A program made the translations under genes and the position numbers. DNA of 63,300 nt, counting the filler, from Hyphochytrium catenoides (taxonomy: Eukaryota > Protista > Hyphochytriomycota), in NCBI GenBank assembly GCA_900088475.1. It is 7 parts of 7 records of this genome, joined end to end, with 100 filler letters (N's around TTAATTAATTAA, not from the genome) between each part and the next. Parts side by side here need not be neighbours in the genome. Positions count along the whole stretch, not along the records: positions 1 to 7,077 come from FLMG01004151.1; 6 more parts are not named here. The stretch is one strand, 5' to 3'. How positions within the stretch are numbered: the stretch's first letter is position 1; each line of letters starts with the position of its first letter. Of the stretch, positions 1-63,300 are shown one piece after another. The notes beneath the pieces are model-generated. The model saw only the letters and a list, made by a program, of their open reading frames with translations, did not search any database and was not told the DNA's origin.

Positions 1-1125
1 TTCATCGAGGACACGACGCTAGGCAGCACCAACATACTGGTCGCGATTGGGCTTCTGGTGATGATGTACCCGCCACTGGCAAAGGTTCGATGGAATCTGG
101 TGCATCAAGTCTTCCAAGATTGGAGAATGCTTCTTCTAACAACCTTTCAGAACTGGGTCCTTGGTCCCTTCTTGATGTTTTTGCTCGCCGCGGCTTTCTT
201 TCACAACGACCCTGGATATATGGTAGGGCTCAGCTTAGTTGGCTGTGCAAGATGTATTGCCATGGTGATAGTTTGGAACTCGTTGGCAGGCGGAGACGAC
301 GAATATTGTGCAGCTATTGTTGCGGTCAACTCAGTGATAACCATCGCTCTGTACTCACCGTACGCTGAGCTCTTTATTAATGTCCTCCCAGAAGCCATGG
401 ATCTTCCTAATACGGACTTGTCAGTGTCTATCGGAGAGGTAGCAAAAAATGTGGCCATCTATATGGGAATCCCCTTTGTCCTGGCTGTGGTCACGTGGTG
501 GCTGCTAGGCTCGTGGAAGGGCAAAGAGTGGTACTATGGAAAGTTCACTAGCCGCATCGGCGTCCTGACGTTGATTGCTCTTTTGTTTACGGTCATTGTG
601 CTCTTTGCCTCTCAGAGTGAGCGCATCACCTCCAACATTGGCAAGGTTCTCTATGCTGCTGTTCCACTGCTGATTTACTTTTTGGTGATGTTCACAATCT
701 CCTTTGGGCTGAGCTACTGGATGGGTGCCAATTATGCGCAGAGCGTGACGCTTGCATTCACTGCAGCTAGCAACAATTTCGAGTTGGCCCTAGCAGTCGC
801 GGTAGCGACATTTGGTCTAAAGTCAGATCCAGCGCTGATGAGCGTGGTTGGGGCACTGATTGAGATTCCTACGATGCTCTTTCTAGTCTACGTATCCTTG
901 CGGCTAAAGGGAAAGCTTTTCTCTTCAGAGGAACCTGATCCCGAAGCTAAGGACTTTGACGATGTAGCGGCAGCGAGCCCGTCAGTCAAAGGCTCGAGAC
1001 TTGAAGGCGGCAAGGGGGCGATTGAAGATCCACTAAGTGATGGCACCAAGGATGAGATGGGCGTGGACTGTGATAATTCTTCGAACAAGAACTGCTGCCC
1101 TTATAAGACCGACGCCTACGTCTGA
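1..1125 (+). CDS. ACR3: ACR3-family arsenite/antimonite efflux transporter (5' truncated by window edge; visible part intronless)
   Basis: Frame is open from base 1 (FIEDTTLGSTNILVAIGLLVMMYPPLAKV). ACR3 motifs: MMYPPLAKV, QNWVLGPFLMF, ARCIAMVIVWN (conserved Cys), FTAASNNFELALAVAVATFG, VGALIEIP. Multiple TM helices. Confidence 0.95.
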   Translation, partial: FIEDTTLGSTNILVAIGLLVMMYPPLAKVRWNLVHQVFQDWRMLLLTTFQNWVLGPFLMFLLAAAFFHNDPGYMVGLSLVGCARCIAMVIVWNSLAGGDDEYCAAIVAVNSVITIALYSPYAELFINVLPEAMDLPNTDLSVSIGEVAKNVAIYMGIPFVLAVVTWWLLGSWKGKEWYYGKFTSRIGVLTLIALLFTVIVLFASQSERITSNIGKVLYAAVPLLIYFLVMFTISFGLSYWMGANYAQSVTLAFTAASNNFELALAVAVATFGLKSDPALMSVVGALIEIPTMLFLVYVSLRLKGKLFSSEEPDPEAKDFDDVAAASPSVKGSRLEGGKGAIEDPLSDGTKDEMGVDCDNSSNKNCCPYKTDAYV

Positions 1126-1474
1126 ACATGGACGACGAATAATCAGTTTCCCAATCTTTTAATTAAAGATATCCTCTATCCCATTGACAGGTTTCCCGTT
1201 TCCATTCCTTGCTTCGCAATTCTCTTTATTTATTACCTTACGCGTGCTCGTGCTTCTCTACACCTCTTCCCGCAAATGAAGAGACCAACGGAAACTCTGT
1301 CAAGGGTTAAATCAATGAGTCCCTGCTAAACAATGTCAGGACAACAGATTTTCTGAATGTTGTCAACGGAGAGAGTAGCAGTCAATTCAGACACTCTCGA
1401 CAACTCCAAAGATGCCGAGGTCTGACCTTGGAGAGGGAGAGAGGAGAAGGCTGAGCACGCGTTAATGAATGGAT

Positions 1475-4400
1475 TTAAGCTCTCTTGGCCCCGTGAGTCT
1501 GTGGGTTCTGAAGGTATGAGCCGGAAAAAAGCTCCGCATGATAGCGCTGCTCCCGCTCCATCCGTTTTAGGTAGAGCTCAGCGTCTCCCCTCCAATCTGG
1601 ACCTCCTCCTTCCCGTCGAAGCCCCTCCTCTATGATTCTGATTAGAACTGCTCTGACTTCTGCACCCATAGACACTGCACCACACACGTAAAGGCAGGCA
1701 TTCTCTTTCTCGATTAGCTGCCAGATCTCTTCTTTCCTTTGGAACACCAACTGTTGTACATACTAGAAAGAGTGTAAGAGAGAAGCAAGGGTTAGCAACT
1801 TTAATGAAGTCTCGGAAATCGCGGAGAGCGCAGATTATGGCGACGTTGTGAAGGACTTGTCGGAAACAGAAAGGAAGCGGCGGAAAAAGTAAGGAAAGAA
1901 GAGCAGTGCACCTTCATACTGAAGGAGGAAAGTGGAATGGAGATCGTCGGTGGTCGTTCTATCAGGCTAGGAAGAGACACTGCTTCTTCGGCTACCATGC
2001 CGACGCAGAAGAGAAGAGGCGTATAAATTGGAGTTTGAGATTACTCAGAAGTATGAGAGAGGGAACGAGAGAGAGAGAGAGATGAGGGGGAAGAGAGAAA
2101 GATGTTTGTTCAAAGGGACAGGGGATAGCGTTTTCAGATTACTTTGTCCTTTCTCATTTCCACCGTTTTACCTGGTGGCCGCTAGCTCTCGAGAATGCCA
2201 CACAGAGCTCTGACAGCACTCCGTCTCCCCTTGCCGCCTCTAGCTCCTCGCGGTAGAGGTAATCGCGATCTGGGTGCCGGCAGCCAAAGAATAGAATGGA
2301 TGTCCTACCAGCAGTCAGAGGGCGAGATCAGAAGTAGCCACATAGCAAACAAGAAATGAGAGCTGGACAAAGTGCGTTAGGGACAACCTGACACTCAAAG
2401 CGAGAGAGGGAGAAGAAGAGCCGAGGTCCAGGAGAAAAAGAAGCGATATAGTGATACGAACAAATGGGGGGCGGGGGGTTCATGAGTCATCACATCTGAA
2501 GCAAGAGAGAACATGGAAGTAAGAGCAAGTGCTGGCCAACGGCAATGGCCGTGACCCTATTACCTCTTCCTCAGTCGCCTTGACTGGTTTGCCTCCATCT
2601 GCGCTCTGAGTTCCATAAGGAACGCTCTGAAGGGGGCAATACCAGTGCCCGCGCCGATCATAATGATGGGCGCGTGAACGTCAGAGGGAAGCTTGAAATT
2701 TGACGGCTGGATGTCGATGACTACACGGTCCTTTTGAGGCTGAAGCTCTGAGATCAAGATCAGGAGTGAGCCAAGTGAGGGAGGAGGAAAGGATAGAGCT
2801 ACACTGACAAATAGTGCAGCTTGGCAAATTGACACCGTACGAAGTATGAGACACATTTCGAAAGTCCAGAGACATGGTTTAGAACATAGAACGTCAGGTG
2901 ACGTGCAGTGTGATTTACCTCTAAGATATGAAGAGGCAAAGCCAAACTTCCGCCAGCCCTGCATGAGCTGCTGACTCTTCCTCTCGACTATCTTCGCAGT
3001 GATGGACAGCGAAGTCGGAAGAAGGCACGGAGAAGAAGAAATGGTATAGAAACGTGGAGCATTCCTAGGTAAAAGGTCTGGAAAATACTCAAGAGGGGGG
3101 CAGGAGTCTTTGTATTTCTCCATGACGTCCAGAACCGTAAGGTTCTTCGCTAGAATCTCTGTCTGCATCAAACTATAGTAGGAGAATATTAGGAAGGCTA
3201 AAAGAGGCAGCAAAAAATGTTAAAGCATGGAGTAGAAGAGACAGCTGAGAGGCTGCTTGCTCGTTAGCACTCACGCTGTGCATTTAAAGCAGACAAGATA
3301 ACCAAGAGACCACTTCTATCAGGGACAAGAGAAGAAAAGAGAAGCTGAGCGAAGCGTCAGAAAATAGAGTACTGGCCCAAGGCAATGGACAGGGTCAAGT
3401 GCAATCAACGAGGATAGGTAAGCCGTGCGGCACATAGAAGCTCGGCTTTGATTTGTGAGAAGAGAGAAGCGGGAAAAGCCTTGTAAGACTTAATGAGAGA
3501 GCCACATAAGCTGAACAGGAGTCTGCAAACCTTTCTGGCCCTTGGCCCCCTTGCACCACTGCCCACAGCTTCTTTCGTGTGTCACTGTTTCTCGTGGCAG
3601 AGGCCAGCAGACGTAAGGTCTTCAGCGTAGGAGGGGAAGACACATCAAAATGCCAGCGGATCAGAGAAGAAAGTTCAATTGCTCCCGTCGGAAAGCGCTT
3701 CAACTGTGGAGATTGAGATAGGAGGCAATATAGGATAGAAACAGGGAGAGTCAAATCCGGTGAAGTTAAGACGCGTGGGGGTCGAGACAGAGGTAAAAGA
3801 AGGTCATGATACCCAGACAGAAAATGAAAAGAGAAATGATTTGCTTGCCTTATCATTATCTGATGATGTCCATTGAGAGGTGCGATGAAAGCGCACCGCC
3901 TGATTTTCGGCGAGACCCAAGAGCGCGCAGAGACGCTTTACGTCCTCATCATGGTTAGGAGGGTAAATAAGAAGACTATCTGCAACCTCATAAGTTAATT
4001 TCTCTTCCTCTTCGCTGCGAGCTTCTTTCTGGAGGTTTTGCTCTTGGCCTTGTTGCTCTCGCGGTCGTCTTTCAATCTTGGCACAGCTGTATGCTCTCCC
4101 TGGTTCGTGCCACTCGACATGGCTAATGTCTATCTCTATATGATGGGTGTCTCCCTCTGTCCCAGGGTCATTGTGAGTAATGATGCGATTCGCAAGCACT
4201 ACTGCCTGAGGATGAGGAACGACAAAGAAAAAGAGACAACAACAGAGGGAGGCCAAGAGAGGGAACGAGCAAGAGAGAACAAGGAAAAGAGAACCGAACG
4301 TCCGGTTAGCCAAGGGAAGAAGAACAACAGGGTGGGTGCAAGAACAGACCATACTTCAGGGATAGAGGGTAGGTAGTTCTCGCATATAGACTCTTGAGTG

Positions 4401-5625
4401 TAAGGAGAGGCAAGGTTAACGTTAGGGTTTCTATTGAGGTCTATCTCTTCTTTTTCTCCTAGAGGTACCTTCCCCAATCCCAGAAACTCTTCCGCTGAAT
4501 GGGAAATGCTAGTCCTCCCAGCCAGATACTGCACACGGAACTTGCTTTTGCCAAGCCGCGGGGGGTTAGAACTGACTTGGCCCGTCACCCTGGCCCTCCA
4601 CTCCTCAAGCTGCTCCTGAGATGCAAGGGCAGGTGAAGCAGGAATAGATAACAGAGAAATGAAGGTTAAGTTCGGTAAGAGGCAGATCGTGAGGGTGAAC
4701 TTCCTGCTAATGGCATACATTAGCTTGGTGAAGTTGCTCATGTTACTGAATTCGGCACACTTTCCTACCCGCTGCACATCTATCTATACAGCTATATAGT
4801 CCATCTATCTCTATCTGTCTCTCTCTTCTTCTTCTTGTTTTTCTCTCTCCCCTCCAATCCTCTCTCTTGCTGTCGCTTTCTCCTCTCTGTTTCGACGCCT
4901 TTGTCTCGCTTTTATTCTCTGTTATGGACACTATTCTCTTTTGCCTCTGCGCAGTACCTCGTAGATGTTCCAGACACAGTTGACGCAGTTGTTGCCGCAG
5001 CACTCGCCGGGGCCTGGCTCTCTCGGTCGGGATGCAAGGTCGGCCTCTGAAAGCCGCACGGAGGGTGCAGGAGCTCCTTTAGCATGGCTCTCAGCCTCCA
5101 AAGATGAGTAGGAGAGGAGACGCGAAGCACAAATAGCTGTCGGGGATGGGGACAGCGATGCGGTCAAACGAGAGAGATAGGACAGGAGAATAGTGATTGA
5201 GGCAGCACAGAGAGGAAGAATCCTGAGCATAGGGGTGACATATGGTGGAACGTAGGGATGAAGCTACGGGAGAAGAATTGCCAACTAAAGACATCGACAA
5301 AGAATGACAACGGAAAAAGGAAGAGAAGAAGGACAGCTGAAAGGGGATACGGGAGAGAGCAAGGGCTAAAAAGGGTAGGGTATAATAGATAAAGAGAAGC
5401 GACAAGGGATAACACTGAGTGAGGAAGGACGACATCAAGCGCAAAGGGAAAATAGGGCTCAAAGTGAGAAGTAGCCAAAGACGGTGGCTGCGGCTTGCTG
5501 GAGGGGCATCGCGTGTCCTCACCAAGAAGCAATCGAGGAGTGCGGGCCTGGGACCGAGCTGCAGGTGGGACACTTCCTAGCGAGCTTTGTAGCAAGGCCC
5601 GCAGCTGTCCCGAACAGCCTCTCAT
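1475..5625 (-). CDS. NADPH-dependent FAD reductase (CPR/diflavin-reductase FAD, connecting and NADP domains) with an N-terminal Oxidored-like (OXLD1) Cys domain and no flavodoxin domain; ~648 aa, 9 exons
   Basis: Phase-consistent exons: 5625-5523, 5136-4958, 4615-4355, 4205-3849, 3703-3506, 3162-2919, 2747-2564, 2304-2172, 1762-1475. Motifs: [24 protein letters not shown]|[93 protein letters not shown]. The start codon is uncertain. Confidence 0.85.
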
Positions 5626-6124
5626 CCTGCCCAGGCAGCGATGGTCATGAAAATTCTTTGGAGCCTGGCAGCAGTGGTAGGCAGATGAGAGATAAAGAGA
5701 CCAGTGAGGTTACATGGCGAGCTTCCCTGGGCTTGTCATATTCTTCTTTGAGACAGAGTGGCATACAGACGAAGACAGTAGGAAGGGAATAGGGGCTAGT
5801 ACCCCGCCCGGCCCCTTCTCCTCCTCCCCACTGTTATAAGCTCCAGGGGACACAGCAGCAGGGATAAGACAGATTCTACGAGGGAGAAAGAGAGAGAGCC
5901 AGAATCGAAGGTAATAAGGGGAACCACCGAGATGACGCAGACTAAAGAAGAGAGGAGGGAAAGGATAGAGAGACGTAGGGTCCGGAAGAGACTGATGCCC
6001 ATTGCCAACTCCAACGACGAGAGTCCGATGAGAGAGTGAGTCCTGAGGACAAATGAGAGAAGGGAGAGACCTTGTGGCAGAGGGAATGAAGAGGGGAGAA
6101 CAGGGGGAAAATGGGAGCAAGAGA

Positions 6125-6185
<61 letters not shown>

Positions 6186-6925
6186 CACCAAGACAGAGAG
6201 GGAGTAGGATCTTGGTGATGTGTGAGGATGATGAATGAGAATCCAGTCCAGCTCACCTGAGGAGGCATAGTAAAGAGACGCAGAGATCCTCAATGCTAAT
6301 TTCTGGCGCACCAGGCGGTTAAGGATCAGGTATATCCCGGAGGAGCTCTGGAAGAAGGAGTGACCGAAAGGTTACATAAGTGCGAGAAGAATGAAGTCAA
6401 GAAGGGCACTGACATGAGACGCCGCAGTGCCAAGTCAGAAGCGAGCGAATGGTCAGTGATAGAAGAGCCTCAACAGACATAAAGAAGGGATTAGCCTTGG
6501 CTGTATAGCTCTACCAGACAGTGGTCAGGCCAATCGACGCCGCCCACCGCTTGTGGCAGCTCATGGACAGAAGATAACGGTAGAGAGTGCGCCCTTCCAG
6601 AGGGTGCATCGGCCAATATCAGCTACGAGTAGGTATTTTCTAGAGGGTGCGATGCAGAAGGTGATAGGAAGACAGGCGGACGACGTTATCCCAATCATCA
6701 GCGTGGGGTTCACTGTGAGTAAGCCGGAGTCATTGTATAAGTTGGAGACACGTGGGAATTTGCCTGCGAATGCGAGGTAGAGACAACCAAGATCCACGGC
6801 AAGTGCGGCCCTGAGTTGGATGATTGACCTCTATATATCTCTCCTTGCCTGGGACAAAGCTTGAGCGGAACTTTTCATCACAAGCTTTCATTTTATTGTA
6901 TCCTCCGCGGACACGGATTGCAGAG

Positions 6926-7068
6926 CTAACCTCGTGGTCTCTTTCTTACTACCGGTTCGTCCTGTCCCAGCTCTACACAGCGCTCGTACGCGGCCCAGAT
7001 GGAGTCAGCCAGGACCGATCGGAAGCCGTTCTTTTCGGCGCGATAGAGGGCGGCCGCGGTGGTTCCTC
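6926..7068 (-). CDS. proC: Last exon of pyrroline-5-carboxylate reductase (rest lost at contig end)
   Basis: After the ctaattag acceptor the exon reads (G)GTTAAALYRAEKNGFRSVLADSIWAAYERCVELGQDEPVVRKRPRG*. This matches the P5CR C-terminal SPGGTT...AAxxRSxELG region. Not in the ORF track. Confidence 0.85.
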
Positions 7069-7077
7069 CTAATTAGT

Positions 7078-7177
7078 NNNNNNNNNNNNNNNNNNNNNNN
7101 NNNNNNNNNNNNNNNNNNNNNTTAATTAATTAANNNNNNNNNNNNNNNNNNNNNNNNNNNNNNNNNNNNNNNNNNNN
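7078..7177. other. Artificial contig-joining spacer
   Basis: Exactly 100 bp: N44-TTAATTAATTAA-N44, with stops in all six frames. Confidence 0.97.
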
Positions 7178-7878
7178 CGCTTATGCAGCTGTTGATGAGC
7201 CTTCTAATAAAAAGGCTTTACGTGCTGAACCTCAAGGGATCGTAACTTGTCTGTCCAAAAGATACAAAGATCTGCTCATAATGATTACTGGAGCGAAAAT
7301 TGCCGTATTGATTCTTTCAGAGATTTTCTTTTCCCTCCTCCCCTTCCTTCGCCGCTTTTCTTGTTGGCTTTTGGTTTTGAAGATTTTCTGAGATGTGTCC
7401 AAGGCTCAGAGAGGCCTCAGCTGCTCCAAGATCATGCTCTTTCTCGTCCTATAGAGATCATGACAGGGCCATCATGATGATGAGACGTGGCAGAGATGCA
7501 CAAGGACATATGCATTACAAGGCAGTGGCTATGAGCTTCAAGGTGCATCATACGAGACTCATTCATCTTTAGCAAGAGAACTTAACCTCGGAGCTTCTAC
7601 ATCTACAGTTTGAGAAGCTTGTACTCTGCTCTCTAGAAGTCGGAGGTGCGGAGAACGGCAGAGAGTCTCTGACTACGGTTGACTACGGTTGACTAGGACT
7701 GCATCGATTAACTCTTCCATCTATCGAGAAAATTTTGTCGGTCTCTGGCGGACAAGATTTTCTTACCGTCCCTTTAGGTCTCCTTCGTCCCCACATCCGC
7801 ATTACGTAACATCTTTAAACCCGAGAACTTCAGCTGATGAGCCCATAACCTGAGCGACGCAGGAAACTCATCAGTGCC

Positions 7879-9475
7879 ATGGCTCGGCTGCTCCTGACAT
7901 CGCTACTGCTATTAGCGGTCGTCGGTAGTGCTCAAGCCCTGTACTTCTACGTAGAAGCGGTACGAGTGATAGTAGACATCTTGTTTACTCATTCTAATCT
8001 ACCCTCCACCACCGTTTAGGGCCTAGCGCGATGCTTCCTCTTGGAAATTCCCAAAGACTTTGGAGTTCTTGGGTCTTACACATCTCCCGACACCGCAAAA
8101 GACTCTCAACGACAGGTGCGAAGACTCGTTCGTCCTAAATATGTCCCTTGTTGGTCACCGCTAAGGCGGTCGCTATCTCTATTTTGTTGCTGCAACCTGT
8201 TGCGCCGCTGGCTGGCCCCATCACTAATGCCCTCTGCCAGGTCACGATTGAGGTTTCAGACCCCGCCCGAAATCGTTTACTTAGAGAGGAAGCAGCAGCG
8301 AAGGTCAAGGACATAACGGCAGCAGCTCCTCCCATGCGTCTCCCACTCTTCCCGACACATTGCACTGTGTACTCTGGCTGGCTCAGACGCTCCTCGGCTC
8401 CTATAATTTTCTATGCAGCACTCCACTCCTCTCGCACTATCTTACTTGGCTTGCTGGTGCTGAATCTGCCCCCATTGTTTTCTGCTTCTTTTTTATGTAG
8501 GGCAAGTTTTCCTTCACCTCCAGCACCGCTGGCGAACACGTCATTTGCTTGACTATCAAAGACCGTCAGGCTGGAAATAGGATGGTAAACAGAATACCTC
8601 CGTGGCTCTCTCTTGACCCACTGAAGGGCCTCTACCAGTCTCACTCATATGCTGAGCCCACTTAGATGCTGCATTCTGTTCTGTCTTATGGCTTATGAGC
8701 CACGGTGTGTTCCACTGGTCCAAACTAGGGCCCTGCAGGCTCGTTCCTTCTTTCCAAATGCCGCCTCTGCAGAGTATTGCAGCTGTTAGTTTGCTGACGA
8801 TGCGGTCTTGGCCAGAAATTTTCTCTAGATCTGGAGGTGGGTAGTGAGGCTAAAGACTATGAGACCATAGCAAAGAAGGAGCATCTTGAGCAGGTCGAGC
8901 TCTTTGTATTGAAGATGAAGGACCGTGTGGATCACATAGTAGAGCTTCAGTCATACGTGGAGGTGAGTCCTCTGCTTTCTGGCACCACCAAGTTCTTCTC
9001 TTACTCCTTACTAATATGGTTTGCCCATGCCGTGGCACCTCAAAGGAAAAAGAACGAGAGCACAGAGATATCAGTGAAGAGCTCAACTCTATTGCGATGT
9101 GGCACTCCATATTCCAGGTAAGGGAACGCGTGTCCCATTGGACTCCTTGAATTTTTATCCCTTCTTCGTCTTGCTGCCAGCTAGAGATGTTCATTCGTTC
9201 TGCTGATTCACTCTATATGTGCCTTCATAGAACTGTCTCTCGCGGTCCATTCGGCGTCCCTTATCGTCTATGACTGTCCTCGGCTCTGCGTTTGTTGCGA
9301 TCCAGCTTCTATTTTGTGTACCTAGTGATACATCTGTCATCTAACTCTCGCGCCGCCTTTGCACTCCTTCTTGCGACCTCCTTGTGCTCGGTCGCAGATC
9401 ATCGTCCTCATAATATCAGGGATTATCCAGGTGCATCATTTGCGGTCGTTCTTCTTCAAAAGGAAGCTGGTTTAG
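7879..9475 (+). CDS. p24/emp24/gp25L (TMED) cargo receptor, 7 exons
   Basis: Signal peptide MARLLLTSLLLLAVVGSAQA. GOLD domain LYFYVEA|GLARCFLLEIP...GKFSFTSSTAGEHVICL. Coiled coil DYETIAKKEHLEQVE. TM helix and tail QVHHLRSFFFKRKLV* (FF plus basic ER-retrieval-type tail). GT-AG introns are phase-consistent. Confidence 0.93.
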
Positions 9476-9571
9476 AAAGGCGTGTTTAGAGATTAGCAGC
9501 ATCCGCATACGGTGGCTGGCTTGGTTTATACATAGTTAGAGACAAAGCGAGGTAAACGGTACGAGCATGAG

Positions 9572-9967
9572 TTATAAAGAAGTCGCTGAAGAGCCTCTCG
9601 TCTTCTGCATCTTCACGATCTCATCAATCTGCTCTCGAATGGGCTTGCACTCGTACTGATAGCCATAAATAAAGTCCACTCCAGTCCCTGATGGTATTCG
9701 CGGGTTAGACCATAGAACATGACCCAAGGTGCATCGTGCTTTAATATACCTGCAATACCGCCGAAGACAAATGGAAAGTAGCTCTTCCGCTTGACACTAA
9801 GGGGCATGCCCAAGAGAATACCGGCCGCACAAAACTGTATGTGTAGACCTTGAGCAACGCGTTCGATGAAGGATGACCATACCGCGCCATACCTTCCATT
9901 GCTTCATCATACACTCATTCAGCTGCTTCCGTAGGTCTTGCAGTCTTTCATCCTGTTCAGAGCTCAT
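9572..9967 (-). CDS. 91-aa two-helix membrane microprotein, Mic10/DUF543-like
   Basis: Exons 9967-9893, 9834-9750 and 9687-9572 splice in phase to MSSEQDERLQDLRKQLNECMMKQWKFCAAGILLGMPLSVKRKSYFPFVFGGIAGTGVDFIYGYQYECKPIREQIDEIVKMQKTRGSSATSL*. The gene model is solid; the family call is tentative. Confidence 0.65.
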
Positions 9968-10566
9968 CCTCTTCGGCACAACCTTGCAAACTAAGGCTCG
10001 ATGCTACCCTTTGCACTTCACACGCCTGCTCTGACGTCTTCCAAAGTAAAGTCTAGCGTTCCCACACGCCGAGCTAAGATTCCCGCTATGCTCACGTAGG
10101 GAGGGAAGATTTCGGGCGCCTTCTAGGTAGAGTTAGAGTTGGCATCAGTCTTTCTGGCAGATTGCAGAGTGCAGACTTGGAGATGCCAAACAGAGATTTC
10201 AAGGGGAAGACACTTCTACAGCTCGAGGGTTGGATGATTGATGATCAGAACCCTACAAGATCAGAATAACTGGTCTATCGTTTGATAATCATAGGGCTGA
10301 TCTTTCTATGGGATGATCCATCACAAGATGGGCAAGTGAAAGTCTTCACTTCCTCTGAATGTAACGCCAGTTTTCACTGCCATTGGTCTTCTCTCTCTCG
10401 ATATTTGGCAGGCTCGCTGTGTAAGGAGTTCAACATGCGGAAACAGCCAGCTCAGTCCTGCCATTAGTCTGATGCATCCCTACGAGGTACGCGCGCCCAT
10501 GGGGAGAACATAGCACTGCAAGATATTTGCAGCTAGCCTATCGATGAAGGTTCTGGGTAGGATTGT

Positions 10567-11542
10567 ATGCAGATCATGGACTTGCAAGGAGACGGCAGTC
10601 GGAAACAGGGAGGATCTCCTGCAGCCGGACGATTGTCAGCTCTAAGGACATGGAACCAGAAGGGAGCTGCCAAACTTCACTCACTGTGTCATCTTCCTAA
10701 CAGTAAGTACTTTCATTGCTACGGTGAGGAGTTCTAGCCCATTTATCGGTAATTCTTCTGCGTATTCCTTAGAAAGAACCACGGAGTCCCAGCCCCAAGC
10801 TGTTCTAGTGCCAGAGGAAGACGATCCCTCAAGCAGTGAGGAGGAAGGAGAAGAGGTGAAAGAAGGAAGTAAGACACTGGTGCTTCCACCACTACGTCTA
10901 CTTGCGGTACAGACCTCAGGGCCTCTATTCCATGAAGGGAGTCAAGATGAGCTTATGGCCTCAGAATATCGAAACAAGTCTCAAAAGCCCGTCACCTCCA
11001 CTGGAGAAGTACGGGCAGCCTACCGAGAGCGTCGTCTGAAGTTGGAGAAGCATCGCTTCAAAGGACAGCATGGGACCACAACCTTACCGCGCAAGGCAGA
11101 TATTTCGCAAAGGAAGCGTGACAAAAAGGCCAGGACACGGAAGCCGCCAGAACGGGAACTTCAATCTGAGCAACAGCATCCTCAAGATGAGAGTATTGAG
11201 GAGAGATTAGAGCTGTCATCTACTCTTCCTCACCTCCAACCCGAGGCGACAGGTGTTAGTGTGGCGGCCGTCATTGATGATATTTGCTATACGAGGCTTT
11301 GCTGTAATGACCTGTATCGCATGGAGCTGCTCTCTCTGGTGCGGAGCTACTTGCAAGAAGATCGCCCTGTGAAGCTGAGAAGTAGGGGCGATAACTCCTC
11401 ATGCAGACTGGCCCTGCAACTGATCTGTATGGAATCGTCAGAGTATTGTCACCGAGATCAGGATATGGATGTATCTCTCACTGCTCACGGAGGAGAGCTC
11501 CTTCTCCTTCCTCGGCCGGACACGGTAGCAGACCGACTTTGA
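10567..11542 (+). CDS. Hypothetical protein (2 exons), largely disordered and charged
   Basis: ATG 10567 exon ends at a gtaagt donor (~10703), and a ttccttag acceptor joins in phase to the 272-aa ORF. No recognised domain. Confidence 0.5.
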
Positions 11543-11673
11543 TAATTTTCAAGTCATTTACTGTCAGAGGGCGGGATGACTTATACACTAGATAAGTAAG
11601 AGGAGAGCTATCTGTGGCTGTAAGAGAGAGGATAGAATGGGGAATTTAGCAGAAGAAACGGGGGATGGATGGC

Positions 11674-12678
11674 CTACTTCGACCCTTCTGCCTTGTTCTT
11701 CCCGCGGCTACGTCGGCGCTTTTTACCCGAGACGGGAGTTTTTGGGGACTCTTCGGCTCCCTCATTCTCTCCCTCCACTTCCTCTTGGACTGCTACGGTC
11801 GGAGCAGCCTTTGCACCTTTTGCGGCCCGATGGCGCGAGGGCTTAGGTGGCGGTGAAGCCTTCCCTTCGGCGGGCGCCTTAGCCTCCATCACCTCTTCCC
11901 GGCCTTCCGTCTCCTTTGGCTTGGCATCCTTCTTACCCTTGTCCCCTTTACTCTTGCCCTTTGCGGGTTCGTTCGCTTGTTTCACTTCAGCCGCGGCCTC
12001 TGGAGACGGGCTCTTCTTGGCTCCCTTGCTGGTATCCTTCACTGCGGGTGGAGCCTTAGGCTGGCTCTTCGTCTTAGCCTTTTTGGCCTTTGGCTCCTCG
12101 CTTGCTGACTCCTCAGTCTTTGGCGCCGTAGCGTCAGCGGTCGGTGCTTTCCGCTTCTTCTCTTCCGTCTTTGGCTGCTGCTGCTTAGCAGCAGGGCTAC
12201 CCTCTAAAAGGGCTTGACCCTTCTTGCCTCCACCTGCGCCATGGAAGGCAGGAAGAAGGTAGACCGAGTCATAATCTTCAAAGGCTTGACCGTTCCTCAC
12301 GCCACGGGGAAGGTCGACCTTCTTTCCGCTACCTGCGGGCTTCATCTCGGCCTGTAGGCGATAGGAAGAGGCCGGCGTGGGTATGGCGTTGTCCTGGGGA
12401 TAGAGTTGGTTGTGAGTCTTGATGATGTCCACTATCGTCGATTCCACAGTTTTGCCATTGGGAACAATGACTAGGAAGAGCCTGTTCTTTCCGCAATGGG
12501 CGTACAATCTGCGAATAGGGCGAGGTTGCTGCGCAAGGGGCCCACCAGCATTGGAAGCGGTGGCAAGCTTATTCTTTGCTTCTTGTCCAGCTGGCTCTTT
12601 CTTCTCCTTCTTTGGCTTTGCCTTTGCTCCAGCTTTGGCAGCGGCCATAGGAGGCTTTTGAGGCGTAGAGGTGGACAT
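11674..12678 (-). CDS. Intronless Lys/Ala/Glu-rich, probably nucleolar protein with a Net1/Dnt1-N (or coilin-N)-like domain
   Basis: 334-aa ORF. The globular segment LFLVIVPNGKTVESTIVDIIKTHNQLYP...YRLQ...VDLPRGVRNGQAFEDYDSVYLL is flanked by histone-H1-like tails. NLS-like KKRRRSR. Confidence 0.7.
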   Translation of the reverse strand: MSTSTPQKPPMAAAKAGAKAKPKKEKKEPAGQEAKNKLATASNAGGPLAQQPRPIRRLYAHCGKNRLFLVIVPNGKTVESTIVDIIKTHNQLYPQDNAIPTPASSYRLQAEMKPAGSGKKVDLPRGVRNGQAFEDYDSVYLLPAFHGAGGGKKGQALLEGSPAAKQQQPKTEEKKRKAPTADATAPKTEESASEEPKAKKAKTKSQPKAPPAVKDTSKGAKKSPSPEAAAEVKQANEPAKGKSKGDKGKKDAKPKETEGREEVMEAKAPAEGKASPPPKPSRHRAAKGAKAAPTVAVQEEVEGENEGAEESPKTPVSGKKRRRSRGKNKAEGSK

Positions 12679-13571
12679 CTTTCTGTAGCTTTCAATGAGT
12701 TGTTTTCTCTTCCTTTACAGCCCAAAAGACTGCGTGGTATGACCTCGGGGAAATTACCAGACGTCAACGTGCTCAATAGAGATATGAACCAATGCTCCGT
12801 ACGGACGGGGAGGTCTAGCGTACAATAGTTCTAAGGTAAAGGGAGTCAGGATAGACCTCTAGGACTTGGGATACTTTCAAACGATGGTATCACGAGCCGC
12901 CCTTCTTTATAAGCTCTCGAGCTGCAGCATTTACTAGGAAGTGTACGTAGCTCTTGTCAACTGCTACTACTGCGGCGGCATCCCTGTATGAGTATAAGAG
13001 TGCTGACCTGCTTGCCGCTGGCTGTTCACCTACCTCTAGCAGGGCCTTCAAACAGCTGTTTTAAACTCTTGTGATCGGTCCACAGTTCCATACATAATGT
13101 TAGGCAGCGGAAGGGCGAACAATGACTGGTAAGCGGCACTCGAGATTTGAATTTAGGGGCATATTTGACGTTGGTACTTGGCATCAAGGGCTGTCAATAA
13201 AAGCGTGAGGTGTGAGGTTTTACACCACTCTATTTCTAATAAAACAAACCAAACCCCCACCTTGACATGAACAACGCTTCAATCAGCTTTGTCCAGTGTT
13301 CTACTCGTAGAATGCAAGCAGAAACAACCTCTCTTCTATGCCACGACCCACGGCGCTTCCATCGTTGCGCTGGCACCACTAGACTTCGTCAACAGAGGTG
13401 CTTGCTGAGTTTTTCAGTTTGACTTGTTTGAAACCCTACGAGGAAGATTATTCTAGCTAGTTGAAGGGTTTTATAGATAGTTCTGCATAAAAATAGAAAC
13501 TGGAGCCTTCCTTTCTCTTCCTCTTGGCAAATCCCTGGGACACTCACAGCTGCTCCCAACAAGGCTGCTCC

Positions 13572-13739
13572 TCACCATTTCCTGGTAGATAGGGCCTTTA
13601 ATGCCATCAAGTCCTCGACTTCATCAGCGATGAGGATGATGTTCCTCAGTCCAAGACCACCCTCGACAACAGGAGGTGGAACTTGTTGACGGTCTACTGC
13701 TCTCCTCTCCCATGTCCTTCGCCATCTCGTACCATCTCT
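13572..13739 (-). mobile_element. Degenerate non-LTR retrotransposon remnant (post-RT region)
   Basis: The minus strand reads WERRAVDRQQVPPPVVEGGLGLRNI...MALKAL, resembling the LINE P-x3-GGLGL motif. No ATG, early stop. Confidence 0.35.
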
Positions 13740-14188
13740 GTTAAAACACTCTCCTTACTAAGCGATTGAGCCGCCAGCGAAACATACCGTCGGCGGTGAT
13801 GCCGTGTTAATAACAACGAAGCCATTGAATTACCCGCGTTTCCTCAACCACTATCACGACGAGAGAATTCCACGCGCGGACGGAAACAACGCCACCTCAG
13901 CTGATTTTGACTGAGCCCATTAAGTGCTGCCTCCCTTCCTTTCCCGTCTTCCTTCAAAGTAATGCTCCTTGCGATATCACTTACCGCCGTCAATAATCAG
14001 TTGCGTGCCGTCTCAAACGAACTGCGGTTGTGGGAATTTGCTTCTTCACGCACTTTGGTTGAGTGGATTTGGAAACCTGATAAATGTTCCTCTTCTTCAC
14101 TTGATTGCAAATTGTTAACTGGGATGGATGGCTAGTGTCTCTTCTTCTTGCCGTTCCCCCGTGATTGTCGCGGATGATATTTCATTTC

Positions 14189-14262
14189 CAATTCCGCCGC
14201 TCTTGGGGTGTCTTCGTTCTCAATTCCGCTCCTCTTTGGGATCTCCGTTCTCAATTCTGCCG
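14189..14262. repeat. Degenerate 31-32-bp tandem repeat, ~2.3 copies
   Basis: caattccgc...cgttct units start at 14189, 14221 and 14252. Confidence 0.7.
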
Positions 14263-15697
14263 TTTCCATATCGTTTTGAAGTCTAATTGCCCGCTTGCTC
14301 TTTATTGATAGTCCTCGTACTCATTTCTTCGTAATCAGGAGCGAGATAGATAGGCCGTGGTAGTCTTACGCGAGATTCTCGTCATTTACATTTCTGCCCG
14401 TAAGTCGGCGAGATATCGCCGCCCTCTTCTTCCAAAGCGGTGGCAGCAAGGGTGCCATAGCCGCCGTCGTGAAATCTCTTCTTCTCAATTTCAGAGTCTG
14501 CCCCGAAAGGCGCCACAAACAAGGGATCGAATGCTGGAGAAGAGGCTTAGGCCATTAGACAAGGAAAGGAGAAGGGAATAAGAGAAAGAACGCGCGGAAA
14601 GCAGAAGCCCGAGATGAGGACGTTGTTATAAATATAAAGTAAATAGAAGTACGGGAAGGGGGGCAGGGTATACAGACATAGAGAGTGCCAACGGGGAGGA
14701 TAGTGGAAGATCAGCACTTCTTGCTTGCTGCGCCCCATCACTATACTACTATCATCGCGGTAGCGGTAGCGGCATCACTGCGCACTATAACCGAATGTGC
14801 TGTGCAAATGGCCGCTAGAACAGCGGCAAGAGAAGAAGCAGTCGATGCAACAGAGGAAACTTTGTCCTCCACGTTCGACTCGTCTTTCTGGAAAGAGATG
14901 CCTCAGAGACGAGATGTAAAGGAAGGTCATCAGGAGCTTCTCTCGCAGCTGTTCTTAGACTTTCGTCACGAAATGGTTGTGGCGGCAAACAACCATTTTG
15001 CTGGCTCCTTACCATTCATGCTTCTAACACTTGCTCTCTCTCTCTCCAACTTGCGTCTTCAAACGAGCGGCGCAGCTGTCTTCATCAAGAGTAGAGTATG
15101 TGACAAGCCCAGAAGGGGAAGATATGGCTAATAACACGCGAAGCGACGAGGGAGCGCAGGCGAGACTTTCATGCGGTCAATGTATGGGATTCAAGTGTAT
15201 AATCCTTTCTGGACTCGTATCAGTACTCGTAGTTGATCCTCACTTTCTCAACCGTTAGCGGCACCTTCTGAAACTCCCTCAATCGCTTCATCAGAATTAT
15301 CCGCGAAGCTGCTTTCTTATGTTGGGAATTGGGTCCATCAGACAATCAGCCAGTGGGAAAGTCAGAAGGCGCCAGAAGGCAGAGTATAATGGGAAAGTTA
15401 GAGAGAGTGAAGAGAACGAGAAGAGAGGAGAGGAAAAGAATGCATGGAGAGAGACGGAAAAGGAGAAAGAAAGAAGGGGCGAAGAAAATACGAGACGGAC
15501 GGATAAGCGACGCCGACGCTTGCGCTACTTATGGCGACCGACTGAGCGTCTCAGGGGTTAATCGCTCGCTGTTCACAATTCTCACAGCTTTAAAACACTG
15601 GAAGCAGCGCCTTACTGTCTATAGCTCTTCCGACCCCGTCCAAGCTCTCCTCTTCGGATCAGCGACCTAACTTCTGCAAGGAACCAGGGCGTCCAGG

Positions 15698-17191
15698 ATG
15701 TTACGGCAGAAAGAACAGTATCCGCTCTATATGTCGACGGCAGTCATGACTTTTGAGACGACAGTGCAGGACAGAAGAGGAGAGAAAGAGGAGAAGCAAA
15801 GGGTGATCAGTCCCCAACCCTTTCCGCTGTCTGACCCTTTGGGAGACAAGCAAAGAGAATCGCGAAGACTCAGAAGAGGGCAGAGCATCACAAAAGCAGC
15901 CAGTGGCTCTCTACGGCGTCTCACTCAGGTTACACTGGAGGCTGTGAACTACACCGAGAAGCTGCTAAGGACAGCTACGGAGCTCGTGGCTCTTAAAAAC
16001 CCGGTGGAGGTGATGCCTCGTCCGCCGCCTCTTTCCCTTACCGAGAGGGTCACGTCTCGAATCTTTCGTCGGGCCCTGGAAGAGTTAAAGGTGAGCCTTT
16101 TCTATATGCTCCTCGCCTTTATACCAATCTCCTTTGCTTCCGTGAGCCTATAGCGTTCTCATCTACTCCTATCGACGCTCAAGTACTAATCTCTCTGCCA
16201 GAAGCATTGTCGATCAGTTCCCTATCTCACGTCTCCCCATGGTCTAATTATCCTGCTCCTAGAGCCCTTGCATGCTCTTCGTACGAGTTAAAGTCACCGA
16301 CTACGATTTACCTCCTTCAAGCGAGAGCTTGGATGTCAATCAGGCACGCTACATGGTGCAAGTCACTCTTCAGGGTAAAGAGTACTGTCTCCCAGTGTTC
16401 AAACGTAAGCAAAACGTTGAGCGTTATGCAGTAAAAGTTACCTCCTTTTCCTTTGAGCCACCACAATTTCCTTAACTTTTCCATGAACGCTCTCCTTCTT
16501 AGTACTACACAGTCTTTCGCTTACCATCCTCTTCATCCTACGAGCTACCTAATGCTCTTTATGTCCTCTGTCCCCTCAACCTAGAGCTGAACGCACGGCT
16601 AGGATTCTTTCTCCCTCTAAATCACGCCACGGGAAAACCTATCCTACAGGCCAACCCTAAGATCTTCCTAATTCGTCGCCGTTGTTGCCACCAAGAAATT
16701 ATTGCCTACAAGATCTATGGTATAGAGGAGGATCGCATCCCATGCGCCATTGAGTCGGAGGAAAGAGTCCACCTCCTGGTTAACGGAGACCCTAACCGGA
16801 CAAGGGAGGAGATAGAACGGAACAAGGCCGCCGCAGCGAAGGACCAACAATCTGCTCAGTCAACAGAGGCAGTGAAGTCACGATATGTGAAGGCGTACAC
16901 TCTGTACAGCTCCAGTCTGTTTCGAATTGAGACTCTTTGCTGGTGGGATCGCGTGGTGAGTCCATTTCTGCATTCCTTTATCCTCGATTCCTCTCTGTTA
17001 ACCGTACACTACAAATCTTTGATAACGCCTCTCCTCTTCTTCCGGAGTCCTCTGCAGTGCAATCATTTCGCTTTCTCACTACTTGCCTTGGACCCTGGAT
17101 ACTTAACTCTTAGGTGGATGCATCTACCGTCACGTTAGCACTAGGCCGACCCCTACAACCTGGAGCGGGGTCGTCCCTTGCTGATAGATAA
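15698..17191 (+). CDS. Hypothetical protein, 4 exons
   Basis: Exons 15698-16090, 16263-16374, 16585-16955 and 17114-17191 are phase-consistent with GT-AG sites. No family recognised. Confidence 0.55.
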
Positions 17192-17946
17192 ATGTTAGTT
17201 TCATCAAGCAGAGGACGAGGCGCCCACCAATTTTGCGGCCCGACTAGATAAAGTGGAAGAGTATCGGGATGCGGCCTCAGAATCAGCAACCCATCTGCCC
17301 CTGGCAACATCCCCACGACCTGCGAATGTGCCGCGTGAAGCCTCTGCGCCAAGATGACACCTACCTCCCAAGTGTCAGGGTTCCCTCGAGCGCCGGGCCT
17401 TAGCGACACTGCAGGCAACTCTCTAGCAGAGTCCGCAGAGAACGTTTGGAAGATTTCTGAGTGCCGAGGCAGCTAACTTCATCTGAAGCTCGCAGCCACA
17501 GCCAGTAAGTGCCGTGATCAATGAGACGGCTGTTCCCGAAGGTGTGAGACGGCGAATGGCGAGACTCGCCTCTGTGTCACAGCTCTGCGGCACTTGTAGC
17601 TTTAGCACTTACCTCCAATAGTCGTAATGAGCAGAGAAAAGGCCAATAACACCTATTCTTTAGTAGCAGTGGTAGTATTTGTAGGTACTTGGGGCCTTGG
17701 CTAGTCCTAAGGTATTCGTCCGTGGCCGGATTATCATGAGTGAGGGAGAAGCTTGAAGATCTGGAAAAACTCTACTATAATCTGCTGATGTGAGCTGCAG
17801 AACGTCTGCAAATTGAAGAGCTCCCATCGGGATAAGAGCTGTCTTGGCCGGTATAACCCGCCCCAAGAAAGGGATTTTGCTTTGGGGATGTTGTATGAGG
17901 CAACATTGTCACTAGGCTCTTGGACCTAGTGGATAGTTGTCACAGG

Positions 17947-20900
17947 ATGGCCGGCACAAGGCTGCTTAGTCTCACCCTGTTCGCGCTTCCTTTGATTCTA
18001 GTCGCTCCCTTTGCCTACAACCTTACCCGAGTTCAACGCAGTCCTCTACCTCTTGATGAGATCAAGGAACTGCCTACACTTGGCACGCGGGCCAACGACT
18101 CTCTGTCTCTGCCCCTCTCTTTTATAGCCCCCATAGATGTCATTTTGCTAAGGGACAACCAGGACAAGAGCTGGACTTGTGACTTTAGCAGTGCATTAGC
18201 TGCTTCTGTCAAGGAAGAGCTTCAGCATGCTTTAGGTCAGGACCATAGTGTATTAGCTGCGAGCCAGCGCTAGTCTATGAAAAAGATTGCCTAAAGGGAA
18301 AGGATAGACGGCATATTGGGAGGAGGGCTTTGACCCTGTGTAACCAGATTTTGACGCTCAAGCGGAGGCGAGAGAATAGCAAAACTCTCTTTCAGCTTAC
18401 GCTGCTGCTTCTTTATGATGTTCTTGCTGTCCGTCTATCCCTCTGCCTCTTCCTTCGGTGTGGCTTTACCTGCTTGCTTACTCTACTCTAATGTTGCCCT
18501 CCTCTTGGTGCCTCTTCTCACAGGCTCAGGCGGCCACCATGTGCAATACAAGGTTAGGGCGCTTGAGGTCTCTTCGGCAACAGAAGTGCCTTGTAAAGCC
18601 AGCCAAGGGTCTGCAGCGTCCCTGAAAGCATGCGATGAGGCCCTTCATACACTGCTCAAGGAGGAAGAGAGGGACAAGGCGCATCCGTCTCACAATCTTA
18701 CCTTCTTTTTGCTCTGCGATGTGACCCCGGGCGGAAGAGAGAGTCAGGTAGCGCGAAGGATTAGTGCTGAACTCTTAGGATTCTTGGAGTCAGCAGATTG
18801 CCGTTTCATTCTCTGCGGGGCGATCTTTTCTATCGCTCTTTCTCGTCCGTCTGCCCTCTTTAAGCTCGGTCATAATCTTGTCCCTTGCTGGCAACCCCTT
18901 TTCTTTCCCTTCGCTCTTTTGTTCTGGCTATCTTACACTAAGCTGTACTTAGGACTCTCCTTGGATCATGGGGCGCTATCGCCATGGTTGGTCCCTAATA
19001 CGCAGCAAAGAAGGTACTGCAGGAATCTCTTCACTTCTTACTTTTGGCACGCCTTTCTCTCCTTTCTTGTCCTCCTTCTTTCCTGCAGCTTCTGTCAATC
19101 AATGTCACCTTAATATTGGATGGTCTTTGCAGGCGTTCTACGATCTTTGAAGCCTCTAGCACAAGAGATTGGCAGTAGACTTTCTCCCCGGTCTCTCTCC
19201 CTGGACGGTCTGCATCCATCTCTATCATATCGGTGGGTGGCGTTTGCCTTCTCCACAGATTGTTGAGATGAAGTGACGGCTAGCTATTTTTTTGAATGCT
19301 GCTGTCCTCCATATCCTTCCTACTTCTACCTGGACTCTCTTAAACGTTACTAGGCTCCTGACCAGGTTTCAATGCTCCGTCCATCATGTTCTCTCTCTCC
19401 TTCTTCTTTACCGGTTTTGCTCTTCCCCTCTGTGGTGGGCGAAAGCTATGTGGTTCCTTTCGCACTCTCCGTCCTCTTCGTTTTTGGCACCATCTTGCCC
19501 GTCATGCCGGCATCATGGCAATTTTGCTAAAACAATCTCCGCGTTGATCAGGTTCTCGTTCTACATTTTGAACGAGGATCCGGCATCGCGAGCTTTGAAT
19601 TGGGACTTCTCTCAGGTCTTCAAGCTCTATCTCTCACGGTAAGACATATATTTTAAGAAAAAGCAGCTGATCACGGGGTCCTAGCCAGAAATGCCTGTGC
19701 TGCAGAACGCAAACGTTCCATCGTTTGGGGAAGAGGAGATGTTGGTTAGATCCCTGAATGAATGACCAAAAGAAGAGGAAGATCCTTGGGTGCCAGAGGA
19801 ATGAGTGTTTCTCTTAAAGTAAACAGCTGCATCCACCTTACATATGCCGCCTCTTTAGGTTTCTATCTAAGATATCAGTGCTGGCAGATGTCTCTGTTGA
19901 CTCTCAGGTCCTTCAATATGGAAAACTCTCTGCTGAGGTACAGCACCCTGACGTCCTACCTGCACATAACTTCTTCTCTCATCACTGTCTCTTTCAATCT
20001 TTTCCTCTGTTCCTCTTGTCTTTACTCTTTCTACTTCTCATTCCGTCTCTGTCTTACCTTCGTATTTCTAGCTCTATTCCTCCCCCCAGAGGAAGGTTGA
20101 TCATGTAACAACTATTTCATCCTCTAGCCTTTAGCCCGGGATCCGGACAACCCTAATCGCTCACTCATCTCCTTAGAGGGCCTACAAACGGTAAATAACC
20201 AAGCCCAGTATAACGCTCTTGCCGATTACTTCTCACGCTTGTTATGCTTTCTCCTACAATCTGTGCGGTCCCGCTCTTCTCTCTCCTCTCTTACTCTCCT
20301 AGGTCTTTACATCAATATATTTACCCCTTACCTCTATTCTGCTCTTCGAGCTTCGTGTGGACCTCTCTTATGGCTATGCCCCTCCGACTGCATGCCTAAC
20401 ATCTGTGTTGTATATGTCGTGGCCTAGTTTATGGCAGCCAATGACTGGAGTATCGCGTCTCTGGCTGATGATAGAGCCCAGCATCTGCACTTCATGGTAC
20501 ATCTGCTCTTTGATAGTCTTGCCGATCTCATCTTTCTTCGAGAGTTTTACTTACGTTCCATGCTATATTCATTGTTTTTGTCCCTCTGTGTGACGCATCG
20601 TGCCTGACTGTCCATTTGTTTTCCTCCATGGTGCTAGGTCTTCGTGCCCACTCAAAGTCAGGGGGAGGTGCTCATTGCACACCAAGAACAGCTTTTAGTC
20701 GCCTTTCAAATCCGTGACTGGGGTGGCATTTATATCTACAGCAAACCCAACAGCACCGAAAGGGAATGTATGTTCTAGTGTTCTTTAACTGACCGTTGGT
20801 CCTTTTTCTCCATTCAATGAGGAATCCTTTCTTGTTCCTCTCGGTCATTGCTGGGCCATCTATTCGTCTCTCATTGCGAGAATCCTTCTTTCCTCTTCAG

Positions 20901-22244
20901 TGTTGCTTAAGGTGCCATCCTGCTAGCTTCTCAGTTACACTTAGCCTAACTCTCGAACGTATCTAGCCCTCTGTTGTGTGTCTCATTGCATCTGTCACTT
21001 GAAGAAGACATCAGATTGAAGAAGACATCAGAGCTGATGTCGAGAGACTTTCTTTTCTAACCTGCCAATGGCCCCCCTCCTTAACGTCTAAGATTGATGC
21101 CTTACCAAACCCCTATTCCTCGTCGCAGGTGTGTTGGACAACAGTGAGGCCCAGAAGGTTATGGCTGTGTTTGTGGCGCAACTGCGGTATGTCGTCTACA
21201 TTTTCGCTTAACCTATCGCTAGTATAGTGGGCTGACATACACTCTCATCCTGTTCTGGCTCTCACAGGCAAATCCTAGGCTTTCCCGAGCTGAGCTTCGG
21301 TCGAGAAGCGGCGGGTGGTGCATTCCATTATCTTCCCTCTCCTTATGACGGCCTGGCAGACTGGGAACTGGATGTGATGGTCAATCTTTGGACTTTGAAG
21401 TATGGTGTTAGCCCCACACCCAGATCTCTCTCGTTCTAAGCTCAATATCGGGAGAGAAGAACCCACGCATGTCCCATTCCATAACAGCACCTTCACTGCG
21501 CCTTGGCCTCAGTCCATTAGAATCTGTTCCTTGCCGCCCTTACGAGTCCTTTGTGCCCTGTGCAGACACTACCACAGTGCGGTAAAGACGCTGAGCTCTA
21601 TTGCGCGGCTGGTGGAAGACATTCCTCAAATGACGGTATTGCCAAGAGTTAGCGATCATGTGACTGCGGCTCTTTCTGCTCTGAGAGAAGCAGAGAAGGG
21701 GATTATCTCCTCCTCTTCTTCTAAAGGTGAATCCAGTTTCCTTAGATTGGTTCTCTGTCTATCTTCAAATGCCTTTATCTAAGGTCACTCTTCAAGCTCT
21801 ACGAAACCAGCAACTCCTTACTTTTTTTGAACTGCTCTCCTTATGCCCACACTCTCTTTTTGCTAGAACCCCTTCTCTCATGGGGTCTGTTACCGCCAAC
21901 GTAGGACTCGACATTATGCTCTTTGCCATCATCCTTCTCTCCTTCATAGTTGCTGTTCTGAGTTCTTTCATCTCTGTCTATTTTTGTCCCATCATTGTGC
22001 TGATCTGCTCTTTCCCCGTCGTTGCTCCACGTTAGACTATTGGCATGTCTTGGAGCTTCTTCGCACCTCTTTGAAGCAGGCGGAGCTAGCTTACTATGAC
22101 CCCACTATGGTGCCTCAGCTTTATTTCCCAGATGAGCATCTAGCGGCTGTGTACCTCCCTCTCCTTGCCCCTCTCATTCTCCCATTTGTAGTGGGCTTTA
22201 TAAGGGAGCTGCGGAGTTATAGGAAAAAGATACAGAAGAGCTAG
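17947..22244 (+). CDS. PIGS: GPI transamidase subunit PIG-S/Gpi17 (multi-exon)
   Basis: N-terminal TM then TRVQRSPLPLDEI. Internal motifs FSFYILNEDP...WDF, VSVDSQVLQY, FQIRDWGGIYI, VFVAQLRQILGFP, WELD, KTLSSIARLVEDIPQM. C-terminus AELAYYDPTMVPQLYFPDEHLAAVYLPLLAPLILP. Confidence 0.93.
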
Positions 22245-22940
22245 TACTGCAGTCAACCCAGGGACACTCTCAGTGGAGGAAGGGGATGAAAAGCAATGGA
22301 ACATGGCTGTATATCAGCGAGCGACAACGCTTGTCACCCAACATAGAGACGAAGGGACAGTAAAGTGCGAGAGACGAAGTAGAGGGTGTACTGGAGGAAG
22401 GATTCACAGCGAGACTGAAGTTCCCTATTGTTCCTAGTTTCCTATTCATTCGTGCTACCGCCAGCTGGGCTTGGCGATAGGAAGGTACATGCCAGACAGA
22501 GCAGGAAGATTTTGCTGAGAGAGGTTACTGTCGTGTCACTGGCGCTATCAAAGACAGACAATGGCAAGAACTCAGTAAGACGATAACAGTGCCAAGGGCA
22601 GAAGCTCTCTTCGCCACTCTCTATTCGAGCTGCGCCCACAACCTACAATATCCCTCTCCCGTCTGGCATTCTGATAGCGCCTGCACAGTGTAGCCGTAAG
22701 GAAACAGCGGTTAAAAAGAGTCAACTATTAAGCTGTGGCACATGTGGCGTCAGTCCCCCGTCATTCTCTTCCATCTAGTCTCTACTCTGTCGTCTGGCTT
22801 TCTCTCGTGAGCTAGAATAGTAGGAGCACATAGGTGCATTTACGATCCTTATTAAATAGGTGAAAGACAGAGAGGGAAAGAGAGAGAGAGAGAGATTCAT
22901 TTTAGGTTCTCTTCGCAACGCGTGACTGCTGTTCCTATCC

Positions 22941-23325
22941 TCAACCCTCCTCGTCTTCAAAGTGGAACACAGAGGCGTCGGGATCCTTAGGTTCCTCTCC
23001 GCCCGAGTCTCTAGGAGAGGAGGAAGTCAGATGATCGCTCTCTCTACCGTCAGAGGAGAAACCTCTCGTCCTCACGACTCTGGCCCCTCCGTGTATCCAG
23101 TCACTATCCTGGGATCCGCTTCTATAGACTAACGGGCTTTGATTCTCTCTTTCTTCTCCTTCATCGGTCTCCCCTCCCTCATTGATCCTGAGACCAGCGA
23201 TCCCATGTTCTTCTGGCAACCCATCGGGAAGACGGCTTGAGGGCGTTCTACGGTCTAAGCTGCCTTGAAGGATTGACAACGCGGTCAACGAGGTTGATAA
23301 ACCATTGTCGCTATTCCTTGTCCTA
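22941..23325 (-). CDS. Probable terminal exon of a gene truncated by the contig end (Ser/Asp/Glu-rich tail)
   Basis: Open frame ...SLTALSILQGSLDRRTPSS...DASVFHFEDEEG*, preceded by pyrimidine-rich intron-like sequence. The 5' boundary is approximate. Confidence 0.4.
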
Positions 23326-23817
23326 CTGAGGAAGAACGCGATGATGGTGATGCAACAGAGTTAGCCAGAGGAAGCAGTTGAAGAAGTAGGTACAGAGTAT
23401 GCTCATAGAAGGATTGAGCTGTAAAGAGTACGAAGGCTCGAAGACATGCAAAATGCTTTACGCAAGAGCCCAGCAGAGGACACCCAATAGGAAAGGGGAT
23501 GGAGAGAGATGGAGAGAGAGAGAGAGAGAGAGAGAAGGAAGACACATTACGACAATAGGGAAACAGGCATCACATTGTTCGACAATATGGCTCTGTCAAG
23601 CATGGTGATATGGGTGAGGACACACAGGAATGAAGAAGAGGCAGAAGCAATGCGGAAGACCGAAGAAGAACGAAGCAGCAAACGTGGTGCGCAGCGGCAT
23701 AAGTTACATGAGCTTCAGTTGAGATAGAGAGAGGCAAGAAAGGAGAGTATGGATAATCTCACTCTAAAGTATCTTCAATCCTATCCTCTGATGCTAATCT
23801 GCCGCCTCTCAGCTTTG

Positions 23818-23917
23818 NNNNNNNNNNNNNNNNNNNNNNNNNNNNNNNNNNNNNNNNNNNNTTAATTAATTAANNNNNNNNNNNNNNNNNNNNNNNNNNN
23901 NNNNNNNNNNNNNNNNN
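23818..23917. other. Artificial contig-joining spacer
   Basis: N44-TTAATTAATTAA-N44. Confidence 0.97.
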
Positions 23918-24269
23918 TTTATCGACGCCAGCGCCTACACAGAGGGCGTAGACAAGAGGTAATCCTGGGAGGTGTTCAATCTCTCTCTCTCTCTCTCACA
24001 CACACACCCTCTCTCTCTCTCTCTTCCGGTCGGTCGCCTTGTCTATATTTTTGGCTTTTCCTGTCCTTGAATTTCTCTCTCTACCCGTTTTGTCCGTGGC
24101 ATCTGCTAGGTTGATGGGTAATCTATTTCCTCTCTCTTCAATGACATCCTTGTCTCTCTCTCTCTTTCTGTGAGGCAAAGGCTATTGGTCTCCTTTTGAC
24201 AATCGATCGACTGCCTCTTTCAATTTATGTCCCTCTGCGAACATAGAGACAATACTTATCTCTTTCACC

Positions 24270-24302
<33 letters not shown>

Positions 24303-26634
24303 TCTCTCTTTCCTAGCAAACGTGACCGCCCGAACAGCAACTGGGAACTTCTGAAGTCCGACGAGACAGAACAACGAAAAGTAAAGGTGGAGGCGGAGGA
24401 AGGAGAGGAAGAAGAGGAAGAAGAAGGAGAGCAGGAGCAAGAACAGAACGAGGAAGAGGCTGGAGAAGGAGAGGAAGGAGAAGACAAAGATAAGGCTCTC
24501 GCCTCCAAACGGTGGACAAAGGAGCAGGACGACTCTCTGAGAGAAGCTGTTGCATATTATGGAGAGAAGAACTGGAAGGCGATTGCAGCCCGTGTACCGC
24601 ATAGAAACCACGCACAGTGCCTGCAGAGGTGGAATAAGTCTTTCTCACCCAATCCCGATCTCTCTCTCTCTCTCACTCTCTTTCCTTTTCTTTGCTCTGT
24701 CTCCCTCTCGGTCTGTAGTATCCTTACGTCTCTGTCAAACGTAATATCCTTGTTATTACCTCTCCTCCTTTTTCTTCCCCTGCTCTTTGTCTCTCTTTGG
24801 CAACTGGTGTGCCTCGTCTTCCGCTTAAACCTCGTGTCTCTCTCCTCATCTTTTCTCCTCTCTCTCTCTTTTCTCCCTTTCTCTCTGTTCTTAACTCATG
24901 GGCAGATGGCGCAAAGTTCTCAAGCCGGGACTAGTGAAGGGTCACTGGTCCTTCGAGGAAGACAGCATTCTGGAGGCTTTGGTGCGGCAAGGAGTGAACA
25001 ACTGGGGACAGATCGCCGACCAGATCCCAGGCCGGACGCCAAAACAGTGCAGAGAGAGATGGAGAAATCACTTGGATCCGAGTATTAATAAGGGACCTTA
25101 TACACCGGAGGAAGACAGAGCCTTACTAGAGGCGCAGGAGAAACTTGGGAACAAATGGTCGCAAATTGCTCAGCTACTACCCGGAAGGACGGAGGACTCT
25201 GTGAAGATTCGGTCGGTGCATGTCTCTCTTTCTCTCGCGGCGCTTCTTTCCCTTTCTTGGCTCTCCAGACGCCTGACTTTTTGCTTGCTCTTGCTTCTGT
25301 CTTGGTTGGCTGTTGCCTTCGATCTTCACTGTCCTCTTCTTAGACATTCGTGCACCAGAGACGTCTCCTCCTTCTCTACTTTCATGCTGTCACTCTGGGT
25401 CTCTCTCTCTCTCTCTCTCACGTACTGCCATTGCGCCTAGGCTTAGGTTCCTTTGCCCTTCCTTCCTCCTCTTTAACGGGGTTCTCTCTCCCGTGCTTCC
25501 AGGTGGAAATCCCTGAAACAAGGTGGAAAGCAGAAGAGAGGCAGTGGTAGCGGACAGAGCAGGCAGCAGACAGGTCTCTCTCCCTCGTCACCGGCGGTCT
25601 CAGGCCCCATTAGTGCTCCCCCTGGAATCAGAGAGACGGCACTGCCAGTTCGACCTAATGTTGCTGATCCGAAGGTTAACCTGAATGACCTGGTGAGACT
25701 ACCCTCGTCTTCCCTTCTCTAGCTCTTCTCTGTCTCTCCTCGCCTGTCTCTCTCTCTCTCAGACACAAACAGACAATTTCCCTCTCTCATCTGTCGTGGC
25801 CAGTAGTAGAAGAGTCGTTGCTGTTCTTTCGCTCTCTCCTTATTTGCTGCTTGCCTTTGTTCCTAGCCTGTGACCTTCTATAGGTCACTGTAAATGACAA
25901 GGTCTTACCACTCCCTCTCTCTCTTTCTTTCTCTCTCTCTCTCTCTCAATCTTTCTCACTTCGTTTTCCTTCCTCCCAATCCGCGCTCTTTCTTTCTCTA
26001 CTCTCCCCGCTGTCTTTCCTCTGATCCCCTGCCCTCCATCAGCTGTACGGCAGTGGACCCAACTCTCAAGTCAATAGCTGGGCAACAGCACAGCTTCCGC
26101 TCCCTCCGGCTGCTGGGACTCAGATGGGTCCTGAAAGCTTACTTCTTGAGGACCTGACAGTTATTCCCGATCCGCTGCCTTTCGTACGACAAAGTCTCTC
26201 TCTCTCTCTTCGTCTCTCTCCGTCTCTCTGTTGCTTGACTTTCTTTCTTTCTCTTTTTTCTCCTTCTCTGTCTTACTGTCTCCCTTCTGTCTTCAGAATG
26301 TGATGTCGACAGCGTAATCTTCTGTACACTGATTTATGTCCATCCCACCGATCGTCATGCTCTTGAGCTTCTCCTTCTCTCCTCTCCCCTGCTCCCATCC
26401 CTAACTCCCTCTCTTGCTTAGACTGTCTCTTTCCAGGGCCAAGGCGCGATGGCTCCTCCTGTCCCCGTGCCCCCAGCCATCGACACGACTGAGGCAACAG
26501 CGCTGCTAGCCCATTATGGACTCCAAGATCCCTTTGGAGGAGATCCTCTCGGTCCTCTCACCACGCCTCTATCTCCTCTCGCTGACCTTGACGATCTGGT
26601 CATGCTCCAGAAACAACTGGGACTTGGGAAGTGA
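23918..26634 (+). CDS. Three-repeat (R1R2R3) Myb transcription factor, 5' truncated
   Basis: Exons ~23918-23958, 24317-24628, 24906-25211, 25503-25692, 26043-26183, 26437-26634. Repeats: WTKEQD...NWKAIA...QCLQR|W; KGHWSFEED...KQCRERWRNHLDP; KGPYTPEED...GNKWSQIAQLLPGRTEDSVKIR|W. Confidence 0.93.
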
Positions 26635-27041
26635 AGGAAGCCAGAAGAGAGAGAGAGAGAGAAGAGAGAACACGCATCCGCAAAGACGCTGGGTAGAAGA
26701 GAGAGAAAGAGAGAGGGATGGAGAAAGAGAAACACATCGCATGGAAAGCAAGTTGAAAGGAAAAAAGGGTACAATGGAGGCATAAGGGAGGCGAAGAGAA
26801 CGGGACAGACCAAAATCAATCTCTGCTCTCGCTTGTCTTCATCGCTACTCTCCTGCTTATGGACGAGGAGAGAGAAGGGCTCTAGGAGGGACTGAATATT
26901 TATGAGAAAGAAGGAGGGAAGGCTTACAGTTTTGCAAGATTAAAAGAAGAGACTGCCCTGGTCTAGGCGCTGACCACCATTGTAATTCAGAGTATTTCTG
27001 TACATCTTCTCCCTCACTCTCTTTCTCTCTCTCTCTCCCTC

Positions 27042-27074
<33 letters not shown>

Positions 27075-27144
27075 TTTAGAGACTTTGACTTCAAGTCTCT
27101 TGTTGTTCTCTCTCTCTCTCTCAATCCTCTCCCTCTTTGTCCTT

Positions 27145-27549
27145 GCTAGAAATGAGGGAGGATGCTACTATAAGACTCCAACACCACATCCACCTATCGT
27201 AACGCACTAGATTATAAAAATGCGACAGTGGCAAGAGGCAGCCGTGAAACAAGTAAACTTGATACTCACGCTCCCAGACACGACCATACCTCATGCACTA
27301 CCGATGCCAGACTCTACTGACGCGGACTATGTTAGAGTCTGCGGCCTATGGCCGGTGACGCGGACTATGCTAGAGTCTGGCATCGGTAGTGCATGAGGTA
27401 TGGTGGTGTCTGGGGGCGTGAGTATCAAGTTCACTTGTTTCACGGTTTCCTCTTCTTGCCACTGTCGCATTTTATAATCTAGTGCGTTACGATAGGTGGA
27501 TGCGGTGTTGGAGGAGTCTTATAATATAGCATCCTCCCTCATTATTAGC
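27145..27549. repeat. Long foldback inverted repeat (MITE-like element or hairpin-RNA locus)
   Basis: Arm 27151-27316 is the reverse complement of 27371-27543 (about 7 substitutions and 4 short indels by hand alignment). The loop contains a duplicated tgacgcggactatg(t/c)tagagtctg. Confidence 0.93.
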
Positions 27550-30076
27550 CAACTTTATTGCCTCCATGGCGTGGCCGCTCGAGCCTAAAGCTCCTCAGCC
27601 CCAACGAGCCCCACGCAAGACTCGTGCTTGCTTTCTTATGCCCAAGGCTGAAGGGTCACACGGTTCGACTCGCTGTTATTATCCCTAAGGTTTATCTAAT
27701 GAAACAGGAGGAACTCTCTAATGTAAGGAATAATAAGCCATTTTTGCCAACAAAATTTCTAATGTTCTTCATAAGCCATAAAGGTCTTTGGCAAAAAGGG
27801 CTTATTATTACATTTGGACCTCTGGAGAAGGACCTATCGCTAGCAACAGACTAACTCTAGAAGAGAGAAGAAAGTGAAGAAGAAGAAGAGGCAGAAAGAA
27901 GAGAAGAAAAGCTTAAGAAGCCTTAGGCTCTTCCCTCATCTCAGCTCGGAACCCTGCTCCCTGCTCGTCATCAGTAAGAGAAGAATCATAGTTGATTTCC
28001 TCAGTTAATGATGAGCGGAGAAGAAGAAGGAAGAGGAGGAGGTGAACCACCAGGCAGCAGCCATGTCATCACCAGCAACCATCATGTCATCACCGTCGAG
28101 CTCGGCCGTCGCGAGATAGACAAGCAAGAGAACGGTCCAGCAGTTCATCAGGAGGAGGAATGCGCTTCAAGATTTGAAGTGCATTTTGAGGGGATCCCTA
28201 AGGACCACCAAGGGTCGCGTGTCTATAAGGCGTTTCTTCACTTTGTAAAAACTTGGGGCGATGATGTCTTCGAGGGAGGAGGAGGAAAAAGAAGAAAAGA
28301 TACCATACAAACTCCTAATAACTGGAAAGCTACAGGCTGTACCACCAGATATCTTCTAAGTAGTAGTGCACCACGAAGTAAGGAAGGAGGGAAGTGACCG
28401 TGACTGTACAGCAAGCAGGTGTCTTTTTAGAAGAAGAAGGACCAAGAGGCAACGAGCTGCTGTCGTCGGGCGGCGGAGGGGAGGTTTCTATCTTCTTCTT
28501 CTCTGTACTCGTACGAGAATCTGTCCACCTCCTGGCGTAGCAAGTCTCTTACTGACATAGTTGTAGGGAGCTCGGTCTTCTTCGTCCTTCTTGGTGGAGG
28601 AGATGAAGACTGAGAAAGAAAGAAGGAAGCAAAGATGGTGGAGGGAGAGGAAGCACTTGTTGTTGCGAGGTATGACGCTCATAATGATCGCGGCTCAACT
28701 TATGCACCGCTGCGACCTTCTTACTGGAGGAGATGCAACGGATGACCCTCGAATGCTAGGGAGGGATGATCTATGGATTGTGATTCCACGTTGCTGGACA
28801 CGATCTAGAAATAAAGAGGAGCAGCAGCGAGGCACCATGAAGGAAAAGATCGCGACACGGCTTTTGCACCGGCACCTACTACTACGGGTGGTCTTCTGAT
28901 GATGAATGACGACCAACAACAAACAAGTCAAATCAAGATCTTCTCAATCAGGTCAGGATCAGCAGGAGATACAAATGAGTCGAGGGTCTTCTTATTAGCG
29001 ACTTTTTTCTGCTTGTTGGTTCTTGCTAATAAAGACAGAAATCTGGCTGACATCTTCGTCTTTGGTGTGCGTGTGGTACCTTCTCACCACTATAAATAAG
29101 TTCCATCTTCCTAGCATTTGGCACTTAACTGCGGTAAGATATCCCTTCTTCGCCATCTCCGTACGCAATGCCACTTTATGGGAATGGCCTTATTACAAAG
29201 GCCAGCAGGCAGCAACTTACAAACAGAGGTGGACTTTGAAGCTACCAAATCTCCAAGCAGCAGCGCTATGAAAGAAGATGATGATGCTTTCTTCCACCAC
29301 CGCTTGTTGTCAGTCGTCGTCTCATAATACCTAACTCGTTTGGCTAAATTAAAGAACATGGCACGCTTGATATTTCCCTTTGGCTGGCTAGACCGGGCGA
29401 CTCTTTATTCATCAAAACAGCAAACGCCCAGAGAGCCAGCCGTGTCTTCTTCTAGCAATCTCGAAGCACTCATCCTTGTCATCAGCGTACAAACTGGATA
29501 TTTGAGCGCTTCGTCACGCTTGTAACGACCTCTCTGTTGACTCTTCATAGAGGAGAAAGGAAGGAAGATCGCACCGCACCTAATGAGACATCAGTATTGA
29601 TTGATGATCTGGAACAAGAATGATGATAGTGTTTCCTCCTCCTCACCACCTCGTTCTGCTAAGGATGACAATCTCGAAGCCTCTCCCTCAGACTGAAGAT
29701 TAGCTACCTTGTGGTTGCGGTCTTTAACCCTAAGCTAGAGCGGGACTGAACTCACCAATAATATTCAAACCTCACTGCTGCTGCCTGCTAATAATGGCTC
29801 GCGTGAGAGAGTTGTTTTCTCTTCCTTCTTCCTCAATATAAGGCTAAGCCATCCTCTGAGCAGTGGGTCATCGCTCGGTTGTCGTGTAGCTTTTCTGGAG
29901 GCATAGGGTGAAGGCAACCACTTCTCAACTTTCAACCTACGTCCAAAGGGCGCCTTCTTCCGACCTAGATAGGACGCCAAAAAACAAGAAAGCCGAGACC
30001 AGATAACGTGAGGCCAGGACAAGATACCGCTTTGCAAGCCCTTCAGTGGCGGTGAAGTGAGCAAGCAGTCCACAAG

Positions 30077-30967
30077 ATGGCCATCTATTCCCCACAATCG
30101 AGAAGAGGCTGCTCTTCAGCATCCGTCGTCATACTATGGTTTGCCATGCTATGTCTTCTTCTTCTCGGCGCAGCACCACCATCGTCGATGGTTGCAGCAG
30201 AGCCTCCATCACCTAAAGATCGTAAAGGAAAGAGTGATGATCCCAAGGCGCCACCATTTACCCGCAATTTCGAGCTCGAGAAGCTCTATCCTCCCTTTGA
30301 GGAATATATTCCCCCAACTTCACAGCGTAACAAGAAGGACAACGGAATAGCAGGCGAAAAAGATGTTGGAGACCAGCAAACAGCTGCCGACCGACAGAAT
30401 GGAGATGGTGGCGGCCGTCGAGGCAGTGCCGGGAACTCCACTCTCTTAGAGGGCTGGAATCAGAGGAAGAGACTACGGGTGGGAGGACGAGCTTTGGCGG
30501 TCTATTACAATTCAGACACTCAGAAGCTGATTTTCTTAAAGCCGCAAAGTTATTACAATCCATTGTTTGGTCAAAGCGATGATGCCATGCGCATCACCTC
30601 CACTGCTATCGTTTCTTGCTACGAAGCGCGACTTAAGATGCAAAACGATGGGAATCTTGTGCTCTATAGGACCAACAGTTTCAGTTGCTTCGGCGGTTCA
30701 GCGACATTCTACGCTGTATGGTCGTCAGGCACTCAGTGGCGTGGGCGTATGCCATCCCGGGCAGTAATGCAGTCGGACGGCAACTTTGTCATCTACGACT
30801 ATGACAACAAGGCAGTCTGGGCGAGTGACACGTACTATGGACCAGACTTCAACAAGAACTACGTCGTGCTGAGGTACAAAAGTACGAACAGCTTGTGGCT
30901 GGAGATCGTGACCGATGATGGAAGATACAATTATAACGAGTTTCCCATTGTCAAGACGCTGTACTAA
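30077..30967 (+). CDS. Secreted bulb-type (GNA-related, B-type) mannose-binding lectin-domain protein, intronless
   Basis: Hydrophobic signal VVILWFAMLCLLLLGAA. Two QxDxNxVxY sites (MQNDGNLVLY, MQSDGNFVIY) with AVWSSGT and AVWASDT. Confidence 0.88.
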   Translation: MAIYSPQSRRGCSSASVVILWFAMLCLLLLGAAPPSSMVAAEPPSPKDRKGKSDDPKAPPFTRNFELEKLYPPFEEYIPPTSQRNKKDNGIAGEKDVGDQQTAADRQNGDGGGRRGSAGNSTLLEGWNQRKRLRVGGRALAVYYNSDTQKLIFLKPQSYYNPLFGQSDDAMRITSTAIVSCYEARLKMQNDGNLVLYRTNSFSCFGGSATFYAVWSSGTQWRGRMPSRAVMQSDGNFVIYDYDNKAVWASDTYYGPDFNKNYVVLRYKSTNSLWLEIVTDDGRYNYNEFPIVKTLY

Positions 30968-32159
30968 GCCAGCAGCCGCGAGTAGGAATGTCCGCTGAGC
31001 ATGATAGGCAGAAGAAGCGCAGGGATGGTGGTGGCAGCGAAGGTACTGGCGATGATTAGATGAAGGTAGTCAGGTACCCGGGGAAGAAGACTCTCATCAA
31101 TAACTGGTTGGACTGCAGTTGAAAGTCTCCTGTCAATGAAGAGACCAGGGCTTTGTAGCTCTTTAAAATTTGTCGTCTCTTCTTCTGATGAGTCGTAGTA
31201 GTGGCTAAAGGAATGATGTGAAGAATGATAATCTACTAAGTAACAAGTCAAAGAACTGAACCTTCTTGGGGTTTAACTAGGGCCAACATTTTTCTATTGT
31301 TCCGCAGTTGAATCCTTCGCTTGCTTGCCTGGTCCAAGATCATGATGACAATGTCGTTGGCGCTTCTTCTTCTTCTCCTCCTTCTTCTCTGGTTGAGGAT
31401 GAGGACCTCTACGATGATACTTCCTTTGTTTGTGACAGCCAGTGTGGAGGAGACTGAGTCGATGAAGAGGCCAAGCTTATCCTAGTAGCTCTTCTTGTCT
31501 CTTCTTCCTCCTCGTCTTCTTCTTTATTTTCTTCTTTCCTCTTTCTTTTTTTTTTTCTCCTCCTTCTTCTTCCTCTCGTCGGTCTCCTTCTTCTTCTTCT
31601 GAGTAGTGATAGTATCTTGCATTAATGTCGTGAAAGATAAAGAACGGCAAAGACCTATCTGCTGGGTAAATGAAAGGTCTTGTTGACCGTGGCCGTCCTA
31701 CCTATACTACGGGCGGCGGGTCATACCTTTTTTATCTTTCCTGGGGCGGAGAAGAAGAGGTTGCCAGCAGACAATGCCAAAGTCCTTCTCCTACACATTC
31801 AGAAGAAAAGTGATGGAGGACAAGGAGGGAGGAGATGGAGATTGGATCGCGGTGTTGATGACTATAACGATGTAAGACGTGTGTCTGTCCTTTCTCTTCT
31901 CCTTTCTTTCTCTACGACTTACCACGCCAGCAGCAGAGAAGAAGAAGAGAAGGGTTATCACGTTGGCATCATCAGCTTTTAGTGCACTGTAAGGGTTAGG
32001 GTAGCACTAACATGCGATCTCTAATTATCATCATCATCAGTCGCCAAAAAGGTTTTATAAGCTATGAAGACTCATGATCATCAAATCCATCATCCACATG
32101 ATGTAAGAGAACAACTAACATCTTTCATGGATGTCTGCTTGCTGTTCAGGATGAATGTG

Positions 32160-32755
32160 ATTTGAAGGAGTGAGTAGAAGACTACGACCTTCATCGTCAG
32201 ATGGAGATAGAGTACTCCTCCTCCTGTGGATGGCCGCAGCCCCTGAGTGAGAAGCATGGGATGACATGACCAAGAGACGCTGGAGGAGCTTTTCGTAGAC
32301 GAAGATTTACACCCCGCAGCTCCTCCTCAAAAAACCATCGCTTATATCATCTCTCCTCACTCTTTTCATCACTCATAGTAAACATTTCTAGCCTTTTCGA
32401 TCCGATGGAGGAGGAGGAGGCCGAATTGATGAAGAGACCAGGACCTTGTAGCTCTTGTAGTCTCTTCATCATCTTCTCCTTCTTCTCCTCCTCGTCCTTC
32501 CTCTTCTTCTTATCCTCATTCTTCTTCTCATACTCGTCGCATTTACCTTCTTCATTTGAGAGTGAGAAGAAGACCACGATCTTCATCGTCAGATGAAGAT
32601 CGCCTACTAGTCCTGCTGATGACCGCAGCCGCTGAGGGAGGAGAGAGAAGCATTGGATGATGTGACAGACCAGGAAGAAGAGACGCTGCTGCTGGAGCTT
32701 TTCTTCCTTCTTGGGACGAAGATTTTCCTCTGCAGCCTCCTCGTCAAACCATCGC
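32160..32755. repeat. Two diverged ~180-200-bp direct repeats
   Basis: 32160-32341 and 32554-32755 share ordered blocks atttga..gagtgag..cttcatcgtcagatg..ccgcagcc..gagaagcat..agagacgctg..ggagctttt..gacgaagattt..aaaccatcgc. Confidence 0.85.
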
Positions 32756-32956
32756 CACGAAGCTCGCTGATAACGGCTAAATAGCCGGTAACGGTGGATT
32801 GACTAAAATGGAGAAGGGAGTGGATGGGTTGCTTGGTCCAATTTGCGGGTCTGGCAGGTGTTATCTATGGAGGTTTGTGGACAGGGTGGGTAGGTGGCCG
32901 GTCAAATCTTACTTTTGGCCATCTTGTGCTCTTCCTTTCAATGTTCTCTCTCCCTC

Positions 32957-33009
<53 letters not shown>

Positions 33010-33535
33010 GCCTCCTCTGTCTCTCTGTCCCTCTCTCAGCCCTCTCTCTCTGTCCTCCCTCACTCTCTCTCGCTCCTCTCTCTCTTCCCTCTCTCTCTCT
33101 TCTCTCACTCTCTCCTCTCACTCTCTCTCTCTCTGTCTCCCCTCACCCGATTTCTCTCTCTCGCTCTCTCGCTCTCTCGCTTTCGAGCCTTCTCTCGTCT
33201 CTCTGTTGCCTGTCTAGCTCACTGCTTCTGGTATTGGCACCAAGCGTCAAAGAGGTTGGCTCTGTGACTGTCGCGTCACGACCTCGCTCCTCTCTCTCTC
33301 TCTTCCTCCTCCCATCGGGCCTCTCTGTTATCTGAGCATCTGTTCTCTCTCTCCCTCTCTCTCAGCCTCTCTCTCTCCAGTTACACTTCTCCTCTACCAT
33401 TAGAAAGGTCAAGTCACAGACCAAAGGTAAAAGAAAGAAGAGAGACAAGAGAAGCTTGCTTTTTAAGGCGGCCTACGAAGCCGCGGAGGCGCAGTGGAAG
33501 TCTCTGTCGGAGAAAGGCAGCAACGGAGCTATTCT

Positions 33536-33568
<33 letters not shown>

Positions 33569-33880
33569 AAAAGAGGAAGAGAGAAGAGTCTCTCCTGCTG
33601 GAGCCATGTATCTCTTACTGAGTGCAGCGATCCTAATCTCCACAGAGAGCTTCCGGTAGGTCTTGTGCCTCAACTCTTTCTTATGGTTCGACCTCGGTCT
33701 TTCTCTCTCTCTCCTGTTCGTCGCTTGTCCCTTCTTCCTTTCTCTCTCTTTCTCTCTTCCTTCGTCCGGATCTGAGCTCCTCCATATATTGCTCGATACT
33801 GATGTATGGCTCTCTCTTTCCCCTCTCTGCTACTCTTACTGTCTCTCTTTCTTCTGGTTTTCTCCATCTCTTACTCTCTG

Positions 33881-33926
<46 letters not shown>

Positions 33927-33961
33927 ACATCTTCCTCTCCAGCTCTCTGTTGGAAGGTCTA

Positions 33962-35092
33962 ATGGCTGAGGGCGCGGCGGTGCTGGCGGATAATTTCTTC
34001 AGCATCGCGATCGCCACTGTGGGACTCGCCGCCTTCATCGCGTTCTCCCGCTTATTGGAGGGCAGACCCAAGGAGATGGAAGGAAGAGAAGAGGGCGTGG
34101 TAAGTTTAGGTCTCCCTCTCTTCTTTCCTCTTCCTCTCTCTCCTCTCTCTCTCTCTCTCTTTCTTCCTCTCTTCTTTCTCTCTCTCTCTCTCGTGTCAAG
34201 CCTTATCAAAACTCTCGCTATTTTCCTTTCGGGCATCCTTTCGCTCACATTCCACCATACGTTTCTGTCGAACTCTCTCCTAACCTCTTCACCCTCTGTG
34301 CTTCTTTCTCTCCTCTGTCTTCTCTAACATTTTCCACCGCAATTCCGTCTCTCTCTCTCTCTCTCTTTCTCTCCCCTGTAGAGCGCTGCAAGCACGGGCC
34401 CTCAGCCTCGGTGGGAGGTCCTTCGCTTCACAAACTATGGCTTCGTCGTCATCTTTGTGGTGTCCATCACCTACTGTGCCATCAACTATAAGTAAGAGGA
34501 AGAGAGAAGAAGAGAGGAAAAATGGAGAAAGGGAGGGAACGTAAACTTTTTAGAGAGAGGGAGAGAGAGACAGAGAGAGAGAGCATGGAGAAAAGGGACA
34601 GGGTATATTTGTAGAGAGAGAGAAGAGAAAGAGGAGAGAGAGAGAGAGACACCATCATGTACTATCACAGGCTCCCACAAATCCTTTCTTATCGCCCTTC
34701 GAGTCTCTGTACTAAAATACCTGACTTTCTTTCTTTCTCTTTCTGTCTCTCTCTCTCTCTTTCTTTCTCGCTCTTTCTACACTTTGACTCTTAGACGGGA
34801 TGCTGAGGGCCAGGCCCGTTATCTTTATCCGGCGGTGATCTCTGCGTGTCTCTCTTTGGCCTACATCTTTGGCTTCTTTGGTATGTTCTTCGTCTCTGAG
34901 GAAGCCTCGAGACAAGCAGAAGGAATGGCGCTGGACAGCATTTGGTCCCGGCCCAGGAGCCCGCTTCAGAAGCATGTCAGAGGCTGCGAGGCGCCTCTCT
35001 CTCAGGTACGGAAGGAGAAGGGGGCAGACTAAGTGAGAACGGACGGCGGTCTTGATGACAAAGAAGGAGGAGTTAGCAAAAGAAAATAGACA

Positions 35093-35136
<44 letters not shown>

Positions 35137-35267
35137 GAGCCAAAGAGTTACTCTAGAGGATGATCTACTAGCGTGACATTCAAAAAGAAGATACCCCAAG
35201 GTAGAGCAGAGTGGAGTCACAGATGATGATGGAATGCAGCTTGCGAGAGGGCAGAGAGAGAAGGGGG

Positions 35268-35315
<48 letters not shown>

Positions 35316-47723: not shown

Positions 47724-48041
47724 CGACTCGGGGGACCATAAAGATGGGTAGAAGCTATACCCCCAGCCATAGATAGGCAGAACAAAAAGACCAGAGAGGA
47801 GGAGGGAAAGAAGGAAAGAGAGAGAGAGAGAGAAACAAGCAATAAAGACCTAGGCATAGAGACAGAAAGAGTCTCAGCATGGAGACGAGTAAAAAGAAGA
47901 AAGGAAACGCCGGAGGGAGCATGAAAGCGAGAGAGAAAGAGAGAGAACGAGCGAGAGAGAGGGACGAAGCCATTGCATGCGAGGACTGGAGGAGAAGCTC
48001 AGAGGCAAACGTCAGTTAACTACTGGAAGAGAGAAGAAAGC

Positions 48042-48090
<49 letters not shown>

Positions 48091-48426
48091 CTGCTTACCA
48101 GGTAGTAGTTGCCAGGCCGTGAGAACTGTTGAAGAGGATGTTAGATATATCCACATCACGATAAAAAGCGAGAAGACGTAGAGCAGAAAGAGAAGAGACG
48201 GAGAGAAAGAGGGAGGAGAGAGAAGACAAACAAAGAGAGAGAAGACAAAGAAAGAGAGAGAAAAGAGAGAAAGAGAGAGAGAAAGTGTGTGTATAAGTGC
48301 TACTTACATGACGGTACCAGTTCTAACTCTTGAGTCTCCCCGGACCTTCTTCTCGACCTGAAGGAAGGTGGAAAGAAATTATAAACTTTCTTTCTTCTCT
48401 TTCGATCTCTCTCTTATGTTTGTCTT

Positions 48427-48475
<49 letters not shown>

Positions 48476-48716
48476 ACATCCCCTTTCCTCCGTCCGCCAT
48501 CTTTCCCATCATTCTGCTCTTGTGGGCACTCTCCTCTCTCTCTCAGTGTCTCTTTCTTTTGTCCGTCCAAGAGAAAAAGATTGACAGCTGACCTTTGGCC
48601 AGAGCTTCTTCTGCGCGTAGTCTCTCTCTTTTGTGTCAAAATCGAAGCCCATTCCTTCTAACACGCTATCCCTACAAGTGCGCAAACGTGTCAGGATTCG
48701 CGGCATGTGTGGAGAG

Positions 48717-48747
<31 letters not shown>

Positions 48748-50153
48748 GAGAAAGACCGAAAGAGGAGAGAGAGAAACAGGAAAGGGAGTTACGGAAGAGT
48801 GCGGATATGACATTGCCAGGAAGCGAAGCAAAACCTGACGGAGAGAAAGACAGAGAGAGAGAGAGAGAGGAAGAAAGAGAGGGTAGTTGTGTGTATGAGA
48901 GAGAGAGAGAGAGAGTAAGAAAGAAAGAGGGAAGAAGAAAGGAAAAAGAGGAACCTGAGATGTGCTATGGGATAGGCTCTCTTATCCGGTTGAATGGCGT
49001 CTGCCTGGAGGATCAAAGAACTGTAAACCTCGTCAAGCATCTTGGAGACCTGCGCCGCGGAGGGAAAGAGAGAGAGAGAAAGTAGAGAGAGAAAGAGACA
49101 CCCGGACAGAAAGAGAGAGAGAGAAAAGAGTTGACCAAGGAAATAAAGAAGAGAGTAAGTCGCTAAGAACAGAGGAGAGGGGAGCAGCGAGGGGAGTGGG
49201 TTACAGCACAAGAGAGAGAGAGAGAGAGAGAGAGAGGCAAAGAGAGAACCCTACTCTCCTCCCATAGGCGCGATGTAAGAAAGCCGTACAACGAGCAAGA
49301 CGAGAAAGAGAGACAAAGATAGTGGAAAGTGGGACTGTCGAGACAGAGCAGTGTTGTAAATAGCAGTTTGCCCAAAGAGGTATAAAGAGTGGAACCTATG
49401 CTTCGGCTCTTCGAAGAGGAAGAGAGAGAAAGACTTTACCAGCACTTTCTCCTTGCCTCTCTCTCTCAAGTAAAAGGCTAGACGGAGCCCTAGATAAAGC
49501 CCCACTGCTAGCAAGAGAAGAGTCTAACAGGGTAAACACTCAGTAAGAGTTGACCACAAAGAGAGGAGAGAGAGAGAGAGAGAGAAAGAGAGAGGGAGAG
49601 AAATGGGACGGGATTTGAGGAGACAGCTCCAACTTTCCAACAAACGCCAGTAATGGAGGTGATACGTGGGACGACGGAGAGAGGAGAGAAACAAGAGAAT
49701 GAACAGAACGATATCCAAAGCACCAAGTAAAGATTAATAAAACGAAGGAACAGAGAGAGAGAGAGAGAGGACAGAGAGAGAGAGAGAAGGTTAAATGCAA
49801 TGACTCCATTCTCTTTCTCTCCCTTCTCGCCTTACCAAAGGATAGGTCACAAGGAGGAAAGACACCGGGCAGCTCATGGGCAGCCCGACGTCCTTGGTTT
49901 CTATAGAAAATGTATGGTTTCCAGGGTGATAGGCACCACCGAAGAGTGAGGATGAAGAGGAAGAGGAGAAGAGAGAGAGAGCCTCTTCCTTGATGGCGTG
50001 ATAGTCTCTCTCTTTCAGGACGCTCTTATGCATGTCTTCTAGAGAAGAGAAGATTTCCTGTTCTGTCACGCTCAAGTGAGGTTGCGGAGAAGAGAAAAGT
50101 AGGTTGCTGCAGATTTTATCCTCTGCTCGCTGTCTGGAAATGAGAGAGAGAGA

Positions 50154-50191
<38 letters not shown>

Positions 50192-50908
50192 GAAAGAAAG
50201 TCGTGGGTAAGAGAGATTTTATAGCGAGAGACAGGGTTGACCAACATTTAGAAAAGAGAAGCCAAAGGAGAGAGAAAGTTAGGAAAAGAGAGAGCAAAAA
50301 GACACAGAGAGAGAGAGAAAAAGAGGGCATATATAAGAGAAAATAGGGAGAAAGAGAGAGAGAAGTCTATAATGCGAAGCCCAGGGACGCGGGATTATCA
50401 AGAGAACCATATTCTATGAAAGTTTGTCATGTGAGAGAAAGAAAGAGAACGGCGGTCCAGGAGAGAGACAGTTGGAAATAGAGGAAAACGGCAAAGCATA
50501 TTTATAGGTGGAGGAGACGGGGAAGAGAGAACAAAGCCAAGAGAGAAGAATCAAAAAGGAAGAGGAGAGAGAGACACACAGATGAAGAGAGAGAGAGACA
50601 AATGTAAAGCGAGAGAGAGAGAGAGAGAGAGCAATAGAATGAAGCTATTATGGGGAGAAACAAAGAGAGACCGCGGGCAAACCGCCCAAAAATAACGAGC
50701 GATTGATGAGGAGAAAAGGAAAAGGAGAAGAGAGAGAGAACAATAACCGACATCCAATAACGAAGGAGGAGCTTCCTAGAGTAAAGGACAAGAGAGTGGG
50801 GGAGAGAGAGAGAAAGAAAGCAAGAGAGAGAGAGCGGAGAGAAAGAAGGAAGGAGAAAGTGCAAGAAAACAGAGGCACTTTTTCTCTCTTCCCTCTACCC
50901 ACCCACTT

Positions 50909-50949
<41 letters not shown>

Positions 50950-51114
50950 TCCCCCTCCCGTACCGGGGCTTACCTCAGCATGGCGCCAATCTGCCTCGCC
51001 ATCTCCTCTCCTCCTCTCTCGATGATCTTGTCCTTCACACACCTCCCCCAGGACCACTGATAGCCCACAGCACACTCTTGGAAGGCGCCGTCCCGACAGA
51101 GAGCGTGGGAGGGA
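47328..51114 (-). CDS. Man1/Src1/LEM2-like inner nuclear membrane protein (MSC and winged-helix C-terminus), 5' truncated
   Basis: Spliced product: PSHALCRDGAFQECAVGYQWSWGRCVKD...LPMSC...TM (TLLLLAVGLYLGLRLAFY)...YPIAHLR|DSVL...KKLWPK|VEKKVRGDSRVRTG...HGLATTTW|QWISP. Confidence 0.8.
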
Positions 51115-51214
51115 NNNNNNNNNNNNNNNNNNNNNNNNNNNNNNNNNNNNNNNNNNNNTTAATTAATTAANNNNNNNNNNNNNNNNNNNNNNNNNNNNNN
51201 NNNNNNNNNNNNNN
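51115..51214. other. Artificial contig-joining spacer
   Basis: N44-TTAATTAATTAA-N44. Confidence 0.97.
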
Positions 51215-52838
51215 GCGGAAGCATTCGGGGTCAGCCCTCACTTCCTGCAGATGCGTTCAAATGCAGAAGTGACAGGAGACTCTACAATCCTTGGCGTGGC
51301 CTCCCACTTCAACCCGTTTTCCTGAGCGGCAACATTTTACTCAAGGAGGCAAACTAAACATTACAGAGCTCGACGACAACGGAAGTTTTGACGAAGAACT
51401 TCTCTGTCAGAGTCCAAGCGCACTGCATGCCTCTCAAACAAGCGTAAATTAGCTTTACTAATTTACCAGGCCAAAGGTGTTGTGCTATTTTAAGTGGCCC
51501 GCCCAGAGTTCTGGTTGACTCAGCTCCTCCGATGGTTGAGGGTAGCTAGTTGCGCTCTTCATCATAAGTTGTATGAGGTTCGTATCGCCTGCGCCAGACT
51601 CGCGCAGACACGTGCGACGTTTGAGTAATCGAATGCCTGACAAAGAGATCATAAGCTCCTCCACCAGAGTTGACAGCTATTAGGACTCTCTTTGAGCACT
51701 TTCCTCTGAATAGCTATTCCTTTGCTCAATGTTCACGAAGAAAAGTCGGCTAATGCCAAGGCATAAGACCGAGCTGATCTATTTTTCGGAAGTATTATTA
51801 TCCCGCTCAGGCGAGGCGAGTTAGTGGTGCTCTAGTCGCACCAAAAGAGCAGCCTTTGACAACCAAGAAGCTACGTTCTGAAGAGGCTTGCTGGTGATCA
51901 TTGTTCCCGCAATATGGTGTCCCTCATATTCACCATGTACCTCTAAGAAGTAGTGAGGACGACTAGCATCATTATCAGTGCATGTTCTTCTTTCCGTCCC
52001 ATCGTCCAGTTCAGGCGTTCGCCTATAGGTGGGAATACTCCTACGACATGGGGAGGCTTCCATGTGCGACCTCACATACAAGAGATGTGAGACTATAATC
52101 ACTATCCTGCTTGTCCCAGAGCCCGCTAATCCCCCACCAGTTAGAAAGCGCGGATAGGTGAGGAGGATACCCCCAGTGATGATGATAAGGCTGATGACTA
52201 GTGAGCATATCGTCGGAGCTTTACTCTTGTATAACCATATGAGAAAACCGCTCACTGAACTCCAGTAAGACGTCTCCTAGCATGTAGAGGCTTCCTATCA
52301 CCTTGTAGAGGCCAACCTTCTCCCGATATAAGAAGCTATTAGCGACAGTGAAGTCTGTTTGCAGACGTCCCGTAGCATGTACAGTAGAGGTTTCTTATCG
52401 CCCTATAACCCTAATCCTAAGTAGGAGCCACCCTTGCTAGGCTAGATCAGAACCTAAAATTCCCTCGTGGATCGAACTTGTTTCATAGATGGCATCTGTA
52501 TCCTCTTTAATCATGTGAAGGCAACAACGAATGATCTCCTGACTCGTGAGCCTAACTCATCTCGTCTGAAGACAGCTCTGATGACACCCATCAAACACCG
52601 AACGGTCTGCCTGACTGTTCTCGTCGTCTGTTAACATTCACTTCCTACGCAGCGAACGATCTCTACTTCTCCTGGCTCGAGCCTGACTGTTGTTGCTTGA
52701 TGACACGCATCAAGAGACGCTGCTCATTTGACAGCGGACGATGTCTCTTCTGCTTGTTGTCGTACAAGCTACAAAAGGATCATCTATTCCTAAACCTTGG
52801 AAGCCTTTCATAGTGTTCCATTATTAGTAGTCATCATC

Positions 52839-53203
52839 ATGATGGAAAAATGTGAACTATGGTGGCCTACACGAGCCAATGAATGGCCCACCTTTCCTGA
52901 TCCCATCCGTCGATGTCCACCTAGCGGGGTGGAGATTCTGGGGACTCCAATTGGCTCACTTCAGTTCGTGACCCAACACATCAGAACAATAGTAGGCAAA
53001 CTCCATGGCATTGATCTTGCACTAGATTCTGTGGAGGATGCTCAGATCGAGCTTTTCCTGTTCCGGGGCTGTTTGGGTTATGGCAGGATCAACCACTTAC
53101 TTCGAACATGTTCGCCCGATCTGGTAGAGGGCCCGATGAAGGAGTATGACCTCCGTCTGCTAGAAGTATTCCGTGCTGTGCTCCGCACCCCGGCCATATC
53201 GGA
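52839..53203 (+). mobile_element. 5'-truncated non-LTR retrotransposon, CRE/SLACS-like clade (end of RT/thumb region)
   Basis: EKCELWWP...GVEILGTPIGSLQFV...EDAQIELFLFRGCLGYGRINHLLRTCSP...EYD. No upstream RT core; the fragment runs into the contig end. Confidence 0.75.
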
Positions 53204-53303
53204 NNNNNNNNNNNNNNNNNNNNNNNNNNNNNNNNNNNNNNNNNNNNTTAATTAATTAANNNNNNNNNNNNNNNNNNNNNNNNNNNNNNNNNNNNNNNNN
53301 NNN
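53204..53303. other. Artificial contig-joining spacer
   Basis: N44-TTAATTAATTAA-N44. Confidence 0.97.
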
Positions 53304-53340
53304 GGGGAGAGAGAGAGAGAAACACAGAAGGAAGACTCAC

Positions 53341-53533
53341 TATCGCGGTCTTTCCTTCCTCATCCGCTGCAGGGAAAGAAGGGAGAGAGTGTCCGATCTC
53401 TTCGATAATCGAGTTGACAACTGTCTGCACGTCCGCGACCGAGGAAGGAACGGAGTCGTAGGGAGAGCTGGGAGGAAACTCCTGAGACATGAGGGAAGAG
53501 GGAGAGAGAGAGTAAAAATGAAGAGAGAGCGAG

Positions 53534-53578
<45 letters not shown>

Positions 53579-54820
53579 CAACCGTGAGGCAAAGAGGGAG
53601 AGAGGATAGGCACAGAAGGAGAGGGACACAAAGAGAGGGTCCCATAGATAGAAGTGTAAGAAAAGGAGAAGATAAAGAGGGGAGAGAGATTAGAAAGGGA
53701 GAAAGAGAAGATGAAGAAAGAGAGAAAGAGAGAGAAAGGGACAAAGGAAGAGACAGAAGAGCGAGGAAGACCAGGTATACCTCATAAAAAAGAGGAGCAC
53801 AAAAAGCAGAGAGGCCTAATCACCTAAAAGTTAGGGTCTTCCTTCTTATTCTCTTCTCTCTTGGTCTCTCTTTCTCTCTCTCTTTTTTCTCTCTCTCTCT
53901 CTCTCTTCTCCCCTCTATGAAATCCCTACCGTCTGTTGGTTGTTCAGAAAAGAGTATTCGTACGGGAAACTGCTTCTGGCCAAATCTTTCTCCATTGTCT
54001 CTCTCTCTTCCTCAGAGAGAGGGAGAAGAGCGTCCAGAAGATGGGAGAGAGGAATGGCAGGAGAGAGAGAAGGAGAGACACGGAACATGTGGGGAGGACA
54101 AGGAGAGGAAGTGTGGCTCTCTGGAGCAGCTGATGAACGCAAACAGGAAGAGAGCAAAAAGGAAGAAGAGACAAGAGGAGGGTGGTGAAGAAGCGAGACA
54201 CAGAGAGAGAGAGACAGAGAGAGAGGGAGAGGGAGAGAGAAGAGTAAGAGAGAGAGACAAGGGAAACGAGGGAGAGAAAGGGAGGGAGCAGGTGGTGGTG
54301 AAAGAACTATCTCCGTCTCCTTTCTCTTTCTCTAATATCTTCCCTTTTTTCTCTTCCTTCGTTTCTGGGTGACGGTTCTTTCTAGACCCCTCCCACTCTC
54401 TCCCTCTCTCTCTCTCTCTTTCATACTCTCTCTCTTTCTCTCTTTCTTTTCTCTTTTTCTCTCTCTCTCTCTCTCGCTCTCGCACACATGACGTGCAATC
54501 TTCTGCAGTCTACTTTCTCATCAGACTGTCTCTCCTCCTCTATTTCTCCAACTTATTCTCTCTCTTTTTCTCTCTCTCCCAGTCTGGGCTCTTTACCGCT
54601 CCTTCTCCTTCTTTTCTCTTTCTCTCTCTCTTTCTCTCTCCTGTTTCCTACCTTGATTGACTGTCGGTGGTTCCTCTTCCTCGCTGTCATCGTCCAGCAG
54701 CTGCTGAAGCTCGTTCACTTTCTTCTTGTTGGGACTTCGAGGAGAGGGAGAAGAGAGAGGAAGAACCGGGAGCCCGAGAGCTGACTGTCTCCCTCCTTTT
54801 CCGGCTGTGTGGGGCCTCAT
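53341..54820 (-). CDS. Hypothetical protein, at least 3 exons, 3' truncated
   Basis: Non-repetitive islands with GT-AG borders in phase: ...KKKVNELQQLLDDDSEEEEPPTVNQ|AAPESH...EYSFLNNQQT|EFPPSSPYD...EEGKTAI. Confidence 0.5.
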
Positions 54821-55262
54821 CTCTCTCTCTCTCTCTCTCTCTCTCGTGCCCTTCTCTTCTCTCTGTCTCTTGTTGTTGATTCTCTCTCTCTCTCAGTGAA
54901 GAGAGAGACGGCTGGCCCGAGGTTCTTCCAGCATCATGCGAAAGAGAGAATGAAGAGAAAGAGAGAGTTGCTCTCCTTCGATGATAGTCTTGGGAGAACC
55001 TTTTCCTTTCTGCACAATCACGGTGTCTCAGCTTCTGGTCTCCCTTCTTCCTTTGATCATGAGATTTTCGTTCTCTCTCTGTCCCTCACAGTCTCTCTCC
55101 GTCTTTCTCTTCTCCCATTTTCTCGCTGTCTTTCTCTCTCTTTCTCTCTATCTGTCCCTCTCTCTCTCTCTCTCTCTCTCTCTCCCAGTGGCAGTCCTAA
55201 GCTTCCACTTGGTTCTCAAGGTTCTAACTGATGAGAGTATGGAAACAAAACGTAGTTGACAG

Positions 55263-55295
<33 letters not shown>

Positions 55296-56221
55296 TTCTC
55301 TTTCTCTCTCTCTCTTTCTCTCTCTTCTGTCTTTCGTCTTCTCTGTCTTTCTCTCTATCTCTGTCTGCCGCTTACTTCTGACGCCTCCTAAGTCTTCTCC
55401 ATCTCTCTCTCCTCTGTCTATCCCTTTACTGTGGCAACTGTGAAGCATTTCACTCTTCAGTCTTCCCAGTGATGCAGCTATGCTCGCTCTGTCTCGGACT
55501 CCTCTAACCTTAAAAGCTATTCTTCACATGTATCTACGCTCTGTCTTTATCAGGTGTATCTGCTCCCGAAAATCATTCTTTTGAGCTTTCTAACGTTAGC
55601 GGCCATCTTTGTAACGCTTTTCTATGGACTGAAAAGCTAAAAGTTCCTCTTTTTCTCAGCTTTCCTCTCTTCTTTCTGTCTCTCTCTCTCTCTCTCTCTC
55701 TCTCCCCCTCTCTTTCTCTCTTTTCTCTCTCTCTTTTTCTCCCCTCTGTCTGCGTTCTATTCTGCCTCAGCCTCTCTTCCAAGCCTGAGAGCTTTGCGTC
55801 CGTGCAGTCCATGCTGACAGTGTCCTCTCTTTCTCTTTCTTCCCAGCGCCTTTTACTCTCTTGTGCTTGTTATTTCTCACTCACCGTACTCGGGCAGCAC
55901 TTCTTACTTCTCCTATTTTTTCCTTGTCGTCTCTCTTCTCTCTCTCTCTTTATAGCTCTCCCTCCATCATCTGGTCTCATCCTTTGTCGCTAAAAGGAAG
56001 TTCCTCGAGGAGACATAGAAAAAGAGAGAGAAAGGATGTAGAGAGAATAAACCACATGAAGGCCCATGCGTCACATCTTCTTGGAGAAATGATCTCAGAG
56101 AAATAATCTCTGGCAAACACCTCTCCTCCCTGTCAGTTCTCCCCTAGACTCTCTCTCTCTCTCTCTTTGTGTCTCTCTCTTCTCTCTTTCTCACTCACGC
56201 TACATAGCTCGTCATATCTCC

Positions 56222-56504
56222 TTAGGATTCTTCTTCTTCCTCATTTTCTTCCTCCTCTTCTTCTTCTTCCTCTTCTCTTTTTCTTTCTCTCTCACCCTCT
56301 TTCTCCTCCCGAATCTCATTCTTCCTGCAGATGTAGATTCTGTGCCCTGGAGAGACCTCTACCGAAAATAAAGGGTAAAGGAGATAGTGAGTTTGCTTAC
56401 TCATTGATAATGTTAGAGGCATGACTCACCCACTGTGGAGCTGTCCACGTCCCAGTCCAAGCCAGGCTTCCGAAGATAAGGATATCGTGCACCCGTTGGG
56501 GCTC
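56222..56504 (-). CDS. Last two exons of a probable METTL13/EEF1AKMT4-like methyltransferase with an acidic tail
   Basis: Exons 56504-56430 and 56358-56222 give APTGARYPYLRKPGLDWDVDSSTV|EVSPGHRIYICRKNE...poly-E*, resembling the family's R..YL...W.V...HYIYIC.K ending. Confidence 0.45.
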
Positions 56505-56692
56505 CTGAAGAAGACAGAAAAGACAAAGAGAGAGGGAGGGAGAGAGAGAGCGAGACGGAGACAGAGCGAGAGAGAGTCACAGAGAGAGGGAGAGAGAGAG
56601 GGAAGAAGAGAAGCGGGACGGGGGGTGAGCGATGAGAGAGAGAGAAGGGAGAGAAGAGAGACAGAGAGAGAGACAGAGAGAGAGAGAGAGAG

Positions 56693-56792
56693 NNNNNNNN
56701 NNNNNNNNNNNNNNNNNNNNNNNNNNNNNNNNNNNNTTAATTAATTAANNNNNNNNNNNNNNNNNNNNNNNNNNNNNNNNNNNNNNNNNNNN
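56693..56792. other. Artificial contig-joining spacer
   Basis: N44-TTAATTAATTAA-N44. Confidence 0.97.
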
Positions 56793-57572
56793 GAGAGAGA
56801 GAGAGAGAGAGAGAGAGAAGAGAAACGAAGAGGAGAAGAGAAACGAAGAGGGGAAGAGGGGGAAAGGGGGCGGGAAGAATCACAAAGAGAACGGAGAGGG
56901 AGGGGAAATGAAGAGAGAGGGAGAGAGATAAAGGGACAGGAGAGAGAGAGAATAAGGGAACAGAATGGGGAGAGAAACACAAAGGAGACAGAGAAAGTGT
57001 GGTAGAGAGGAAGGAGAAAGAGATAAACATAGAAGAAAGAATGAGCAGACCACGGAGAGAGATGACAGAACGAGAGAGAAGGTAAGAGTGCAGGAGAAAA
57101 GAGGGAAAGGCGAGAAGAAGAGAGAAAGAAAAATGAAGGGAGCAGGGGGAGAGAAGAGATCGAGAATAGGGAAAGGGATGAGAGAGAGAGGGAGAGAGAC
57201 TATAAGAGAGAGAATAGGATCTATCGCGACATATCGGCAAATCAAAGAAGGGAAAGAGTCCAAATAGGAGAGGGATGAGAAACAAACTAATGGAAAGAGG
57301 AACGGAGACGGGAACAGTCGGGAAAGATAAGACAGAAGAGACATGGTGATGACAAACTTGGAGAGCAGAGGAGAGGAGAGAGTACGAAAGAGAGAGGAAA
57401 CACAACGTGAGAGAGGAAACACAACGTGAGAGAGAGAATCCACAAAGGACAGACAGAGACACAGAGAGAGAGAGAGGGAAACGGAGAGAGAGAGAGAAAG
57501 CAGGAGAGAAGACAAAGAAAGAGAGAGAGACAGAGAAAGAGAAAGAGAGAGAGAGGTATATTCGACTCTGAC

Positions 57573-57882
57573 CATTTTTGACAGCGATTCTCGCGCATCC
57601 CTCAGTCTGACAGCGGGTTCGGGGCACCCGCGCACCGTGAGTCTTACAGACTCGGTCCCGCACAGCCAGGCGTGTGCACCTAGAGAGGACAGAAAGAGAG
57701 AGAGAGAAAGAGAGAGAGAGAGACCAAAACAGAGAGAGAGAGAGAGAGAGCAAAACAGAGAGAGAGAGAGAGAAGGGTCCAAGTAAGAAACAGAGCTTTG
57801 CACAGCACATTGAACGCTTTCTATTTTCTCTCCCTCTCTCACTTCTCTCTCCTTCTCGCTCTCTCTTCTCTCTCTTTCTCTC

Positions 57883-57917
<35 letters not shown>

Positions 57918-58300
57918 CCTGTCTCCCTGCAGAGTTGTCTCTTCACTTCAGCGCCATGAGCCTTGCAAACGCCTCTTCTGACAGCGTGTTTCTCACAGTT
58001 TTCTTCCTGGCAAATGTACCGCCGGCGCGGCTTTAAATGACGGGAACAGTGTCCCCTGTGCTCAGCTACCAAGGGACAACCTTCGACGAGACAGAGTGAG
58101 AGAGGAAATGAGACAGAGGGGAGAGGGGCAAGGGAGGGCGCGGAGGAGGGAGGGATTGTGTGTGAGAGAGAGAGAGAAGGAGGGAGAGATGTCTCTCCGC
58201 CTCCCAGAGCAGTGTCTTTTCCTCCTGAAGGCGGAGGAGGAGAGAGAAGATCTGTGGCGCTGGGTTGGTCTGGAATGTCGAAGAGATTGAACCGGTTCAT
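57573..58300 (-). CDS. WRKY19-like C-x4-C-x9-C-x2-H zinc-finger repeat protein, 3' truncated
   Basis: Exons 58300-57918 and 57679-57573. Repeats: CLVEGC...CSRH, CQEENCEKHAVRRGVCKAHGA, CRETG|CTRLAVRDRVCKTHGA, CQTEGCARIAVKNG. Confidence 0.8.
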
Positions 58301-58662
58301 TTTCTCTTTCTCTCTCTCCTTCTCTCTCTCCCTCTCTCTCCTTCCCTCTTCTCTCTTCCTGTTGCTGGAGATCCTTCTCTCCTTACTCAGAGTCGATCTC
58401 TGACCATCTCCTCCCAGTAGTCTCCCGCACTCTCTCTCTCTTAATGTGATGAAGACACGTCGGTCTCTCCCTTTCGTTTTCCCCAGCTTCTCTCCCTCTC
58501 TATCGCTTTGTGCTTCTGTGTCTCTCTCTGTTTTTGTCTCTCTCTCTGTCTGGCAGTGACGGCGCTCATTTCTTTGTCCACCGTCTCTTGCTTGCTGTGG
58601 ACGTTTCCAAGCCAAAAGGACTTGGGATGCTTTTGAGCTCTCACTCTCACTCTCCCTCTTCC

Positions 58663-58693
<31 letters not shown>

Positions 58694-59041
58694 CTCTCTC
58701 TCTCCTCTCATTTCGCTCGCTCTGTTCCCTCCCTTCTTCACTTGCCTGTCTATTATTGTCACCTTTCTCTCTCTGTTCCGACGTTTTTTCACCTCTCTTC
58801 CCTTTCATCTCCTCTCTCTTTCTCTCTTGTCTAAAAGCTCATTCAAAATAATACACATCCACGGCGTAATGCGTCAATAATAGGAAGCGACTATAGTATT
58901 TGTTTCCATTCTTTCTCTTTTGTGTAACATTTAGCGTCATTTTGTCTCAAAAAACCTTAGCACTATCAGGTATACGACGATATAAGGATAGGCTGGGCTG
59001 TGAAGCTCCCTTACTATAACCTTTCTCTTTCTGCTCTTTCT

Positions 59042-59104
<63 letters not shown>

Positions 59105-59732
59105 GTCTCACATTCTCTCTCTGTCTCACATTCTCTCTCTCTCTCTCATTCTCTCTCTCTCTTACTCTCATCCTCTCTCTCTTCCCTCTCTTTCTCTCTC
59201 CCCTGCCTCTCTCTCTCTCGTTCTGCTTTGCGCCTCACTCCTCCTGTTCCTTTTGCNNNNNNNNNNNNNNNNNNNNNNNNNNNNNNNNNNNNNNNNNNNN
59301 NNNNNNNNNNNNNNNNNNNNNNNNNNNNNNNNNNNNNNNNNNNNNNNNNNNNNNNNNNNNNNNNNNNNNNNNNNNNNNNNNNNNNNNNNNNNNNNNNNNN
59401 NNNNNNNNNNNNNNNNNNNNNNNNNNNNNNNNNNNNNNNNNNNNNNNNNNNNNNNNNNNNNNNNNNNNNNNNNNNNNNNNNNNNNNNNNNNNNNNNNNNN
59501 NNNNNNNNNNNNNNNTTCATCTACTCCTCTTCCCTTCCTTACCTCCCTTTCCCTCATTCTTTCTCTCTGCTATTTGCCTACTTCTCTCCCCTGACCCCTG
59601 TCTCCCCCTCCTCCCTCTCGCGCTTCTTTCTCTTTCTCTTCCTCTCTCTTTTTCTCTCTCCCTTACACTCTTTCTCTGTCTCTCCCTTTTTTCCCTCTCT
59701 CTGCTGCTCATCTACTCTCTCTCTGTCCCCAG

Positions 59733-59889
59733 ATAGCGAACAAGTCGGGGTTCCCTCTTCTGTTCCTTTGACGGGTCTTCCCGCTGAGGTTCGGCTACGA
59801 GATGTGCAGTTCAGTCCCAAGGGAGACAGAGTGGCCTTCACTAACTATGATCCTAAGGAAGGATTGAAGGTAAAAGAGAAGAGAGAGAT

Positions 59890-59940
<51 letters not shown>

Positions 59941-60855
59941 AAGACGTAGGAAGAAAATCATTTGGAGGGAGAGAAGACGCATAGTCAAAACGCGGAGAAG
60001 CCTAACCCTAAGCAGGCGGAGAAGCCGAAAGAGCCAAAAGAACAAGCTGAAGCGATCTTTCCTCTCTCTCTCTTTTCTCATTCTCTTTCTCTCTCTCTCT
60101 CTCTCACTTCTTCCTTCTTCCCAGCTCTGGGTGTGCGACATTCCTCTCCCTGGAGCGCCTTTCCACGCCCGCTGTGCCTCTTCTCTCACTTTGAACGGAA
60201 CGCTGGCGGACCCTCTGGCCTGGATCGACAACCAACGGCTCCTCCTCTGCACTGTTCCCGACAGCCACCGAGGAAGATATGAAGAGAGAGATGTGGCGGA
60301 AGAGAGAGAGAGAGAGAAAGAAGAGGAGATTATCCTCGGTCCTACAATCCAAGAAACGTCTTCAGGCAAGAAGAAGCCCGGCCGCACCTACCAGGACTTG
60401 CTCAAGACGGCTAATGACGAGGTACCGTGAGAGCTATCGGAAGAGAGAGAGAGAGAGAGCGCGCGCGAGAGAGAGAGAGAGAGAAAGGAAAAACTTGAAG
60501 AAGTCGGGACAGAAAGGGGCGCAGGATAAATCTCTCCTCTTCTCTCTTTCTCTCCTTCTAGGATTCCCCTCTCGCTCTCTCTCTCCCACATTCTGTAGAT
60601 GGGCTATCCCTCTCTCTCTCATTTTGTGCCTCTAATTTCTCTAATTTCTTGCCCCTCTCTTTTCTCTCTTTTGTTGGACTTAGAATAAAACCTAAGCACT
60701 CGCGCGACTCTGACTCGTTCTCCCTTTGGCCTGACGCCAACAGCTTAGGTTTGAGTTCTATGTCACTTCTCAGTGGGCGGTCGCAGATGTCAGAGACTTC
60801 TCTGCCACCGCTGTCGGAAAGGCTGATCTCTATGTAAAGGTAAGAGGGACGACCT

Positions 60856-60886
<31 letters not shown>

Positions 60887-60924
60887 AGAGTGAGGCAAGC
60901 AAGAGAAAGAGAGAGAGAGAGAGA

Positions 60925-60965
<41 letters not shown>

Positions 60966-62694
60966 CAGAAAGAGAGAAGTGAGGGAAAGGGTAATGAAAG
61001 GCAACTCTTCGGACAAGGGAGAGAAGAGAAACGTTTACCTGGGAGAGAGAACTGAGCGAGCGCCCAGGTTAAGGGTTGAAAAAGAGAGAGACAGATGAGC
61101 ACTTGAATCCGCAAGAGGAGAAAAGCCGCTGGGACGCCAGCACAGTCGAGCCTCTCTTATCAAATTTCTCCCCTTTCCTTCCCCGATCCTCCGCTTTTCT
61201 CTCTCTCTTTCTTTCTCTCCTACTTGTAGGGCAGACCGTCGCCTGACGGGACGATGCTGTTGATAGAGAAGATAGGGCGACCATTCTCTTTCAACTTTCC
61301 CTGGGACAGGTTCCCTCTCACGACTGAAGTCTGGACATTGGCAGGAGACGTAAGAAAACAAAAAGACGACTCTCTCTTCTGCTTGGCGGCATTCTCTCTC
61401 TTCCGGGCAAGCACTGAGATCATGAGCATTTACAACTTTCTTCCTTGCCACCCTGATATCGGAGTGCTGATATTTTGCATCTCTCTCTCTTTCTTTCTCT
61501 CCTCTCTCTCTCTCTTTCTCTCCCTTCCCCTCCTCCTCTTCCTTTCTTCCTATCTTTCATTCTTTGTTGCACCCACAATCTCTGTCTTCTTTATCTCTGT
61601 CTCTTCACTNNNNNNNNNNNNNNNNNNNNNNNNNNNNNNNNNNNNNNNNNNNNNNNNNNNNNNNNNNNNNNNNNNNNNNNNNNNCCCTCTCTCTCTCTCT
61701 TCTCTCGCTCTCGCTCTCTCGCTCTCTCTCTCTCTCTCTCTCTTTGGCTCTACGTTCTGTGGAGATAAGTTGGTTCGTTGTGTCGCTGCTCGGCCGTTGG
61801 CAGACGAGATTCCTATCAGCTTCGATGCCAGGAGGAAGGGTCCACGAGGCGTCACGTGGAGGCCAGACAAGGGTAACTTTCTGCTGTGGTCCCGGACTCT
61901 CTCCCTGTTTCTGCAGCGCGCATTTCCCTCTCTTTTACTCTCTCTTTTCCTCTCTCTCTCCAACCAGAACTTTTCTCCTTCTCCTCCTCTCGATTTTGTT
62001 CCCTCGTCGTCTCGTCTTTGTCTTGATTTCTTGTGGTCTCCTCCTTCCGGGAGTAAGGGCCTTAGGCTCTTTCTTTGGCCTTAGGCTCTTTTTCTCTCTC
62101 TCTCTCTCTCTCTGTCCCTCTCTCTGTCTCTCTGTGTCTCTCTCTCTTTTTGGCTGACTGTTTGATCGCTTCAGACGGTTCGTCTCTTTCTGACGTTACT
62201 CTTTGTCTCCCGCGCTCTTTGCGCGGTTGGCTCTCGCTCTTTAGGCTTGTCTTTATGATCCTCTCTCTCCGTTTTAAAAGTTGTCTTTCCTCCGCTGCCC
62301 TATCCTCTCGCAATCAGTTCTATTGCCCTGACAGTTCCCCTTGTTTCCCGACTCTTCTCTTCTTTTTGGTCCTCTCTCTCCTTGATCAGACGCGTCTCTT
62401 TGGTGGTCTGAGGCTCTCGATGGCGGTGATCCCGCCGTGGAGACAGAAGTCCGAGACTCTGTCTGGATCCTTGGAGAGAAAGAGATAAAAGAGAAAGGAG
62501 GAGAGCCTCGTAAGCTGATGGACTTGCAGCTGAGAGCAAAGTAAGCTCTTTCTCTCTCTTCTTTTTCCACTTTTGCTCTGCTATCGTCTCTCCTCGCCGT
62601 ATTACTTAGCTTCATTGCTCTCTCTCGCCATTTTAGTTGCCTTCTAGTGCCCATCACTGTCATTGGGCAATGTTTCTGGCCACTTTCTATTCTT

Positions 62695-62725
<31 letters not shown>

Positions 62726-63130
62726 TTCTCTCTCTCTCTCTTTCTCTCTCCCTCTCTCTCTCCCCCTCTCTCTTCTCTTTTTCTCTCTCTCTCTCTCTCT
62801 CCCTCTCTCTCTCTCCCTCCAACCCGTTTCCTCTGTCCCTTCCCTCTTCCTCCTTTCCCTCTCTCTTCCCCTTCCTCCCCATCATGTTTTTTTCATACGT
62901 GCCTACTCTGCTGCCCCGCTTCCTCCTCAATTTCCTCTTCTCTCTTGTCCTTCTTCTTTCAGGTCAATTGTTTGGTCAGAGGAGGGCTTTGCCATTGTGT
63001 CTGAGGTTTGGTGGAAGACGCGGCGGCGGGTGAGCTGGCTGGTCAGGACGGCCAGGGAGAGCGCGGAGAGAGAAGAGAAAGGCGCTGGCGCTGTCTTTAG
63101 AAAGCTCTTTGACTATTCTTTCGAGGATCG
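59733..63130 (+). CDS. S9-family peptidase, glutamyl endopeptidase (CGEP/S9D)-like beta-propeller region; both ends missing
   Basis: Exons 59733-59869, 60125-60421, 60744-60839, 61230-61349, 61770-61872, 62390-62540, 62963-63130. Motifs: FSPKGDRVAF, RTYQDLLK, FEFYVTSQ, PSPDG..RPFS..RFP, RKGPRGVTWRPD, EALDGGDP, WWKTRR, LFDYSFEDR. Confidence 0.88.
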
Positions 63131-63300
63131 GTAGGGACGCTGAAGCCAATGAGTTTCTCCTCTTCTCTTCTCTTTCCCATCGTTCTGTTACCTTTCTCTT
63201 TCTCCGTTTTCCTATCATCGACACTGTCTTTTATTTCTGTTCTCTCTCTTCTTCTTCCTCTCCCGTCGCAGTCCTCTTTCCCTTCTATCCCTCGCTCTTC

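Follow-up and report, generated by a model that had tools for sequence, protein, structure and literature searches.

The diflavin reductases (CPR, the P450 BM3 reductase domain, NDOR1/Tah18, MTRR, NOS and CysJ) share an FAD/connecting/NADP(H) module with which the H. catenoides protein can be aligned over its full length, including the C-terminal aromatic lid. Modules of the FNR superfamily are, in most cases, joined in one chain with their one-electron acceptor, be it a flavodoxin, a ferredoxin or cytochrome b5, and, to our knowledge, it is the FAD-to-FMN pair that otherwise marks the members of the CPR family. The Oxidored-like family (Pfam PF09791), in turn, includes human OXLD1, the fungal "oxidoreductase-like proteins" and small bacterial homologues. 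OXLD1-type proteins are present from proteobacteria to humans and are mitochondrially imported, and one fungal member lies beside the NADH site of complex I; we know of no biochemical function for them. The Pfam name "Oxidoreductase-like protein, N-terminal" presumably derives from proteins in which the domain stands ahead of a cytochrome-b5-reductase-type module (FAD_binding_6 + NAD_binding_1). Among 120 listed fungal proteins and 119 metagenome loci, PF09791 is accompanied by no other Pfam domain, and bacterial copies are either proteins of 60-100 aa or fusions with DUF1653, whereas the Hyphochytrium catenoides copy described here is placed ahead of a CPR-type reductase.

The window, i.e., the whole stretch of H. 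catenoides DNA that was analysed, comprises 63,300 nucleotides with filler, and the gene model lies in its first, 7-kb part (FLMG01004151.1). On the minus strand, nine exons running from 5625 to 1475 encode a 643-aa protein followed by a TAA stop. All nine exons stay open and in phase and their splice sites are all intact, with seven of the eight introns being GT-AG and intron 4 being GC-AG. The coordinates were derived independently and agree with the nine in-phase exons of the initial annotation, including the 4958/4615 and 4355/4205 junctions, and the end of the upstream gene is, as had been proposed, that of a P5CR (Pfam P5CR_dimer). The features of the locus are as follows.

5625-5523, minus strand: exon 1, residues 1-34, with the ATG at 5625; Arg/Ser/Leu-rich and acid-free
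5136-4958, minus strand: exon 2, closing the presequence-like stretch and opening the Oxidored-like domain
4615-4355, minus strand: exon 3, last ~15 Oxidored-like residues (EQLEEWRAR...), then the linker
4354-4206, minus strand: predicted intron 3, separating the Cys-domain exons from those of the reductase; phase 0 at either end, GTATGG...polypyrimidine...CAG
4205-3849, minus strand: exon 4, start of the FAD barrel (AVVLANR...HIEIDIS), 38-aa charged insert and FAD_binding_1; ends at the GC donor
3703-3531, minus strand: exon 5, connecting domain; Pfam FAD_binding_1 97-140
3172-2919, minus strand: exon 6, remaining connecting domain and the FAD motifs RFYTISSS (residue 398) and GFASSY (residue 435)
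2747-2564, minus strand: exon 7, where the NADP domain starts and GAGTGIAPF (residue 474) lies; Pfam NAD_binding_1 1-21
2304-2172, minus strand: exon 8, NADP domain continued, including FFGCRH as well as AFSR, whose Ser-Arg belongs to the 2'-phosphate site; NAD_binding_1
1762-1475, minus strand: exon 9, NADP domain up to its end (YVQQ, YVCGA), RYHAELFS, 15-aa tail, and TAA at 1477-1475

The CPR-type FAD, connecting and NADP module is complete. Against a profile of 632 nodes built from 45 CPR-type proteins, the alignment starts at residue 181 (profile position 244), ends at residue 628 (the last position, 632) and scores 368 bits, with a single insert and no interruption over exons 4-9. Given this alignment is contiguous through junctions 4/5 to 8/9 up to the C-terminus, these junctions are considered verified. 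Pfam FAD_binding_1 matches exons 4, 5 and 6 at profile positions 37-83, 97-140 and 150-222 (38.7 bits for exon 6), and NAD_binding_1 matches exons 7 and 8, which together with the full-length profile alignment bears out the complete FAD, connecting and NADP domains of the initial annotation. The FAD_binding_1 barrel and its inserted connecting domain occupy profile positions 244 to ~440, including RxYT and GxxS. Motifs conserved in the protein are RFYT, GFAS, GTGIAP, GCR, FSR, YVCG and the C-terminal aromatic residue, and its NADP(H) domain thus contains GTGIAP, the Ser-Arg pair of the 2'-phosphate site, the catalytic Cys and the aromatic lid. Since the Ser-Arg pair is retained, the sequence points to NADPH, rather than NADH, as the electron donor. 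A 17-residue stretch and the ...AELFS segment match the family consensus up to the last profile position. The best solved-structure matches of this module are plant CPRs and BM3-type fusions, and in the protein library it comes closest to a gammaproteobacterial P450-reductase fusion and to CPRs of protists.

In comparison with the diflavin reductases, the H. catenoides protein has a 38-aa charged insert in the FAD barrel (residues ~212-249), an Ala in place of the Asp of the YVCGD motif, and a C-terminus in which ...RYHAELFS replaces the family's ...RYxxDVWS, so that the lid is Phe instead of Trp and is followed by a tail of 15 aa. This combination of Phe lid and tail resembles NOS. The main difference is that the FMN-binding flavodoxin domain, which defines diflavin reductases, is absent within the 7-kb part. 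Flavodoxin_1 of Pfam matches none of exons 1-3, and the ORFs of introns 1-3 and those of the 1.3 kb upstream have no Pfam match at all. A six-frame scan of the part with the CPR profile returned exons 4-9 only (profile 245-632) and nothing at the flavodoxin part (positions 1-243). Both searches agree with the earlier statement that no FMN-binding loop is found in the gene or in the 1.3 kb upstream, and the set of Pfam families matched by the exon pieces is exactly the expected one, i.e., Oxidored-like, FAD_binding_1 and NAD_binding_1, with no Flavodoxin_1.

The CC-x3-C-x2-C motif, set in a 22-residue stretch, is encoded at 5002-4976 and covers residues 80-88, with Cys at 80, 81, 85 and 88. Exon 2 alone scores 32.9 bits against PF09791 (profile 9-31 of 46), above the gathering cut-off of 24 bits, and exons 2 and 3 joined score 50.9 bits (profile 9-41 of 46), which is about twice the cut-off and upholds the OXLD1-like CCxxxCxxC domain first recognised by eye. 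For the joined-exon Pfam searches and the solved-structure search, two short peptides of 50 and 70 aa were used. Because joining the exons lifts the match from 32.9 to 50.9 bits and the match runs on over the exon 2/3 junction, this junction is also verified. The domain scores 41-51 bits against each of the fungal-type, OXLD1-type and bacterial HMMs, in gap-free or nearly gap-free alignments of 38-47 residues that run straight over the same junction. Its signature, P-x-E-P...CC-x3-C-x2-C-V-W...Y...L-E-E-W, is that of the Oxidored-like family, and the domain agrees at each of the seven columns that are invariant among 47 aligned eukaryotic (metagenome) homologues. The four Cys and the Val-Trp pair sit in such columns, their invariance being partly imposed by the search pattern, and bacterial copies retain the identical Cys, Val and Trp. 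Judged by these comparisons of sequence, the domain is a genuine Pfam Oxidored-like domain. Its AlphaFold model comprises a hairpin, a loop with the Cys and a single long helix. The remainder of exon 3 forms a linker of ~75 aa between the Cys domain and the reductase, close to the initial estimate of ~80 aa, and a Pfam search of this linker gave zero matches.

Residues 1-47 include 6 Arg, 9 Ser and 10 Leu and zero Asp or Glu, a count consistent with the acid-free, Arg/Ser/Leu-rich N-terminus originally quoted. This N-terminus looks like a presequence, and from its composition the protein may be targeted to an organelle, probably to mitochondria. The likeness extends to human OXLD1, itself an imported protein, whose mitochondrial import depends on membrane potential (PMC8664129). 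The ATG of the predicted exon 1 (5625) is the first after an in-frame stop, and the exon ends in the donor G|GTGAGG; the in-frame ATG at 5230 could instead serve as the start, without exon 1.

The architecture had been described as unfamiliar. This holds for the representatives, the 239 loci and the Atlas clusters covered by the searches below, yet these were not exhaustive and absence elsewhere is not established. None of the best 150 of 1.84 billion representatives contains CC-x3-C-x2-C, the query being the exons 6-7 read-through piece, which does not include the Cys domain; the proteins returned are generic CPR, BM3 and CysJ-type proteins, with identities of 40-53% over the matched stretches and 35-40% over longer alignments. 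No CPR-type ORF is present at the 119 eukaryote-type metagenome and 120 bacterial Cys-motif loci, and the neighbouring genes of the bacterial loci are not conserved. A domain-restricted word search with a 508-aa fungal ORF as query gave 120 listed matches (193 more exist), and the listed ones are all Sordariomycete proteins with PF09791 only. When the domain model was used in a structure search, the Atlas clusters retrieved had PF09791 alone or with DUF1653, never with a CPR-type reductase, and the PDB yielded long-helix look-alikes but no match. Following synteny through the ACR3 neighbour, the contig of the best relative was found to have no reductase. A flavodoxin-less cercozoan match of 386 aa is uninformative, as only 107 bp lie between the contig edge and the start of its gene model.

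The best explanation for these observations, with a probability of roughly 0.4, is that one nuclear, intron-rich gene encodes an organelle-targeted 643-aa NADPH-FAD reductase with a flexible linker, in which the Cys4 domain serves as the exit for the electrons or directs them. NADPH would reduce the FAD by hydride transfer. The Cys4 domain, carrying a metal/Fe-S centre or a dithiol, would then swing onto the FAD edge, at the position taken by the FMN domain in diflavin reductases, accept electrons singly from the FAD and hand them to an acceptor. The swing and the uptake of electrons form the weakest step of this scheme, and we put them at somewhat under even odds. By inference only, the four Cys may hold a metal or an Fe-S cluster and take over the electrons of the FAD.

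An equivalent route, from NAD(P)H to a flavin and on to a Cys-ligated one-electron centre in the same chain, is found in phthalate dioxygenase reductase and methane monooxygenase reductase. There, however, the centre is housed in a plant-type [2Fe-2S] ferredoxin fold, while no exon of the H. catenoides gene has a Pfam match to a Fer2-type or ferredoxin family. The b5-reductase-type fusion likewise has its Cys domain N-terminal to an NAD(P)H-flavin module of the FNR superfamily, but that module is short and lacks a connecting domain, whereas the module described here has one. The fusion hints that the Cys domain works with NADPH-flavin reductases. Fused to an FMN-less NADPH-FAD module, it would provide an idea that can be tested in vitro, namely that the Cys4 domain receives or directs flavin electrons, and it would add a new electron exit route to the CPR family. 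A more general proposal, which we regard as unlikely, is that the OXLD1 domain is an unrecognised redox site (Fe-S, metal or dithiol) and a natural acceptor of NAD(P)H-flavin reductases, the pairing being disclosed by a "Rosetta stone" fusion. If true, standalone OXLD1 and the NDUFV3-site fungal complex I subunit would be small electron carriers or redox sensors at flavoenzymes.

It is also conceivable, though on balance doubtful, that the fused gene is real and its Cys domain is a structural (e.g., zinc) or docking module that tethers the reductase to a partner, with the FAD electrons going to a separate carrier, either flavodoxin-like, ferredoxin-like or the NADH-oxidising module of complex I. 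Four Cys within nine residues are most often a structural zinc site, the modelled hairpin, Cys loop and long helix may resemble an interaction element, and the connecting domain, which orients the partner in diflavin reductases, is kept. On the other hand, a pure docking domain fused to an FNR-type module would be rarer than a redox-carrier fusion. The sole solved-structure relative of the Cys domain (7zm7_o, E 6e-7) is Ct-NDUFV3, chain o of 7ZM7, an accessory subunit of Chaetomium thermophilum complex I located at the NDUFV3 site on the peripheral arm's top (PMC9699679). This favours docking, as does the report of only the 13 canonical cofactors, with no extra one, in the 7ZM7 structure. Nevertheless, the Oxidored-like domain was apparently left unmodelled in 7ZM7, where Foldseek and VIA-align, applied with a domain model whose Cys region is close to the 7ZM7-matched stretch, did not find the Cys domain; the missing cofactor therefore says little. 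Association with the N-module of complex I is known solely for the C. thermophilum protein (PMC9699679). Moreover, the acidic, Gly-rich ...DDDGGGS... motif located behind the domain in many fungal copies does not occur in exon 3, although reading this motif as a mark of Ct-NDUFV3-type subunits is an assumption.

Both the electron-transfer and the docking readings require that the Cys domain and the flavodoxin-less reductase form one fused gene, which we consider likely. The exon 3/4 join rests on splice signals, phase and intron-like composition, and neither Pfam nor the CPR profile gives any signal over it. A one-off architecture can be a mis-join, and if the splice is wrong, the locus becomes an ordinary OXLD1-like gene beside a truncated reductase, the fusion being an artefact of joining by eye. 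The standalone OXLD1-like gene would then consist of exons 1-3 reading on to a stop at 4199-4201 (~233 aa), and the reductase would start at an ATG at 4352 with a hydrophobic leader of 49 aa. Both alternative ORFs exist (4199..4777 and 3804..4352), fungal Oxidored-like proteins likewise have a tail of 100-150 aa behind the domain, and a second example of the fusion was not found in the searches made. Even so, two adjacent genes appear quite improbable. The Cys and reductase parts are just 149 bp apart, too short a distance for a terminator and a promoter (the neighbouring intergenic spacers measure 349 and 1301 bp), and this gap has a canonical donor, a polypyrimidine tract, an acceptor and compatible phase. 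With C+T at 0.78 and A at 0.05, the gap is composed like an intron, as C+T is 0.64-0.70 in the homology-verified introns 4-8 and 0.40-0.56 in the exons. Furthermore, the FAD barrel opens with the very first codon of exon 4, directly past the acceptor, so that the only N-terminus the reductase part could call its own is the 49-aa "leader", which is just what the CT-rich tract translates to.

Finally, that the locus is a chimera of the assembly, or a copy that is decaying or has lost its function, and that its architecture thus has no biological meaning, is very improbable: identity between the reductase module and any library protein is only 35-40%, no close orthologue is seen, the exact ORFs are missing from a collection of 15 billion proteins (six ORFs were looked up) and several motif residues are changed (Ser to Thr, Asp to Glu, Trp to Phe, Asp to Ala), but the changes are conservative and fall at positions that vary within the CPR family, the reading frame and the splice sites are intact throughout the nine exons, and the profile alignment extends over the full length with one insert only.

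The reductase gene on the piece (the first record of the window, about 7 kb) has, as modelled, a complete CPR-type FAD/NADP(H) module that lacks FMN; ahead of it, read in the same direction, lie a presequence-like N-terminus and an Oxidored-like domain (PF09791, the OXLD1 type). Three genes were found on the piece:

Genes on the piece
6929-7069 (stop 6928-6926), minus strand: C-terminal (3') end of a P5C (pyrroline-5-carboxylate) reductase; Pfam P5CR_dimer, 26 bits
5625..1475, minus strand: reductase gene with Oxidored-like domain; splice signals and homology
58-1125, plus strand: 3' part of an ACR3/SBF-type arsenite transporter; PF01758, 142 bits

The reductase module retains the functional motifs of its family, namely RFYT (the contact with the FAD pyrophosphate and ribityl), GFAS, GAGTGIAPF, FFGCR, AFSR (whose Ser-Arg pair binds the 2'-phosphate of NADPH in rat CPR), YVCG (with the catalytic Cys) and a C-terminal aromatic lid, and its connecting domain is complete. 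The exchanges at catalytic positions (Ser to Thr, Asp to Glu, Trp to Phe) are conservative, and the Asp of CGD is replaced by Ala. At the C-terminus (1475-1540), Phe takes the place of Trp as the FAD-stacking lid and a 15-residue tail comes after it, a combination that resembles the NOS reductase domain, in which the tail regulates electron transfer. The best solved-structure matches are plant CPRs and BM3. The nearest proteins (a gammaproteobacterial P450-reductase fusion, protist CPRs and Trichuris MTRR) share only 35-40% identity over long alignments, so that by sequence the module is a divergent branch of the CPR family, specific to its lineage, with no named member as a close orthologue.

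The absence of a flavodoxin, claimed in the initial annotation, was borne out within the piece. No Pfam match was obtained in the open reading frames of introns 1-3 or of the 1.3 kb upstream. All stop-to-stop fragments of at least 12 residues on both strands were then compared, with filters off, to a 632-position profile built from 45 full-length CPR-type proteins of the representatives search; significant matches fell in exons 4-9 only (positions 245-632), and the best match in the piece to positions 1-243 was no better than E ~7. This piece therefore encodes no FMN domain, and a partner may be encoded elsewhere.

The Cys domain is a true PF09791 member. It retains every column (two adjacent Cys, Cys, Asn, Cys, Val, Trp) that is invariant among 47 metagenome domains, an invariance partly fixed by the search pattern, and the same Cys, Val and Trp recur in bacterial copies collected with a less strict pattern. 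Against solved structures, the 50-residue domain has one match (E 6e-7, residues 236-267 of 380), to chain o of 7ZM7, 7ZMB and 7ZMG, the "Oxidoreductase-like domain-containing protein" of Chaetomium thermophilum complex I. The fungal PF09791 "oxidoreductase-like proteins" include the subunit named Ct-NDUFV3, which sits atop the peripheral arm at the mammalian NDUFV3 site; the paper describing it makes no mention of the Oxidored-like domain and reports the canonical 13 cofactors only (PMC9699679). An AlphaFold model of a fungal-type domain (pLDDT 82) has a short hairpin, a Cys loop and one long helix, and neither Foldseek nor VIA-align matched it to the PDB, so the domain itself is probably absent from the 7ZM7 model, which then reveals little about a cofactor. 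Mitochondrial import of human OXLD1 depends on the membrane potential and involves processing (PMC8664129). No biochemical function for it was found in the literature, and the OXLD1 literature examined gives no sign of a link to Ct-NDUFV3.

Reduction of FAD by NADPH is a well-supported inference, and the onward route of the electrons is more tentative. The initial annotation had the Oxidored-like domain replace flavodoxin, with the Cys4 site as electron acceptor. Its exons, domains and lack of a flavodoxin in the piece stand, and its interpretation is supported in part. In a softened form, to which we assign a probability of about 0.4, the Cys4 domain, carried by a long linker, would stand in for the FMN domain at the FAD edge and act as a one-electron or dithiol acceptor. 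This reading is suggested because modules of the FNR superfamily are usually fused to their acceptors, the connecting domain is kept, and the four Cys do not vary across copies from bacteria to animals. The main rival, which we regard as somewhat less likely, takes the Cys domain as a structural or docking element, with FAD reducing a separate carrier, and is suggested by the position of the domain protein in fungal complex I.

The gene model was rebuilt independently from splice signals, reproducing the exon coordinates of the initial annotation: nine exons, in phase throughout, with 643 codons and a TAA stop. Seven introns are GT-AG, and intron 4 is GC-AG (donor GATAAG|GCAAGC, 3843-3848), supported by homology across the junction. 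Residues 181-628 align to CPR-profile positions 244-632, the profile end (368 bits), with a single insert of 38 charged residues inside exon 4 and without gaps at junctions 4/5, 5/6, 6/7, 7/8 and 8/9, which this continuous alignment verifies at the sequence level. The 2/3 junction (4958/4615) is also sound: the Pfam Oxidored-like score rises from 32.9 bits for exon 2 alone (profile 9-31 of 46) to 50.9 bits for the joined peptide (9-41), and our HMMs of fungal-type, OXLD1-type and bacterial copies (47, 41 and 51 bits) align 38-47 residues uninterrupted across it. Exon 1/2 is a predicted junction, and an in-frame ATG at 5230 is a possible alternative start.

The junction that matters most is 3/4 (4355/4205), because the link between Cys and reductase exons depends on it. 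No Pfam or CPR-profile signal spans it, and an ATG at 4352, the sole alternative reductase start, would allow two mis-joined genes. That ATG would add a 49-residue Leu/Phe/Ser/Cys leader, which is what the CT tract translates to. In intron 3, a canonical donor is followed by a polypyrimidine tract and a CAG acceptor, with phase 0 on both sides; the 149 bases of the intron have C+T 0.78 and A 0.05, against C+T of 0.64-0.70 in the homology-verified introns 4-8 and 0.40-0.56 in exons. Exon 4 opens directly with the FAD barrel, and the 149 bp between the two parts are far fewer than the flanking intergenic spacers (349 and 1301 bp). This support is indirect and reasonable; the fused gene is probably real and a mis-join unlikely. 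A dead locus is highly improbable.

The same architecture was sought in collections without this genome or close relatives, and was not found among the representatives, loci, listed fungal proteins or Atlas clusters searched. The Cys motif occurs in none of the best 150 representatives matching the reductase piece, and a CPR-type ORF in none of at least 119 metagenome loci with CCMSGCxNCVW or at least 120 bacterial loci with CCxxGCxxCVW. Among at least 120 fungal proteins with the domain, the 120 listed carry PF09791 alone, and Atlas clusters near the domain carry it alone or with DUF1653, including a bacterial DUF1653 + Oxidored-like fusion. The architecture appears to be a novel pairing of two known modules, predicted at one splice (exon 3/4), and would be of value chiefly as a way into the orphan OXLD1 family.

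Among short matches to the reductase module, the best is an annotated 386-residue protein of a Cercozoa sp. MAG (GCA_040357565.1, contig JBDODJ010000589.1, 107-2289) with FAD_binding_1 and NAD_binding_1 only; because its gene model begins 107 bp in from the contig edge, the protein is uninformative on the N-terminus as a candidate flavodoxin-less relative. Many fungal copies of the Oxidored-like domain are followed by a recurrent ...DDDGGGS... motif. Bacterial copies, whose gene neighbours are not conserved, include proteins of ~60-100 residues ending ...PPPEPTTCCGRGCNGCVWEGY..., widespread in Burkholderiales, and a second type in marine gammaproteobacteria.

At the locus, the P5C reductase end shares the strand of the reductase gene and lies 1.3 kb upstream of it, and the upstream spacer holds a long (CT)n/(GA)n microsatellite (~6120-6185). 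The transporter, whose best relatives are oomycete proteins (64-77% identity), is convergent with the reductase gene, their stops 349 bp apart. Its oomycete affinity hints at either a stramenopile-like lineage or a gene acquired by transfer. Non-coding DNA of the reductase-gene strand is mostly pyrimidine-rich (C+T 0.63-0.78), with the exception of the purine-rich intron 2 (4616-4957, C+T 0.39).
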